A stretch of 64,000 nt of DNA from assembly GCA_038227875.1 (NCBI GenBank), contig JBBRPR010000041.1, positions 1-64,000 of the forward strand, given 5' to 3'. A program made the position numbers and the translations under genes. The notes under the pieces are model-generated. The model had not been told where the DNA came from and searched no databases. It saw only the letters and a list, made by a program, of their open reading frames with translations. This document shows positions 1-64,000 of this stretch, in pieces; the first letter of the stretch is position 1; each line of letters opens with the position of its first letter. The DNA comes from Planctomycetota bacterium. Lineage in GTDB: Bacteria; Planctomycetota; SZUA-567; H5-PLA8.

Positions 1-72
1 AAACGTGTCTCCCGCTGCCTGCGGCCCCATCCTGCCAACCTCTTCCACTATCTCGTCACTTTCCATTTTCAT
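1..72 (-). CDS. N-terminus of a CDS running off the left window edge (MKMESDEIVEEVGRMGPQAAGDTF...)
   Basis: In-frame ATGs at 66/72/81 with AAGAAAGG upstream; open to position 1; AT-rich promoter-like region at 120-300. Confidence 0.3.
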   Translation of the reverse strand, partial: MKMESDEIVEEVGRMGPQAAGDTF

Positions 73-346
73 CGCTCCCATACCTTTCTTCATCGGCACG
101 GGACGCTCTTCAATTTTCAACAATCAGTGGGACGCTTCCGAATACGCGTCAATTAGTATAATTGCCATTACTGCATAGCTTAGTGTGCTTAATCTTCGAG
201 GGCGCATCAATACCTCGGAAAATCATCACTGCCAAATTGCGAAAATAAAACTAAAATTAATTGATATCATTTCCAACGACCATTTTCACTAAAGAGCTCT
301 CAATTTGTCATGCGCTCACTGGCGAATTTCTGAGGATCCACCGGTT

Positions 347-664
347 TCATGATGCCGGCTGACCCATGAGTTTGGTGACAATGGCTGTTATTCTGTTTGT
401 AGCTAGAATAGCGTCTTTCGGTAGTTTTCCCATGACTTGTTCGACAGTTCCCTCTCTTTCGTGCAGGAAAAGCGGCAAGTGCCAAATCCCTGCAACAAGT
501 CGCCTATCGAGGGTCGCTGAATTCCCTAGATCCAGCGTTTCGAGTAGTTGAATGGCGCGCGCACATGCTATCGGATCGAAAAATCCATCACCAAATTGGC
601 CAAAGAACCCTTCATTAATATCCCATTCTCTATTTATCGCTTCCAGCATCTCCTCAGTATCCAT
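347..664 (-). CDS. Small hypothetical protein, possibly an orphan immunity-type protein
   Basis: 105-aa ORF in a lower-GC stretch; motifs WD..EGFFG..GFFD and LDRRLVAGIWHLPLFL. Confidence 0.55.
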   Translation of the reverse strand: MDTEEMLEAINREWDINEGFFGQFGDGFFDPIACARAIQLLETLDLGNSATLDRRLVAGIWHLPLFLHEREGTVEQVMGKLPKDAILATNRITAIVTKLMGQPAS

Positions 665-705
665 AGAGCAGCGCCTCACGGTTCAGTTTGGACTAAGTCC
701 TATTC

Positions 706-3700
706 TCACCGGTGCTCGAACGTCAGCTTCCCCGGTGCGAGGTCTTTCAAGGCGCTGGAGTTCAGCCAGGCTTTGGCGATCGCGTCGTTTTTCAAATAGG
801 CGTCCCAAAAAGCGAGGCTCGTCATGCGGACGTCGTCGCGCTGGTCGGCGACTTCAGGGCCTAAGATCAGGTCAAGCCACTTGGGCTGCGCGGCGTTGGC
901 ACTGCCGGCGATGCCGCCCAGGCCGTGCTTGGCACCTTCGAGAACCAATTGGTATTTGTCGCCGGGGAGGCAGAGATCATACGGGTCTTTGCGCCAGCCG
1001 GCGGCCTGCTTCTTGAAACCTTTGTCCTGCGTGCCGGTGACCAGCAGCATCGGCTTGCTGAAATGGTTCCATGAACTGTCGTAGAGTCCGCCTTCGCCGC
1101 GGCCCTGCGGCGAGAGCAGCAGCACGGCGTCGATGCGTTTGTCTTCGAAGGTCTCCTTGCGTTCGTCGCGCGAGAAACGGAGCGCGGCGCCGCCGAGCAC
1201 CTGCGCGGTGTACGCGCCCAGCGAATGACCGCCGACGCCGATCTGTTTGCCGTTGATGCGGTTTTTCAGCGCCGGAACTTTGGATTCCAGCCAGCCGAAG
1301 GAATCGAGCGCGAGGACGACGTCCTGGAAGCGGTTCTCGAGCGCTTTCTGATCGGCGTACGGATCGAAATTCTCGGCCAGCTCCTTCAATTCCTTTTTGC
1401 CGCTGAGCGCCAGAGAGTCTTCGTGGGTCGGATGCATCACGATGTAGCCGTGGCTGGCCCAGTAGTGGCCGAGGACTTCGTAGTTGTCGCCAGAACCCAG
1501 CCAGCCGTGCGAAAAGACGATGACGGGAAAGGTGGCCGTGTCGGCGGCGGCGACGACGGGGTAGTACACCTTCAGCGGCAGATCCTTGCTGCGGTGGTAG
1601 TCGTGGACCGACCCGGCGACGGATTCGACCTTGTACGGCCCGTCGAACAATTTGTACGGACCCTGCGAGGCGCTCTGGGGCGGATTCGTTACGGCGGGCG
1701 ACTGCGCGCCGTTGCCGTTGGCGGCGTCGAAGGCTTTCAGTTTCTCGGCGCTGTCTGCGGCGGTTTTCTGCGCGGCTTGCGCGTCCTCTTTGGAGGCGGC
1801 GGCGAGCGCTTCGGCTTTCAAGCGGTCGTCGCGGCGGTTGTTCCACGTCTGCTGGGCGCTCTGCCATTCCAGGCGGATTTTCTCGCGTTCCGTGTCGCGG
1901 CGGCGGGCGGTGTTGGCGGCCTCACGCATGGCTTCCTTGGCGCTCATGACGGCTCTTTCCGCGGCGGCCATGGCGACCAGACCGTGGCCGCGGGTGTTGG
2001 CTTTATCGTTTTCTTTGGCCTGAAGTTCCTCGTTGCGTTTATCCAGTTGCGCCTTGGCTTCGTCGGCGAGTTCCTTGGCTGACGTGTAGGCGGTACTGAG
2101 GCGGTCGCGTTCGGTCTTCGCCGTTTTTTCGGCTTCGGTGGCGGCGCGGAGGCGCTCCATGTCGTCGGCGACTTTTTTGTTTTCGGCCGTCGCGGTCTGC
2201 GCGTCGGCGACGGCCTTTTCCTGGAGCATCTTGCGCGTCGCTTCCATTTCGGCGGTGTGCTTGATGCCCGCGTCGCGTTCGGCCTGGCGCTTTTTGGTGT
2301 CGTCGGCGTCGCGGGCTTCCTTGGCAATCAGGTCGGCGAGGAGCTTGGGATCGGGCGTCGCCGTCGTGGACGTTGAAGTCGCCGACGTTGCAGTGCCGGC
2401 AGAAGTGCTCGTGGTCTGCGGCGCTTCGGCGGACTTGGCGTGGAACGCGTTGAAGCCAAACCAGCCCAGCGCGATGAGCAAGGGAATGCCGGCGAGCACG
2501 CCGATGAGCATCGGAATGCCGCTGCCGCGTTGGGGCGGCGCGGCGGAGGGGCTGACGTGAATGTTGTCGATCAGCGACGACGAGGGCGGCTTCGAGGGGT
2601 CAGCGCCTCCCACGGCGGCAGCTCCGTGAGTGCCCCCGGCGTTGATGAGCGTGGCTTCCAGCGCGGGGGAGGGCTTGGGGCCGCGCAGCACTTTGCTGGG
2701 GAGCGCCGAGCCAGCCAGCGCGTCGCGCGCATTCTGCAATGCGACCAGCATTTCCGCGGCGTCGGCGTAGCGCACGGCCGGATCCTTGGCGAGGCTGCGG
2801 TCGATGATTTCCTGCGTTGGGAGCGTGACGTCGGAGCGGTAATTGGTAAGCGGGATGTGCGGTTTCTGGATCGCGGCGAGGATCGTCGCCAGCGACGTGG
2901 TCTCCTGAAACGGCGGCGCGCCGCTGAGCAGTGCGTAGAGTGTCGCGCCCATGCTGAAGACGTCGGCGGGCTTTCCGGCGCTCTTGGCGTCGTTGGCCTG
3001 TTCGGGCGCCATGAAGCCCGGCGTCCCCATGGTGCTCTGCGCGCCGGTGAGCGACGAGTCACCGTCGTCGATGCGCGCCAAACCTAAATCCGCGACCTTG
3101 GCGTGGGTGAGCACCGGCGCGCCGGCTTTGTCCTTGGGGATGAGGATATTGTCGGGCTTGATGTCGCGGTGGATGACGCCGTTTTCATGCGCGCAGGCGA
3201 GGCCTTGCGTGGCGGCGATGCACAGATCCAGCGCGTCGGTTTCGGCCAGTCCGCGGGTCTGCTTGTTTTCTTTGCGGACTTTGCGGATCAGGCCGCCGGC
3301 GGAGACGCCGTCGACGTATTCCATCACCAGGTAGAAGAGGCCCTGTTCTTCGTTGACGTCGATGACGCTGACGAGATGGGGCGACTTGACGCGCGCGGCG
3401 ATCTGGCCTTCGCGGAAGAAACGCTGGACGAGCTGCGGCTGCTGGTTGGCGAGATGAAAGGGGAGCACTTTGACGGCGACTTCCATGCGCAGGCGCGGAT
3501 GGACGCCGAAGTAGACAGCGCCCATGCCGCCCTGGCCGAGTTTGGAGAGCAGGGCGATGCCGCCGAGCGCCGGGACGTCAGAGCCGGCGAAGGCGATGCG
3601 CGGAGCGGTGGTGAGGAGCGCGTCGCCGGAGAGATCTTCTCGCGTGGATTTGGAGAGCGACATCGCGGCCATGGTGTCTGCGGTGAGCGACGACGCGGGC

Positions 3701-3753
3701 GCGGCGGATTTGGGTGTGGGGGAAGGAGCGCTGGGCCGTTCGGTCTCGTCCAT
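706..3753 (-). CDS. Membrane Ser/Thr protein kinase fused to a C-terminal alpha/beta hydrolase
   Basis: LGQGGMGAVY, VAVK, HRDIKPDN, DLGLA, GTPGFMAPE; TM helix; Ala/Lys/Glu-rich coiled coil; FSHGWLG, GHSLG nucleophile elbow, GTQD, GAKH. Confidence 0.9.
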   Translation of the reverse strand: MDETERPSAPSPTPKSAAPASSLTADTMAAMSLSKSTREDLSGDALLTTAPRIAFAGSDVPALGGIALLSKLGQGGMGAVYFGVHPRLRMEVAVKVLPFHLANQQPQLVQRFFREGQIAARVKSPHLVSVIDVNEEQGLFYLVMEYVDGVSAGGLIRKVRKENKQTRGLAETDALDLCIAATQGLACAHENGVIHRDIKPDNILIPKDKAGAPVLTHAKVADLGLARIDDGDSSLTGAQSTMGTPGFMAPEQANDAKSAGKPADVFSMGATLYALLSGAPPFQETTSLATILAAIQKPHIPLTNYRSDVTLPTQEIIDRSLAKDPAVRYADAAEMLVALQNARDALAGSALPSKVLRGPKPSPALEATLINAGGTHGAAAVGGADPSKPPSSSLIDNIHVSPSAAPPQRGSGIPMLIGVLAGIPLLIALGWFGFNAFHAKSAEAPQTTSTSAGTATSATSTSTTATPDPKLLADLIAKEARDADDTKKRQAERDAGIKHTAEMEATRKMLQEKAVADAQTATAENKKVADDMERLRAATEAEKTAKTERDRLSTAYTSAKELADEAKAQLDKRNEELQAKENDKANTRGHGLVAMAAAERAVMSAKEAMREAANTARRRDTEREKIRLEWQSAQQTWNNRRDDRLKAEALAAASKEDAQAAQKTAADSAEKLKAFDAANGNGAQSPAVTNPPQSASQGPYKLFDGPYKVESVAGSVHDYHRSKDLPLKVYYPVVAAADTATFPVIVFSHGWLGSGDNYEVLGHYWASHGYIVMHPTHEDSLALSGKKELKELAENFDPYADQKALENRFQDVVLALDSFGWLESKVPALKNRINGKQIGVGGHSLGAYTAQVLGGAALRFSRDERKETFEDKRIDAVLLLSPQGRGEGGLYDSSWNHFSKPMLLVTGTQDKGFKKQAAGWRKDPYDLCLPGDKYQLVLEGAKHGLGGIAGSANAAQPKWLDLILGPEVADQRDDVRMTSLAFWDAYLKNDAIAKAWLNSSALKDLAPGKLTFEHR

Positions 3754-4077
3754 AACAACCATCAGCCTCACGTGCCGCGCGTGTGCATGCCCCGGATAAT
3801 GACGGTTGAAACGCGTTCCGTCATCAATTTCTACAACTTACGAGTCGGACTGCGACGAAAAGTTCCGACATTTCTATTCATGGTGCAATTGGGCGGCCAG
3901 TTTATTCCAGAGATGCTGGTTCCGCCAATTGTAAGTGCTGTTCAGGCGGGGAAACGTTTGAAAGAAGTGGGAGAATTGGTGATGGAAGTGCAAGAGTGTG
4001 CGGGGGTTGCGGATAATTACTACACGGACGACGCGGGATGGGGGAGAATCAGACGCGGTGCGAATTGGCGTGGAGGA

Positions 4078-4581
4078 TCAAGTGCCGCGTTGGACCTTTT
4101 CATACTCGCGCAAAAACCGCATTTGCTCGGCGCTTTCGATTGCTGCGGGCTGCGCGTTCCTGACCTGCTGAATCGCCGCCCGTGTCGTTGCTCCCTGATG
4201 AATTAATAACGCCGCCAGGATTGTGCCCGTGCGCCCGATGCCGCCTTCACAGTGAACGGCGCACGGTCGCGGATTGGCGCGATAGAATGCCGCGAACTGC
4301 TGGACTTGATTGGGGGTGGGTGGCTTGCCGTCCGCAATCGGGAGGTAGAGGTATTGAATTCCAAGGCTCGCGTAGACCTTCTCGTAGCGTGGCGAACCTT
4401 TCACCAGCGACACAACGGTTTGGATACCTTTTTCGCGTAGTAGTGGGAGGTCGTCTTCGAACGCTGTCAGCGGACTATCTGGTGCTTTGCGGCGTGCCCG
4501 GTCGATGAATGGCATCGGCATTCCGGCCAGTTCGTTCGGAAGCAACCACCAAATGTAGTTGCGGATCGAATGGCGGAACAT
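4078..4581 (-). CDS. Dual-specificity protein phosphatase
   Basis: CX5R motif HCEGGIGRTG; IADGKPP acid loop. Confidence 0.9.
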   Translation of the reverse strand: MFRHSIRNYIWWLLPNELAGMPMPFIDRARRKAPDSPLTAFEDDLPLLREKGIQTVVSLVKGSPRYEKVYASLGIQYLYLPIADGKPPTPNQVQQFAAFYRANPRPCAVHCEGGIGRTGTILAALLIHQGATTRAAIQQVRNAQPAAIESAEQMRFLREYEKVQRGT

Positions 4582-4599
4582 TGGAATCCCAAGTCAGTA

Positions 4600-5865
4600 C
4601 TATTTCTTCAGCCGGTACAGCATCTCGCCGGCTTTCTTGACGACCAGCACGCCTTCGTGCTCGCGGTTTTCGAAGTCGGCGATGTTGATGCTCTTGGGGT
4701 CGCGGTAGCCGAGGTTGATTTTCTTGCAGCGTTCCGGTGAGACGCCCGTCGCCAGCGTGACGGTCACGCGGGGTTTTTCGACGCCGTTCTCATAGGTGCC
4801 GGCGCCTTTGACGTGCGTGGAGTGGGCGAGCACGCCCCACGGATGGTGCTTGAATTTGTCCCACTGCTTGTCGAAGTAATCGCGGACGTGGTAGCCGACT
4901 TCATCGATCACGCGGCCGTGGGTGTAAGAGATCTCGTCGATGTGCGGCGCGTAGATGATGACTTCACCGCCATCGGCGATCACCGGCTCCATCTTGTACA
5001 TGCCCTTGCCGGCCGTCCAGACGTCGTCGTACTGCTTGGGCATGATGGAGAGGATCGTCTTGTAGGGCTTCTCGGAGTAGATGACGTGGAGCTGCGCCGA
5101 GAGATCCGCGGCGGCCGACCACGCGTCGGTCATCGGTCCGAAGTAGAGGCCGGAGAGGTCGTAGCCGTTCACGACGAAGGCGAGATTCAAGCGCGGCACG
5201 CTGATCAGCGAGGCGGCGCGGTCGATCACGGCGCGGATGGGCGTGTGCTTGGTGCCGATCACGTGGTAGTTGGTGATCAGCGCGCCGAGCCAGTGGGTCA
5301 GGTTGATCACTTCCGGGCCGGAGATGCCGGGGAAGAAATACTTGTTGCCGCCGGAGAAGCCTGCGACTTCGTGCGGGAAGACCGGGCCGCAGACGACGAC
5401 TTGATCGTAGTTGTAGATGAGCTTGTTGACGGTGACATCGACGCTCTGGTTGAGCTTACCGCCGCTGATCTGCGCGATCTCTTCGGCGGGGATGGTGCCG
5501 ATCGCCTTGAACGTGGACTTGTCGTTCCATTCATGATTGAAAATGCGCACGGATTTGAATTTTCCGGCGCGTTCTTCAGGCGTCACGCCGACGAGGGTGT
5601 TGATCGCGTCTTCGGACATGGGCATGTGCGTGCCTAGCGCGATGAGCAGGTCCAGGGCTTTGGCGGTGGGGCTTAAGAGATCGAAGATGGCGCGGAAGAG
5701 CATCGGGATCGGCGCGGTGCGCGTGCCGTCGGGGATGACGAAGAGCAGGCGCTTTCCGTGCAGCTCGTAATCGGTGAAGGCCTCCTGCAGCAGCGCACGG
5801 ATCTCCTGTTCGGAGAGGGTGCGGGTGGTGGAGCCTTGGCCGATCAGGGAGAGAGTTTTGGGCAT
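4600..5865 (-). CDS. Lactate racemase LarA-domain protein (probable sugar-acid 2-epimerase, GntE-like)
   Basis: PDGTRT, ALGTH, PHEVAGFSGGNK motifs; lies in a uxaE operon. Confidence 0.85.
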   Translation of the reverse strand: MPKTLSLIGQGSTTRTLSEQEIRALLQEAFTDYELHGKRLLFVIPDGTRTAPIPMLFRAIFDLLSPTAKALDLLIALGTHMPMSEDAINTLVGVTPEERAGKFKSVRIFNHEWNDKSTFKAIGTIPAEEIAQISGGKLNQSVDVTVNKLIYNYDQVVVCGPVFPHEVAGFSGGNKYFFPGISGPEVINLTHWLGALITNYHVIGTKHTPIRAVIDRAASLISVPRLNLAFVVNGYDLSGLYFGPMTDAWSAAADLSAQLHVIYSEKPYKTILSIMPKQYDDVWTAGKGMYKMEPVIADGGEVIIYAPHIDEISYTHGRVIDEVGYHVRDYFDKQWDKFKHHPWGVLAHSTHVKGAGTYENGVEKPRVTVTLATGVSPERCKKINLGYRDPKSINIADFENREHEGVLVVKKAGEMLYRLKK

Positions 5866-5875
5866 GGCTGTGACC

Positions 5876-6772
5876 TCATCGTTTCCAGGGCGGCAGTTCG
5901 GGCAGCAGGGCTTCGAATTCGGCGATCAGTTTCTTTTCGTAGTCGCCAGCGTAACGGCCGGATTTGAAGACGTCGAATGCTTCGCCGTAGAAGTGCTTCC
6001 ACGAGGCGTCTTCGTGGCCGGGCTTGATGGGGTAGAAGAGCGCGCCGATGGAGCGGGCGGCTTTCAAGTCGCCGGGGGCGTCGCCGACCATGAGAATGTG
6101 GTCGGAGGCGTACTTGCCTTTCGCGGCAAGCGTGAGGTGGCGTTCCTTCGTGCCCATTTCCTGGCCGGCGATGATCTTGACGAACGAGGCGATGTTGTTC
6201 TCGGACCATTCGCGTTTCAGCGCGGCGCCGGGGGTCGCGGAGACGACGAGGATGTCGGCGACGGCCTGGATTTTCTCGAGACTTTCGCGCACGAGCGGGA
6301 AGGGCGGGACGCCGTGGACGATATCTTCGACCGTCGCGTTGACGGCTTCGCTCCAGGCCAGCGCGGTGCGCAGTTCCGGAGAGCTGTTCGTCGCCATGTA
6401 TTTTTTCAGGCCGTCGTTGCTGAGCGCCTGGCCGGATTCGATGAACTTGCGGACTTCCGCCAGCTGCGGAACGTTGGCTTTGCGCTGGATGACTTCGGCG
6501 CGTTCGCGGGTGAGGTCCAGAGAGCGGATCATCGCCGGCCAGCGGTTGATGCCGCGCCACTTGGAGTAGAGATTGACGAATTCAAACGATTCGCGCGCGT
6601 ACTTCGAGACCGGCTGCAGTCCGAAATGCTTGATGAAATTCGGCGCGAAGCATTCCTTGTGCTTGATCTCCATCGAGTCGAAGGCGCAGCCGTCGGAATC
6701 AATGCCGACGAAGAACTGGTGCTCGGGTTTAAAATCGGCGAGGGGGCGTTCGATTTCGGAAACTTCAGGCAT
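5876..6772 (-). CDS. HAD-superfamily hydrolase
   Basis: GIDSDGC (motif I), VVSAT, MVGDAPGD (motif IV). Confidence 0.85.
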   Translation of the reverse strand: MPEVSEIERPLADFKPEHQFFVGIDSDGCAFDSMEIKHKECFAPNFIKHFGLQPVSKYARESFEFVNLYSKWRGINRWPAMIRSLDLTRERAEVIQRKANVPQLAEVRKFIESGQALSNDGLKKYMATNSSPELRTALAWSEAVNATVEDIVHGVPPFPLVRESLEKIQAVADILVVSATPGAALKREWSENNIASFVKIIAGQEMGTKERHLTLAAKGKYASDHILMVGDAPGDLKAARSIGALFYPIKPGHEDASWKHFYGEAFDVFKSGRYAGDYEKKLIAEFEALLPELPPWKR

Positions 6773-6845
6773 GAGGATGGCTCCTGGCTCTAAGCTCTTG
6801 GTGTTGTGATGGCAGAGCGCGCGGGTTTAAGCGTGCGCCTATTTC

Positions 6846-7664
6846 TTAGACTCCACTGAAGGCGCTGAAGCCGCCGTCCACGGGGACGACGATGCCGGTG
6901 ACGAAGGCGGACGCCGGCGAAAGCAGCCAGAGGACGGTGCCGGTCAGGTCTTCGGCGGCGCCGAAGCGGGCCTGAGGCGTGTGTTCGAGGATGCTCTTGC
7001 CGCGCGCGGTGGGCTGGCCGGTTTTTTCGTCGGTCAGCAGGAAGCGGTTTTGTTCGGTCAGGAAAAATCCTGGAGCCAGCGCGTTGACGCGCAGCTTCGG
7101 GGAGTATTCCTTCGCCAGATGCACGGCCAGCCAGCGCGTGAAGTTGTCGACGCCGGCTTTCGCGGCGGCGTAACCGATGATGCGCGTGAGCGGGCGCAGC
7201 GCGGCCATCGAGGAGATGTTCAAGATCGCGCCTTCACCGCGTTCGGCCATCGCCTGCCCGAAAACCTGGCAGGGGAGAATGGTGCCGACGAGATTCAGGT
7301 TGATCGCGCCTTCCAGCGCTTCCTGCGGCAGCGAGAAAAACGTGCGATCGGCGGAGGTCGTGGCGTCGGGACGGTTGCCGCCGGCGAAGTTCAGGAGGAA
7401 ATCGATGCGACCGAAGCGGTCCTTGATCGTCGTGCGCGCTTTTTCGAGCTCGGCGCGATTGAGGCAGTCGGCGACGACGGCGCAGCCTTCGGTGATTTTG
7501 TTGAGTTCCGCGACGACGGATTGCATCTGCGCTTCTTTGCGGCCGAGAATCGCCACGCGGCCGCCGGCCTGGGCGATGGCCAGACACGCGGCGCGACCGA
7601 GAACGCCGGAACCGCCGGTGACGACCGCCACGGTGCCGGTGAGATCGAACGGATTGGTTTTCAT
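6846..7664 (-). CDS. SDR oxidoreductase, D-mannonate oxidoreductase/fructuronate reductase (UxuB-like)
   Basis: TGGSGVLG, YAAAK, PLTRIIGY, NFTRWLAVH; overlaps the uxaE stop codon. Confidence 0.85.
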   Translation of the reverse strand: MKTNPFDLTGTVAVVTGGSGVLGRAACLAIAQAGGRVAILGRKEAQMQSVVAELNKITEGCAVVADCLNRAELEKARTTIKDRFGRIDFLLNFAGGNRPDATTSADRTFFSLPQEALEGAINLNLVGTILPCQVFGQAMAERGEGAILNISSMAALRPLTRIIGYAAAKAGVDNFTRWLAVHLAKEYSPKLRVNALAPGFFLTEQNRFLLTDEKTGQPTARGKSILEHTPQARFGAAEDLTGTVLWLLSPASAFVTGIVVPVDGGFSAFSGV

Positions 7665-9181
7665 TTAGGCATGCCTGCTTTCAGGCCACTGACGTGACGG
7701 CCGATGTGTTTTTCGAGGACTTCGACGTAGAGAGGAGCTTCCGCGTTCAACAGGGAGAGCAGGCGCGCGCGGAAGCGGGGCTTGCCGTCGGAACCGGCGA
7801 AGGTCAGCACCGATCCGAATGTGACATGGAGAATCTGGCGGCCGTCGTTTTCGTCGAGGTAGACGCGCTCCAGGTCGCCGTCCTTTAGCTCCGTCGCGGC
7901 GGGAACTTTGTTCAGCGCGGCGGAGATATGGTACGTGGCCTTGTCGGTGTCGAAGCGTTCGCGGCAGAAGCTGACGATTTCACGGAACATCGCCACGTCG
8001 CGGCGGACGACGACGCGCAAGGCTTCGAGGTAGCTGGTGCCGGCGGTTTTCAAGTGGAAGCGGCCTTCGGTGATGCGCGCCACGGCCGGGTAGATCGCGA
8101 ACTTGTCGCTGCCGGAATGGACACTGATCTTGTACGGGCCGTAGTGCTTGGCGATTTCGGCGTGGTCCTGCAGCGAGGCTTCGAAGGCTTTCAGATCGCC
8201 CTTGTAGTCGATGCCCTTTTCGAATTCACCGATAAAGCGCGGCGCGAGACTGATCAGGCGGACGCCGCGCTCTTTCAGTTCGTGCGCGATGAAGAAATGT
8301 TCGGCGATTGATGTCGGCAGCGCGGTTTCGTCGACGGAAAGTTCCAATTCGAACGTCGCGGTTTTGCTCGCGATGTACTTGCCGATGGTTTCGGTGTGCG
8401 CCACCGCGCGGCCGTATTTCGCGGCGGCGCGCAGCAGGGTTACGGCATCGAAGCGCACCGTCAGCTTGCCGACGGTGAACGAACGCTCGAGGTATTTCTT
8501 TTTCCATTCGGCGGCGCCCTTCACGCCATCGGCGATCATCTTTTCGATGCGCGCGGCGAGTTCGGCTTCGCTGGCGGAGTTGACGGTGTCGTCAACGTGC
8601 GCCGAGGGATCGATGGTGAAGAAGGTAAAGCCGGCGGCGACGGTGACATCGACGTCGTCGGTGGTCTTCAAGTGATCGGCGTCGCTGCCGAAGCCCGCGT
8701 CATAGCCGCTCTGGAAAATGCCGAAGGTCGCTTCGTCCATGACCTGCTGCGCGGTGCGCGCGGTGCGGGTCATTTCGCGGATCGACTGTTGCGGCAGGAC
8801 GAGGATGAACCCGCTGCCCTTGCCCGCGGCGATGTGGCCGGGCGTGGCCAGACCGAGTCGGTCGCCGAGTCCGACGCTGGGCGTCATGCCGGTGAGGATG
8901 GGGCGGAGGAAGGAGATCGACTTGCGCAGCGACGCCATGTTGGCGGCATTGGCGTCGGCAATCTTCACGGATTCCGGCGAGCCCGAGACCGTGATGATCT
9001 TACGCTGTTCGCCCTCGCGTGCGGCGGCGACTATGGCACCGTCCGTGGCGCAAATGCTTTCGCCGTAGACTTTAATCTGCGGCGCGAAGCTGCTGAGTTC
9101 GCGGGCGACGACGTCCCGATCCTGTGCCGCGAGGCGTTTGCCGTCGCCGGGTTTGCCGAAGAAACGAGCGAGTGATTGCAT
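7661..9181 (-). CDS. uxaE: Tagaturonate/fructuronate epimerase
   Basis: GLGDRLGLATPGH, QQSIREM.RT, DADHLKT, FEKGIDY, HSGSDKF, KTAGTSYLEA, RQILHVTFGSVL. Confidence 0.9.
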   Translation of the reverse strand: MQSLARFFGKPGDGKRLAAQDRDVVARELSSFAPQIKVYGESICATDGAIVAAAREGEQRKIITVSGSPESVKIADANAANMASLRKSISFLRPILTGMTPSVGLGDRLGLATPGHIAAGKGSGFILVLPQQSIREMTRTARTAQQVMDEATFGIFQSGYDAGFGSDADHLKTTDDVDVTVAAGFTFFTIDPSAHVDDTVNSASEAELAARIEKMIADGVKGAAEWKKKYLERSFTVGKLTVRFDAVTLLRAAAKYGRAVAHTETIGKYIASKTATFELELSVDETALPTSIAEHFFIAHELKERGVRLISLAPRFIGEFEKGIDYKGDLKAFEASLQDHAEIAKHYGPYKISVHSGSDKFAIYPAVARITEGRFHLKTAGTSYLEALRVVVRRDVAMFREIVSFCRERFDTDKATYHISAALNKVPAATELKDGDLERVYLDENDGRQILHVTFGSVLTFAGSDGKPRFRARLLSLLNAEAPLYVEVLEKHIGRHVSGLKAGMPK

Positions 9182-9266
9182 GCGTGGCCTCAAAGTTGAA
9201 TGTCTGACTTAATCCGACAGTGCGCCGATTCTATACACTCTCGGGAATCCTGCCAGAAAAACCCGT

Positions 9267-9408
9267 ATTGTGCCATGGATGCGCGAATTTCTAAGCGTAG
9301 CGAAGAAATTCGCTCATCCGTGCGTGCGGTATGGCGAGTGCGGTGCGTATCGCACGGATGAGCAGACACTTTCGCTCCGCTCAAGTATCTACACATCCAT
9401 GGCACAAT
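9267..9408. repeat. REP doublet (REPIN/MITE-like): two inverted ~55-bp hairpin units
   Basis: Terminal IR ATTGTGCCATGGATG...CATCCATGGCACAAT; each unit is GGATG-stem-AGCG(T/G)AGCGAA-stem-CATCCGTGC. Confidence 0.8.
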
Positions 9409-9451
9409 TCCTCATTGTCACCCGCATTCAAACTGGCACAATGGTACGCGT

Positions 9452-10174
9452 ATGAAAGTACTTCAGGAATTCACGAGCGAGCCGCACACCTGCCACTATC
9501 TTTCCGATCGGCAGGCGATGTTGCATTATTCGTTTGTGCCGGAAATGTCGCCTCAAGAATACGAAGACCTGATGAACAACGGCCATCGCAAGTTCGGGCC
9601 GATTGTGTTCCGGCCGGTCTGTTCGGCATGCACGCAATGCCGCGCGGTACGGGTGCCGGTCGCGGAGTTTCAGCCCAACCGCAGTCAGAAGCGGGCGTGG
9701 AAGCGCAACCAGGATCTGGAAGTGCGCTACGCGCCGGCGAGCATGGACGTGGCGCGGCTGGATCTGTATTCGCGCTACCACCGGTTTCAGAACGAGCGCA
9801 AGGGTTGGGAGGCGGCGGATAGCAATCCGGAGGAGTACGCGCTCTCGTACGTGAAAAACCCGATCCCGAACGTGGAGATTTCCGTCTGGGAAAAGAGCGT
9901 GCTGCGCGGGATCATTCACAACGACATCACACCGAACACGGTCTCAGCAATTTATCATTTTCACGATCCGGACTGTAATGATCGCAGTTTGGGAACGTAT
10001 CTAATTCTACAAGCCTTTGAACTCGCGCGGGTACTGCAGAAAAGGTGGGTCTACCTGGGATACTACGTGGCCAAGTGTGGCAGTCTTTCCTACAAGACAA
10101 ACTACCGGCCGAGCGAAATTTTAGAGGAAGATTTGACCTGGCAGCCCTATGAGGCTCACACCGAACGCGGCTGA
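9452..10174 (+). CDS. ate: Arginyl-tRNA-protein transferase family (bacterial Asp/Glu leucyltransferase, Ate/Bpt)
   Basis: HTCHYL, G.RKFG..FRPVC..C..C, SQKR, SAIY.F.DPD...RSLGT, YLGY. Confidence 0.9.
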   Translation: MKVLQEFTSEPHTCHYLSDRQAMLHYSFVPEMSPQEYEDLMNNGHRKFGPIVFRPVCSACTQCRAVRVPVAEFQPNRSQKRAWKRNQDLEVRYAPASMDVARLDLYSRYHRFQNERKGWEAADSNPEEYALSYVKNPIPNVEISVWEKSVLRGIIHNDITPNTVSAIYHFHDPDCNDRSLGTYLILQAFELARVLQKRWVYLGYYVAKCGSLSYKTNYRPSEILEEDLTWQPYEAHTERG

Positions 10175-10318
10175 ATACACTAAATTCTTGCAAATTGTCT
10201 CAACAAAACTTGAAAAAACAGCCTTGTATGAACGGAAGTAGTTGTCACGCGTTGTGAAGAGCGATATTTTGCGGGGTGATTAGTGGCGGCCGCTGTGGAT
10301 CGACATCGGGAGGTCAAC

Positions 10319-13231
10319 GTGGCTGCGGGCGAGGCGGAGACATCCAATCAGTCCGCTCGTTCCACGGCCATCAAACGGCTCGGTGGGTTTGAGCTGGTCT
10401 CGAAGGTCGGTCAGGGCGGAATGGGCTCAGTCTTTAAAGCCCGCCAGATTTCGCTCGACCGCATCGTCGCGGTAAAAGTCCTGCCCCCCAGCATCGCGCA
10501 GAACGATCCGGTCTTCATCGAAAATTTCATCCGCGAAGCGCGCACGTCGGCGAAGCTCAACCATCCCAACGTGGTGCAGGGCATTGAAGTCGGCCAGGAC
10601 GAAGCGACGAAGCTGTATTTCTTCGCGATGGAATTCGTCGACGGCCCAAGTCTCAAAGTGCTCCTGAAGCACGAAAAAGTGATCGCCGAAAAGCGCGCGC
10701 TGGAAATCATCTGGGCGGTGGCGCAGGCGGTGCTGTGCGCGCAGCGGGCGGGGATTGTTCACCGCGACATCAAGCCCGACAACATTTTGCTCACGACCAA
10801 AGGCGAAGTGAAACTGGCCGACCTGGGCCTGGCGCTGGGCAATGCCGAATCGGATGCCGATGACAGTGGCGAATCGAAGCGCTCCAAATCGCAGTCGAGC
10901 GCCGGTAACGACGGCGTGAAAAAGGGCAACGTCATCGGCACCCCGATGTATATGGCCCCCGAGCAGATCCGCGGCGAAACGGAACGCTTTGACGTACGCA
11001 CGGATTTGTATGCGCTGGGCGCGACATTCTTTCACATTGTCACCGGCAGGCCGCCGTATCCGGGCGACAAGTCGGCGACGATCATGAATCTGCATCTCAC
11101 CGCGCCGGTGCCCAATCCGCGGGAACTGAATCCGGAAGTGAGCGTGCCGACCGCGTCGATCATCATGAAATTGCTGCAGAAGGATCCGGCGAAACGCTAC
11201 CAGTCGGCCGGCGATCTGGCGGCGGCGCTGAACGCGGTGATGCGCGGCGAGCGCGTCCCCGGCGACAAGACCACTGCGCGGCGCACGCCGGTGAAGGCGA
11301 TGGCGCCGGTGCCCGAAGTCACGCCGACGCCCAAGGCGCCGACCTCGCGGCTGGTTCCGGCGATTGCCAGCGCGCTGCTGGTGGTCGCGGTGGTGGGAAT
11401 TTTAATTTTCAAGAGCAGCCAGGGCGGCACGGCGGTCGGGATGAAAGAGAAACTGCCGTCCCAGGCGCCGGTAGCACCGATTGAAAGCCCAGAAAAGAAG
11501 AGCGCCGACAATCAGGAGACGCAAGTAAAGGTGGCGGTTCCGGAGGCGACCGAGAACAAGAAGGACTCCGTCGTTCCTGTTTCCCCGGCCAAGACTGAAG
11601 TGACCAAGGTTGATGGACCGAAGGATCTGGCCAACCCGGAGAAGTCGACGATCCCGATTGGCGTGCCGGCGACGCCGAAAGATCAGCCGATCGCGGTTGT
11701 ACCGCCGTCAGCTCAGCCGCAGCCTCCCGCTCCGGGCCCAGCGCCGACGGAGAAAAAGGAGCCGCCGCTGGAGGAAGTGGTGCTGGCTCAGATCAAGGAT
11801 CCGCTCGACAAGCTCGACCTGATCGCGTCGCACGCCAAGTTGAAGGAATTCGCCGCGGAGAAAAAACTGGAGCCGGCGAAAGCCGCCGCCGCGGAGCTGG
11901 TGCTCGACGGTGCGATCGAAGCGCGCGCCAAGGCGCTCGAAGCAACGGTGCAGGACCTGCTTGCGCAGAGCAAGCTCGACGAAGCGCAACAGAAACTCGA
12001 TGGGGCCAAGTTTGCAGAGGGCAATACTTCAGCCGGCGAAACCGCGGCCAAGGCGCTGGTCGCTCGCCTGCGGGATACGCTGGCGACGGACAAAGCACTG
12101 CAAGCCATGCGCGCAGGCATGCGGCAGCTCAGCGAAGTGGATACAGTGCTGCTGGGCGTTTCCGCGGCGCTGGACGCGGGGCACTACGACCAGGCGGCGA
12201 AGTGGCTTGAAGAGGCGATTGCGCAACCGAACTTTGCGCCGAGCGTGGACTTCTTCAAAAACGAACGGCGACTGGTCGACTGGCATGTGGAACTGCAGAA
12301 GGCGATCGAAGCCGGAGCCGCGTTGCTCGCCGACAACCGGCCGTTCGCGCTGACCTTGGCCGACGGGCGCACGGTCCGCATCGGCAAGATGACGGATCTG
12401 AAGTTGATCAACGTGGCCGAAGGCGTGATGAACCTGGAGCAGCGCCTGGACCGCGGCGTGGCCAAGCGTCCAGTGAAGCTCGACACGCTCTCCCGCGAAA
12501 CGCGTTACGACCTGTCGCTGCTGGTGAATCCCGACGACAAGGCGTCCGTCGCGAACCTGCGGCTGAAGTGGGCGTACGCCGATCTGAGCACAATGACAGC
12601 GATCACGTCCAAGAGCTCCGCGGTGCTGGAACGCGCGGAGAAACTGATCGCCGACGCGGCCTCGCTGGGCGCGGCGCCGGCGGATGTCGCGGCGATTCAG
12701 CCGTGGCTTTCGCGCGCGCAGACCCGCGTGCGGCTGCCGCAACGCAGTTCCAAGGGCGGCAAGAATCTGCTGCTGCCGTTCCTGCCGTTTGTGAACGTGG
12801 TTTCAGTGGGCGGCGTGCCCGGGCGCTGCAAGATCGCAATCAATGGCCGCCCGCTTCTGGAAGCCACGGGCGATCATCGCGGATTGAACGTCGTCGCGAT
12901 CGTCAACGACCGCGTGGCGTTGCGCGATACGTACGACACGTCGGTGGAACCGGCTGCATCGAAGCGATTTGCCGACGCCATCGGCGCTCTGCCGAAAGGC
13001 GCGCTGGTGCTGGTGACGGTGTGCGACGACGCGAGCAAGAATTTTGAAGACACCGCCTATGCGACGCTGCGTTCGCTGGGTGCGCGTGTGGCGTTGCAAG
13101 GCAAGCCGTTTCACTTCTCCTATTACTGCATCGGCATGACGGGACTCGACGAAGGCTTCGCGCTGGAAGAAATGGGCGCAGGGCCGCTGGAGTACCCGAA
13201 GCCCGGTGCTGCGGCTGCGCCCAAGAAGTAA
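10319..13231 (+). CDS. Membrane Ser/Thr protein kinase with C-terminal ILEI/FAM3 (GG-type lectin) domain
   Basis: Kinase motifs GQGGMG, HRDIKPDN, GTPMYMAPE; TM helix; Pro-rich linker; C-terminal RGLNVV...YDT...GALVLVTVCDDAS...LRSLGA...SYYCIG; RBS GGGAGG before GTG 10319. Confidence 0.88.
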   Translation: MAAGEAETSNQSARSTAIKRLGGFELVSKVGQGGMGSVFKARQISLDRIVAVKVLPPSIAQNDPVFIENFIREARTSAKLNHPNVVQGIEVGQDEATKLYFFAMEFVDGPSLKVLLKHEKVIAEKRALEIIWAVAQAVLCAQRAGIVHRDIKPDNILLTTKGEVKLADLGLALGNAESDADDSGESKRSKSQSSAGNDGVKKGNVIGTPMYMAPEQIRGETERFDVRTDLYALGATFFHIVTGRPPYPGDKSATIMNLHLTAPVPNPRELNPEVSVPTASIIMKLLQKDPAKRYQSAGDLAAALNAVMRGERVPGDKTTARRTPVKAMAPVPEVTPTPKAPTSRLVPAIASALLVVAVVGILIFKSSQGGTAVGMKEKLPSQAPVAPIESPEKKSADNQETQVKVAVPEATENKKDSVVPVSPAKTEVTKVDGPKDLANPEKSTIPIGVPATPKDQPIAVVPPSAQPQPPAPGPAPTEKKEPPLEEVVLAQIKDPLDKLDLIASHAKLKEFAAEKKLEPAKAAAAELVLDGAIEARAKALEATVQDLLAQSKLDEAQQKLDGAKFAEGNTSAGETAAKALVARLRDTLATDKALQAMRAGMRQLSEVDTVLLGVSAALDAGHYDQAAKWLEEAIAQPNFAPSVDFFKNERRLVDWHVELQKAIEAGAALLADNRPFALTLADGRTVRIGKMTDLKLINVAEGVMNLEQRLDRGVAKRPVKLDTLSRETRYDLSLLVNPDDKASVANLRLKWAYADLSTMTAITSKSSAVLERAEKLIADAASLGAAPADVAAIQPWLSRAQTRVRLPQRSSKGGKNLLLPFLPFVNVVSVGGVPGRCKIAINGRPLLEATGDHRGLNVVAIVNDRVALRDTYDTSVEPAASKRFADAIGALPKGALVLVTVCDDASKNFEDTAYATLRSLGARVALQGKPFHFSYYCIGMTGLDEGFALEEMGAGPLEYPKPGAAAAPKK

Positions 13232-13238
13232 ACGCACG

Positions 13239-13721
13239 TCAATCTTTAAGCACGTCTTTAGGCTGGCGGAGCCAGACGAGTTTCATGCCGCCGAAGGCGA
13301 ACGTGCCGGTGAGCAGCGCCACGCCGGCGCGCTTGAAGCTGTAGTCGGCGTTGTGATTGCCGACCAGTTCTCCGACGATGCGCCCGCAATCCGGTTCGTG
13401 GCCGGTCCAGATCAGGCGTTCGGGCAGCGGGGTTTTGCCGACGGCTTTGAGCACGGTCTCGAGATCAGCGCCGCAGGCGAGGGCGGGGATGAGATGGGGC
13501 TTGAGTTTCAGTACACTGCCGACAATTTCGGCCGTCTGCAGCGCGCGGGTGAGCGGGCTGCTCCAGAGCGCATCGGCAGCGAGGTCGCCGGACTTGGCGA
13601 GCACCTCGACGATCTCGCGCGTGCGTTCTTCACCTTCGCGGGTCAGCGGCCGGGTGTTATCGCTGCCGCTCCAATCGCAGGCTTCGACCGCAATGCCATG
13701 GCGCATGATATAAAGGTGCAT
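13239..13721 (-). CDS. sixA: Phosphohistidine phosphatase SixA family
   Basis: LYIMRHG, RPLT..G, SSPLTRALQTA, GHEP. Confidence 0.88.
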   Translation of the reverse strand: MHLYIMRHGIAVEACDWSGSDNTRPLTREGEERTREIVEVLAKSGDLAADALWSSPLTRALQTAEIVGSVLKLKPHLIPALACGADLETVLKAVGKTPLPERLIWTGHEPDCGRIVGELVGNHNADYSFKRAGVALLTGTFAFGGMKLVWLRQPKDVLKD

Positions 13722-13815
13722 CAAAAGGTTCCTCAACACGTCTAAAAGAGCGCCTGACCAGCGCCTGATTCACGGTTATAATCGCAGCAGGTATTCCGAG
13801 GAAAGTGGATTGTCG

Positions 13816-15330
13816 ATGCGCGTCGCCACTCTGTGTATTCTGATCGTGTTCTGCGGCGCTGCCGTCGTGCGCGCGGAATCGGCGCCGCCGAAACCGAAAA
13901 TCAATCCGCTGGCTGAGAAATTGAAGTCGGCGAAGTTCGATGACGTGGATGCGGCGGTAGCTGAACTCATTGCCGGAAAGGATCCGGACGCCGCGACCCT
14001 GCTGGGAAATCTCTACGGCGCCGGCGATGCGCAGCGGCGACTGCTGGCCATCCGCGGCCTGGCGCGGCTGGCGCCGCCGAAAGTGGAAGAGCCGCTTTTC
14101 CGCGTCGCGCTGAGCGAATTGTTTCAGGCCATTCGTCTCGCGGCCGTGGATGCCCTGGCCAAAGTGGAGACGCGCGACAAGGCCACGGCGCGTTTCATTC
14201 AGGCCACGCACGACGACAAGCTGCTTCCGCTGGAACGTTACCGCGCACTGATTGCTGTCGCGCGGCTGGGCGGCAAAGGTGCGGCGGCGTGTTTGAAGGA
14301 GTGGCTGACGAGCAAGGAAATGGACCTGGCCGTCGCCGCCGCCGATGGCTTGGCGCAGTTGGGCGACACGGCCAACGCGGAGACGCTGATTCAGGCGCTC
14401 TCCACGTCTGAACCGGAATTGAAACCGGCGGTGCGCGAGGCCGTCGAGAAATTGACCGGGCAGAAATTCGGCTTCGATCTGCTGAAGTGGCAGGGCTGGC
14501 TGACGCAGCAGCGCGAACTGGCGAAGGCCGACGAAGACGCGCCGGTGGCGGACATCGGCCCGCGGCAGAGCGTTGAGTACGACCCGTACGTCGCGCCGAT
14601 ACAGACGACGCCGATCGATCTGGTCATCGTCTACGACACGACCGGGAGCATGGTTCACGTCTGGCCGGACCTCTTGAAAAAAGCGCTCGGCCTGGTCATT
14701 CAGGATTTGATGAAAAACACGCCCTCGTTGCGCGTGGGGACCATCAAGTTCCGCGCCTCGGACCCGCGCCGGACGCTGACGTACATGATCAATCCCAAAC
14801 CGCTGACCCGCGATTTCGAGACGCTCTACAAGGACATGAAGTTCACCGGGTTTGGCGGCGGTTCCGGCGGATTGGACCTGGGCATCAAGTACGCGATGAA
14901 TGCGATGGGCTGGCGAGCGGGTGCGCGGAAAGTGATTGTCGTCGTCGGCGACTGCTCTCCCGACAACGACTTGAACGTCTGCGCGCGCATGATCGCCGAG
15001 GGCTGGCAGATGGACGGCATTATCGTAAACACGATTTACATTCAGACGGGACACGGCCCCGAACACAGGCCGGTCTTTCGCGGACTGGCGGACGCAGGCG
15101 TTGGCCATGCGTACGAATACAACGGGACATGGCAGCACCTGGTGGAAATGAGCGTCGACAAGCCGGACGTGACGGTAGTTGAGGAGCCTGGTGAGACCGG
15201 AAAAAAGCTCTGCTCGCCGCGGCCCAAAACCAAGGCCGAAATTGCCGCACAGATTCCAGCCATGGATAGCAAACCCAATCTGCCGCCCAAGACCAAACCC
15301 AGCGCCGACGATGAAAATCAAAATCCCTGA
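13816..15330 (+). CDS. Secreted HEAT-repeat + VWA domain protein
   Basis: Signal peptide; HEAT-like repeats ending LTGQKFGFD..KW..W; MIDAS-like VYDTTGSM; WRAGARKVIVVVGD. Confidence 0.8.
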   Translation: MRVATLCILIVFCGAAVVRAESAPPKPKINPLAEKLKSAKFDDVDAAVAELIAGKDPDAATLLGNLYGAGDAQRRLLAIRGLARLAPPKVEEPLFRVALSELFQAIRLAAVDALAKVETRDKATARFIQATHDDKLLPLERYRALIAVARLGGKGAAACLKEWLTSKEMDLAVAAADGLAQLGDTANAETLIQALSTSEPELKPAVREAVEKLTGQKFGFDLLKWQGWLTQQRELAKADEDAPVADIGPRQSVEYDPYVAPIQTTPIDLVIVYDTTGSMVHVWPDLLKKALGLVIQDLMKNTPSLRVGTIKFRASDPRRTLTYMINPKPLTRDFETLYKDMKFTGFGGGSGGLDLGIKYAMNAMGWRAGARKVIVVVGDCSPDNDLNVCARMIAEGWQMDGIIVNTIYIQTGHGPEHRPVFRGLADAGVGHAYEYNGTWQHLVEMSVDKPDVTVVEEPGETGKKLCSPRPKTKAEIAAQIPAMDSKPNLPPKTKPSADDENQNP

Positions 15331-15606
15331 CGTGTCGCAGTAACGCTCAAACGAAAAATTTTGCCGACGCAGAAACCGCAGCTGTCGCAATCGGACGTAT
15401 GTCCGACGTTCGCGCTACAGCCGTCTTGAATCTTAGAAAACTATCGGAAATAGTGACAGAAATTGTTCGACCTGCCCTCAAAGAATCCTTAACACACTGA
15501 AAGATTTACCCGCGTGCGCCATGGCATTGACTTTGCGAATATAGGCATTTTGAACACGGTGTCAGTATTTTGAATGTCACAATTGCGAAAATGGCAGGAG
15601 GATCCT

Positions 15607-17973
15607 GTGGACACATCATCTCCTTACGGAAGTCGCTTGAGGGCTTTCCGCGGACTGGTGCTTTTTGCCTTGTTCGTTTCGCCGCTGGCCGTATCAGCCG
15701 CCCAGTCCCGCATCAGCATTCAAAGTCCAGCCGGAGGCGAAACGTTTATTGAAGGACAATCGCAACTCGTGCGCGTGGCATCGCGATTGAAGTCTGTGAA
15801 AGTGGAATTGAGCCGAGACGGCGGGCAAGCCTTCGAAACTCTGGGCACCATCGATGCGATGTCGAAAGACTTGAGCCTTCGCACCGCGCTGAAGTGGACG
15901 GTCTCGCTTCCTGCATCGACGACCTGTGTGATTCGCGTGAGCAGCGGGGTGTTCTCGGCGACGTCGGGAATGTTCTCGATTGCGCCCCGCAATGCTGCCT
16001 CGCAGCCGCCCAACATTGGCACGCCGGGAGTGAATTCCGTAACGACCACCTCGCTTGCCGATGGTTCGGTGACGACGTCGAAGCTTGCCGACAACGCGGT
16101 GACCTCGCAGAAAATCAGCAGTGGCCAGTCGTCGGCGAGTTTCGTGCTGACGGCCGATGGCAGCGGGGGTTCGTACTGGCAACCGCTGACCGGTGGCGGC
16201 GGTGCGAGCGGAAACGCGGGCGGCGATTTGAGCGGTTCGTATCCCAGTCCGACGATTGCGGCGAACGCAGTGACGACGGCGAAAATTGCGAATGGGAATG
16301 TGACCGGAGCGAAACTCGCCGCCGGTTCCGTGGACCTCACGGGCACTGCACTTACCGGCGTGCTGCCGATTGCTTCCGGCGGGACCGGGCAGAGCAGCGC
16401 CAGTGCGGCGTTCAATGCGCTCGCGCCGACTCAGACGGGTAACGCCGGAAAGTTCTTGTCGACGAATGGCGCGACGACGTCCTGGGTCTCCAGCGTGACA
16501 TCACCGGCGGGCGCGGACAAGCAGGTCCAGTTCAACGACAATGGTGTGTTCGGCGCCGACACCTCGTTCTCCTACGATAAAGTGGCCAAAGCGCTCACGC
16601 TTTCCGGTTCGGGCGGCCCGGCGTTGATGCTCAGTGGCGCGCCCGCCGCCAGCAGCGCGCTGCTGCAACTGGGCGCGCCGGTTGTGAGTGGCTCGGCTAA
16701 CGGCACGTATTTCGGGCTCAATACTGCCGCCGGTTACACGGGGAATCTGATCGATCTGCAATCGGGCGACGTCAGCATGTTCAGCCTCGATGCCAGCGGC
16801 AACGCCGGCCTGCGCGGCAACCTCGCCTTTACGACGCCGGACCGGACCATCACCAGCACTCAGGGACTGACGCTGGAAGAAACCGGCGATACGTACGGAA
16901 CCGTTCGGCTGCACATGCAGAACCGTAACGGCGTCAATGGCGCGATGTTTGAGCAGGCGGGCAGCGTCGATCTGGTCGACTTCGTATTCAAGGGGCTGAA
17001 CAACCAGCGCAACATCCGCTTCGAAAACCGGAGCGCGGACACGTTTGTCGCTGCACCCGAGTTTGAATTTGGAGCGGCTGCCGATCCGACGTTTGTGGTC
17101 GCCGATAACGCGTCGAGTTTCCGCAAAGGCAATGTTGGCATCGGCACCACCAGTCCGACGTCGAAGCTAACCGTCAATGACCAGAATGGCGGCGCGATTG
17201 TGGCGCAGTTTCAAAGTGGTGACGGCACGATCAACATTCAAGACATCAGCGGACCGTTTTACGAAAGCGATTCGGGCTTGTTCTTCGATTATCCGGGCAT
17301 GGGGAAATCGGCGCTGTTTACGGAGTACGGCGGCATCAGCATCGCCATGGCGCTGAATTCCCCGGAGATGATGTACAACCGCGATCAAAACCGCTCCGGC
17401 GGCGTGCTGCGCCTGACCAGCACCGACACGGTCTCGCCGGGCAGCGCGGATGAAATCTACGGGCACTCCTTTTATATCAAGCGCTACCCTCGCGGATCCA
17501 GCACCGGCATCAACGACTTCACCGTGAATCTGGACAATGGCGACACTTATATTGCACCCAATGGCGGAAAGGTGGGAATCGGCACGACGGCGCCGGGCAA
17601 CAATGTGGGCCTTGCACTGAAGGACGGTCATCTCCAGATTCAACAATCGTCCGCGCCGACTATCAATGCTGAAGCAGGAGCGGGCACTTCCGCATCCGCC
17701 TCGGTCAGCAATGCGACCGACGTGGCGGGGAACGCGGCGCTCACCACGGGTTCGGCGGGGTATGCCGCGGGCGCGCAGGTGACAGTGAACTTCGCCAAGG
17801 CTTACACTGTTGCGCCGATTGTGATGCTGACACCAACCAACGCCAACGCTGCTAACGGAGCTCGGCAGGTGTACGTGGTGCCGACGACGACGGGTTTCAC
17901 GATCAACTTTGGATCCGCCGATTCCGCGGCGACCAATTATTCGTGGAGCTACCAGGTGATCGAGACCCAGTAA
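15607..17973 (+). CDS. Secreted Ser/Thr/Gly-rich fibre/adhesin with phage-tail-fibre-like repeats
   Basis: RBS CAGGAG + GTG; signal peptide; SPAGGE Ig-like N-domain; VTTxKxA repeats; GGDLSGSYP, LPIASGGTG, QVQFND.G.F, two GxVGIGTT.P motifs. Confidence 0.75.
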   Translation: MDTSSPYGSRLRAFRGLVLFALFVSPLAVSAAQSRISIQSPAGGETFIEGQSQLVRVASRLKSVKVELSRDGGQAFETLGTIDAMSKDLSLRTALKWTVSLPASTTCVIRVSSGVFSATSGMFSIAPRNAASQPPNIGTPGVNSVTTTSLADGSVTTSKLADNAVTSQKISSGQSSASFVLTADGSGGSYWQPLTGGGGASGNAGGDLSGSYPSPTIAANAVTTAKIANGNVTGAKLAAGSVDLTGTALTGVLPIASGGTGQSSASAAFNALAPTQTGNAGKFLSTNGATTSWVSSVTSPAGADKQVQFNDNGVFGADTSFSYDKVAKALTLSGSGGPALMLSGAPAASSALLQLGAPVVSGSANGTYFGLNTAAGYTGNLIDLQSGDVSMFSLDASGNAGLRGNLAFTTPDRTITSTQGLTLEETGDTYGTVRLHMQNRNGVNGAMFEQAGSVDLVDFVFKGLNNQRNIRFENRSADTFVAAPEFEFGAAADPTFVVADNASSFRKGNVGIGTTSPTSKLTVNDQNGGAIVAQFQSGDGTINIQDISGPFYESDSGLFFDYPGMGKSALFTEYGGISIAMALNSPEMMYNRDQNRSGGVLRLTSTDTVSPGSADEIYGHSFYIKRYPRGSSTGINDFTVNLDNGDTYIAPNGGKVGIGTTAPGNNVGLALKDGHLQIQQSSAPTINAEAGAGTSASASVSNATDVAGNAALTTGSAGYAAGAQVTVNFAKAYTVAPIVMLTPTNANAANGARQVYVVPTTTGFTINFGSADSAATNYSWSYQVIETQ

Positions 17974-17986
17974 CGATCCGTCACGA

Positions 17987-18757
17987 TCAGGCTTTGACGC
18001 CGACGTAAAGATGTACAACGCCGAAGGTCATCGGCACGGCGCGGACATCGCTCAGGCCCAGCGCGCGCATGCGGCCGGTCATCTCCTCAGGTCCAGCGAA
18101 GGCCTGCACCGATTGCGGCAGATATTTGTACGCGTCTCCGGCGGTGGCGGCGATCAGGCGGCCGAAGAGCGGCAGCACATGACGGAAGTAGAACATGTAC
18201 GCCGGGCCAAAAATCCAGCCGGACGGTTTGGTGAATTCCAATACCAGCACTTTGCCGCCGGGGCGCACGACGCGGATCATTTCGCGCAGGCCGCGGTCGA
18301 GATCTGACACGTTGCGGATGCCAAACCCGACGCTCGCCGCCGCGACACTGTTATCGCGCAAGGGGAGTGAGAGCGAATCGCCGATGCCGAAAGTGATGTT
18401 GGCGAGTTTCTTGCGCGCGGCTTTGGGCGGTCCGAAGGCGACCATCTGCGGCGTGAAGTCGAGCGCCACGATGCGCGCCTCGGGCGCTGCCTTTTTAAGC
18501 ATGATCGCCAGGTCGCCGGTACCGGTGCAGAGGTCCGCGAGGGTATCGGCGGCGGTGCAATGCTTGACTTCCCGCGCGGCGACGGCGCGCCAATGGATGT
18601 CCAACCCCAGCGACAGAAAGTGATTGAGAAAATCGTAGCGCTGCGCGACCCGCGAAAACATTTCCCGGACTTCCGCGCCGGATTTGCCACCCGCGTTTTT
18701 GGCGGAAGCCGGAGCGGGCTCGGGATTCACCGCATCGGGTAGGGCGTGCGTGGTCAT
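17987..18757 (-). CDS. ubiE: Ubiquinone/menaquinone C-methyltransferase
   Basis: MFSRVAQRYDFLNHFLSLG, DLCTGTGD, FGIRNV, LEF, AYKYLPQS. Confidence 0.92.
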   Translation of the reverse strand: MTTHALPDAVNPEPAPASAKNAGGKSGAEVREMFSRVAQRYDFLNHFLSLGLDIHWRAVAAREVKHCTAADTLADLCTGTGDLAIMLKKAAPEARIVALDFTPQMVAFGPPKAARKKLANITFGIGDSLSLPLRDNSVAAASVGFGIRNVSDLDRGLREMIRVVRPGGKVLVLEFTKPSGWIFGPAYMFYFRHVLPLFGRLIAATAGDAYKYLPQSVQAFAGPEEMTGRMRALGLSDVRAVPMTFGVVHLYVGVKA

Positions 18758-18788
18758 GGGGATGACTATAGCGTTGGAAGTGGAGAAG

Positions 18789-18822
18789 TTCATTTTCCAA
18801 TTTCCATTTTCCAATTTTCATT
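18789..18822. repeat. Heptamer tandem repeat CA(T/A)TTTC, about 5 units
   Basis: ttcattttccaatttccattttccaattttcatt upstream of ubiE. Confidence 0.75.
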
Positions 18823-18840
18823 GGGCCGCTGCCGAGGGGG

Positions 18841-18922
18841 TACTTGGGATCAAATGTGATCCCAGGTGACCCCGTGACGATATCGAGTCATTTTGACCTT
18901 TGTGCCCAAAGGCACAAAGGTC
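18841..18922. repeat. Array of three ~28-bp variable-core palindromes at 27-bp period
   Basis: TACTTGGGATCAAATGTGATCCCAGGTG; GACCCCGTGACGATATCG.. (right half degenerate); GACCTTTGTGCCCAAAGGCACAAAGGTC. Confidence 0.7.
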
Positions 18923-19159
18923 GAACTCGCATCGGACGAAACTGCCGCCGTGGAGCCCGGTCGATAAGCGAAATGGGCGAACATTGAGATCGCCTTTCGG
19001 GGAAATTTTGAACAGATGCAAACTCAAGTGTTGATTCGGATTATGTATGACATATAAATTTAAAGCGTAGGGCTGCTTTCCCGATTCGCTTCTTTTTATC
19101 ATTATCTTGGCCGGATGCGCCGCGCTGTGGGGACTAGTTAATAGGAGGCCTTCAAGACG

Positions 19160-19789
19160 ATGGCGCTGACGACTTCTGCCCAACAGATCCTGCATAGGAG
19201 CGCTCGCGTGGAGCCACCGGCCGGCATACCGGAGAAATTCTGGGATCTGGTCGACCGCTACCGCAGCGAGTTGCTCAACCAGGCGCTGGCGATCGTCGGC
19301 AGCTTTGACGACGCCGAAGACGTGGTGCAAGAAACCTTCTGCGAAGCCTTCCGCGATCAGGAGAAGCTGGCGGAGATCAAATCGTTCCGCGCGTTCCTGC
19401 GCACCGTCAACCGCGCCAACGCGCTCAACCGCGTGCGCCTGAAGAAAAACGATTCGACCCGGATCAATCGCAAACAACTCCTGCAGCCCGAAGCGGGAGT
19501 GACGACGGGCGGATTTTCGAAGGTGGAAGTCAGCGACATGGTGGCCAAGGCGATTGAGACCCTTTCGGCCGATCAGCGCACCGTGGTTGTGTTGCATTTT
19601 TACGAGCACCTCACGCACGACCAGATCGCCGAACGCGCGCAGTTGTCGGCGCGGACCGTGCGCCGGCTGCTTTATGACGCCGTGTTGAGCTTGCACGGAC
19701 ATTTGAAGATTCATCTGACCGCCTCCTTTCCGGAAGTTCAACCCCGGACGGACAGCGGATCTCAAAAAGAAAGCGGAGAACGTTCATGA
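19160..19789 (+). CDS. ECF RNA polymerase sigma-70 factor
   Basis: DAEDVVQETF, SFRAFLRTV.R, region-4 L...QRTVVVLHFYE.LT..QIAE; RBS AGGAGG. Confidence 0.92.
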   Translation: MALTTSAQQILHRSARVEPPAGIPEKFWDLVDRYRSELLNQALAIVGSFDDAEDVVQETFCEAFRDQEKLAEIKSFRAFLRTVNRANALNRVRLKKNDSTRINRKQLLQPEAGVTTGGFSKVEVSDMVAKAIETLSADQRTVVVLHFYEHLTHDQIAERAQLSARTVRRLLYDAVLSLHGHLKIHLTASFPEVQPRTDSGSQKESGERS

Positions 19790-21756
19790 TTCAGAGCGCG
19801 ATGTGTCAGCGGGTCGAGGAATCGATCTGCGACTTTGTCAACCAGACGGCCGACCCGAAAGAGTGCGAAGAAATCGCCGCTCATTTGCGCAGCTGCAAAA
19901 CCTGCCGCGAAGGCGTCGAGCGCTATCGCCAGGTCAACGGACTGCTGCACAACACGATCGGCGGATTGGCGATGCGCCCGGCGTTCACGGAGAAGACGGG
20001 CAAGGGCATGCTGGCGGTGGTCGCCGCGCGACCGGCGGCCAAGGGGCGCGCGACGTTCGCGGAACTGGCTGCGCAGGACAGCGAAGCAGAAAACGCGGAG
20101 CTGGCCGCTGCGGAAGGTTCACGCGACGGCTGGACGTCGCGCCTGATGGGCGCGCCGTGGTGGGCGGTCTCGCTGGCACTGCATGTTCTTGTGATCGCGC
20201 TGGCCAGCCTGGTGACCATGGCCATCGACCTGCCGCATAACGACGATGCCGTGATCATGATGACGGAACTTGCGGCGCGCCCCGAATTGAAACCGGACGA
20301 AGACGAATCGAAAAAGCCCGAAGCGGTCGATGCCTTGGCCTCCAGGGACGTCGCGGCGACGGATCCCACGGCGCAGAACGCGTCGGACATCGTGGTGCCC
20401 AAGGACATCCTGGACAAGGCGGAGCTCGGCGATCACTTCGAGACGATCAACCCGGACATGCCGGACACGCACAGCGCGTTGGGCAATCCGGACGCGAAAA
20501 TGTTTCATTCCGTCGAAGGCAACACCGACGCGGCCGGCGGTGGCGGCATGGGCGGGATGTCACTGGAAGATGTGATCGGAGTCGGCGGTGGCGCGAGCCC
20601 CGGCAAAGGCGGCGGCTGGGGCGGCGGCGACGGCACGGGTATCGGTACGGGCACGGGCGCGGGGCGGGGAAGCTTTGGCAATCGCAACGGCGGCGGACGC
20701 AAATTGATGGTGATGCGCCACGGCGGATCGAAAGCGACCGAAAGCGCCGTCGACAAGGCGCTGCAGTGGCTGGCGTACCATCAGGAAGCCGACGGCCATT
20801 GGGATGGCGCGAAGTACGGCGCGAGCATGTCCGGCGATGCGGCATTGACGGGGCTGGCGGCGCTGGCGTTCCTCGGCGCGGGGCACACGGAAAAAATCGG
20901 CAAGTACAAGGACAACGTCAAGCGCGCCATCGGCTGGATCATCTCCAAGCAGGACGCCGGCGGCTGTATCCTGAAAAACGACAAGGCGGCCAACGGCTAC
21001 AATCATCCGATCGCCTCGCTGGCGCTGGCCGAAGCGGCGGGCATGGCGCGCATTCCCGAAACGATGGAAGCCGCGCAGAAGGCCGTTAACTATTCCGTCG
21101 ATGTCTTCCAGTGCGGCAAAGGTTCCGACCGCCTGGGCTGGCGCTACACGCCGCAGGAAATGGGCGACGTTTCCACCACTGGTTGGTTTGTGATGCAATT
21201 GAAGAGTGCCAAGGTCGCCGGATTGAAAGTCGATCCGCTCGCCTTCGAAGGCGCCAGCCGCTTCCTCGATACGCTCGAAGTCGAGAAGCACAATCCCAAC
21301 GATCCGTACACGGGCCACCATTATGGTTACCGCGCCGACGCCGGCGGGGCGGGCGTCGCGGCGATCCGTGTCAAAAATCCGCACTGCAACACGGCCATCG
21401 GTTGCCTGATCCGTCTGTTCATGGGTACGCGCCCCGATGAAATTCAAGGCGCCGCCGATTGGTTCATCACCCAGGGCGGTCTGCCTACCGCGGCGAAACC
21501 GGAGTACTATCATTGGTACTACGCGACTCTTTGCACGTTCCAGGTCGGCGGCGATGTCTGGAAGAAGTGGAACGAAGCGATCAAGACATCACTGCTGACG
21601 CTACAAATCAAAGCTCCGGGGGATAACGAAGGTTCTTTCGATCCGAAGGGACATTCCACGGAAGGCGCCGAGAATTGTGGAGGGCGGGTCTTCACGACAG
21701 CGATTGGCGCGCTGTGTCTGGAGGTTTACTATCGGTACGCTCAGCTTCAGCACTAA
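19786..21756 (+). CDS. zf-HC2 anti-sigma factor fused to TM and a prenyltransferase/squalene-cyclase-like repeat domain
   Basis: HLRSCKTC; TM WWAVSLALHVLVI; Gly-rich linker; AL.WLAYHQ..DG.W, GWRY, YYHWYYAT, LCLEVYYRY; ATGA overlap with the sigma gene. Confidence 0.85.
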   Translation: MIQSAMCQRVEESICDFVNQTADPKECEEIAAHLRSCKTCREGVERYRQVNGLLHNTIGGLAMRPAFTEKTGKGMLAVVAARPAAKGRATFAELAAQDSEAENAELAAAEGSRDGWTSRLMGAPWWAVSLALHVLVIALASLVTMAIDLPHNDDAVIMMTELAARPELKPDEDESKKPEAVDALASRDVAATDPTAQNASDIVVPKDILDKAELGDHFETINPDMPDTHSALGNPDAKMFHSVEGNTDAAGGGGMGGMSLEDVIGVGGGASPGKGGGWGGGDGTGIGTGTGAGRGSFGNRNGGGRKLMVMRHGGSKATESAVDKALQWLAYHQEADGHWDGAKYGASMSGDAALTGLAALAFLGAGHTEKIGKYKDNVKRAIGWIISKQDAGGCILKNDKAANGYNHPIASLALAEAAGMARIPETMEAAQKAVNYSVDVFQCGKGSDRLGWRYTPQEMGDVSTTGWFVMQLKSAKVAGLKVDPLAFEGASRFLDTLEVEKHNPNDPYTGHHYGYRADAGGAGVAAIRVKNPHCNTAIGCLIRLFMGTRPDEIQGAADWFITQGGLPTAAKPEYYHWYYATLCTFQVGGDVWKKWNEAIKTSLLTLQIKAPGDNEGSFDPKGHSTEGAENCGGRVFTTAIGALCLEVYYRYAQLQH

Positions 21757-21762
21757 CGGCGA

Positions 21763-21800
21763 AGGACTGAGGACTGAGGACTGAGGACTTAGGACTTAGG
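21763..21800. repeat. Heptamer tandem repeat AGGACT(G/T) x5
   Basis: aggactg x3, aggactt x2, agg directly after the stop codon. Confidence 0.85.
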
Positions 21801-21804
21801 TACG

Positions 21805-21837
21805 GAAGGCTCTCCGCGAATGGCGGAGAGCTTTCTT
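21805..21837 (+). terminator. Hairpin, possible terminator or processing site
   Basis: GAAGGCTCTCCGC-gaatg-GCGGAGAGCTTTC; weak U-tract. Confidence 0.4.
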
Positions 21838-21857
21838 AGGTGGAGAAGGAGTCTTTG

Positions 21858-22946
21858 ATGCGCGCGTGTTTGCTGGTTGCTTTGATTGGAATTTTTGTTG
21901 CGCCAGTGGTTTTTGCGGAGCAGGCGCGGCCGGAGGTTTGGATTATCTCCGGGCAATCCAACGCGTGCGGGCGCGCGGAACTGCCGGGCGCGGATCCCGA
22001 TCCGAAAGTTCAGATGTACGAAAAGCGCGCATGGGTCGAAGCGAAAGAACCGCTGCCGCTTGGGGGCACGGTGGGTCCGTGGCTGGCGTGCGCGACGGAA
22101 GTGGCCAAGGAAGGCATTCCCATCCGGCTGTGCGGATTCGCCAGCGGTGGGCAGCCGATCAAATACTGGGACGAAGAAGCCGCAGGCTGGAAGGCGCTCA
22201 GCGCCAACATCAAAATGTGCGGCGAAGGCGCTTCGGTTTTTCTCTGGTACCAGGGTGAAAGTGATGGCGTCGACAAGACCGATGCGAAGACGTACGAAGC
22301 CAAGCTGAAAGATCTGGTCTCCCGTGTCCGGACGCTGGCAAAAAATCCGAAGATGCTGTTGGTCGTCGTACAGGTCGCGCGGGGCGGGGAGTTCACAATC
22401 ATCCGCGAAGCGCAACGCGAATTCGTCGCCGCGGATGGCAACGCAATCCTGGTTCCCGCGCTGGGCCGCGCGGGCGATCTGCATCTGACCCGGGACGGCT
22501 ATTTTGAACTCGGTCGTGAAATCGCCCGCGCGCTGCTGAAGACGCGTTACCAGAAAGCCAACGACTGGCCTGGTCCGGTGCTCGATCGCGCAGTCTTCGG
22601 TCCCGACGCCAAAACCGTGCTGCTGCATTTTGCGGAAGTGAAAAAGCTGGCGGGACTCACTGCCGAAGACCTGTCGGCTGTTGATGCGACCGGGCCAGCC
22701 AAGTGTGTCAAAGTCGAAGCGCAGAACACCCGCGCGGCGTTGACCTTTGACCGCGAATTGAAGCCGCCTGCGAAAATTCAATACGCCGGCGGCGCCAATC
22801 CCAAGGCCAGCCTCGTTGACGAAGCCGGAAACCGTGCGCCAGCCGTGCTGCTGGAGATCACGCCAGGGTCGCCGCCGGACGACAAAGAGACTAAAGCTCC
22901 GAATGGCAGCGGCCCCGCGGTGAAGCCGGGCGACGTGAAGAAGTAG
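21858..22946 (+). CDS. Secreted sialate O-acetylesterase (SASA/SGNH) family protein
   Basis: Signal peptide; SGQSN, WYQGESD, DLH. Confidence 0.85.
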   Translation: MRACLLVALIGIFVAPVVFAEQARPEVWIISGQSNACGRAELPGADPDPKVQMYEKRAWVEAKEPLPLGGTVGPWLACATEVAKEGIPIRLCGFASGGQPIKYWDEEAAGWKALSANIKMCGEGASVFLWYQGESDGVDKTDAKTYEAKLKDLVSRVRTLAKNPKMLLVVVQVARGGEFTIIREAQREFVAADGNAILVPALGRAGDLHLTRDGYFELGREIARALLKTRYQKANDWPGPVLDRAVFGPDAKTVLLHFAEVKKLAGLTAEDLSAVDATGPAKCVKVEAQNTRAALTFDRELKPPAKIQYAGGANPKASLVDEAGNRAPAVLLEITPGSPPDDKETKAPNGSGPAVKPGDVKK

Positions 22947-22950
22947 ACTT

Positions 22951-24396
22951 CTACAGACCGAGCGCTTTCATGCGTTCGGCGACCTTCCTTTTCACGTCGT
23001 TGTCCATCACGATGTAGTTCGGCCATTCGCGGTCGAAGCCTTCGTCTTTCCATTTCTTCGTCGCGTCGAAACCGATCTTGCCCGTCCAGCCGTAGTGTGA
23101 ACTGGCGTGATCGAGAATGTCGGTCGGGCCTTTCACGATCTCGACGTCGCGGCTGAAATCGCAGTTGGCTCCGACGTGGAATAGCACTTCGTCCTGGTTC
23201 TGAACGTTCACGTTTTCGTCGACGACCACGATCATCTTGGTGAACATGATCTGGCCCAGGCCCCAGATCGCGTGCATCAATTTGCGCGCGTGCTGCGGGT
23301 AGGTCTTCTTGATCGAGAAGAACGCGCAGTTGTGGAAGACGCCGAACTCCGGGAGGTTGTAGTCGACGATCTCCGGCAGCGTGAGCTGCAGAAACGGCAG
23401 GAAAATGCGTTCCGTGGCCTTACCGAGGTACGTGTCTTCCATCGGCGGCGTACCGACGACGATGGTCTGATAGATCGGGTTCTTGCGGTGCGTGATCGCG
23501 GTGACGTGGAAGACCGGGTAGTCGTCGGCGAGCGAATAAAATCCGGTGTGATCGCCGAACGGCCCTTCGCGGCGGCGTTCGCCGGGCTGCAGGTAACCTT
23601 CGACGATGATTTCGGCTTCCGCAGGGACATGAAGATCGGGCTGCGAGACGCACGGCACCATCTCGACAGCTTTCTTGCGTAGAAAACCGGCGAGGAACAT
23701 CTCGTCGATGCCCGGCGGCATCGGCGCGGTGGCGCTGTAGACGACGGCCGGGTCTCCACCGATGGCCACGGCGACAGGCATGCGCTGGTTGAGCTTCTCG
23801 AATTCGCGGAAGTGGCGCGCGCCATCGTGGTGCATGTGCCAGTGCATCGCGGCGGTGTTCTTGTCGTAAATCTGGATGCGGTACATGCCGCAGTTGGGCA
23901 GACCTTTTGGATCGCGCGTGAAGACGTTGGTCAGCGTCAGGTAGCGGCCGCCGTCTTCCGGCCAGCATTTCAGCGCGGGAAGAATGCCGAGGTCGACGCG
24001 GTCGCCGGTCAGCACCACATCCTGGCAGGGCGCCGAACTGACTTTCTTCGGCGGAAATCCGGCGATCTTCATCAGCAGCGGGACCATCTTCAATTTTTCG
24101 ACAATCGTTTCCGGCGGACGCTGGTGGAGCAGTGCGCGGATTTCCTTGCCGATGGCGTCGAGGTCCGTCACGCCCAGCGCCAGCGCCGTGCGTTCCAGCG
24201 TGCCGAAAAGGTTCGTGACCACCGGCATGCTCGAGCCTTCGACGCTTTCGAAAAACAACGCCGTGCCCTTCTTCTTCACCGTGCGATCGGCCCACTCGGT
24301 GATCTCGAGAATCGGAGAGACTTTTTCTTTGACGCGAAACAATTCTCCGCGCGCTTCGACGGCACCGATGAATTCACGGAGATTATCAAAAGCCAT
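22951..24396 (-). CDS. ubiD: UbiD-family decarboxylase (menaquinone biosynthesis type)
   Basis: NLFGT, WPEDGG, N.GMYRIQ, EGPFGDHTGFYS, PPMED, LDHAS, GFDATKK. Confidence 0.92.
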   Translation of the reverse strand: MAFDNLREFIGAVEARGELFRVKEKVSPILEITEWADRTVKKKGTALFFESVEGSSMPVVTNLFGTLERTALALGVTDLDAIGKEIRALLHQRPPETIVEKLKMVPLLMKIAGFPPKKVSSAPCQDVVLTGDRVDLGILPALKCWPEDGGRYLTLTNVFTRDPKGLPNCGMYRIQIYDKNTAAMHWHMHHDGARHFREFEKLNQRMPVAVAIGGDPAVVYSATAPMPPGIDEMFLAGFLRKKAVEMVPCVSQPDLHVPAEAEIIVEGYLQPGERRREGPFGDHTGFYSLADDYPVFHVTAITHRKNPIYQTIVVGTPPMEDTYLGKATERIFLPFLQLTLPEIVDYNLPEFGVFHNCAFFSIKKTYPQHARKLMHAIWGLGQIMFTKMIVVVDENVNVQNQDEVLFHVGANCDFSRDVEIVKGPTDILDHASSHYGWTGKIGFDATKKWKDEGFDREWPNYIVMDNDVKRKVAERMKALGL

Positions 24397-24496
24397 TTAC
24401 GGGAGTCCTGAAGAGTTGAATTCGCACGTTCTGCATTGCTGGAGTGATTCTAGCGGTGCGTTGGCAACTGGATAGGAAATGTCGATCGCGTGAGCA

Positions 24497-24564
24497 GACC
24501 TTCGTGCCAGCTGGCACGGAGTTTCGCCAATAAAAATCCCCCCACAGGATTTCTGTGGGGGGAT
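24497..24564. repeat. Two ~28-29-bp variable-core palindromes
   Basis: GACCTTCGTGCCAGCTGGCACGGAGTTT (24497-24524) and ATCCCCCCACAGGATTTCTGTGGGGGGAT (24536-24564); the second may also act as the lexA terminator. Confidence 0.6.
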
Positions 24565-24591
24565 CGTCAGTGAATCCGAACGTCTGTACTC

Positions 24592-25200
24592 TTACGCCTT
24601 GCGCAGCAAACCCTTGAACACGCCCTGAATCTTGCAGCGGTCGACGATAATTGGCGCCATTGTCGGGTTGGACGGTTGCAGGCGGATCTTGCCGTTTTCG
24701 CGGTAGAAGCGCTTGAGCGTGGCCTGGCCGTTCTCATCGAGGGCCACCACGATCTCGCCGTCGTTGGCGGTCTCGCGGCCTTCGACGACAATCAAGTCGC
24801 CGTCCATAATGTGATCGTCAATCATGGAATCGCCCTTCACGCGGAGCATAAAGCTGTTCGGCTTGCAGCCGAATACTTCGCCCAGCGGAAGCTCTTCGGC
24901 AGTTTCGACCTGCACGGCTTCGATCGGCAAGCCCGCGGCGATCTCTCCCTTAATAGGGATCGTCTTGCGCGTCGTCTGCTCTTTCAAGAAGTTCGGTTCG
25001 ATGATCTCAACCGAGCGCGCTTCGTGTCGGCGGCGTCGAATCGCGTTCTTGCGTTCGAGCGCTTCGAGATGTTCAAACACGGTGATCGTCGACACACCGA
25101 GATCCTTAGCCAGCTCCGCGTACGTTGGCGAGAAGCCGTGCTCTTGCTGATAATTGTAAATCAGCCGCAGGATTTGAAGTTGTTTCGGCGTGTAGTTCAT
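24592..25200 (-). CDS. lexA: SOS repressor LexA
   Basis: wHTH T.KQ..IL...GFSPTYAEL; Ala-Gly site IAAGLPIEA; Ser GDSM; Lys ATLKRF; RBS GGAGG. Confidence 0.95.
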   Translation of the reverse strand: MNYTPKQLQILRLIYNYQQEHGFSPTYAELAKDLGVSTITVFEHLEALERKNAIRRRRHEARSVEIIEPNFLKEQTTRKTIPIKGEIAAGLPIEAVQVETAEELPLGEVFGCKPNSFMLRVKGDSMIDDHIMDGDLIVVEGRETANDGEIVVALDENGQATLKRFYRENGKIRLQPSNPTMAPIIVDRCKIQGVFKGLLRKA

Positions 25201-25261
25201 GGTCCATTCCTCCGTGAAATTAGGCGAGATTGAAATGTCTCGTTTGTGTTTAGCCAGCAAT

Positions 25262-25319
25262 CACCCTAACCGTCGCTAACATTATCCTAAATCGGTTATT
25301 TAGGCAAGACAATTTAGGA
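25262..25319 (-). promoter_or_regulatory. lexA promoter with candidate LexA operators
   Basis: CTAA(C/A) half-sites at 25266, 25276, 25287; palindrome CCTAAAT-N5-ATTTAGG at 25286-25304; GATAAT -10-like hexamer on the minus strand. Confidence 0.5.
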
Positions 25320-25470
25320 TTTTCTTGTGAGAAATTTGACCCCATTAGCGAAATCCGCCATGGGCAAAGGACTTATAGCGCTATTTAAGCTGTTAAGTTA
25401 CGGGTGTTTTTTCGGCGTTCGTTCGAAAGATGTTTGGCTAAAGAGCCCGTTGTTAGGCTCCCAATGCCGC

Positions 25471-27420
25471 TTATTTGCCGCTCAATTTACGCAGATCGCC
25501 GACGCGTTGCGTGAACTTGATGCGATCGAAAAACTCCACGAGCGGGATCACATATTTGCGGTTCATCCCTAAGTGTTGGCGAATCTCCGATGTGGTGCGC
25601 TCGCTTTTTTCTGTGAACAGCTTCCCCAATTCGCTCTGCGCCCGTTCGATGGACTCGCGGTGAAAATAAAATTCGCTTGTCGCTTCCACGATTGCGCGCG
25701 TGTCGATCAGGAAGCGCACAATTTCTTTGAGCGTTTTGGGCGGAACGTTGAGCTGCGCCTGGATTTCCGGCAGCGTCGGCGGCGCGAGCGCGCCGGTTTT
25801 CAGCGCGGTCTCCAGTTTCTGCGCCGTCGCGGCCAGCGCGCCTTCCAGTTTCCGTTCGCGGCCGGGCAGCGCGATCAGATTCGATTCGGCCTTGATCGTC
25901 TGCTGTTGGTGCAGCAACTCCAGCAACGCATCGAGATGCGCTTCAAGCTCCGCGCCGGCTTTCACTTTCAGTCGCGCTTTGAGTTCCGGGCGCTCAATGC
26001 CGCCGAGCGCCGGATGCTCCTTGAGAAATTCCTGAATGCAGGCAACCGCCGCCGCGCCGAGCGTTTTAAGCAGCGCGCTGGACAGGTAAACCGCTCCCGC
26101 GCCCGGCTTAAGCGCAAACACGCGCGCGTCTTTAAGAATCGGCGCAAGATAGCCAGTCAGCTGTGCGGGGAGAACGCCGAGTTCCGCGCAGAGTTCCCGG
26201 ACAGACTTCGGCAACCGCGACGTCCACAGGATGTGCTCCAGCAATTTTTGAGGTGCGTCGAGTTTCGCCAATCTTGCCGCGAGGTCCGTGATCACCGCCG
26301 GATCGGAGCGCTTGCGTTTGAGCGCCACGACATCGACGACGCGGCCGCCGCCGAGTGTCACCATCGGCGTCTGATGGCGCAAAATATAGTGATCGCCGGG
26401 CGCGAGGACCGTCGCGTCTTCCAGCAGGATCTGGATCCAGCCCGATTGCCCCGGCGGCAGCGCATCGCCTTCCAGGACGAGCACCTTTCCCTGGATCTCG
26501 GCGGTGCCGGCGTGAAAGCGGACCGGCGCGCGGTGTTTCAGCGGCCACGGCGAACTGGCGAGATGCTGCAAGTGGGCCGTGATCAATTTTGTCGGCTCGA
26601 AAATCTCCGGCGTCGCGGCGACCATGCCGCGGACGATCTCGCGCTTGTCGATTTCCGGGCCGTGCAGGTTAACGGCCGTTGAATGCCCGGCGTGTCCCTG
26701 TTCAATCGCCAGTTTGTACGCGTGCAATCCTTTGACGCGGCCGGAGTATTTCGGCGGCAGGACTTCCAGTGTATCGCCGATCTTCACCTGACCCGAGAGC
26801 GGCACGCCGGTCACAACAGTGCCAAATCCTTCCTTGGCAAAGACGCGCTGGATCGGCATCCGGAACGGTCCGTCGGCCGCGCGGCGCGAAAGTCTGGGTA
26901 GCGACTGATCGAGCTGCTTGCGCAATTCCGGTATGCCGGCGCCGGTCCTGGATGAGACGGGCAGAATCGGCTTGCCCTCGAGCACGCTGCCGGCAACCAG
27001 AGTCTTCACGTCGTCGATGACCATCTCCAGCACATCGGGATCCGCCAGATCTGACTTGGTGATCACCGTCAGCCCGTCGCGCACGCCCAGGAGCTGGATG
27101 ATCTGGAGATGCTCGCGCGTCTGCGCCATCACGCCGTCGTCGGCGGCGACGACCAGCATCACGAAGTCGATCCCCGACGCGCCCGCGACCATGTTCTTGA
27201 TGAACTTTTCGTGGCCGGGCACATCGATGATCCCGACGCGCATCCCGTTGCTCAGTTCCAGCGGCGCGAAGCCAAGGTCGATGGTGATGCCCCGTTCCTG
27301 CTCTTCCTTGAGCCGGTCGGGATGAATGCCCGTGAGTTGCTGCACAAGCGTGGACTTGCCGTGGTCGATGTGACCGGCCGTTCCGAGAACGACATTGAAA
27401 ATTTGCGGCGTCGTGGGCAT
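25471..27420 (-). CDS. selB: Selenocysteine-specific elongation factor
   Basis: GTAGHIDHGKS, EEQERGITIDLGF, DVPGHEKFIKNM, FRMPIQRVF; C-terminal wHTH RKYVIPLVEFFD....RVGD.R. Confidence 0.95.
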   Translation of the reverse strand: MPTTPQIFNVVLGTAGHIDHGKSTLVQQLTGIHPDRLKEEQERGITIDLGFAPLELSNGMRVGIIDVPGHEKFIKNMVAGASGIDFVMLVVAADDGVMAQTREHLQIIQLLGVRDGLTVITKSDLADPDVLEMVIDDVKTLVAGSVLEGKPILPVSSRTGAGIPELRKQLDQSLPRLSRRAADGPFRMPIQRVFAKEGFGTVVTGVPLSGQVKIGDTLEVLPPKYSGRVKGLHAYKLAIEQGHAGHSTAVNLHGPEIDKREIVRGMVAATPEIFEPTKLITAHLQHLASSPWPLKHRAPVRFHAGTAEIQGKVLVLEGDALPPGQSGWIQILLEDATVLAPGDHYILRHQTPMVTLGGGRVVDVVALKRKRSDPAVITDLAARLAKLDAPQKLLEHILWTSRLPKSVRELCAELGVLPAQLTGYLAPILKDARVFALKPGAGAVYLSSALLKTLGAAAVACIQEFLKEHPALGGIERPELKARLKVKAGAELEAHLDALLELLHQQQTIKAESNLIALPGRERKLEGALAATAQKLETALKTGALAPPTLPEIQAQLNVPPKTLKEIVRFLIDTRAIVEATSEFYFHRESIERAQSELGKLFTEKSERTTSEIRQHLGMNRKYVIPLVEFFDRIKFTQRVGDLRKLSGK

Positions 27421-27653
27421 GGCTACGGGGTGATCGTAGTCCAAGATCTCTTGAAATGCGAGGCGCGCTTGCGCGCGAGGGGTCCGGAGTCATGTCTTCT
27501 GCATTCTGCTTCCCGCCTTCTCCTCACGACCGCGCGCTCCGGTAACATGTTCCGATTGCTCATGTTCCTTTGCAGCAGATTGCTGTATTTTCAAAATGGT
27601 GCACGCTTTTTCCTTGGTGCTGGCGTCTGCTAAAATACAATCAGGTTAGAACT

Positions 27654-29822
27654 ATGCAGATCGTTTACTGTGATACTTGCGGCTTGCGCATCCCTGACAA
27701 AGAGTTCGAATCCGGTCGAGCAGTTAAGACGGGTGAACGAAATTTTTGTGAAAAGTGCGCGAAGAGGGCGGATGCCGGTCATCCCGCATTGGTGGGCGCA
27801 CCTCCACCTGCCGCCAGGCCCTCCGCCGCGAACCTGACGCCGGCGCAGCGCTACGGCATCAATCACGCCGATATTACCGCTCGCGAGGCACGCACACTTC
27901 AAGGGCAGGGACCTGGCGAAAAGCAGGCACAGAAGAACCTGCCGATGCTTCCGATTGCCGCTGGTGTCGGCGCCGTGGCAGTCCTGATCGCGGCGTTCGC
28001 TCTGAGCGGAAAAGGACCCAAGCCGAACACGACTAAGACGTCCGCGGACGACCAGGCGGCCAACATCGCTCCCGCGGGAGCACAGGTTGCCGACGAACAT
28101 CGTGTCGCCGAACATTCGATTGCGCCCAAACCGGAACGGGACGCAGCGCCGGAAATTCCCGTTGTCGCCGGGCCCAACCCCGAGAAACTCGCCGACGAAG
28201 CGCTCAGTAAGGTGTTGAAATTCGAAGGACTTGCCGCCGAAGATCGGGCCGGTCGCATTAAAGCGTTGGACGGCTATATCGCGCTTCACGGAAACACGAT
28301 GGTCTCCATGCGCGCGTTTCAAATGCTCAAGACGTTGCGCGCCGATGCCGATCGCGAGGAGCGGGAAGCAGCCCTCGCGGCTCAGATGCCCAATTCCGTG
28401 CTCACCGGCGGCGGCGGGGCGGGGCCCGGCGACGTGAGTGTCCCGGAAGCGCAGCGTCAACCTGGTGCGACGAAAGCGGAGGGCAAAGCCCTCAATTCGC
28501 CCCGGGAACAACCCTTGGTTCCCGTGGCCGCCAAAAATGACAAACCGATTGCCGTTAAACCGGCGCCGGCCAGGAGCGCGGACGGCAAAGCCGTCGAGGA
28601 CAAGCCGGCGTTCAAAAAAGTTGACGTGGAAGCAGAGAGTCCGCAAAAAATCGCCGAGCGCGTGGCGTTCGAGGCGGTGCGCAAGGAACTTGCGCCGGTG
28701 TTGCAGCAGCAGCGCTTTGGCGCGGCGCTGGAATTGCTGGACCGCAAACTGAACGACACGGCGATGGCGGATGTTAAGGATCGTCTGGAAGCAGAACGGA
28801 CGGACGTCGCCGCCGTGATCCAGTTGCGCCAGCGCGCGCTGGATGCGCTTCACGAACTGGCCGGGAAGAAGATCACGCTCAAGCGCGGCAAGTCCGAACT
28901 CAGCGGCACAGTCATCGTCGATTCAGCCAAGCCGGGCATTGCCTTGAAGACCGACAGCGGCATGGAAATGGCATTCCTGCCGGAGCAACTCCAGGTGCAG
29001 GACATCGACGCTTTTGCACCGGCGAAAACCGGTGCGGAGCGCGGCAGCGACCTGCGCGAGCGCGGTCTGCTCTTTCTCGACATCAACGACTTGAATAAAG
29101 CTCAGGAGTTTTTCAAAGCGGCGCAGGAGGCCGGCGCGGACGTTTCCAAAGAACTCGCGCGCGTGACGGCCGCTGAGGACGAAGATCAGGAAGTTCGTGC
29201 GAAGCAGGAGTGGGCCAATGCGGAGTCCGCCTACGCACTGAAACGTTACGAGGCGGCGCAGAAGGCGTATCAGAACTTCAAAGCGACCTATGCGAAGACG
29301 CGTCTTTTTGCGCAGCTCGAAGTCCAATTGAAGCAGCGTCTCGATTCGATTGAGTTTTCGCTTCATCCACTGCAGGAAGGGTTGCACGGCGCGTTTTACA
29401 AGGGCAAGGATTTCCGCGACGAAGACTTTCTGGCCGAACGCATCGACGGCAAAATCGAATTCAACTGGGACAGGCAAGCGCCCGGTCCCAACGTGCCGCG
29501 TGAACATTTTTGCGCGCGCTGGACGGGCGTGTTAAAGATCCTGGTCTCCGGCCGCTATACGATTTCGACCGTCGTCGACGACAACGCGCGCTTGACGATC
29601 GATGGCAAGCAACTGATCAACGATTGGGTCGAACAACATGCGGCGAAACAAATCAGCGGCACGATTGATCTCAATGAGGGTTATCACGATATCCGATTGG
29701 ATTATTCGCAGGGATCGGGATTGGCGTCGCTGAAACTTCTATGGCGCCGGGAAGGAACCTCCGAAACCGTGGTTCCGCCTGAAGCGCTCTGGCACCGGAC
29801 CACTCGACCGAACGACAAATAG
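27654..29822 (+). CDS. Zn-finger/TM/helical-stalk protein with C-terminal PA14 domain
   Basis: YCDTC-x22-CEKC; TM; GLHGAFY, RIDGKIEFNW, FCARWTG, DDNARL, G.HDIRLDY. Confidence 0.85.
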   Translation: MQIVYCDTCGLRIPDKEFESGRAVKTGERNFCEKCAKRADAGHPALVGAPPPAARPSAANLTPAQRYGINHADITAREARTLQGQGPGEKQAQKNLPMLPIAAGVGAVAVLIAAFALSGKGPKPNTTKTSADDQAANIAPAGAQVADEHRVAEHSIAPKPERDAAPEIPVVAGPNPEKLADEALSKVLKFEGLAAEDRAGRIKALDGYIALHGNTMVSMRAFQMLKTLRADADREEREAALAAQMPNSVLTGGGGAGPGDVSVPEAQRQPGATKAEGKALNSPREQPLVPVAAKNDKPIAVKPAPARSADGKAVEDKPAFKKVDVEAESPQKIAERVAFEAVRKELAPVLQQQRFGAALELLDRKLNDTAMADVKDRLEAERTDVAAVIQLRQRALDALHELAGKKITLKRGKSELSGTVIVDSAKPGIALKTDSGMEMAFLPEQLQVQDIDAFAPAKTGAERGSDLRERGLLFLDINDLNKAQEFFKAAQEAGADVSKELARVTAAEDEDQEVRAKQEWANAESAYALKRYEAAQKAYQNFKATYAKTRLFAQLEVQLKQRLDSIEFSLHPLQEGLHGAFYKGKDFRDEDFLAERIDGKIEFNWDRQAPGPNVPREHFCARWTGVLKILVSGRYTISTVVDDNARLTIDGKQLINDWVEQHAAKQISGTIDLNEGYHDIRLDYSQGSGLASLKLLWRREGTSETVVPPEALWHRTTRPNDK

Positions 29823-29833
29823 CGCGGACACCC

Positions 29834-32158
29834 ATGCAGATCATCTATTGCGAAACGTGCGGCCACCGCATTCCTCAAGAAGACATCGACGCTGGCCGCA
29901 TCGTCAGCGATGAGTTCAAACACTACTGCCAGAATTGCATTCCGCGCGCCGAACCGCAGCGGCCCGCGGGCCGCTCCAGCCGCAAGATTGTATTGATTAC
30001 ACCGGCGCCGGCACCGGTTGCGCCGACCCCGCCGGCCCCGCCGTCCGGACCGGCGGAACGCAAGCCGTCGATGCCGCACCTGACGCCGTCGGCACGCCAC
30101 ACCAGCCACCCAATTTCGGCCGCGCACCCGATGCCCATGTTGCCCATCGCCCTCGGCATTGGCCTGCTGGTGATTGTGGCGCTGGCGGTATTTTCACTGG
30201 GATCAACACCCACGATAAAGAAGCCAGAGAGCGCCAGCGTCTCCGGGCCGGTCACAGCCCCCGCTCCGGCTACATGGCCCGAAAGCGCGAACGCGCGTAA
30301 TCCCCGCAGCAACACCAGCACCGCGGCGAACTCCCATGTTGGCGGAACCGATGGCAAATATCCGCCCGATCCGGGGAAGTCTGATCCGCAAAAAGTCGCC
30401 GACGATGCGCTGACCGAAGTGCTGCATTGGGACGGTGTTCCGGAGAGCGATACTGCCGGACGCATCAAGCGGCTGGAGGAATTCGTGGCGCGCTTCAGCG
30501 ACAGCAATGCCGCGGCGCGCGCGCAGTTGCTGCTGGTCAAATTGCACGCGGCTCCCACCACAACGGCGACGGAAGTAGCGTCGGCCGAAATCCCTCCGTC
30601 CGGTCCGGCCACACCCGCAGCTCCGACTGGTGAACCGATTCCTCCGGCACCTCAGCCCGCGGCGCCCGCTGCAAAAACACCCGTGGCGGAGAAAGCGCCG
30701 GTTGACGATACGCCCGCTGAAGTCAAGCCAGCTGACGGCGGCAAGCCCGCCGGGTCCGTGCCCGTGACCGTGGTTGCGGCGGTGCCCGAAGCCAATCCGG
30801 AACGCGAAGCCGTCGCGCTGCGGGATTGGGCCTCAGTGGTGCGACTGGCCGACGCGCGGAGTTTCAAGGTGCTGGACGATGCGCTGAACACTTTCACCAA
30901 GACCTATGTCGGCGCAAAGTTTCTTGAAGAGCACAGCGCGGAGATCCGGGCGGTGAGCGATTTCACCAAAGCGGCCACCACGGTCGATACCGGCATGGCC
31001 GGTTGGTGGAAATTCGATGAAGGCAACGGCAGCAAAACCGCCGATGCGTCCGGCAACAACAATGCCGGTGTGCTGAACGGCAAGCCGGTCTGGGGGCACG
31101 GAAAATACGGCAATGCCATCGGCTTCAATGGACAGACAGACTTTGTCAACATTCCCAATTCACCCTCGGTCGAACGCGTTCAGGAAGGCGAATACACCCT
31201 CTCCGCCTGGGTCAAACCTGAAGACCTGCCCAACGGAAAGGACAACAATTCACAGACCTACACGGTAGTGGCCAAGGCCGGTTTTCATTCCGGATTGTTT
31301 TACGAACGGCACGGGAACTTCCTTGGCATTCATATGCTCGGTGAGAACGGGCAGTACGCCGTTTCGTTTCACGCGTACGCCCCCAAGGTCATGCATCACG
31401 TGGCCACGACCGTGAGCCGCAGCGGCGGGGTGGAGCGGCTCTACGTGGACGGTATACTCGACGGCATTGCCCTGTGGAATGCCGCGGAGGGGCCGCGCGA
31501 CTACGGTCAGGAAACGTGGAAGATCGGCATGGCTCAACCGGGGAACAAGGTCTACGGCTACCCCTTTAAAGGGGTAATCGATGATGTCCGGATCTACAAC
31601 CGCGTCCTGTCGCCGGCGGAAATTGCGGTACTGGCGGAGATTCCGTTCAAAAAGTTTGCCCCACCGGAAATCCCCGGCACGGCCAAGTTCATCGGCATCG
31701 ACGAAAACACCCGCGGGAATTGGAAGGGCGTATATGGGAGCAACGGCTACCTGATTCCGTACGACAGCGATAACGCTCCAGCCTACGCCCAGATTATCGT
31801 AACGGGCGAATCATCGTACTTGTGGGGCAATACGAAAGACCCTCGCGGGCTCCTGCATTCCATGGAACCGGACCGAGTGGCGGGCTGTTGGTTCTCCTAT
31901 TCGGCGTTTACCGTGGACGTCAATCTTACCGACGGGCGTATACACCGCATTGCGCTGTATTGTATCGATTGGGATGCCAAAGACCGCGCGGGAAAAGTGG
32001 ATGTCATGGACCTCGCCGGCAACGTGCTCGATTCCCGCGACATCGCCGACTACACCAAAGGCAAGTACATGACCTGGGACGTCAAAGGCCACGTGAAATT
32101 TGTCTGCCGTGCGACGAAAGCCAACTTCATCCTGAGCGGCGTGTTCTTCAATCAGTAA
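29834..32158 (+). CDS. Zn-finger/TM protein with a LamG-like jellyroll and an extra C-terminal beta domain
   Basis: YCETC-x22-CQNC; TM; GWWKFDEGNG...DASGNNN, LSAWVKP, FKGVIDDVRIYNRVLS. Confidence 0.85.
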   Translation: MQIIYCETCGHRIPQEDIDAGRIVSDEFKHYCQNCIPRAEPQRPAGRSSRKIVLITPAPAPVAPTPPAPPSGPAERKPSMPHLTPSARHTSHPISAAHPMPMLPIALGIGLLVIVALAVFSLGSTPTIKKPESASVSGPVTAPAPATWPESANARNPRSNTSTAANSHVGGTDGKYPPDPGKSDPQKVADDALTEVLHWDGVPESDTAGRIKRLEEFVARFSDSNAAARAQLLLVKLHAAPTTTATEVASAEIPPSGPATPAAPTGEPIPPAPQPAAPAAKTPVAEKAPVDDTPAEVKPADGGKPAGSVPVTVVAAVPEANPEREAVALRDWASVVRLADARSFKVLDDALNTFTKTYVGAKFLEEHSAEIRAVSDFTKAATTVDTGMAGWWKFDEGNGSKTADASGNNNAGVLNGKPVWGHGKYGNAIGFNGQTDFVNIPNSPSVERVQEGEYTLSAWVKPEDLPNGKDNNSQTYTVVAKAGFHSGLFYERHGNFLGIHMLGENGQYAVSFHAYAPKVMHHVATTVSRSGGVERLYVDGILDGIALWNAAEGPRDYGQETWKIGMAQPGNKVYGYPFKGVIDDVRIYNRVLSPAEIAVLAEIPFKKFAPPEIPGTAKFIGIDENTRGNWKGVYGSNGYLIPYDSDNAPAYAQIIVTGESSYLWGNTKDPRGLLHSMEPDRVAGCWFSYSAFTVDVNLTDGRIHRIALYCIDWDAKDRAGKVDVMDLAGNVLDSRDIADYTKGKYMTWDVKGHVKFVCRATKANFILSGVFFNQ

Positions 32159-32275
32159 GCCCAAATCAATTTCAGATATGTTTTCGCTAATCGCAAGCAT
32201 TCCCAATAGTCCCTCCAAGAGGCATAATCAGCCCGTCTTCGTGAGAGTTTTAATACTACTGGAGGGAGTCGGACG

Positions 32276-33226
32276 ATGGGTGCCAATACGCTCGAAGCGC
32301 CGCAGGTGAAACTGGAAGCGGGTAAAATCGCGCACGGTGTGCCGATTGAAGTTCCCAAGCCGGCGTCGAAAGCCCAGGTCAAATCGTTCGTCGACGATGG
32401 TTTTCTGGCCGTGGAAAACCTGGTCTCCCCAGCCGAACTTGAAGAGCTCAAGGCCGACACGTTCAAGCTCGCGCGCGGCGGCTATCCCTGCGAAAGTCTC
32501 AAACCGCTGCCGGCCGACATGAGCGATGCGGACGCGCTGGCCAAGATTCTATGCATCCACCAGCCGCACTACATCAGCCCGGTGATGAAGAAGTTCGCGA
32601 TGCACGCGAAAATCTGCGGCGTGCTGAGCCAGATTACGGCCGCGCACCTGCCGCATTGGGACGGCAGCGTGAAATGCATGCAGACCATGCTCTTTGTCAA
32701 GCCGCCCCAGTTCCAGGGCCAGGCGTGGCATCAGGATGAAATCTACATTCCGACCCGCGATCGCTCGCTGATCGGCGCGTGGATCGCGATGGACGATGCC
32801 ACACTCGAAAACGGCTGCCTGTGGGTGGTCCCCGGTTCGCATCGCATGGGCTACCTCTATCCCCAGCGCGCGCACAACCGCAACGAAGAGTTCGACTTCG
32901 CGCCGGAAAGTTACGGCTTCGACGAGAACCAGCAGGTACCCGTCGTGGTCAAGGCCGGCACGGTGGTCTTCTTCAACGGCTACCTGCTCCACCGCAGCTT
33001 CAAAAACAAGACCACCGACAGCTACCGCCGCGTGCTGGTGAGCCACTACATGAACTCCTGGTCGCATCTGCCGTGGGACATCCGCGAAGGCGAACGTTCT
33101 GCGACCGCCGACCGTCGCGCGATCATTCCTGTCTCCGGCATCGACCCGTACGCGTGGAAAGGCTACGAAGACGGCGGGAAGAACGTGTGGCTGCGGACCT
33201 GCGCCGCAAACGCAGAGAAGAAGTGA
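32276..33226 (+). CDS. Phytanoyl-CoA dioxygenase (PhyH) family Fe/2OG dioxygenase
   Basis: WHQD, WIAMDDATLENGCL.VVPGSH, LLHRS. Confidence 0.9.
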   Translation: MGANTLEAPQVKLEAGKIAHGVPIEVPKPASKAQVKSFVDDGFLAVENLVSPAELEELKADTFKLARGGYPCESLKPLPADMSDADALAKILCIHQPHYISPVMKKFAMHAKICGVLSQITAAHLPHWDGSVKCMQTMLFVKPPQFQGQAWHQDEIYIPTRDRSLIGAWIAMDDATLENGCLWVVPGSHRMGYLYPQRAHNRNEEFDFAPESYGFDENQQVPVVVKAGTVVFFNGYLLHRSFKNKTTDSYRRVLVSHYMNSWSHLPWDIREGERSATADRRAIIPVSGIDPYAWKGYEDGGKNVWLRTCAANAEKK

Positions 33227-33387
33227 TTAACTGCATTGCGGATTTCGGATTGCGGATTGCGGATTAGTAGAGCGCGCAACACCGAGAGCCCAGTTGGTCC
33301 TTCCAATTGAAAACGCACGGGTTTAAAGCCCGTGCGTTTTCCATTCCAATCCGCAATCCGAAATCCGCAATCCGCAATGCTGTTAAT
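33226..33387. repeat. Inverted heptamer arrays (ATTGCGG / CCGCAAT) enclosing a REP-like hairpin
   Basis: Arms 33226-33265 and 33348-33387; inner GAAAACGCACGGG/CCCGTGCGTTTTC at 33309-33341. Confidence 0.85.
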
Positions 33388-34138
33388 GCGTTCCGTGCGA
33401 GCGTCCTCCATACCTTGCATTCGGCGCCTCTAAAATCTCCGCCTGCCGCTTCGTTAAGTCGCTGAATTTCTTCGCGTCATAATACTGCGCGTGCCAGGAG
33501 ATCGACTGCGGGCTGTATTTGTAGAATAGCGTCCGGCGTTCCCGGCTGCCGCGCCACGGAATCGTGCCGTGAGTGAGCGCTTCGGTGAAGATGATCGCTG
33601 TTCCCGCGGGACCCGGGACTGCGCGTACGCATTCGGCCGGCGTGTTCAACGAATGCCAATCTTCCGGCAGCGGATAATTGGATTTGTGACTGCCGGGCAC
33701 GCAGCCGAAGCCGCCGTCTCCGGGATTGACGTCGTGGAGATTGTAGGCGACGACCAGCAGGCCATTGTACATCCGTCCGTCGTGATGATTGAAGAACATG
33801 CACGAATCGAACGGCGTCCCGCCGCCGTGCAAGCCACTGGCGGCCACGTTCGTGCCGCTGCGAATCACGTCGCAATAGTCATGATCGAGTCGGAAGCCCT
33901 GCCCGATCAGTTCGTCGAGGTACGGTGAAATGCGTGGGTTGTCGATCAATTCCCGATACGCTTTATCCCAGGCCAGCAGCGACTCTTCGAAGCGGTGCAT
34001 TTTCGCCTCGGGCTTGGCATGCTCTGCAAGCTGGCCGTCGAGCACCCGGTTGAGCTCCTTCAATTGCCCTGCGCTCAGCGCATTCGGCACCGTGATGTAG
34101 CCCTGAAGATCGAACAGATACTTTTCCTTCTCAGTCAT
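33383..34138 (-). CDS. PhyH-family dioxygenase
   Basis: YLFDLQGY, LHGG, GGFGCVPGSHKSN, FTEALTHGT.PW, RR.LFYKYSP. Confidence 0.85.
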   Translation of the reverse strand: MTEKEKYLFDLQGYITVPNALSAGQLKELNRVLDGQLAEHAKPEAKMHRFEESLLAWDKAYRELIDNPRISPYLDELIGQGFRLDHDYCDVIRSGTNVAASGLHGGGTPFDSCMFFNHHDGRMYNGLLVVAYNLHDVNPGDGGFGCVPGSHKSNYPLPEDWHSLNTPAECVRAVPGPAGTAIIFTEALTHGTIPWRGSRERRTLFYKYSPQSISWHAQYYDAKKFSDLTKRQAEILEAPNARYGGRSHGTH

Positions 34139-34274
34139 TGGTTTGGCTCCTGGCCTGGCTCTTAGCTCTTGGGATTCCGAATCGCTCATGCCAAGCGCCC
34201 TCTGCGCTCGACATGAGGCACGATTAAACCTACCATTTGTAAGTCTCAGGTTCCTGCAAAGGGCATACAGAATC

Positions 34275-35135
34275 TTGCAAAACAGCGCGCTTCCGGACAT
34301 CGAAGTCGGCTTGGTGGAAGGGAGCCTGCACGCGTACGCCAATCCGCCCTGGGTATGGTCGGGGCCGTGGTCGTGGGAGACATGGGTGGTCGATTGGATC
34401 GCCTGGGACCGCAGCCTGCTGGCCACCTCTACCGACGGCGTGAATTTTACGCAGCACGCGCGGCCGCAATGGTCGTGGTACATTTTTCAACCGCATTGCG
34501 CTTACAAACACCTGGAGCAGGAGGCACACACCAGCGCCGAAAGTCTCTGGTTCTTCTTCAAGGTGAAGCGCAAGTTTCCGCCGCTGACCAGCCGCCCGTT
34601 CAGTGTCTGTGTCGATCCGGAAGAACGACTCTGCGGGCACGTCCGCGCCATGTACGCGCTGCAGCAGAGCGGCGATCCCGGAGCGAGGCTGATCATCCAG
34701 TCACACGCGCTGACATTCCTGACGGAGATGCTTTCCGCCGCGCAGCGGGGAGGGGCAGGGACTCCAGAAAACCCGTGGCGCATCCGCAATCCGCTCGACC
34801 GCGGCAACGCCGACGCCTCGTTGCTCAACCGCGTCGACGCCGCCGTGATGCGCCGGATCGCCGCGCCGCCGGCGATCGACGAACTGGCTGAAGCGCTGGC
34901 GATGTCCGTCTCGTCGCTCGCCCACCGCTTCAAAGCAGAAACCGGCACGACGGTGATGGAACGCGTGCGCTGGCTGCGCATCCGCGAAGCGCGCGCACTG
35001 CTGACCAAGCCCGGCGCGTCGGTGAAAGGTGTGGCGCGCAAACTCGCGTTCAGCAGCCCGTTCCATCTCTCGAAACTGTTCCACGAACACACCGGGATGA
35101 CCGCGGACGCATACATCAAACGCCATCAGCGCTGA
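34275..35135 (+). CDS. AraC-family transcriptional regulator (start uncertain)
   Basis: ELAEALAMSVSSLAHRFKAETG, VARKLAFSSPFHLSKLF..HTG. Confidence 0.85.
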   Translation: MQNSALPDIEVGLVEGSLHAYANPPWVWSGPWSWETWVVDWIAWDRSLLATSTDGVNFTQHARPQWSWYIFQPHCAYKHLEQEAHTSAESLWFFFKVKRKFPPLTSRPFSVCVDPEERLCGHVRAMYALQQSGDPGARLIIQSHALTFLTEMLSAAQRGGAGTPENPWRIRNPLDRGNADASLLNRVDAAVMRRIAAPPAIDELAEALAMSVSSLAHRFKAETGTTVMERVRWLRIREARALLTKPGASVKGVARKLAFSSPFHLSKLFHEHTGMTADAYIKRHQR

Positions 35136-35137
35136 TG

Positions 35138-35160
35138 AATTCAAAATTCAAAAGTCAAAA
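35138..35160. repeat. Heptamer tandem repeat AA(T/G)TCAA x3
   Basis: aattcaa aattcaa aagtcaa aa after the araC stop codon. Confidence 0.6.
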
Positions 35161-35182
35161 ATGCACGCGGAAGAGAGTTGCT

Positions 35183-35313
35183 GACCCTGTTGTAAATTTA
35201 CGACAGGGTCAACTTAGGATAAGGGAAATTTTCCTTATGTTGGATTTTGACCAGTGTGCCAATTGGCACGGAGGTCCCTGGCGCTGACCTCCAGGCAAAT
35301 TTGCCTGGAGGTC
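35183..35313. repeat. Array of four variable-core palindromes, three with an exact 28-bp GACC-N20-GGTC frame
   Basis: Units at 35183-35210, 35219-35238, 35249-35276 and 35286-35313. Confidence 0.8.
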
Positions 35314-35469
35314 TTCCTTGCGCGAAGACTGGGTGACCGAATACCCTGAACGCAGTAGATTCTATGCAGCTCGCCATTGAGGACCTATATGCCTCTTGCC
35401 AAAAAATACGGCATCATCACGGACATCCACGCCAACTACACGGCGCTGAAAGCGAAAGCGCGGTGATGT

Positions 35470-36183
35470 ATGCAAAAATTGCAGAAGATATCAGTTGTCA
35501 CCATCACTCCCCGCAGCCCTCGAATCGAGACTCCACCCTCTCGCTACAGTTTTTCAGACTCGAACATCTTCGGCGTAGTGGGTGCGATCTTCGCCGTGAC
35601 AGCGATCGCATTACTGATTCTCCGCAAACATGCCGCCACCTACACCGAGGCCAAATCGTTACAGGTCGCGTGTATTTTTGCCTTTCTGGTCGCGGTTGTG
35701 ACGGGGATGTGGTCTTCGTTGAAATTTGCCAATGTCGTGCTCCGCAAGCGCGCAGAGGAACGGGGGAACAGTATGAGCTGGGATATCTACATCGTAAAGT
35801 TTTCAAAGCCTTATGCCACGGTTAAGGAAATTCCAGACGAGGAGCGTTCGGAACTGGGTACGCGAGTGGCCGTTCAGAAGGCACTTTCCGAAATATTTCC
35901 GACCATCAAGTGGAGAGACGACGGTTGGGGAAGTTGTGATCACGAATACGGTTTTATCGATTTTAACGTTGGCAATGACGACCCTGTTGACAGCATGATG
36001 TTGCTCGTTCGCGCAGCCAGTGCTGATGTTGTGCCGGATATCGTGCAGCTCTGCATGAAGAATGGATGGCAGGGAATCGACACAAGCACGAGCGACGGCG
36101 GGTTTATCGAAAGGGCGCAGGATCCGGCAGCGGGACTGAAGAGGTGGAGCGACTATCGGGATCAGGTTATCGAAAAGTTTTGA
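35470..36183 (+). CDS. Hypothetical protein: 2-TM N-terminal part plus a soluble MSWDI... domain (possible internal start at 35773)
   Basis: ORF track; purine-rich RBS before ATG 35773; lower GC. Confidence 0.55.
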   Translation: MQKLQKISVVTITPRSPRIETPPSRYSFSDSNIFGVVGAIFAVTAIALLILRKHAATYTEAKSLQVACIFAFLVAVVTGMWSSLKFANVVLRKRAEERGNSMSWDIYIVKFSKPYATVKEIPDEERSELGTRVAVQKALSEIFPTIKWRDDGWGSCDHEYGFIDFNVGNDDPVDSMMLLVRAASADVVPDIVQLCMKNGWQGIDTSTSDGGFIERAQDPAAGLKRWSDYRDQVIEKF

Positions 36184-36196
36184 TACGAAAGGCGCG

Positions 36197-36502
36197 GTGA
36201 TAATGCAGACGCCTCAGAATTTTGAAAAAGCCAAAAAGAGGTCTTATGACACGTACCTTGCCGCTCAGGCTCAATATGACGCGGAACAACGCCCAAGGCG
36301 TGAGCGGCGCAAAAAGGACTCCATCGTATTCGCAGGCACGGGTCTTGGCTTTCTAGCGGTCGGGGCCTTACTCCAATTTTTGAACGGCTATGTCGTGTAC
36401 CGCGGAGCAGGTTTTAGCCCGATAGAGGTGATGAGTGTTTTCATGTTGGTGGCTTCATCGGTGTTATTCCTGTGGGCCGCCTTGAAATTTGTGCGAAGTT
36501 GA
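36197..36502 (+). CDS. Small 2-TM membrane protein
   Basis: Two hydrophobic helices; resembles the next gene. Confidence 0.6.
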   Translation: MIMQTPQNFEKAKKRSYDTYLAAQAQYDAEQRPRRERRKKDSIVFAGTGLGFLAVGALLQFLNGYVVYRGAGFSPIEVMSVFMLVASSVLFLWAALKFVRS

Positions 36503-36511
36503 CTTAAGGCC

Positions 36512-36787
36512 ATGAATCCCGACTCAAAAATCACCGATTCCAAGCCACGCGACGCCGCTCTTAACAAGCGCCGGACCGGCGACGCACTGATCTACCTCGC
36601 CGCAGCGGGGGGACTCACCGTGATTGGAATTCTCGTCGAAATCCTGCGCAGACTTGCCGTGACGGATTTCCTCGCCGACAACTCCATGGATCTGCTCTCG
36701 CCCTTTATGATGATCGTGGGCATTTTCCTGTCTATCGTCGGGCTGGTAAAACTGGTTCGCGCCGATCAGGCCAGCCGGATTCCCTGA
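36512..36787 (+). CDS. Small 2-TM membrane protein
   Basis: Two hydrophobic helices; ends KLVRA, like KFVRS in the previous gene. Confidence 0.6.
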   Translation: MNPDSKITDSKPRDAALNKRRTGDALIYLAAAGGLTVIGILVEILRRLAVTDFLADNSMDLLSPFMMIVGIFLSIVGLVKLVRADQASRIP

Positions 36788-36899
36788 CGCACTGGCATTT
36801 CCCGCCCGTTCCGCATACTATTTCCACCTACAGATTCCGCGCTACCAGGGCCCCAAGGATGAGGGTACAGACGCGGACCCATATTGGAGAGGAGCGCAC

Positions 36900-38447
36900 A
36901 TGCCAGTCCGCATCAGCAAGTTCATCAATGGTTACGTAACCCCCGAAGACGTCGGCCCCGACCTGAAAGTCCGCAAAGGTCTGCCGCCGTTCATGCTCAG
37001 CTTCACCAGCGATTACAAGCCGGTGATGACCTGGAACACCACGCGAACGTGCAACCTGCGCTGCATGCACTGCTACTCCGACAGCGAAACCAAAGCGTAC
37101 GCCAACGAACTCAACCACGAAGAAGCGATCAAGATGCTCGACGACATGGCCGAATACGGCGTGCCGATCCTGCTCTTCTCCGGCGGCGAGCCGCTGATGC
37201 GTAAACGCGTCTTCGAATTGATGGCCTACGCCCGCAAAATCGGCGTGCGGCCGACGCTCTCCACCAACGGCACGCTGATCTCCCGCCAAGTCGCGCAGAA
37301 CATGAAGAAGGCCGGCCTCGGCTACGCCGGCATCTCGATGGACGGCTACGGCGACACCAACGATAAGTTCCGCGGCAAGGTCGGCGCCTTCGAGGACATG
37401 GTTAAGGGCGTGGACAACTGCCTGGCCGAAGGTGTCAAAGTTTCGCTGCGCTTTACCGTCACGCAGCACAACGCGATGGACCTGCCGAAAGTCTTCGATT
37501 TCCTCGAACAGCGCAATCTGCCCCGCATGTGTGTCTACCATCTCGTCTATTCCGGCCGCGGCAGCGACATCGCCTCCGACGACGTGGAACGAAAGTTCAG
37601 CCGCACCGTTGTTGACCAGATCATTGACCGCGCGGAGTACTTCCACAAGAAGGGCTTCGAAAAGGATCTGCTCACGATCGACAACCATTGCGACGGCCCG
37701 TACCTGATCATCAAGCTGCGCGAACGCGGTCAGAAGAAGCTGGCCGACGACATTTACTCGCTGCTGCTCAAGCAGGGCGGCAACCGCAGCGGCATCGGAT
37801 TCGGCGACGTCGACAACCTCGGCAATGTCCACGCCGATCAGTTCAGCTGGGATTATTCCTGGGGCAACGTGAAGCAGAAGACGTTCCGCCAGATCTGGGA
37901 TAACGTCAGCGACGCCACGATCGCCGCGTACAAATACCGCCGCCCGCTGATCAAGGGCCGCTGCAGCAAGTGCCAGTTCTTCGAAATCTGCAACGGCAAC
38001 TTCCGCGCGCGCGCCCGCTACGCGACCGGCGACCTGTGGGAGAGCGATCCGGCCTGCTACCTGACCGACGCGGAAATCGGCGTCTACAAGGACGCGCAGG
38101 GCAAGTACCACAGCCACGATCCGAAGCTCGAAAACGAAGTCGAAACGCTGAAGCAGAAGGCGGAGCACTTCACCAAGCTGGGCATGAATGTCCCGCTGGC
38201 GATGGCCGCCGAAGCGACGGGCTGCCTGGCCGCGATTCCGAAGCAGGTCTCGGAAAATTACCTCGAGAAGGCCAAGACACTCGGCCCCATCGAAGCCGCG
38301 GAAGTCGCCGCCGATGAATTCACCAAGCCCGACCCCAAGCGCCTGGCCGAAGTTCAGAAGCTCAAGCCCGAAGCCTACGCTGATGCTGAAAAGGCCAAGG
38401 GCGTGAACCCGACGCTTGAAACGCTGACCGGCGCCGCCGGCGCGTGA
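36900..38447 (+). CDS. ahbC: Radical SAM/SPASM protein, AhbC/NirJ1-like (siroheme-dependent heme synthesis), with a C-terminal extension
   Basis: WNTTRTCNLRCMHCY, FSGGEPLMR, YHLVYSGRG, LTIDNHCDG, GNVHADQF, C..C.....CNGNFRARA, DPACYL. Confidence 0.8.
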   Translation: MPVRISKFINGYVTPEDVGPDLKVRKGLPPFMLSFTSDYKPVMTWNTTRTCNLRCMHCYSDSETKAYANELNHEEAIKMLDDMAEYGVPILLFSGGEPLMRKRVFELMAYARKIGVRPTLSTNGTLISRQVAQNMKKAGLGYAGISMDGYGDTNDKFRGKVGAFEDMVKGVDNCLAEGVKVSLRFTVTQHNAMDLPKVFDFLEQRNLPRMCVYHLVYSGRGSDIASDDVERKFSRTVVDQIIDRAEYFHKKGFEKDLLTIDNHCDGPYLIIKLRERGQKKLADDIYSLLLKQGGNRSGIGFGDVDNLGNVHADQFSWDYSWGNVKQKTFRQIWDNVSDATIAAYKYRRPLIKGRCSKCQFFEICNGNFRARARYATGDLWESDPACYLTDAEIGVYKDAQGKYHSHDPKLENEVETLKQKAEHFTKLGMNVPLAMAAEATGCLAAIPKQVSENYLEKAKTLGPIEAAEVAADEFTKPDPKRLAEVQKLKPEAYADAEKAKGVNPTLETLTGAAGA

Positions 38448-38454
38448 TTTTCTA

Positions 38455-38508
38455 GTGCCACGGATGCACAGACGCTTGAGCGTAGCTAAAGCGTCTGTTC
38501 ATCCGTGC
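38455..38508 (+). repeat. Single REP-like unit of the 9267 family
   Basis: GTGCCACGGATG CACAGACGCT TGAGCGTAGCTAA AGCGTCTGT TCATCCGTGC. Confidence 0.75.
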
Positions 38509-38550
38509 CTGCGCGTTTCTACTTTTCAAATACCGTACTGAAAGAATCCC

Positions 38551-39525
38551 GTGAGCGACGACACCCAATCCAATCCGCCACCGCCGCCCTTTCCGCTGGT
38601 CCAGATGCTTCTGGCAGCCGCGGCGATCATTGCAATTGCCGTCGGTCTTTATTTCGGGGTGCTCAAAGAAAAATCGGAAGCGAGTGACAGCGGCAGTGGC
38701 GGCGGCACGCCCGCCTTCACCGACCCTTCATCAGCGGCTGAACTTCAAATCAAAGCGACGCGTCCCGACGGCACGACCTCCTGGTCGGCGCTGGACGTTC
38801 CGGCCAAGCCCGCATTCTCGCCAGAAGTTGTGGCGCGCGGCAAAGACCTTTTCGCCAAAGCCTGCGTCGGTTGCCACGGTGCGGAAGGCAAGGGCAACGG
38901 AGTTGTGCCGACGCATTTCGATTTTCCATCGCTGCCTGCCGATCTGTCGCACCCGGCGGAGTCCGTGAAAATCCGCACGACACTGATGGGCTCCAACCCG
39001 CGCGAGACCGATCTCTTCCGCACGATTACGCGCGGATTGCCCGGCACTGCGATGTGGAGCTACCGCGACCTGCCCGCCGCTGATCGCTGGGCGCTGGTGG
39101 CGTACGTGAAAACGCTCTCCACCACTTACGGCCCCGACGAGCCGGAAGCCGTCGCGATTCCCGCCAAGTTGCCGCGCGATCAGGACATGCTCGACACGGG
39201 CGAGTATAAATTTGCCCGCGTCTGCGCCAACTGCCACGGCGCAACAGGGACCGGACCGGTCTCCGCTCCCATGAAGAATTCCGACTCCGGCAAGCCCTAT
39301 CCCGGAATCGCGTGGGCCCGCAATGGCGGCACGGAGATGCTCGGCGGAAATTCGGAAGAAGATTTCGCGCGCACGCTGCTGGCCGGCTTCCACAAGCGCA
39401 GCCCGATGCTGACCTTCAAAATCTATTTCTACGGCGGCGCCGACCCCACACCCGAACAAAAAATCGCCGGCGACCGGCTGCTGTGGGGCACGGTTTATTT
39501 CTGCCGCGATCTGCTGAAGAAGTAA
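38551..39525 (+). CDS. Membrane-anchored diheme cytochrome c
   Basis: N-terminal TM; CVGCH and CANCH; LFRTITRGLPGTAM. Confidence 0.88.
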   Translation: MSDDTQSNPPPPPFPLVQMLLAAAAIIAIAVGLYFGVLKEKSEASDSGSGGGTPAFTDPSSAAELQIKATRPDGTTSWSALDVPAKPAFSPEVVARGKDLFAKACVGCHGAEGKGNGVVPTHFDFPSLPADLSHPAESVKIRTTLMGSNPRETDLFRTITRGLPGTAMWSYRDLPAADRWALVAYVKTLSTTYGPDEPEAVAIPAKLPRDQDMLDTGEYKFARVCANCHGATGTGPVSAPMKNSDSGKPYPGIAWARNGGTEMLGGNSEEDFARTLLAGFHKRSPMLTFKIYFYGGADPTPEQKIAGDRLLWGTVYFCRDLLKK

Positions 39526-39562
39526 TCTAATTGGTGCGACGCGATTCGGTCACGCATGTCCA

Positions 39563-40741
39563 TCACTTCTCCGTCGTCGTCGTATCGATAAACACGTCCA
39601 CCTGTTGCCCAACGTAGACGTTCGACTCCGCCTTGATCCGGTAGATCGCCTGGAGCACGCGCGTGTCGACCAACTCCGTCTGGCTGTTGGTCAGAGAACG
39701 CTTGGGCGTGATGAACGGCTCGAGTCTCACGTACTCGATGGGAATCGGGTCGTTCGATCCTTTTAGGTACGCCGTCGCGGCCAAACCCGGGCGGAAGCGC
39801 GGCGCGTCGAATTCGTCGATGTCGACGCGGATGTGCAGCGGGCCGGCCGAACCGAGCACAATCGACGCCTTCTCCGCTTCATCGCGCGAGGCGGTCGCGT
39901 ACTCGCCTTCTTTCAAGTAGCAACTGTTGACCACGCCATCGCGCGGCGCGCGGACGGTGCGGCGCTCGATTTCGATCTCCAGTTTCGAGACCTGCGCCTT
40001 GGCTTGTTCGAGATCGGCCTTCGCCTTCGCGACGTTCGGCGCCCACTGACCGGCCAGGTACAGATCAAGATCGGCCTTCGCCTCGGCGACTTTTGACTCC
40101 GCGACTTTCTCCGCAGCCTTCCGTGATTCAACCAGGCTGCGTGAACTCGTCAGCTTTGCTTCCCCGGCCATCACTTGATAGCGCGCGCGGTCGAGATCGA
40201 ACTTCGTGGTCGCGGCGTGCTGGACGGTGTACTCGAACTGGATCACACGGTCCTGGTGATCTTTCAGATTCGCTTCGTCGACGAGGACATCGGCCTGAGC
40301 GGACAGCGTGTCGTGCTGCGCCTGGATCACGGCCGCACCGGTCTCGGCGACTTTCGCGCGCAGGCCGGGTTCTTCCTCTTTGCGGCGATAGGCGACGACC
40401 AGATCGAGCGCCGCCTGAAACTGCGCGACCTGCGCCTTGGCCGTCGTCAAATCCGCTTCAAAACTGCGCGTGTCGAGATTGAAGAGCGCGTCGCCCTTCT
40501 TCACTTTCTGACCGGGAACGACGTTTACCTTCATCACCAGTCCCGGATCGCTGACGCCGATGACGACATTTTCGCTCTCGGGTTCCACCAGCCCTGCGCC
40601 GGCAATGCCTTTTTCATAGGGGTTGCGCGGCGGCTTGTTCTTCAGCGGGACATTCGGTGGCGGCGCGCTGGCTTTCAGGGATTGAATCACAGCGAAGCCG
40701 ATACCGAGGATCGCGAGGACAATGATGACCCATTTTAACAT
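39563..40741 (-). CDS. HlyD/DevB-like periplasmic adaptor (membrane fusion protein)
   Basis: GAGLVEP, VKKGD.LF.LD, coiled coil, VRAP.DG, VDTRVLQ, VGQQVDVFI. Confidence 0.88.
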   Translation of the reverse strand: MLKWVIIVLAILGIGFAVIQSLKASAPPPNVPLKNKPPRNPYEKGIAGAGLVEPESENVVIGVSDPGLVMKVNVVPGQKVKKGDALFNLDTRSFEADLTTAKAQVAQFQAALDLVVAYRRKEEEPGLRAKVAETGAAVIQAQHDTLSAQADVLVDEANLKDHQDRVIQFEYTVQHAATTKFDLDRARYQVMAGEAKLTSSRSLVESRKAAEKVAESKVAEAKADLDLYLAGQWAPNVAKAKADLEQAKAQVSKLEIEIERRTVRAPRDGVVNSCYLKEGEYATASRDEAEKASIVLGSAGPLHIRVDIDEFDAPRFRPGLAATAYLKGSNDPIPIEYVRLEPFITPKRSLTNSQTELVDTRVLQAIYRIKAESNVYVGQQVDVFIDTTTTEK

Positions 40742-40762
40742 CGTACGGCTCCCAACACTTTC

Positions 40763-41887
40763 TTACCGGAAGACAATCGCCGGTTCGATTCTTAACACCC
40801 GGATGATGCTGATCATCGCCGCGAAAAGCACGGTGAGGATAGTGAGCACAAATGACAACGCGAGCAGATGCGGTGTGATCATGAACGCGAGCACCGCGCG
40901 TGGGCCGGCGTTGGCGCCCGAGAGCGCCGCCAGTCCCGTTCCCAGGCCCCAGCCCAGCAGCCCGACGACCAGCGCCTGCAGCAGCACCATTCGTACCAGC
41001 TTGGCGTTGTTGACGCCCATGGCTTTCAGCGCGCCGAAATGCTTGGTGTTCTCAACGACAAACGTGAAAAACGTCTGACCGGCGATGGCGATGCCAACGA
41101 TCAGGCCGAGCAACGCGGTGATGCCTATGTTGATCGGGATGGCCGTGTTCTTGAACCAGTACGAAATCGTCGCCCAGAAAAACTCGCTCGACGTCTTCGC
41201 GCCGAGGCTGGTGGTCTCTTCAATCCGCGCTGCGACGACTTTGGGGTCGGCGCCGGGCTTGACCTTCACCAGCACAAACGTGAGCCGGTTGCGCTCACCG
41301 GGCGCGTACTGCAGCGCGCGTTCGTAGGTCGTATAAATGATCGGCCCGCTCGAGAACGACTTCGGTCCCATCGGCAACCCGGTGACAACCGCGCGCCGGT
41401 CGTTGATCTCCAGGACCTGTCCCACGGCGACGTTTTTGTAGATGGAAACGTTCTGATTGTCCCAGAGCACGCCGTCGGGTTGTTCGATGCCCTCGACGGA
41501 ACCCGCTTCGAATTCCGGCGGAACGCCCAATTTTGAGAAGCGGTCCACGCCGATGATCGTCGCCGCCGCGTACGTGCCGTTGGGCAACTTCGCTGTGCTT
41601 CCGCCGAGAAACAACCGCTCCGCCCATTCCACGCCCGGCACGCCGCGCACGCGCTGCAGCGCGGTGCTTTCGATCGCTTTGCGTTCTTCGTAATAACGCG
41701 TGGCCGGATGCATCACCCAGATGTCGACCTGCGGCAACCGTTCCACATTCGCTGCCGTGCGTCGCATCAGCCCGGTGAAAATGGAGCCCTGCTGCACGAT
41801 CAACGTCGTCGAGAATGTGAGACCAAACACGAGCGCCAGGAACTTGGTCGTGTCGCCGATCAGCATGCGTAGGGCGATGTAATACAT
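40763..41887 (-). CDS. ABC transporter permease (DevC/FtsX-like)
   Basis: IALRML.GD..K, QQGSIF.GLM, FGALKAMG, EPAIVFR. Confidence 0.88.
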   Translation of the reverse strand: MYYIALRMLIGDTTKFLALVFGLTFSTTLIVQQGSIFTGLMRRTAANVERLPQVDIWVMHPATRYYEERKAIESTALQRVRGVPGVEWAERLFLGGSTAKLPNGTYAAATIIGVDRFSKLGVPPEFEAGSVEGIEQPDGVLWDNQNVSIYKNVAVGQVLEINDRRAVVTGLPMGPKSFSSGPIIYTTYERALQYAPGERNRLTFVLVKVKPGADPKVVAARIEETTSLGAKTSSEFFWATISYWFKNTAIPINIGITALLGLIVGIAIAGQTFFTFVVENTKHFGALKAMGVNNAKLVRMVLLQALVVGLLGWGLGTGLAALSGANAGPRAVLAFMITPHLLALSFVLTILTVLFAAMISIIRVLRIEPAIVFR

Positions 41888-41947
41888 AACGAACACAATC
41901 TTAGAGGGAAGTGCCTGGTTCGACAGTGAATCGCAATCCCCACGGTC

Positions 41948-42988
41948 TCACGGGAAGAGGGGATCGTCAAAGAGCGTCTGTTCGCCCGGCCGGCGGAACG
42001 TTGTACTTTCCATCGTGTGCACATCCTTCTCGCGCGTTGAATTCATGCCGAGTTTTTTGCAGGTGAGTTGGAATAGCCAGTCGATCGCTTCCCAGCGTTC
42101 GCCGCTGCCTTTGCCGCGGGTGCCGAACTCGCTCTGGTAGAGCTTGCCGTCGCGCATTTCGCGTACGGCATTTTCGACTTTCTGTGCGCGGTCGGGATAC
42201 GCGGCGCTCAGGCGTTCGAAAAAAACCGGCTTCACTTCCGACGGCAGCCGCAGCATTACGCGGAAAGCCCGGCGCGCTCCGGCGGCGTGCGCGCGTTCGA
42301 GAATTTCGGCGATCTGGCTGTCGTTCAAGCCGGGAATAATCGGCGCGATCGCCACGCCGACGGGAATCCCCGCGTCGCTCAGCGCTTTCATCGCGTCCAG
42401 CCGCGTCTGCGGCGTCGGCGCGCCGGGCTCAATCAAGCGCGCCATCTTTGCGTCGGCGAAGGCGATGCTGAAATGCACGACCACGTTTGAAACTTTCAAC
42501 ATTTGCGCGAGCACATCGATGTCGCGGCGGATAATCGCCGACTTGGTGATGATGCCGACCGGGTTGCGAAAATCCCGGCAGACTTCCAGGCAGCCGCGCG
42601 TGAGCCGGTATGACGCTTCCAGCGGCTGGTAACAATCGGTGTTGCCGGAGAAGACGACCAACTCGCCGGCCCACGATTTTTTCTGGAACGCCTCGCGCAG
42701 TTTTTCGACCGCGTTGACTTTGACGATGATCTTCCGTTCAAAATCCGTGCCTGCGCCAAAGTCCCAATACTGATGCGACGGCCGCGCGTAGCAGTACGCG
42801 CACGCGTGATGGCAGCCGCGGTACGGATTGAGACTGAAGCGGAAGCCGAGGTCCGGGCTGTTATTCTCCGAGAGCACCGACTTGGCGTGCTCTTCGTAGA
42901 TCTCCTGCTGCGCGTCCGGCGGAGCATCGATCCACTCGGTCTGAACATCGTTCCACGCGTGGGGCGGATTGGAAATGAGCTTTAGCAT
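41948..42988 (-). CDS. PA0069/Rv2578c-family radical SAM protein (SplB-like)
   Basis: N.SPDLGF.FSLNPYRGCHHACAYCYARPSH, DFERKI.VK, NTDCYQP.E. Confidence 0.9.
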   Translation of the reverse strand: MLKLISNPPHAWNDVQTEWIDAPPDAQQEIYEEHAKSVLSENNSPDLGFRFSLNPYRGCHHACAYCYARPSHQYWDFGAGTDFERKIIVKVNAVEKLREAFQKKSWAGELVVFSGNTDCYQPLEASYRLTRGCLEVCRDFRNPVGIITKSAIIRRDIDVLAQMLKVSNVVVHFSIAFADAKMARLIEPGAPTPQTRLDAMKALSDAGIPVGVAIAPIIPGLNDSQIAEILERAHAAGARRAFRVMLRLPSEVKPVFFERLSAAYPDRAQKVENAVREMRDGKLYQSEFGTRGKGSGERWEAIDWLFQLTCKKLGMNSTREKDVHTMESTTFRRPGEQTLFDDPLFP

Positions 42989-42990
42989 CG

Positions 42991-43010
42991 CACCCTAACG
43001 TATACCGAAC
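42991..43010 (-). promoter_or_regulatory. Candidate LexA operator / -10 region
   Basis: CACCCTAACgtatacCGAAC resembles the lexA upstream sequence CACCCTAAC...CTAACattatcCTAAA. Confidence 0.4.
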
Positions 43011-43036
43011 GTGCGAGGCGAAGTAAAGCGCGATTG

Positions 43037-44488
43037 CTACGCGCTTCCTTTCGCGGGCAGCACGCCGGGCCGGCGATCATTCTCGCGACGCCGAGCATCC
43101 ATCGCGCGCAGGCGTTCAAACGCGTCTTTGTAACCGATGTCCTTTCCGATCACCGCCAGGTACGCGGCGGTCGCGCCCTTCTCGTCGTCCAGTCGTTCGC
43201 GAACAATGCCGAGCAGGTAATGCGCTTCGAGAAAAAGAGCAGGCTCCTTCTTCGCGCTATCGGCGGAAAGTTGCGCGATGAATCCGGCCAGCACGACTTC
43301 CGCCGCGCCGGGCAGCGCGATGGCGAGAAAACATTCAGCCAGCATCAGCCGCGCGCGGTGGCCGTGCTCGTCCTGCTTGAAGTCGAATTGGAATTGAACG
43401 ATCGCCTCTTTCAGAGTCGCTTCGTCGTTGCTCCGTTTCCAGCGCGCGAACAACGCTTCGCCGTAGCGCAGATGAAGTTCACCGTCGGACGGCGCGCGGC
43501 GCACGAGACTGGAGTAGGACGACCACGCGAACTCGTCGCGTTCGCGCTCCAGTTCCAGAATTTCCGCGCGCAACGCGGGCGTGCGCACGGCCTCGGAGCG
43601 GCGCTTTTCGAGATTCGCCGCGCGCTTGCTCCATCCAATCTCGACGGCGCGCCGCGCCAGGTCGAGCGGGTTGCCGGCGCGCGGTTCGACCTCGGCGAGC
43701 ATTGCCAGCGCCGCATCGAAGCGCTGCGACTTCAACAGCAACTCCGCAAGACGCAACGCCGCGGCGATCAGCTTGCCAGGCTCGGCATTCTTCTCCGCGA
43801 TGGCCGCTTCCAGTGCGGCGAGTTCTTCGCTGTCGCGTTCGGCTGGCGCTTTCGTCGCCAGCGCGATGCTCTGCGCGGTGGCGAGGGTAAATGCCTTGTC
43901 GTGTTTCAAGAATGCTTCGGAGGCCTGCGTGGCGGAGGCATCCTTGATCAATTGGATCACATCCTTGGGCGTGGCCGGATCGTGTTGAAACTCCGCGAGT
44001 ACCGCCAGCGCTTCAGCATGGCGCTTGAGCGCGTATTGCGAACGGCCGAGCGCGAATTTAATTTCGCGCTGCAGCTTGTTTCCGGCAGCGCGCAGATTCG
44101 GGCTGTGCTTCAACACATCACTGAGCGCCGAGACGGCAAGTCCATGCCACTGCGCCAGCGCGGCGGCTTTCCCCATTTTATGAAGCGCATCGAGATCGAA
44201 CGGATTTTCTTTCAGGCGCTCCAGCGACGCTTCGAGAATCTTGAGCGGCGCTTGAGCAGGCAGCAGGCGATTGATGTTGAGCGCGCCATCGGCAGAAACG
44301 TCCACGACTTTCGGCGGCGTCCGCATCGCACCGCGACTGCGCTGCAGGTATTCATCGAGCACCGTGGCCGGATCGGCAGGATTGGCCGTGATGCTCAGCG
44401 CATAATACGTGTGCATCGCCGCAAGATTGCTTTGCCGCGCGGCTGCGCGAGCGCGATCGAGAAACGATTCGGGATTGGCGTCAGGCAT
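43037..44488 (-). CDS. TPR-like all-helical hypothetical protein
   Basis: Ala/Leu-rich helical repeats; C-terminal AHYLLG..RE...A...Y...DIGYKDA..RL. Confidence 0.7.
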   Translation of the reverse strand: MPDANPESFLDRARAAARQSNLAAMHTYYALSITANPADPATVLDEYLQRSRGAMRTPPKVVDVSADGALNINRLLPAQAPLKILEASLERLKENPFDLDALHKMGKAAALAQWHGLAVSALSDVLKHSPNLRAAGNKLQREIKFALGRSQYALKRHAEALAVLAEFQHDPATPKDVIQLIKDASATQASEAFLKHDKAFTLATAQSIALATKAPAERDSEELAALEAAIAEKNAEPGKLIAAALRLAELLLKSQRFDAALAMLAEVEPRAGNPLDLARRAVEIGWSKRAANLEKRRSEAVRTPALRAEILELERERDEFAWSSYSSLVRRAPSDGELHLRYGEALFARWKRSNDEATLKEAIVQFQFDFKQDEHGHRARLMLAECFLAIALPGAAEVVLAGFIAQLSADSAKKEPALFLEAHYLLGIVRERLDDEKGATAAYLAVIGKDIGYKDAFERLRAMDARRRENDRRPGVLPAKGSA

Positions 44489-44575
44489 GGGACCTCCGGG
44501 GGAGGCGCGGGCGCGGGGACTCTTATATATGGAGGAACTGCTGACGAGTGCGCGGGGTCACGCGACTGCGGTATG

Positions 44576-45406
44576 CTACTTCCGCGCCGACACCGCCAGG
44601 CTCGTAATATAATCCGCTGGCGTTTCGCCCTTCGGCAGAAGCTGCAGCATCTCCGCGTAGAGCGGGTCATTGAGGTTGGCCATCGCGGTGACGTAGTCGG
44701 ATTTGGGCGTGAGCGCGATGTCGGTAAAACCGGCGTCCATGACCATCGTCAGCGTCTCGTCAACCAGCGCGGCGCCGGAGACGCAGCCGATCAACGCTTC
44801 GACCATGCCGATCACTTCGACCGGCAGCGGTTTGTAGAGGGCCATATCGGAGATCGCGATGCGGCCGCCGGGCTTCAGCACGCGGTGGATTTCGCGCCAG
44901 ACTTGCGGCTTGTCGGGCGACAAGTTGAGCACACAGTTGGAGATCACCACGTCGACACTGTTGTCGGCGACGGGCAGGTGTTCGATTTCGCCGAGCCGGA
45001 ATTCGACATTCGTCAGTCCGGACCGCGCCGTGTACTTTTCCGTGTTGCGCCGCGCCTTACCGATCATCTCGGCGGTCATGTCGACGCCGATCACGCGGCC
45101 GGCCGCGCCAACCTTCGTGCCGGCGATGAACACATCGAAGCCGCCGCCGCTGCCCAGATCGAGCACCACTTCGCCGGGTTGCAGCGATGCGATCGCCGCG
45201 GGGTTGCCACACGAAAGGCCCATGTTCGCGCCGTCCGGCACGGCGGCCAGTTGCTCGGCGCTGTAGCCGATCTGTTCAGCCAGCTTCGCGGCGTCCTCCG
45301 GAGATGATCCGCAGCACGAGACTCCGCTACAGCACCCCGAACTGGTTTTCACCGCAATCGCGCTGTAGCCTTCGCGAACTTTTTCACGGACGTCGTCGGT
45401 CGGCAT
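44576..45406 (-). CDS. arsM: Arsenite methyltransferase
   Basis: VREGY, CC motifs, GLSCGNP, LDLGSGGGFD, GVDMT.EMI.KAR, GEIEHLP, SNCVLNLSPDK, GCVSGA. Confidence 0.9.
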   Translation of the reverse strand: MPTDDVREKVREGYSAIAVKTSSGCCSGVSCCGSSPEDAAKLAEQIGYSAEQLAAVPDGANMGLSCGNPAAIASLQPGEVVLDLGSGGGFDVFIAGTKVGAAGRVIGVDMTAEMIGKARRNTEKYTARSGLTNVEFRLGEIEHLPVADNSVDVVISNCVLNLSPDKPQVWREIHRVLKPGGRIAISDMALYKPLPVEVIGMVEALIGCVSGAALVDETLTMVMDAGFTDIALTPKSDYVTAMANLNDPLYAEMLQLLPKGETPADYITSLAVSARK

Positions 45407-45445
45407 CGGTTTTCCATCTCCGGTTAACACGAGAATGTTACGACG

Positions 45446-45769
45446 TCAGTCTTCCCATTCAACGTCAACGTTGTCCGACCATAACGCGCCGCCGCAGCGC
45501 AGCCACGCGCAGCGCTGGTGTCCGCGCGCGTCGGCGACGACCACGCGGTAAATATTCTGGCTCTTAGATTTGAGCCAGTACGGTCCCATGCGAAGCCACG
45601 GTTTCTCGCATTCAACGATGTGATAGCCCGATTGCTCAGCCCACAGGTCGACCAGCCCGCGCAATCGCTCCTGACGTTTGATGTCGTAAAAAATCACGAC
45701 GAACACTATGGCGCCGAATGCGCCGATTATTGAAAGAGCCGCAAGAGCATCCATGACATCGTCCTCCAC
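45446..45769 (-). CDS. Small membrane-anchored hypothetical protein
   Basis: N-terminal TM; GPYW...Q.IYRV.V.D..G..R.AWLRCGG. Confidence 0.7.
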   Translation of the reverse strand: MEDDVMDALAALSIIGAFGAIVFVVIFYDIKRQERLRGLVDLWAEQSGYHIVECEKPWLRMGPYWLKSKSQNIYRVVVADARGHQRCAWLRCGGALWSDNVDVEWED

Positions 45770-45781
45770 CTTCAGGACGGC

Positions 45782-45807
45782 AACTCAAAACTCATCACTC
45801 AAAACTA
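45782..45807. repeat. Heptamer tandem repeat AACTCAA, about 4 units
   Basis: aactcaa aactcat cactcaa aacta. Confidence 0.65.
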
Positions 45808-45812
45808 TCCCT

Positions 45813-47027
45813 TCACCCTCGTCGCCCCTTGATGAAATCCATTATACCACACGCCGCGCGGTCGCTGGCGCCGGGGCCTCCGAGTTTCTTTGGTAATTCC
45901 GCCAGCGCCGCGCGCTGCTGCTCGCGGTACTTTTCGTCGGTGAGTCCGCGTTCGATTTCCGCGGCGATGCGCGCCGGGTTCACGTCCTCCTGCAAAAGTT
46001 CCGGAACCGCGTAACGGCCGAGGACAATGTTGACCAGCGAGAAGACGGGAATATTCACGAGCTGATGCGCGATAGCATAACTGGCCCAACTGCCGCGGTA
46101 GAGCACGCAGAGCGGGTTGCCGGCGAGGCCGGCTTCGAGCGTACTGGTGCCGGACTTCACGACCGAAAAGTCCGCCGCGCCGGGTAAGAGCGACGCGTGG
46201 CCGACTGGAGTTTCGTTCACCGCGGCGAGCGCGCGCAGTTCCGGTTCGCCAGCGCCAGTGATCGCGATGCGTGTTTCGGGAAGTTGCTTTGGCGGCGCGT
46301 AGCTCAGTTCGAATTTCTGCGCGTCCGCTGTGATCGTCGTTCCCGCCGTGATGCCTTTGGGCAGCGACAGGACGCCGCGCAGATTCTGCAACTTCGCCGC
46401 CGCCAGATTGAATCCTTCGCACAGCGGCCGGATGTGTTCGTTGAATTCTCCGGAGCGCGATCCGGGCAACAACGCCACGGTTTTGCGATCGGAGGGGAAT
46501 TCCAGGCGCGGCGGAACGACGTATTTGTGGTCGACCAGCGGATGGCCAACGAATGTCGTCTTGAGGCCATACTGTTCAAAAAAGGGAGGTTCAAAATCGA
46601 AGACGCAGAACGCCTGGTCGACTATCCGCGCCATTTTTTTTGCGCGCTTGGGTTTCCACGCCCAGACCTGCGGCACGATGTAATAGAGTACGGGGATGCC
46701 GAGCTTTTTGACTTTTTCGGCGAAGCGGAGATTGAAGCCGGGGTAGTCGATGCAGATCAGCGCATCGGGGCGTTCCTGTTTGAGCCTGTCCAACAATTGG
46801 TCGCCGACGCTGACGAAGAAATTGTAGTGCTTGGCCACTTCCCAGAAGCCGACGACTTGCATGCCATCGAGATTCTTGGCGACATCCAAACCCGCCGCCG
46901 CCATGGCTTTTCCACCCATGCCGACGAAGCGCACGGTGGGTTCGACGCGGCGGATTGCCTGCATCAGCTTGGAGGCGTGGAGATCGCCCGAAGCTTCTCC
47001 CGCCAGAATGAAAAAGGTGTAGGCCAT
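45813..47027 (-). CDS. lpxB: Lipid-A-disaccharide synthase
   Basis: AGEASGDLH, IDYPGFN, PQVWAWK, FVGHPL, LLPGSR, SGT.TLE, L.NI, PELLQ. Confidence 0.95.
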   Translation of the reverse strand: MAYTFFILAGEASGDLHASKLMQAIRRVEPTVRFVGMGGKAMAAAGLDVAKNLDGMQVVGFWEVAKHYNFFVSVGDQLLDRLKQERPDALICIDYPGFNLRFAEKVKKLGIPVLYYIVPQVWAWKPKRAKKMARIVDQAFCVFDFEPPFFEQYGLKTTFVGHPLVDHKYVVPPRLEFPSDRKTVALLPGSRSGEFNEHIRPLCEGFNLAAAKLQNLRGVLSLPKGITAGTTITADAQKFELSYAPPKQLPETRIAITGAGEPELRALAAVNETPVGHASLLPGAADFSVVKSGTSTLEAGLAGNPLCVLYRGSWASYAIAHQLVNIPVFSLVNIVLGRYAVPELLQEDVNPARIAAEIERGLTDEKYREQQRAALAELPKKLGGPGASDRAACGIMDFIKGRRG

Positions 47028-47169
47028 GAATGCACGCAGTATGGACCAGACGCCACACCGCCTCAAGCGACCTTCAGGGCAGCTGGCCTGAATGACATGC
47101 AGAAGTGATCGAGCGGCCGAATTTTTGCTTTAAGGCCCATCGGACCCAAAAAGATGGTAAAATGAAACT

Positions 47170-48570
47170 ATGGAACTGTACTTCTGCGACCAGTGCGAGA
47201 AGCGGATTCCAACGGCCGACGTCGCCGAGGCGAAGGCCGCTGCCGCGTCGTTTAACGACCATATGTACTGCGTCGAGTGCCGTCCTCGTCCCGTCGCCCC
47301 CAAACCGGCGACCGCGACTTTTAAAGCACAGCCCAAATCCACCCTGCGCATGCAACGCACCACTCCAGCGCGGGACGCGCCGCTCGTTCCGCACAAGTCG
47401 CCGATTCGTGGCGCGGAAACCATGCCGACGGCCACGCCGATCAACCCCACGCCTCCGCCGATGCCGGCCGTTCGCGCGGGGACTTCGGGGTATCGCTCGC
47501 CCTCCGTGCAGGTTGCGCCGCCGCATCGAATGTCGGCATCAGCCTCGGCTTCGGCAGCTCGCGCGGTTGAAGTTCCCGCGCGGCGACCGAGCAGCAAGAC
47601 GCCGCTGATCGTGGGCGTTGCGATTTTTGCCGTTTGCTTGATCGCCGGTACCGCGCTGTTCTTCACCCAATCCGACAAGACGTCGCGCGTCGCCGCCGTT
47701 GAGACGGAACCAAAGAAAACAACCGCACCTACACCTGCATCTACGGGTCCGATGACGACCACAAACACGCCGAAAACCGACGAACCCAAGCCCGCGCCGA
47801 TTGTGCTGCATGGCTCGCCTTCCATGCCCGCCAACCCGATCGCCAAGCGCAACACGCCTCCCGTTGAAAAACCCAAACCTGTCCCACCACCGAAGAAGGA
47901 ATTGGTTCCGCCCGCGCCGGTTCTGGGCGTGGCCGAAGCCGGCGTCTCGGAACTGGGAGTCGAAGCATTAAAAGGGGACGCGCCGAAAATCGACGGACTT
48001 CTGGACGACGCCGCCTGGCGCAGCGCGGCGACATCCGATGCGATGAAGCTCGAAAATGGCGACACGCCCAACGGCAAGGCCAAGTTCTGGATGACGTACG
48101 ACGAGACGAATCTTTACGTGGCCGTCCAGTGCTTTGAAAACGCGACGGCGCTGAGCTCGCTTAAGGCCGAAGCCACGCAGACGGCATCGGACAACATCTG
48201 GATGGACGACTCCGTCGAACTATTCATCGATCGGGTGAATTCACGGCATGCGTATTATCAGCTCATTTTTAACCCCAAGGGCGTCGTCTGGTCGAAGTAC
48301 TACGACGGCCCCAAGCACGCCGTTGGTAACTGGGAGCCGACGGTCAGCGTCGCGGCGAATGTCGGTAAGATGAGCTGGACCGTTGAAGCCGCGATTCCAT
48401 TAAGTTCGTTCAAGCAAAGTTTGAAAACCACGAGCGAATGGTCGTTCAACATTGCGCATACCCGCACGGCTGCGAACGAATTGATGTACTGGAGTCCGGT
48501 GCACTCGGATTCGTCGCATCATCCGGAACGGTTTGGAAAGCTGACGGGAATGAAGGAAAGACAGTTTTGA
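47170..48570 (+). CDS. Zn-finger/TM protein with C-terminal CBM9-like (DOMON-like) sugar-binding domain
   Basis: FCDQC-x24-CVEC; Pro/Ser/Thr linker; TM; PKIDGLLDD.AW, YD..NLYVA, DSVELFID, WTVEAAIP, H.P.RFG. Confidence 0.85.
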   Translation: MELYFCDQCEKRIPTADVAEAKAAAASFNDHMYCVECRPRPVAPKPATATFKAQPKSTLRMQRTTPARDAPLVPHKSPIRGAETMPTATPINPTPPPMPAVRAGTSGYRSPSVQVAPPHRMSASASASAARAVEVPARRPSSKTPLIVGVAIFAVCLIAGTALFFTQSDKTSRVAAVETEPKKTTAPTPASTGPMTTTNTPKTDEPKPAPIVLHGSPSMPANPIAKRNTPPVEKPKPVPPPKKELVPPAPVLGVAEAGVSELGVEALKGDAPKIDGLLDDAAWRSAATSDAMKLENGDTPNGKAKFWMTYDETNLYVAVQCFENATALSSLKAEATQTASDNIWMDDSVELFIDRVNSRHAYYQLIFNPKGVVWSKYYDGPKHAVGNWEPTVSVAANVGKMSWTVEAAIPLSSFKQSLKTTSEWSFNIAHTRTAANELMYWSPVHSDSSHHPERFGKLTGMKERQF

Positions 48571-48651
48571 ATTTTGAGTCTTGAGTTTTAAGTTAACAGC
48601 TCGCACGCGTGATGCAGTCAACTCAAAACTAAAAACTCAACACTCAAAACT
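48563..48651. repeat. Inverted heptamer arrays (AGTTTTG / CAAAACT) forming a hairpin between convergent genes
   Basis: Arms 48563-48594 and 48620-48651; the left arm contains the upstream gene's stop codon. Confidence 0.8.
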
Positions 48652-48667
48652 ATCTGTGCCCACCGCA

Positions 48668-49150
48668 CTACCACGGAATAATGCTCTGATGATCCTTCAC
48701 CCGCCGCACGCTGCGGGCTTTCCAATCGAGCACGAAATCCTTGATCACGAAACCGACCACGCCAACGCCGATTACCAACGCGGGCCAGAAGAAAGTCGGG
48801 ACCTCGATGATGCGGCCGATTCCGCAGAGCAGGATGGCCAGTCCACCGATGACACCGGCGACGCCGACGGTGGATTCCATGCACATGCAGACGATGCGTT
48901 TCGGCGCGGTCCCTGAGCCTGTCGAGGGAGTCGGCCCTGAGCCCGTCGAAGGGTCCGCGGCGGGGTGATCTTTTTTCGCGACGTACTTCACATACAGGTC
49001 GCGCAGCAAGCCCTGGCCGAGCAGCAGGACGGATGCGGCGAGAATCAGATAGCCGGCCGGCAGCTTGACCGGCAGCCGCGTCGCGAAAAACCAGGTGGCC
49101 ACGGCGACGGTGGCGATCAATCCCAGTTCGATTTTTTCACGCGTGCGCAT
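48668..49150 (-). CDS. 4-TM membrane hypothetical protein
   Basis: Four hydrophobic segments; CMCMES motif; loop carries a PSTGSG duplication. Confidence 0.75.
   Translation of the reverse strand: MRTREKIELGLIATVAVATWFFATRLPVKLPAGYLILAASVLLLGQGLLRDLYVKYVAKKDHPAADPSTGSGPTPSTGSGTAPKRIVCMCMESTVGVAGVIGGLAILLCGIGRIIEVPTFFWPALVIGVGVVGFVIKDFVLDWKARSVRRVKDHQSIIPW
48911..48953. repeat. Two REP-like units CCCTGAGCCYGTCGARGG, in frame inside the CDS
   Basis: 48911-48929 and 48935-48953, 24-bp period. Confidence 0.75.
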
Positions 49151-49313
49151 ATTCGACGCTCAGAATCCTGTTTGGTATTTGTTGAAGTGTCAACGACCTG
49201 ACTTTATTCATTTTGCTGCTGAGATCGATGAATTTGTGCAATAATTCGTGACCCTCCGAGGGTGCTGCCAGTGAAGCAGATGCGGGATTTTTGAGCTCGT
49301 GGGAGTGCTGCAA

Positions 49314-49886
49314 ATGCGTAAACGAGAGCAGATGGCGGTGGCGGCATTCGCGGCGCTGGCACTGGTCACGCTCGACGCGATAACCTACTCGGCGTGGTGG
49401 CGCGATGGATTTACGATCAACGCCATTTTCAGAATGTTCATCATCGCGATGTTTGTTTTTCCCGGTGCCGTACTGGCCTGGCGTCTGCGCGAGGGGATGA
49501 GTTTAAAATCGTGGGCAGCGATCGCGTCCCGTTATTGGCTCACGGCGGGCGCAGTCGTTTTGTTCTGCGTGCAGTCGGGACTTTATAGATACCTGAGCAA
49601 CAGTACGAATTGGAACAGGATTCAGGAGACGATTTTTAACGGTGCCCTGTGTCTGCCGTTTGGGATGTTTTTCATCTTTTGGCTGACGCATGAAAAACGT
49701 CTAAAAACGACGTATCCGATACGCGGGGTGCGACGAAGAATCAATGGGCGGTCATCCGTGGAAATTCCTTTCATCAGTAAGATGGGCATGAAGGACACGC
49801 CCACGCGCGCGTTTTCAGCGAATCGCTTTCGCGTAAAGCGCAATGTTTCGCCGCAGCTCTTCCTGCACGGTCGGCGGTTGAACTAA
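49314..49886 (+). CDS. Membrane hypothetical protein (3' end uncertain, overlaps rmlD)
   Basis: Four hydrophobic helices in the first ~130 aa; lower GC. Confidence 0.5.
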   Translation: MRKREQMAVAAFAALALVTLDAITYSAWWRDGFTINAIFRMFIIAMFVFPGAVLAWRLREGMSLKSWAAIASRYWLTAGAVVLFCVQSGLYRYLSNSTNWNRIQETIFNGALCLPFGMFFIFWLTHEKRLKTTYPIRGVRRRINGRSSVEIPFISKMGMKDTPTRAFSANRFRVKRNVSPQLFLHGRRLN

Positions 49887-50654
49887 GTCCTCGAAAAATT
49901 TGTCTTCGATCACCGCGTCCACACGCTTGGGTTTGTGCCAGGAATCGAGCTCCGACTTGGTCAGCTTCTCCGGCGGCTTGCGGACACCGGCTTCGGCCAG
50001 GAACGTGCCGACTTCGAACGGCGACGAGTACCCGCGCTCGTACACATTCAAAATCCGCCCCCAGCACGGTTTTTCCAACGCGATGTCGATGGTTCGCGCG
50101 ATCGTCTCGGCGCTGGTCATGGAATTGGGCGTGTCGAGCAACTTCGGGTAGCTGGCGAGTTTGGTCAGCGTATTGCGCGGTGAGGCCAGCGGCGAATACA
50201 CCTGCCGCGGACGCAGGATCAGCAGCGGCGAGCTGCTTTCGGCGCGGAGCATCGCGTCGCAGGCGGCTTTCGACCACGCGTAAAAACAGGCCGGGGTGGG
50301 CGGATCGAAGGGCTGAAAGGCCTTGCCGTCGGCGCGGTACGGACCGTCCCAGACGCAGCCGCTGCTGAGATGAATGTACGGCACGCGGTTCTTGAACGCG
50401 GCCTTCACCGCGCGGTAGACATACAGCGGCGCGCCGGCGTTGCAGCGGAAACATTCGGCGGCATTGTCTTCACACCAGCGCAGCTCGGTTTTGCCGGCGG
50501 TGTTGACGACGACTTCCGGATCCAGCTTGCGCAGCGTGGCCTCATCGAGGTCCGCCATCTCGCGCGTCCAATGGAAGTCGGGCGAAATGCCCCAGCGCTC
50601 CTTCAAGAATCCGCCGAGGTGGCCCTTGCCTATCAGTAGTATTCGCTTACTCAA
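49815..50654 (-). CDS. RmlD-like NDP-sugar reductase/epimerase
   Basis: ILLIGKGHLG, NTAGKT...WCE, HLSSGC, YAWSK, LILRPR; TTG start with AAGGAG. Confidence 0.8.
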   Translation of the reverse strand: MSKRILLIGKGHLGGFLKERWGISPDFHWTREMADLDEATLRKLDPEVVVNTAGKTELRWCEDNAAECFRCNAGAPLYVYRAVKAAFKNRVPYIHLSSGCVWDGPYRADGKAFQPFDPPTPACFYAWSKAACDAMLRAESSSPLLILRPRQVYSPLASPRNTLTKLASYPKLLDTPNSMTSAETIARTIDIALEKPCWGRILNVYERGYSSPFEVGTFLAEAGVRKPPEKLTKSELDSWHKPKRVDAVIEDKFFEDLVQPPTVQEELRRNIALYAKAIR

Positions 50655-50668
50655 TTCGAGCTCCTTTT

Positions 50669-50811
50669 AACGGAGTCATTGTTCATCGGGCATTGGTCAT
50701 CGGTCATTTTTCATTTACGTGGAGCGTGGTGCCGAACCAAAATGCCTGCCTGCCGCTCTTCGTAAATGACCAATGACCAATGACCAATGCCCAATGACCA
50801 ATGACTCCGTT
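50669..50811. repeat. Long inverted repeat of heptamers (GGTCATT / AATGACC): 51-bp arms, 41-nt loop
   Basis: Arms 50669-50719 and 50761-50811 between rmlB and the rmlD-like gene. Confidence 0.88.
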
Positions 50812-50821
50812 CCAATTTCCG

Positions 50822-51829
50822 TTACCGCTTCCCGTACTGCAACTCGTAGTACTCTCTGTAAACTCCAGACTTAACGGCTTCCCACCACGGCCGGTTTTCG
50901 CGGTACCAGTGGACGGTGTCAGCCAACCCCTTTTCGAACGACATCGTGGGATTCCAGCCGAGTTCGCGGGTCGACTTGCTGTGGTCGATCAGGTAGACGC
51001 GGTCGTGGCCGGGACGGTCTTGGACGTATTGGATGAACTCTTCGCCGCGGCCGGTCAGTTTCAGAAGTTGCCGGGTGATCTCCAGGTTCGGCGTGCCGTT
51101 GCCGCCGCCGAGGTTGTAGACTTCGCCGCTCTTGCCCCGTTCCAGCGCGGCAAAGACGCCGCGGCTGTGGTCGTCGCAATGAATCCAGTCGCGCACCTGC
51201 ATGCCATCGCCGTAGACCGGGACCTTCTTGCCTTCGAAGAGATTCGTGGTGAACAGCGGGATCAGCTTTTCGGGGACCTGGTACGGTCCGTAATTGTTCG
51301 AACAGCGCGTGATCACGGCGTCCATCTTAAAGGTGTGATGGTAGGCGAGGACGAACAGGTCGGCGCTGGTCTTGCTCGCGGCGTAAGGGCTCGATGGCTT
51401 CAGGTAGTGTTTTTCGGTGAACGGCTTTTTGTCGTCGGCGGAACCGTAGACTTCGTCCGTGGAGACTTGGAGAAAGCGCGTCTTCGTCCCGGCTCGGCGC
51501 AATGCATCGAGAAGCATCTGCGTGCCGCCGATGTTGGTGCTGACGAAGGGCGAGGCATCTAGAATTGAGCGATCGACGTGGCTTTCGGCGGCGAAGTTGA
51601 CCAGCGCCTCGGGCTGCTCGTCTTTCAGGAGTTGTTCGACCAGCGCGGCGTCGCGGATGTCGCCTTTGACGAAGCGATAACCCTTTGCGTTCTTGATCGG
51701 CTCAAGATTGGCGAGATTGCCGGCGTAGGTTAGAGAGTCGAGTACCGTGACGGAATGGCCGAGGCTGATTCCGAGGCGCGCGAAGCTGGACCCGATGAAT
51801 CCTGCCGCGCCCGTGACCAGAAGTTTCAT
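50822..51829 (-). CDS. rfbB: dTDP-glucose 4,6-dehydratase
   Basis: TGAAGFIGS, LTYAGN, AAESHVDRSI, STDEVYG, PYAASK, CSNNYGPYQ.PEKLIP, DRPGHD. Confidence 0.95.
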   Translation of the reverse strand: MKLLVTGAAGFIGSSFARLGISLGHSVTVLDSLTYAGNLANLEPIKNAKGYRFVKGDIRDAALVEQLLKDEQPEALVNFAAESHVDRSILDASPFVSTNIGGTQMLLDALRRAGTKTRFLQVSTDEVYGSADDKKPFTEKHYLKPSSPYAASKTSADLFVLAYHHTFKMDAVITRCSNNYGPYQVPEKLIPLFTTNLFEGKKVPVYGDGMQVRDWIHCDDHSRGVFAALERGKSGEVYNLGGGNGTPNLEITRQLLKLTGRGEEFIQYVQDRPGHDRVYLIDHSKSTRELGWNPTMSFEKGLADTVHWYRENRPWWEAVKSGVYREYYELQYGKR

Positions 51830-51934
51830 TACGCTCCCTCATTTGCAAAGTAGTAGCGGTAGTTGGTGCGCTACTATGAACCTTCGATTACCGCTTCTAC
51901 CAATGATTTCTTGATGTCACAAGCTCACGTGCGG

Positions 51935-53107
51935 TCACAGCCAGCTGAAAGGATAGGCTGGGTCGTCGAGTTTCATGGCATCGGCCGTCAGCAACAGCGG
52001 CTTGTCGGTGTCGAACATCACGGCCAGTTCCTCGGTGCGTTTGGCATCCATGCTCGCGGCGATGGTGCCGGGGTGCGGACCGTGGGGGATGCCGCGGGGG
52101 TGGACGGAGAGCGATCCGGATTCGACGCCCTTGCGGCTGCCGAACTGGCCGCGGACGTAGAAGAGGACTTCGTCGGCCTCCACATTGGAATGGACATATG
52201 GCACCTTGATCGCGAGCGGATGGGAGTCGAGCATGCGCGGCGCGAAGGTGCAGATGACGAAGCCTTTGCATTCGAAGGTCTGATGGATCGGCGGCGGCTG
52301 ATGGACGGTGCCGGTAATCGGTTCGAAATCGTTCGCGCTGAACGTGTAGGGATAGATGAAGCCGTCCCAGCCGACGAGATCGAATGGGTGGTGCGCCATG
52401 ACATAGCGCGTCAGGCGCGAACCGTCTTTGACGAGAATCGGTGTGTCTTCTTCCTTGTCGATGAAGAGCGGTTCGGTCGGGCCGTGGAGGTCTCGTTCAC
52501 TGAAGGGCGCGCCCATTTTGATCTGGCCGTCGGGATTGTGGTAGTGAGCCGGAACGCGAATGGCGCCTTCGGATTCCAGGATGAGGTAATCTTCGGCCGC
52601 GATGTTGTCGGGGACGAGGCGGTAGGTCGTGCCGCGCGGGATAACAATGTAGTCGTCTTCGCGGTAGGGCAGCCGGCCGTAGGACGATTCCAGCACACCG
52701 CCGCCGTGGAAGACGAAGATGACTTCGTCCGAGGCGCCGTTGCGGTAAAGCATTTCCTGCGGCTGTGACGGCCGGCAGCGGTAGCAGGTGAGGTCGGCAT
52801 TCGTGAGGAGCGGAATGCGCCCGCGGATCGGATCGCCGCCGCGCGCCATGCCCGACGTCTTGAGATGATGGTGGCGCAACGTCTGTTCTGGCGCGATTTC
52901 GAAGGCGAAGAAACCCGCGCTTTCAATTTTGCGTACGCGTGTCGGCGGGCGCAGGTGGTACATGATCGAGTACGCGCGATCGAATCCCGCCGTGGTGACG
53001 ACATGCTCGTAGGCCATGCCTTCCTGATTGAAGCTCGTCGCCTTGTCGCGCGCGAGTTTCGTGTGGCGCTTCGGCGGGATCGTTCCTTGTTTCATGTAGG
53101 TGGGCAT
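51935..53107 (-). CDS. hmgA: Homogentisate 1,2-dioxygenase
   Basis: G.IPPKRHT, HPFDLVGWDG, G.VHQPPP.H, PY.HSNVE.DEVLFY, HP.GIPHGP, ELAVM.DT. Confidence 0.9.
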   Translation of the reverse strand: MPTYMKQGTIPPKRHTKLARDKATSFNQEGMAYEHVVTTAGFDRAYSIMYHLRPPTRVRKIESAGFFAFEIAPEQTLRHHHLKTSGMARGGDPIRGRIPLLTNADLTCYRCRPSQPQEMLYRNGASDEVIFVFHGGGVLESSYGRLPYREDDYIVIPRGTTYRLVPDNIAAEDYLILESEGAIRVPAHYHNPDGQIKMGAPFSERDLHGPTEPLFIDKEEDTPILVKDGSRLTRYVMAHHPFDLVGWDGFIYPYTFSANDFEPITGTVHQPPPIHQTFECKGFVICTFAPRMLDSHPLAIKVPYVHSNVEADEVLFYVRGQFGSRKGVESGSLSVHPRGIPHGPHPGTIAASMDAKRTEELAVMFDTDKPLLLTADAMKLDDPAYPFSWL

Positions 53108-53131
53108 GGCTGGTCCTCGTCGAGCCTCTGT

Positions 53132-54040
53132 TCAAGCCGGTCTTGCAACCACAACGTTCCTCAACACCCCAAGCCTCTCTATCTCCAATTCAACCACATC
53201 TCCAGGCTTTAGCCAGCCGCCGGTGGTTTCGGGGCCGAGTTCCAGGATGCAGCCGGAGCCGACAGTGCCGGAGCCGATCAGATCGCCGACGAAGAGTTCG
53301 GCGTCGCGGGAGGCTTGGGCGATCACTTGGGGCCACGGGTGGTGCATAGCTTTGGCATTGCCGCGGGAAAATTCCTTGCCGTTGATCCGGGCCGACATGG
53401 CGAGGTTGACGCGGCCGTCGGCGTCGATCACGTCGCTGAATTCGTCCAGCGTCACCAGCCAGGGGCCGACGGCGGTGGCGAAGTCCTTGCCTTTCGCGGG
53501 TCCCAGGCCCACTGCCATTTCCTTCCGCTGCAGGTCGCGGGCGCTGAAGTCGTTGATGATCGTGAAGCCGGCGACGTGTTCCCAAGCCTGTTCCGGCGGG
53601 ATGTCCCGGCCGGGCTTGCCGATGACGATGCCGAGCTCCAATTCGTAGTCGAGTTCGGCGCAGCCGTGGGGGGCGTAGACGCTGGCGCCGCTGCCGAGCA
53701 GCGAACCGGGATTGGAGAAGTAGAAGACGGGGATGTCGTACCATTCGGGTGCGACTTTGGCGCCGCGTTTTTCGCGGCAGGTTTTCACGTGCTGCTCGAA
53801 GGCGTAGAAATCCCGGAAGGCTCGAGGTTGCAGCACGGGCGGGAGGAACTTCGGCGTTCCGGAGACGCGCAGGCCGGGTTTGACGGCGAGCTTCGGCACG
53901 ATGCTCAGGAACTCGTCGCGGTGCGGCAGGAGCGTCTGCAGATTCGGCACGAGCTCGTTTAAGTACACCCAGCCGGAGGGTGTTTCGGCGGCGGGGCGGG
54001 GTGGGAGGCCGTTGCCGGGGTCGAGTGTGGCTAAGCGCAT
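53132..54040 (-). CDS. Fumarylacetoacetate hydrolase family protein
   Basis: RDFYAFEQHV, PVFYFSN, LDYELE, NDFSARDLQ, KGKDF, GSGTVG.GC; adjacent to hmgA. Confidence 0.9.
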   Translation of the reverse strand: MRLATLDPGNGLPPRPAAETPSGWVYLNELVPNLQTLLPHRDEFLSIVPKLAVKPGLRVSGTPKFLPPVLQPRAFRDFYAFEQHVKTCREKRGAKVAPEWYDIPVFYFSNPGSLLGSGASVYAPHGCAELDYELELGIVIGKPGRDIPPEQAWEHVAGFTIINDFSARDLQRKEMAVGLGPAKGKDFATAVGPWLVTLDEFSDVIDADGRVNLAMSARINGKEFSRGNAKAMHHPWPQVIAQASRDAELFVGDLIGSGTVGSGCILELGPETTGGWLKPGDVVELEIERLGVLRNVVVARPA

Positions 54041-54060
54041 GGGTGTTTACCTCGCGTTAT

Positions 54061-55263
54061 TTAAAGCGTTACGACCTGGCCTTTGCGGGCCCACGGGACG
54101 CCGACTTCGTGCGGGAGTTTATTCTCTTCGTAGCAGGTGGTGAGGACGTCGACCAGGCCGTCGACATAGGTCAGCGTATCGCCGTCGGCTTCCGTTTTGA
54201 CGCGGCCGATGGCGGCGGGGAATTCGACAACCTCGGGCACGGAGCGTTGCATGCCGTCGATGGCTCGCGTCTGGTTCATCGCGGCTTCGATGGTGCAGGG
54301 GATCGGCGCGCCACCGCGGATGGCATCGACTGTTTTCCAGAGCTTGCGGCCCTGATCCTGATCGAGGCTGCCGTAGTTTTTGACCGTGCCGTCGGTGAAG
54401 TTGGCCGTGATCGGCGTGTCGCGGTCGTGGATGACGGTGCCTTTTTCGAATTCATAGATGAAGCGCGGACCGAGCAGGCTTTCGACGGGGTGCGCGCAGT
54501 AGTAGAGCAGCTCGGCGCCATCGGCGGTGCGGAAGCGCGCGACGCCGGTATCGAAGTTGGTGATCGGATTGGCGCGGTAGAGTTCGGCCTGCGCTTCCAC
54601 CGGGGGCGCGCTGCGGTCGACGCGGTCGCCGAGGACGAAGAACATGTTGTGGAGAAAGTGCGCGGTGGCGTTGTTGGCGGGGCTATCGAGCACCCAGGAC
54701 CCGTTGCGCGACTGCCGCGCGCCGGCCCACGCACTGCGCTGGTAGTAGGAGCGCTTGCGCGGCCAGAGCACCAGCGTTTTCAAGCGTTTGGCGCGGCCGA
54801 ACTTTCCGGCCATGATGTCGGCTTTCAGGTTCAGGACGGAGTCGCTGAATGAGGCTTGGTAGCCGACGGCGACGATTTTACCGGCCTTGTCGCGCGCGGC
54901 GATCATGCGGGCTGCTTCGTCGAGCGTGGCGCAGAGCGGCTTTTCGACGATGACGTGGAGGCCGTGTTCAAGGGCGCGGATGGTTTCCGGTGCGTGGAGG
55001 TGGATCGGTAGGGCCAGCAGCATGAGATCGGCGCGGACGGTCGAGGCGTAGAAGTCGTCGAGCGAGGTGAAGAGCGCGACGCCTTTCGTTTTGAGTTCGT
55101 TCCAGCGGGCGGCTTTCTCGCCGGCGGGATCGATGCCGGCGACGAGCTGGATGTTCTTCTCAGCGCCGATGTGATCGAGGTAGTTCAGGTAAGAGCCGCC
55201 GTACCCGCCCACTCCGGCGAGGGCTACGGTGACGGGTTTGGCATCAGGAGTTGAAGCGGACAT
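54061..55263 (-). CDS. Gfo/Idh/MocA oxidoreductase
   Basis: GVGGYG, P.HLH, VEKP, DSPANNATAH. Confidence 0.9.
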   Translation of the reverse strand: MSASTPDAKPVTVALAGVGGYGGSYLNYLDHIGAEKNIQLVAGIDPAGEKAARWNELKTKGVALFTSLDDFYASTVRADLMLLALPIHLHAPETIRALEHGLHVIVEKPLCATLDEAARMIAARDKAGKIVAVGYQASFSDSVLNLKADIMAGKFGRAKRLKTLVLWPRKRSYYQRSAWAGARQSRNGSWVLDSPANNATAHFLHNMFFVLGDRVDRSAPPVEAQAELYRANPITNFDTGVARFRTADGAELLYYCAHPVESLLGPRFIYEFEKGTVIHDRDTPITANFTDGTVKNYGSLDQDQGRKLWKTVDAIRGGAPIPCTIEAAMNQTRAIDGMQRSVPEVVEFPAAIGRVKTEADGDTLTYVDGLVDVLTTCYEENKLPHEVGVPWARKGQVVTL

Positions 55264-55365
55264 GGTGGGTGGAGATCTCCGAATCTTCCGGGGCAATTTT
55301 CCATTTTCCAAGACCATCGTACAGGGATTGGAGATGGGGTGGTACTCGCGATTTTTGCTCCAGGT

Positions 55366-55395
55366 GAATGTTACGGAATGCGACAGAATGTTACA
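55366..55395. repeat. Decamer direct repeat GAATGnnACR x3
   Basis: gaatgttacg gaatgcgaca gaatgttaca. Confidence 0.55.
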
Positions 55396-55680
55396 GGGAT
55401 CGGGGGTGGGGCTTTTATCTCACGCCAAGCCGCTAAGGCGCAAAGGGACGGAGTTTTTATTTTAGGCAAAGAGGACGCGCAAGGCGAGGGTTGGGGATTT
55501 ACATGGCTAGGCCTCCGGGGGTGGGTGGTTCGCTGGATTGGGACAGGATCAGGTATTGTGAGCGAGTTGAAGGCAATGGTGCGGGTTTCCGGAGCGGCGA
55601 TGATGTGACGTGGTGTGGAAAGTGTCCTTATATATAAGCGGTGATTGATCCCGAAAATCAAGGGAAATCTGGCGGATGAG

Positions 55681-55800
55681 CTAATTTGAGCAGGAATGAG
55701 AGCGAATGATAGCAAATGAGCGCGATTGAGCAGGAATGATTCAAAATGAGCGCGATTGAGCAGGAATGAGCAGGAATGAGCGTGAATGAGCAGGAATAAG
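55681..55800. repeat. Decamer tandem array, 12 units (consensus CAGGAATGAG)
   Basis: Strict 10-bp period with conserved ATGAG/TTGAG ends. Confidence 0.85.
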
Positions 55801-55918
55801 CGAGTGGCACGAAGTCTATGTTTAGTAGCACGAGCGAATCAGACGTCGTTGTTTTGGTGGAAGTTCAGTCGCCTGCGGTCTCTGGCATCAGCTGCGATTG
55901 CTGGGTAGCATCTTTTGT

Positions 55919-57433
55919 ATGAGTGATCCGAATTTTCATTGGGAGCCCTTGGCGCCTGGAGCGGTGGGCGAACTGTTTCAGGGATTGAACATCCGCTGGT
56001 GGATTGCGGGCGGGTGGGCGATTGATCTGTTTCTGGGCCGACAGACGCGCGTTCATGGCGATATCGATGTGCTAATATTACGCCGCGATCAGCTTGCACT
56101 CCAAGAACATCTGCGGGGATGGGAACTGTGGGCGGCCCATCCGCCGGGAACGCTGGTGCCATGGACCCACGGCGAAATACTTCCTAAAGAAGCGCACGAC
56201 ATCTGGTGCCGGAAGTCGTCCGATGCGCCCTGGTGTCTGCAAATTATGATCGCTGATACTGATGCAAATCAGGACGTTGAGCACTGGCTGTTTCGACGCG
56301 ACCCGCGGATTTCACGGCCGCTTGATATGCTGGGTGGGCGCACCCCGGACGGTCTTTCATTTCTGTGCCCTGAAGTGCAGTTGCTCTTTAAGGCGAAGAA
56401 CCCGCGGGACAAGGATGAATCCGATTTCGCGGCCGCGCTGCCCCACATGAGCCTCGACGCGTGCCAGTGGCTGGCGTGGGGGCTGGCCATGACGCGGCCG
56501 CCTGGATGTGGGTGGGAAGAGTTGGTTCGTGAGAGCATCGAGAAAAAGGGCGCAAAGAAGAGAGCCGAAATTTGCAACACAATGGCGCGCGCCGCCTTCC
56601 ATGGGGAAAATTCCCTTCTCCAACGCTTGATCCATGAAGTAGGCGTTGAGCTGAATGAGCGAATACCGTTATGCACGCCAGAACTGGAAGCGGACTTCAT
56701 ACTTCAAGAAGCAAATCTGGGCTATGTGACGGCGACGTTCTTGATCCTGGCCATCTATGGAAAACAAATCGATACCGTCAGGCTGTTGTTGGAAGCGGGA
56801 TGTGATCCCGACGCCACCCGTGCGGAAGATGAGAAGGCAGCGTTGCACGTCGCTGCCGCGGTGGGATCCGATGACATGGTCAAGTTGCTGCTGGACGCGG
56901 GCGCGGCCGTGGACATGCCCGAGGGCAACGGGGCGTTGCCTCTGGCCTCCGCGTGTTTCTACGGACATCTCAAAAGTATAAATCTTTTGATCGCGGCAAA
57001 ATCTCCGTTGCAGCGAAAGTCCAAAGCGGATTCTTCCCCACCACTGAATGCTGCCGTCTCGGGAAATCAGCTCGCTGTTGCCAAATTTCTATTGGAATCC
57101 GGCGCCGATCCCAACGTTCGTTCGGATCAGGGTGTCACGCCGCTGATGCTTGCGGCGCAGAAGCGGCAGTTGGAAATGGTAGAGTTACTGCTGGCGTACA
57201 AAGCCAATCCGAATCTGGTCAGCAGACGAGAACGAGATACCGCGCTTATTGTGTCGAGTTATGGCATGCCTCCCGTGCTTGAAATTGTGGAGGCATTGTT
57301 GAATTCGGGAGCGGACCCGGACATCCAAGATTCAAGAAACAAAACCGCCGTCGACTGGGCAAGGGAGTGGCACAACGAGCAGGTCGTTGAGCTGATTGAA
57401 AGGTACCGGAGGCGGAGAGGCACGCGAGACTGA
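55919..57433 (+). CDS. Nucleotidyltransferase (ANT(2'')/Lnu-like) fused to ankyrin repeats
   Basis: WWIAGGWAIDLFLG.QTR.HGDIDV, L.PEVQLLFKAK..R.KD..DF; ankyrin motifs ALHVAAA, TPLMLAA, GADPN. Confidence 0.85.
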   Translation: MSDPNFHWEPLAPGAVGELFQGLNIRWWIAGGWAIDLFLGRQTRVHGDIDVLILRRDQLALQEHLRGWELWAAHPPGTLVPWTHGEILPKEAHDIWCRKSSDAPWCLQIMIADTDANQDVEHWLFRRDPRISRPLDMLGGRTPDGLSFLCPEVQLLFKAKNPRDKDESDFAAALPHMSLDACQWLAWGLAMTRPPGCGWEELVRESIEKKGAKKRAEICNTMARAAFHGENSLLQRLIHEVGVELNERIPLCTPELEADFILQEANLGYVTATFLILAIYGKQIDTVRLLLEAGCDPDATRAEDEKAALHVAAAVGSDDMVKLLLDAGAAVDMPEGNGALPLASACFYGHLKSINLLIAAKSPLQRKSKADSSPPLNAAVSGNQLAVAKFLLESGADPNVRSDQGVTPLMLAAQKRQLEMVELLLAYKANPNLVSRRERDTALIVSSYGMPPVLEIVEALLNSGADPDIQDSRNKTAVDWAREWHNEQVVELIERYRRRRGTRD

Positions 57434-57540
57434 GACGGGGTAATTTCCGTACACGAGCAGTGAGTTTTCGCAGAGCAGAAGTTCGCAACGGATTGAACGA
57501 CTCTGACTTCGATGGGAGCCAGGACCGGTTCGCGCGCAAA

Positions 57541-57606
57541 CCCCTCACCCCGCGAGAGCCCAAACGGCCGGGCTCTCGTCGGCCCTCTCCCCAGAGGGGC
57601 GAGGGG
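57541..57606 (+). repeat. REP-like element CCCTCACCC...CCCTCTCCCCAGAGGGGCGAGGGG with an inserted hairpin
   Basis: Inner CGAGAGCCC/GGGCTCTCG at 57553-57578. Confidence 0.7.
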
Positions 57607-57658
57607 GCGTGCGATCCTGACGCGTCGAACGGGCGATCCTTGTTCGCGAGGGCGGCAA

Positions 57659-57701
57659 TGGTAAGGCTGAATCTTCGCTACGCTCTGATTCATCCGTACC
57701 A
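57659..57701 (-). repeat. REP-like hairpin with the AGCGTAGCGAA loop of the 9267 family
   Basis: Reverse complement TGGTACGGATGAATC AGAGCGTAGCGAA GATTCAGCCTTACCA. Confidence 0.65.
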
Positions 57702-57746
57702 GGGGCACCAACCATGCTCCAAATTACAAACGCGATGTCTCTCTCG

Positions 57747-57778
57747 CACCCGTCTCAACGGCGAGACGGGTGGCACCC
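57747..57778. repeat. REP-like hairpin
   Basis: CACCCGTCTC-aacggc-GAGACGGGTG-GCACCC. Confidence 0.55.
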
Positions 57779-57937
57779 TCGCTTGTGATTTGGCGCTAGA
57801 TCATGGGGGACTGCAATGGCGATCGGGCATTTCGAGCGGGGCGCCGATGGATAAATGGAGCGTGGCGGACGATCGCCTTTCATATGTGACGTGTTGGGAT
57901 TGTATTGGTTAGTACGTTTACCAAGGAGGCTCAACAC

Positions 57938-58726
57938 ATGGCCAACGCATTGGCGCCATCCGGCGATATTCGACCTTCCATTCTATCTTGGCGCGCGTTT
58001 GATTCGCTGCTGCGCGGCAAACTGCTCTTTGCGGAGCGCGTGCGCCTGATGACTGTCTGGCTCGCGTGGCAGGTACTGTGCGCCGCCGCGTTCGGCATCT
58101 CCCTCGGCGTTTACGGACTGACGAGCCGCGAGTCGCCGGATGCCCGGTACATGTTTGCCGACCTGGTGAAGATGCCATTGCTATTGCTGCTTACGTCGCT
58201 GGTAACGTGTCCGTCGCTGTATGTCTTTGGCGCGCTCCGAGGACTGCGCTTCAGCGCGCGTGAATTCGCGGCGATGCTCATGGTTGCGCATACGATTCTG
58301 GCGGCGGTGCTGGGCTCGTTGGCGCCGGTGGTGGCTTTCTTCGCGCTAACCACGTCGTCGTATTCGTTCATGGTCTTGTTGACAGTGTTGGCGTGCATCC
58401 TGGCGGGAGTGCTGGGAATCCGCGCGTTTTTGCGCGCGGTCAACGAGCCGGTCGTCACTGCTCAGGCCCCGGCCGTTGAGCCTGGAGCAGAAGTCGAAGC
58501 GCCCGCGGCGCAGTCCACGGGATTTCTAGCGCGGCCGCCCAGCGTCAGTCTGAACGTCTGGAAGCTGCTGGGCTGGTGGTTGGCGCTCTACGCGTTCGTC
58601 GGTGCGCAAATGGGATGGATGCTTCGCCCCTTTATTGGGTCTCCGGATCTGCCGTTCATTTTGTTTCGTGGCAAAGGCGGGAGCTTGGTTGAAACCATCC
58701 TGCATCACCTCCACGAGATGCTTTAA
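57938..58726 (+). CDS. 5-TM membrane protein of unknown function (Yip1-like topology)
   Basis: RBS AGGAGG; K.PLL.LLT...CPSLYVF, LAPV..FF, YAFVG.QMGW.LRPF.GSP. Confidence 0.8.
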   Translation: MANALAPSGDIRPSILSWRAFDSLLRGKLLFAERVRLMTVWLAWQVLCAAAFGISLGVYGLTSRESPDARYMFADLVKMPLLLLLTSLVTCPSLYVFGALRGLRFSAREFAAMLMVAHTILAAVLGSLAPVVAFFALTTSSYSFMVLLTVLACILAGVLGIRAFLRAVNEPVVTAQAPAVEPGAEVEAPAAQSTGFLARPPSVSLNVWKLLGWWLALYAFVGAQMGWMLRPFIGSPDLPFILFRGKGGSLVETILHHLHEML

Positions 58727-58740
58727 GAGATTTTGCTTCA

Positions 58741-59457
58741 ATGGCCGCCACCAGCATTGGACCTGTATCAAATCATCGACCCACCAACGTGTGGACGCGG
58801 TGGTCTCGCGCCATTCGAGAATTTCTGCATTCCGGCGGCGCGCGCGGGAATGCCTGGCAGGCTCTCCCGTCCTATGCACCGGCACTTTTGATTGCCCTCT
58901 GCGGCCTCACGTACGGCGCAATCATGGGCGGCTACAACGGCATCACGGGCGACCGCGCGATCATGGTCGTCTACGGCGCGTTGAAAGTCCCCATGCTTTT
59001 CCTCGTGACCATGCTGATTGCAGTCCCCTGCTTTTATGTGCTGAATCTGCTGCTTGGAGTCGGGGACGATTTTCGCCAGGTCTGGAAAGCGCTGGTCGAC
59101 TACCAGCTCTCGGTCGCCATGCAATTGGTGGCGCTGGCACCGGCGACGCTGTTCGTCAACGCCAGTAATGACGATTACCGGATCGCTCTGGTCTGGAGCA
59201 CACTGTTGTTTGCGGTTACCGGTTGGAACGCCCAGCGCTCACTGAACGCTGGGTACAGCGCGCTGGTAGTGACGAATCCCACGCACGCCTATTTGCGCCG
59301 GTTCTGGTTTGTGCTCTATGCCTTCGTGGGAATCCAGATGGGTTGGGATTTGCGTCCCTTTGTGGGCAGCCCATACATGCCTGTGCAATTTTTCCGAGAC
59401 CATATCGGCAACGCCTATACTGAAACGCTGCGCGCATTTTTGACGATGCTGCATTAG
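58741..59457 (+). CDS. 5-TM membrane protein, paralog of the upstream gene
   Basis: K.PML.L.T...PCFYV, LAP, YAFVGIQMGWDLRPFVGSP. Confidence 0.8.
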   Translation: MAATSIGPVSNHRPTNVWTRWSRAIREFLHSGGARGNAWQALPSYAPALLIALCGLTYGAIMGGYNGITGDRAIMVVYGALKVPMLFLVTMLIAVPCFYVLNLLLGVGDDFRQVWKALVDYQLSVAMQLVALAPATLFVNASNDDYRIALVWSTLLFAVTGWNAQRSLNAGYSALVVTNPTHAYLRRFWFVLYAFVGIQMGWDLRPFVGSPYMPVQFFRDHIGNAYTETLRAFLTMLH

Positions 59458-59482
59458 CGCGGCAGAACCGATTCGCGCGTCT

Positions 59483-59546
59483 CCCCCTCATCCGATCTCT
59501 TCTTCGACAGGCTCGGGATTTACTCGAGTCTCTCCCAAGCGGTGAG
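59483..59546. repeat. Degenerate composite REP: CCCCTCATCC...TCTCTCCC with an embedded CTTCGACAGGCTC unit
   Basis: Similar to the 57541 and 48911 elements. Confidence 0.45.
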
Positions 59547-59550
59547 CGAT

Positions 59551-61908
59551 TTACTCGCGCTTGCCGGCGAGGTGTTGGATTTCCGGTTCGGTCAGCACGC
59601 GTTCGTAGAGGCGGAAGTCGTCGAGCAGGCCTTTGAAGAAGAACCACTTTCCGTTGGTCGACGGCCAGTACTGCGTCTGGCCGGTGCCGAGTTGGTTGCG
59701 CGCCATGCCCCAGCCGTCGATGTTGCCGGTATAGCTGTTGACTCGCGCGCCGTCGAGGAAGACGTTCTCGCGGTCCTGTTTGCCTTCCTTCTGAACCGTG
59801 ATCACGACGTGGTGCCACTTGCCGTCGTTGACCGGCGTGTCCCAGGCGGGCATCACCGTGGCTTTGACGATGTGAAAGCAGGCATAGAGCTTGCCGTCGT
59901 GGCCGACGTAGATGGTGTTGACGTGGCGCTTGGTGTTGGGGTCGCCGACGGGGACGTCCTGCTGGCCGAGGATGACGCCTTCGGACGTGGTGTTGAACCA
60001 GATGGCCACGCTCAGGATGGGGTGCGGGCGGAAAAGTTCATCGGGCAGCGTGACGATTTGATTGGTGCCGTTGAGGCTGATGGCGCTGTTCATTTTTCCC
60101 GGGACGAGCTGCGGGCCGTTGACGGCGGTGCCGGCACGGTTCTGTCCGGAGGAGTCGGGGAGCGTCGCGGCCTGCAGGTCGTCGAATTTCAGGCGCAGCA
60201 GCAGGCCCTTGGTGTCGGGTTCCCATTGGAGCGATTCCAGGTCGTTGATTTCCGCAGCGTGAAGCGTGACGAAGGCGGTTTCACCAAAGGCGGCGCGGAA
60301 GCTGGTCATGGCGGATTTGACCTGCGGCGCGCGCCGGGAATCGAAATCGACCCCGAGCTTGGCGACGTCTTTGAACGCGGCTTCGGCGGCGTGTTCGTGG
60401 AAATCGGCTTCCGCGTCGGTCAGGAGTTGCTTCAAGCAGACGAGGTCTTCTGCGGTCGCGCTGCTGTTCTGTTTGGTGACCGCCGCGGCGTCCAATTTGT
60501 GGTCGGGTGCGGACAGTGCGTCGGCGAAGGCCTGGACGACGCGGCCGTGCGGGCTGTCGCCAAGGCCCAGAGAAGCCAATTGCGAGCGGGTGCTGTCGGG
60601 CAGCGACGAGAGCGGAACGGTGAGGGTCAGGCCTTTGCTGTTGACGAAGATTTCGTTGTCCTTGAGATCGGTGAATTTGAATTCGGCCGACTTGCCCACG
60701 TGGATCGGCGCGCCGTGGGCGACGGGGAGCGTGAAGTCGGCGACGTCCTTGAGATTGGCGGCGCCCTTGGGCACGGCGCCATCGATTTCGTTGAGCCAGT
60801 CGAGGACCGGTTTGACGCTGGCCAGTTCGGTTTTTTTCGAGGCTAGCGCGTCGTTGACTTCCGCCTGGGCCAGCAGGGACTTGGCCTTCTCGGCGTCGTG
60901 CGCGCGCAAGGCGGTCTGAAAATCGGCTTGGAAGGCGGTGTAGGCTTTCAAGGTATTGAGCGCGGCGATGCGCGCGACTTCGGCCGGGTCCGGCGGCGGC
61001 GGAACGGGAGCGGCGGTCTTGGTTGTGGTGGCCGGCGGTTTGGGCGGAGAAGGTTTCACGTAAATAGTCTTGGGCGGAGGCGGAGTCGTATTCGCCTGTG
61101 CGGCCGGAGCGGGCGCCGGGGTGGCGGGCGTCGCGGGGGTGGCAACGGTCGACGGCGTCGATGGAGCGGGCGCAGTCGTGGCCGATTTCTTCAGGTCCGC
61201 GACCATCTTGCGCGCGCGGGCGGCGGCGATGCTGTTGCTGTTGGCGGCGATGAACTGTTCCAGCGCGGCGCCCTGGTCGTCCTTGTTCATGGCGTTGAGT
61301 TTGTTGCGCAGTACTTCGAAGGCATCGTTGGCCTGTTGATCGGGATCGGATTTGGCGCTCTGCGGATTGAAGGCGCTGTGCGCGGTGGATTCCGAAATAG
61401 CCGGCGTCGCCACGGGCGTGGGCGCCGGAGTGGACGGAGCGGCGGCGGTGTGTTCCGGGGTGCTTGCCGGCGAGCTGCTGAGCAGGATGATGGCTGAGAT
61501 CACCAACGCGGCGATGCCACCGGCGATCATGGGCAGCAGCGGCATCGACTGAGGTCGCGGCGGAGCTGTTTCGGGTTTGCGGTCGGAGGACGGTTTTTGC
61601 GGGATCAGCAGCATGCGCGAACTGCGGTTGGAACCCGCGCCTGTGGCGACGGGGAGCACCGGCATGGACGGCGTGGTGGCGTGCGCAGGGTCGAGCTGAT
61701 TGCGCTTGCTGTCTTTGACGACGGCCTTCATGCCGGTGCCGGAGGACTTGGCGGTCGGGCCTTGAATGGCTTCGATCTGTGTGGTGACAATGCCGATGGA
61801 ACAGGATTTACAGTAGACACCCTTGGCCTGCTTGTCGGCGGCTTGACCGGAATCGAAGTCGGCTTCGGTGAGCCGTTTTCCGCATTTTTCGCAGAACCAG
61901 AATTTCAT
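59551..61908 (-). CDS. Zn-finger/TM/helical-stalk protein with C-terminal LamG-like domain
   Basis: FCEKC-x23-CKSC; TM; GLLLRLKFD, DSSGQNR.G, VNDGKWHHV, FKGLLDDFRLYERVL. Confidence 0.85.
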   Translation of the reverse strand: MKFWFCEKCGKRLTEADFDSGQAADKQAKGVYCKSCSIGIVTTQIEAIQGPTAKSSGTGMKAVVKDSKRNQLDPAHATTPSMPVLPVATGAGSNRSSRMLLIPQKPSSDRKPETAPPRPQSMPLLPMIAGGIAALVISAIILLSSSPASTPEHTAAAPSTPAPTPVATPAISESTAHSAFNPQSAKSDPDQQANDAFEVLRNKLNAMNKDDQGAALEQFIAANSNSIAAARARKMVADLKKSATTAPAPSTPSTVATPATPATPAPAPAAQANTTPPPPKTIYVKPSPPKPPATTTKTAAPVPPPPDPAEVARIAALNTLKAYTAFQADFQTALRAHDAEKAKSLLAQAEVNDALASKKTELASVKPVLDWLNEIDGAVPKGAANLKDVADFTLPVAHGAPIHVGKSAEFKFTDLKDNEIFVNSKGLTLTVPLSSLPDSTRSQLASLGLGDSPHGRVVQAFADALSAPDHKLDAAAVTKQNSSATAEDLVCLKQLLTDAEADFHEHAAEAAFKDVAKLGVDFDSRRAPQVKSAMTSFRAAFGETAFVTLHAAEINDLESLQWEPDTKGLLLRLKFDDLQAATLPDSSGQNRAGTAVNGPQLVPGKMNSAISLNGTNQIVTLPDELFRPHPILSVAIWFNTTSEGVILGQQDVPVGDPNTKRHVNTIYVGHDGKLYACFHIVKATVMPAWDTPVNDGKWHHVVITVQKEGKQDRENVFLDGARVNSYTGNIDGWGMARNQLGTGQTQYWPSTNGKWFFFKGLLDDFRLYERVLTEPEIQHLAGKRE

Positions 61909-62014
61909 AATAGCCCACAGTGATCAAGTGTTTGCACAAAGTGTCAATTGTGGCCAAGGAAACATATTTAGACAAGACAAAACTGGGCAAAGTAGGGAGT
62001 TGCTCATGAGCATT

Positions 62015-64000
62015 TCACTTTTCTTTTCCGGCGAGGAGACGAATTTCGGATTCGGAGAGCGGATGGTCGTACACCCGGAATTCCGAGAGCTCCCCTTTGT
62101 AAAACATATTCACGCGCGCCGCGGCCGGCCAATGCGCGCCGTACCCCGCACCAAGCTGGCTGATGCTCATCGTCAGATAATCCAGCTTGGCGTTGACCCG
62201 GTAGACTTCCGCGCCGTCCAGAAAGACCGTCTGCAGATCGTCTTTGACGTTCAACGCCGCATGATGCCATTTATCGTCGTTGACGGGAGCCGGGGATTCC
62301 GGGGTGTCGGTGTTGCCCTGCCACAACCTTCCGCGCAGTTTGCCGTCTCCGCCGATGTAGAGAATCGGCGAGTACTGTGAGGGCTGAATGGTTAACGGGG
62401 TGTCTTGATTTTCGAGCAGGGCTCCGTCGGCGCTGGTTTTGAACCAGAGGCTGACGCAGAGCGCGGTCCGCTGGTAGAAAAGTTTTTCGGGCAACTGCAC
62501 AAACTGGTCGACGCCGTTGAACGCCAGGGCGCGCGTGAAGCTGTTGCGGCCAGGCAGGCGCGACGGACCGTTGACCAGCGTCGCGGCGTTCTTTTGCCCG
62601 GAATCGTCGCCTGCGGTGGCGCCGCTGGCCTCGGTGAAATTCAGGAAGATGAGCAGGCCTTGGTAGGGCAGGGCAAGACGTGCGTCGAGGATTGTGAGCT
62701 CCGCCGCGTTTTTCTGCGCAACCAGGGTCGCACCGTGGGCTGCTTTGAACGACTGCAGCGCATTGCGTTGTTCTTCGAAATTCTTCAGTTCACCGAATTT
62801 CACAATGGAGGCCCACGCCGTCGCGGCGGCGCGTTCGTGGTGGACGAATTCGGCGTCGCTGAGCGCCTGCTGGAAACAAGCGAGATCTTCGGGGGAGGCG
62901 GATTCGCCCTTTGAAGTTTTCTGTTCCTTCTGCAGCGTGGCGTGAGCGGCGGTGGCGGCGGCTTCGAATTTTTTATCGCCGGCGATGAGGAGTTCTCCGA
63001 AGGCGCGGACGAGGCGCGCGTGGGAACTCTCACCCAGCCCGAGACTGGAGAGCTTCACGCGGCTCTCGTCGGGCAGGCCGGCCAGCGGCACGGGCAAGGT
63101 CAGACCCTGATTGGTGAAGTAGAGCACGCTCTCCTTGATTTCGGCCAGCTTGAACGGCGCGTTGCGGCCGATGCGCAGCGGATCGCCGTGCGCCATCGCC
63201 AGCGTCACAGCCTCGACGTCCTTCAGGCGCGCGGCGCCTTGGAGGAGCGCACCGTCGAGTTCCTTCAGCCACGCGGCGGTGGGATGAAGCGCCGCGAGTT
63301 GAGGTTGGTGCTCGGCGAGCTTCGGTTCTTTCTCCGCCTGTGCTAGGAGCGTGGTGACGGTGTCGATCTGACGGTTGGCGAGCGCCGACTGAAAATCAAA
63401 CCGGAACGCGGTCCACGCGGCCAGCGCGTCGTCGGTTTTGGGGGCTGGCGGAGCGGGGCTTGATTCCGGCGGCGCAGCGTCGGGAATTTTTGCGGGTTCG
63501 GCGGCCGCGACTGCCGGTGCTGGCGGCACGGTAGGCGCGGGGCTTGCGATGGGCGGCGGTGATTTGAGATCAGAGAGCATGCGGCGTGCGCGCGCGGAGA
63601 CGATATTTTCCGGATACTGTTTCAGAAAATCTTCGAGTGCCGCGGTCTGGGCCGCTTTGTCGAGAGACGCGACGGTGCGATTGAGCGTATCGAAGGCGGC
63701 GTTGGCGTCCTTCTCCGGGTCGGGGCGGTTGACGTTGAGCGGATCTGGACTGGGCGCACTCGATTCAACGGGTGTGTGGGGCCTCGACGAGGCAACAGAT
63801 CGAGGGGGCGCGGGTGCAACAGGTTCGGAGCGCACTTTTTCCACTTCGGCTTTGGGGGGCTTGGCGCCGCTGAACATGATTACACCGATGCCGAGAATGA
63901 CGAACAGCGCGGACGCGCCAACGGCGAAGAGCGCATTATTGTTCGTCGCTTTCGGCGGTGGTGAAAGCCGTCCACTGACCTGCAAGGGAAGTGGTGTCGC
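62015..64000 (-). CDS. Paralog of the 59551 gene (TM, stalk, LamG); 5' end lies beyond the window
   Basis: Frame open to 64000; colinear similarity to 59551-61908; VNDDKWHH, YKGELSEFRVYD..LS. Confidence 0.85.
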   Translation of the reverse strand, partial: ATPLPLQVSGRLSPPPKATNNNALFAVGASALFVILGIGVIMFSGAKPPKAEVEKVRSEPVAPAPPRSVASSRPHTPVESSAPSPDPLNVNRPDPEKDANAAFDTLNRTVASLDKAAQTAALEDFLKQYPENIVSARARRMLSDLKSPPPIASPAPTVPPAPAVAAAEPAKIPDAAPPESSPAPPAPKTDDALAAWTAFRFDFQSALANRQIDTVTTLLAQAEKEPKLAEHQPQLAALHPTAAWLKELDGALLQGAARLKDVEAVTLAMAHGDPLRIGRNAPFKLAEIKESVLYFTNQGLTLPVPLAGLPDESRVKLSSLGLGESSHARLVRAFGELLIAGDKKFEAAATAAHATLQKEQKTSKGESASPEDLACFQQALSDAEFVHHERAAATAWASIVKFGELKNFEEQRNALQSFKAAHGATLVAQKNAAELTILDARLALPYQGLLIFLNFTEASGATAGDDSGQKNAATLVNGPSRLPGRNSFTRALAFNGVDQFVQLPEKLFYQRTALCVSLWFKTSADGALLENQDTPLTIQPSQYSPILYIGGDGKLRGRLWQGNTDTPESPAPVNDDKWHHAALNVKDDLQTVFLDGAEVYRVNAKLDYLTMSISQLGAGYGAHWPAAARVNMFYKGELSEFRVYDHPLSESEIRLLAGKEK

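Follow-up and report, generated by a model that had tools for sequence, protein, structure and literature searches.

Fixed-frame palindromes dispersed through a Planctomycetota genome share sequence with an in-gene palindrome of expanded ParB-like genes and are putative docking sites

Sequence comparison showed that several intergenic palindromes of a Planctomycetota genome (GCA_038227875.1) are exact copies of a segment of its ParB-like genes, imperfections and ~13 nt of coding flank included. We suggest that the palindrome family to which they belong probably derives from this expanded, phage-type ParB-like gene family, and that it is probably still read by the proteins which these genes encode. 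The array at 35183..35313 of the window, that is, of the whole 64,000-nucleotide stretch of DNA that was analysed, is a mosaic of four lineage-specific palindromic modules of 26-28 bp. That the dispersed copies are ParB-like docking sites is a reading that we put forward tentatively, as a possibility that falls a little short of probable. The window is contig 41 of a 176-contig assembly of 9.34 Mb, with 59.6% GC and 88% completeness.

The first-pass annotation had reported four palindromes with centres 32, 34 and 37 bp apart, all of which lie where it placed them. It gave them a common GACC-N20-GGTC frame, which fits units 1, 3 and 4 but not unit 2, framed AGG...GTT. Unit 1 (35183..35210; GACCCTGTTGTAAATTTACGACAGGGTC; GACC...GGTC) forms 13 of 14 pairs, with one T.G, and is made up of an ACC-framed 26-mer of core type CTGTCGTAAA extended by one pair. 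Unit 2 (35216..35241) is assigned to the minus strand, on which it reads AACATAAGGAAAATTTCCCTTATCCT in an AAC...CCT frame; its inner palindrome, at 35219-35238, has nine of ten pairs and one G.T. It is followed by a linker at 35242..35248, likewise assigned to the minus strand (GGATTTT, or AAAATCC on the minus strand), and then by unit 3 (35249..35276; GACCAGTGTGCCAATTGGCACGGAGGTC), which forms 11 of 14 pairs within its GACC...GGTC frame. A perfect form of unit 3, ACCAGTGTGCCAATTGGCACACTGGT, is found at C25:80473. The 3' arm of unit 3 itself is able, in addition, to base-pair with that at the 5' side of unit 4 (35286..35313; GACCTCCAGGCAAATTTGCCTGGAGGTC), a perfect 28-bp palindrome framed GACC...GGTC. 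Units 1, 3 and 4 carry no strand assignment, nor does a further family member in the window at 18895..18922. Folded as single-stranded DNA, the interval 35170-35325 forms four hairpins at -38 kcal/mol, as against a mean of -17.1 (sd 2.6) for 200 shuffles, of which 0/200 folded as well (z = -8.08).

The array begins 48 nt past the stop codon of an AraC-family regulator gene (34143..35135, plus strand; Pfam HTH_18 8e-20, HTH_AraC 6e-13), whose closest named match, from a Planctomycetota MAG, is 46% identical. To the right of the array GC falls to 0.50-0.54 over 35000-36600, in agreement with the earlier description of an array at the left edge of a lower-GC block. This block starts with an apparent detached 5' gene end (35389..35450, plus strand, reading MPLAKKYGIITDIHANY...), which may, from its DIHAN motif, be metallophosphoesterase-like. 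Because the stretch 35389-35450 is matched alone at many loci in related genomes, at 76-87% identity, it suggests a truncated gene left by rearrangement. The ORF at 35364-35825 has no Pfam family, and a scan of 33000-38000 against Rfam gave no match at the array, its sole match in that interval being a sub-threshold SorX at 33287-33341, outside the array.

The frame of these palindromes is set far apart from the rest of the genome by its counts. The genome has 298 GACC-N20-GGTC sites, whose pairing scores are bimodal (peaks at 6/14 and 12-14/14), and 71 of them score at least 11/14. When ACC-N20-GGT was searched with up to two mismatches in the ten inner pairs, 230 sites were recovered (80 perfect, 75 with one mismatch and 75 with two), while spacings of 16, 18, 22 and 24 gave 17, 16, 7 and 1, and the next-best outer triplet gave 44. 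Genome-wide there are 831 palindromes that form 11 or more of 13 pairs, 255 of them in the ACC frame, compared with 159 and 5 in one block shuffle; the comparison with shuffled sequence that had been proposed thus comes out far above chance. The first-pass phrase "fixed frame, variable self-complementary core" is right genome-wide, since the 230 units have 142 distinct cores whose free positions are nonetheless paired. That each core is different needs correcting, however: not every core is unique, and certain subfamilies are present in 5-24 copies. Half-sites follow the consensus R-ACC-Y-T-N-K-N-G-C-M-A-A, in which positions -9, -5, -4, -2 and -1 are conserved, whereas -10, -8, -7, -6 and -3 are free yet paired. 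Centres are palindromes in their own right, being AAATTT in 147 cases, CAATTG in 88, GAATTC in 27, CACGTG in 25, CAGCTG in 23 and CCATGG in 18. The half-sites of the 230 units comprise 124 distinct 7-mers, and 203/230 fall in one single-linkage cluster; they form a continuum and not a few discrete types. Altogether 437 (about 440) sites are family-like, with about 230-255 ACC...GGT-framed copies. The comparison with related genomes that had also been called for shows that the expansion is lineage-specific: the pattern ACCN7MAATTKN7GGT has 148 sites here and 0-3 in each of 19 genomes of the same order. The nearest genomes are related at the family level, with about 70% identity in coding DNA.

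The units behave much like REP/BIME elements, and the earlier statement that they are the opposite of a normal repeat family is overstated in view of this behaviour and of recent bursts of identical copies. By our own crude gene calls (6383 genes, 85% of the genome coding), 195 of the 230 ACC-framed units (~85%) are intergenic and 33 are in called genes, mostly at gene edges. Per kb of intergenic DNA there are 0.206 units in convergent regions, 0.176 in tandem regions and 0.079 in divergent regions, and in tandem regions the units lie a median of 47 nt from the upstream stop and 109 nt from the next start, so that the position of the array in the window is typical of the family. Where copies share a core, they have only the 26 bp in common: flanks are unrelated among the five copies of the unit 1 core type and among the 24 identical copies of the GACCTTTGTGCCCAAAGGCACAAAGGTC subfamily, of which 18895..18922 is one. 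There was no excess of direct repeats at the flanks over a shuffled-pair control, hence no sign of target-site duplication. The modules have thus been copied, as discrete units and with no duplication of the target, to hundreds of places, most of them intergenic. They also cluster, as 56 pairs and 8 triples mostly spaced at 31-41 bp, into mosaic arrays. Units 1-3 of the window recur as a block on contigs C60 and C10, where unit 1 shows a compensated C-G to G-C change and unit 2 two compensated pairs, G-C to A-T. Four public DNA runs yielded short contig pieces, one of which matches the paralogous array type, with no joints seen, and a metagenome search for the array locus gave one weak match. 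Among the 345 genes adjacent to units, no family stood out, the largest clusters having 15 and 11 members.

The ParB-like gene family that shares sequence with these units is itself expanded, with 17 matches in this genome versus 0-2 in each of 19 relatives, 5 of which have any. Several of the matches lie at contig ends, and since the assembly is 88% complete, readers may be missing. The PHROG "ParB-like partition protein" profile matched the family at 1e-11 to 8e-17 and NCBIfam gave a weak parB_part match, while Pfam assigned no family. An AF2 model of one such protein (mean pLDDT 68.7) had ParB/Spo0J, Noc, KorB and pNOB8 ParB as its top PDB matches (from E 5e-5, probability 1.00), and as modelled the family is a ParB N-domain joined to an HTH fold, of phage type. 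D79, G80, R81 and R83 are invariant. The genes are solitary, with ordinary neighbours (FtsK, DnaX, LigA, a PfkB kinase, a sulfatase); a mobile-element context was considered and rejected, prophage genes being absent among the neighbours. Similarity between gene copies extends over the gene and ~200 bp upstream. Viral homologues number 246.

Each assembled ParB-like paralogue has a palindrome of its own, different from the others but constant in its codon position, in the stretch that links the N-domain to the HTH. This in-gene palindrome has the centre AAT|TTG or AAT|TGG, which codes N-L/W/F, and the linker stretch (residues 148-156) is disordered in the AF2 model, with pLDDT below 50. An in-gene palindrome is found in the ParB-like genes of 3/6 relatives; also, in the relative G008, one of three family palindromes lies inside a 458-aa gene and codes D-P-S-G-N-L-R-E-G. 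Among the best 80 of the 246 viral homologues, each surveyed with 10 kb on either side, 46 have an in-gene palindrome; the arms all differ, and the centre is mostly GCAAATTTGC. Recurrence of the palindrome elsewhere within the 10 kb on either side was seen in 0/46, which indicates that dispersal is no habit of the family.

The link between the dispersed units and these gene segments is one of detailed sequence identity. Every in-gene palindrome type has 5-30 dispersed relatives within 4/26 bases. These relatives retain the asymmetries of the gene copy, as illustrated by the imperfect ACCACCGGATAAATTTATGCCGAGGT, which is present unchanged at C2 and C8, and they often retain ~13 nt of the left coding flank. 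For example, GTGGTCAAAAGCC followed by AACATGGGGACTGTAGTCCCTATCCT occurs in the contig-27 gene and in at least five intergenic places. An element of ~48 bp has 22 copies, 21 of them intergenic, mostly 40-80 nt past stop codons and in either orientation, and one of them the linker DNA of the contig-15 ParB-like gene. The window array itself takes part in this pattern. The linker at 35242..35248 is a recurrent joint, GGTC-AAAAKCC-AAC, that is also found beside many intergenic units and that inside ParB-like genes codes V-K-S-Q. Unit 2 together with this linker is a copy of the contig-11 in-gene type (minus strand VKIQHKENFPYP, V-K-I-Q-H-K-E-N-F-P-Y-P, versus VVKSQHGENFPHP in the C11 gene), and unit 4 is 4/26 bases from the palindrome inside the contig-31 ParB-like gene. 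The earlier proposal of operator-like sites tied to an HTH family gains from these results, as the units, some of them exact copies, are homologous to the palindrome inside the genes of an expanded family of ParB-fold HTH proteins. As for the proposed co-occurrence with a recombinase, HUH nuclease or HTH family, this HTH family is expanded in the same genome, and no recombinase or HUH gene flanks the units. The more specific idea of a library of specificities, with one reader for each core, is not supported: only 64/437 family-like units are within 4/26 bases of any of the nine assembled in-gene palindromes, and the cores are a continuum. A search for the cores in phage sequences, proposed at the same time, succeeded for unit 3 (3 viral loci) and unit 4 (4 loci), but not for unit 1 (0 loci), all as exact cores in viral contigs; no ParB-like match was detectable within 900 bp of the seven loci.

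The palindrome and the adjacent HTH diverge together, as judged from the gene sequences. Paralogues with 85-94% identical N-domains have linkers that are 12-64% and HTHs that are 28-60% identical. In the C33/C11 pair the N-domain is 92%, the linker 41% and the HTH 28% identical, and the similarity of C11 and C33 ends exactly at the palindrome. Across 54 genes, the distance between palindrome arms was correlated with the distance between HTHs given the N-domain distance (partial r 0.287, reached by 0/2000 permutations; reverse partial 0.154). Physical linkage in mosaic recombination could be the source of this correlation. As a separate observation, the near-identical ParB-like genes at C11:140552 and C27:91013 differ by five clustered changes in the palindrome centre (GGGGAAAATTTTCCCC versus GGGGACTGTAGTCCCC), which are largely compensated, as if the centre had been swapped as a block.

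This joint divergence indirectly supports the prediction that ParB-like proteins bind specifically, with CTP-dependent loading, at the palindromes. The in-gene palindrome may be a parS-like docking site of the protein in whose gene it lies, and if so, the ParB-like paralogues would dock or load at the dispersed copies, which would work in the form of double-stranded DNA. The positions read would be ACC/GGT at +/-11-13, T at +/-9, GC at +/-5/4 and the AATT centre. The free positions might be kept symmetric by reading as a dimer, by hairpin or cruciform extrusion, or by template-switching during replication, a process described as making quasipalindromes perfect (PMC7202029). The post-stop placement and the depletion in divergent regions speak against docking, as they are the pattern of neutral or selfish REP-like elements.

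Another explanation, doubtful but a serious contender, is that the units are purely selfish REP-like hairpins, copied by an enzyme that recognises the framed hairpin in single-stranded form. Copies with intact stems alone would then propagate, giving covarying cores, and the resemblance to the ParB-like genes would reflect the origin of the units or their invasion of a tolerant linker, with no present function. Much of the copying behaviour is consistent with this: the units are intergenic, at gene 3' ends and in either orientation; they form mosaic arrays at 31-41 bp spacing; identical copies come in bursts, without target duplications; the expansion is lineage-specific; and the cores are a continuum in which about a third (80/230) are perfect. 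REPs have been described as hairpins of 20-40 bp that are sometimes inside genes (PMC3733652), and the genome has 8 matches to the Y1 transposase family (PF01797). However, no Y1/RAYT gene is flanked by units of the family, the palindromes within 1.5 kb of these genes being all of other types, no pair of like units brackets a gene, and the GTAG/CGTC tag is absent from the units. Moreover, the centre is palindromic (AATT, ACGT, AGCT, CATG) far more often than would be expected of a free loop. The in-gene palindrome is also present in relatives and phages that lack the dispersed family, and so is not a product of invasion.

It was for the same reasons that an association of the units with RAYT was rejected: the 8 PF01797 matches are flanked by other palindromes, and no gene is bracketed. 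The Y1-transposase (RAYT-like) genes at C43:7910-8525, C24:22150-23030, C9:158185-158834 and C3:47296-47325 have different flanking palindromes of their own. Alongside the ACC...GGT family, then, the genome contains a distinct set of classical REPtron-like units.

It is conceivable, though quite unlikely, that the ParB-like genes and the palindromes together constitute one self-propagating "site plus reader" system in which the binding site is itself the mobile module. The linker of the reader genes would be the source from which the site is copied, and perhaps also a place to which it returns, and the ParB/Srx-type N-domain would possibly nick the extruded hairpin. Were this true, it would provide a growing, diversifying set of docking sites with matching HTH cassettes, and it would mean both a mobile element of a new kind and a ParB-fold protein with a new activity.

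A role in RNA, as 3'-end hairpins that stop transcription or shield mRNAs from exonucleases, is improbable. Such a role in termination or mRNA protection has been proposed for REPs, and it would suit the median of 47 nt past the upstream stop codon in tandem regions and the high stability of the hairpins. In the window, the three transition-type mismatches are all G.T on the plus strand, which is the sense strand for both flanking genes, and genome-wide the mismatches on the transcribed strand are of G.U type in 39 cases versus A.C type in 26. However, the 39:26 bias is weak, the stems have no following T-run, and ordinary A-tract/T-tract terminators exist in the genome besides (98 palindromes begin with AAAA). 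The loops are self-complementary, which is needless for an RNA function; the palindromic centres thus argue for constraint at the level of DNA rather than RNA. Furthermore, 25/230 units are in divergent regions, and some are within ParB-like coding sequence. Intrinsic terminators were rejected more directly, as T was not enriched downstream of the stems in 127 oriented units and consensus scans of 34900-35700 returned 0 promoter and 0 terminator-like sites.

That the units are recombination sites, serving the exchange of palindrome-plus-HTH cassettes or as a recombinase target like a serine-recombinase crossover site or attC, is very improbable: their 26-28 bp and A/T centre are the shape of serine-recombinase crossover sites, a family palindrome lies ~350 bp past the 3' end of a small resolvase gene in G006 and G008, and both the C11/C33 similarity that stops exactly at the palindrome and the clustered, largely compensated centre changes of C11 and C27 would fit, but none of the three serine-recombinase matches in the genome is near a unit (coordinates compared by eye), conservative recombination is unable to insert a 26-bp unit, and as attC sites the units would be too short and too perfect, nor do cassettes lie between them.

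Compared with known systems, the putative docking sites described here have a mixed character. Like REP/BIME elements, they are short hairpin units in hundreds of copies, extragenic, placed just past genes and sometimes inside them, with mosaic clusters of differing unit types and lineage-specific abundance. REP superfamilies are defined by a GTAG or CGTC tetranucleotide at one end (PMC3733652). Unlike REPs, the units have symmetric RACC/GGTY ends in place of this tag, flank no cognate RAYT, are symmetric to the centre with a fixed frame and a varying core, and share sequence with a protein-coding segment of ParB-like genes. Noc and KorB are known to have many dispersed sites. As in ParB-parS, Noc-NBS, KorB-OB and BisD-bisS, a ParB-fold HTH protein would be paired with a palindromic site, possibly within a gene; the ParB-like CTP clamp BisD of ICEclc is described as using palindromic sites of 23 bp that are located within genes (PMC12409273). 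Unlike in those systems, there are up to 17 reader-gene matches here and not one, the palindrome is in the linker codons of the reader itself, and the several hundred putative sites have continuously varying cores and were copied as units rather than evolved in place.

The first-pass annotation had also drawn an analogy with integron attC sites, imperfect elements of 57-141 bp with extrahelical bases that separate gene cassettes and depend on an integron integrase. The analogy is apt in that the units have conserved ends and a foldable structure with free inner sequence, but it goes no further, as they measure 26-28 bp, are often perfect, follow one another back to back with a spacing of 31-41 bp and are not found between cassettes. 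The dRS3/NIMEs of Neisseria, like the present units, are dispersed short repeats whose inverted ends are fixed and whose core varies, and both form intergenic mosaics. The dRS3 core, however, is not known to be self-complementary, and dRS3 is a phage insertion target with no known link to a ParB-like gene, whereas the core of the present units is self-complementary and linked to ParB-like genes. In the full-text literature we found no paper linking REP-like repeats to ParB-like in-gene sites, and no description of the ACC...GGT palindrome family in Planctomycetes.

REP-like repeats are common, but where no RAYT transposase accompanies a family, its origin and partner proteins have, to our knowledge, mostly not been established. 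In the present case the sequence of a large hairpin-repeat family leads back, base for base, to a defined coding segment, the in-gene palindrome of phage-type ParB-like proteins, whose gene family has expanded in the same genome. If these proteins bind the units, the genome would offer a natural series of several hundred site variants, together with up to 17 matches to the reader gene, for studying site choice by a ParB-type clamp; if they do not, it would be an example of a docking site that escaped and multiplied as selfish DNA. Either way, the pattern of a fixed frame with a variable core would be explained, and a widespread, uncharacterised family of phage proteins would gain a testable role.

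Several further observations concern related sites and the neighbourhood of the array. Of five canonical parS-like sites (TGTTCCACGTGGAACA or one-base variants), at C3:120032-120226, C3:42948 and C40:9841, three lie less than 200 bp apart on contig 3. A distance of 46 nt separates the site at C3:42948 from a unit of the ParB-like type of contig 15, and a near-parS on contig 4 (~94290) abuts a unit of the same type. A near-identical family palindrome, ACCCTAGCGCAAATTTGCGCTAGGGT, occurs in two other genera, at 3001-3026 of L024 (G006:C1) and at 3931-3956 of L029 (G008:C83). The G008 region also holds a large serine recombinase and a ParB-like gene, and in G006 an ORF of 109 aa that separates the resolvase gene from the palindrome matched neither a Pfam family nor anything in this genome. 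In the window, three small ORFs downstream of the array (35470-36183, 36197-36502 and 36512-36787), with no Pfam family, lie directly upstream of a radical-SAM/4Fe-4S gene (36900-38447), and the four (35470-38447) could be a peptide-modification cluster. Finally, a 7-base tandem repeat (AATCCGC/GCGGATT) forms two inverted runs, at 33226-33265 and 33341-33385, that bracket an ordinary A-tract/T-tract terminator hairpin at ~33310-33345; in most genomes of the family this ~33-bp run recurs at many sites, with 90-100% identity.
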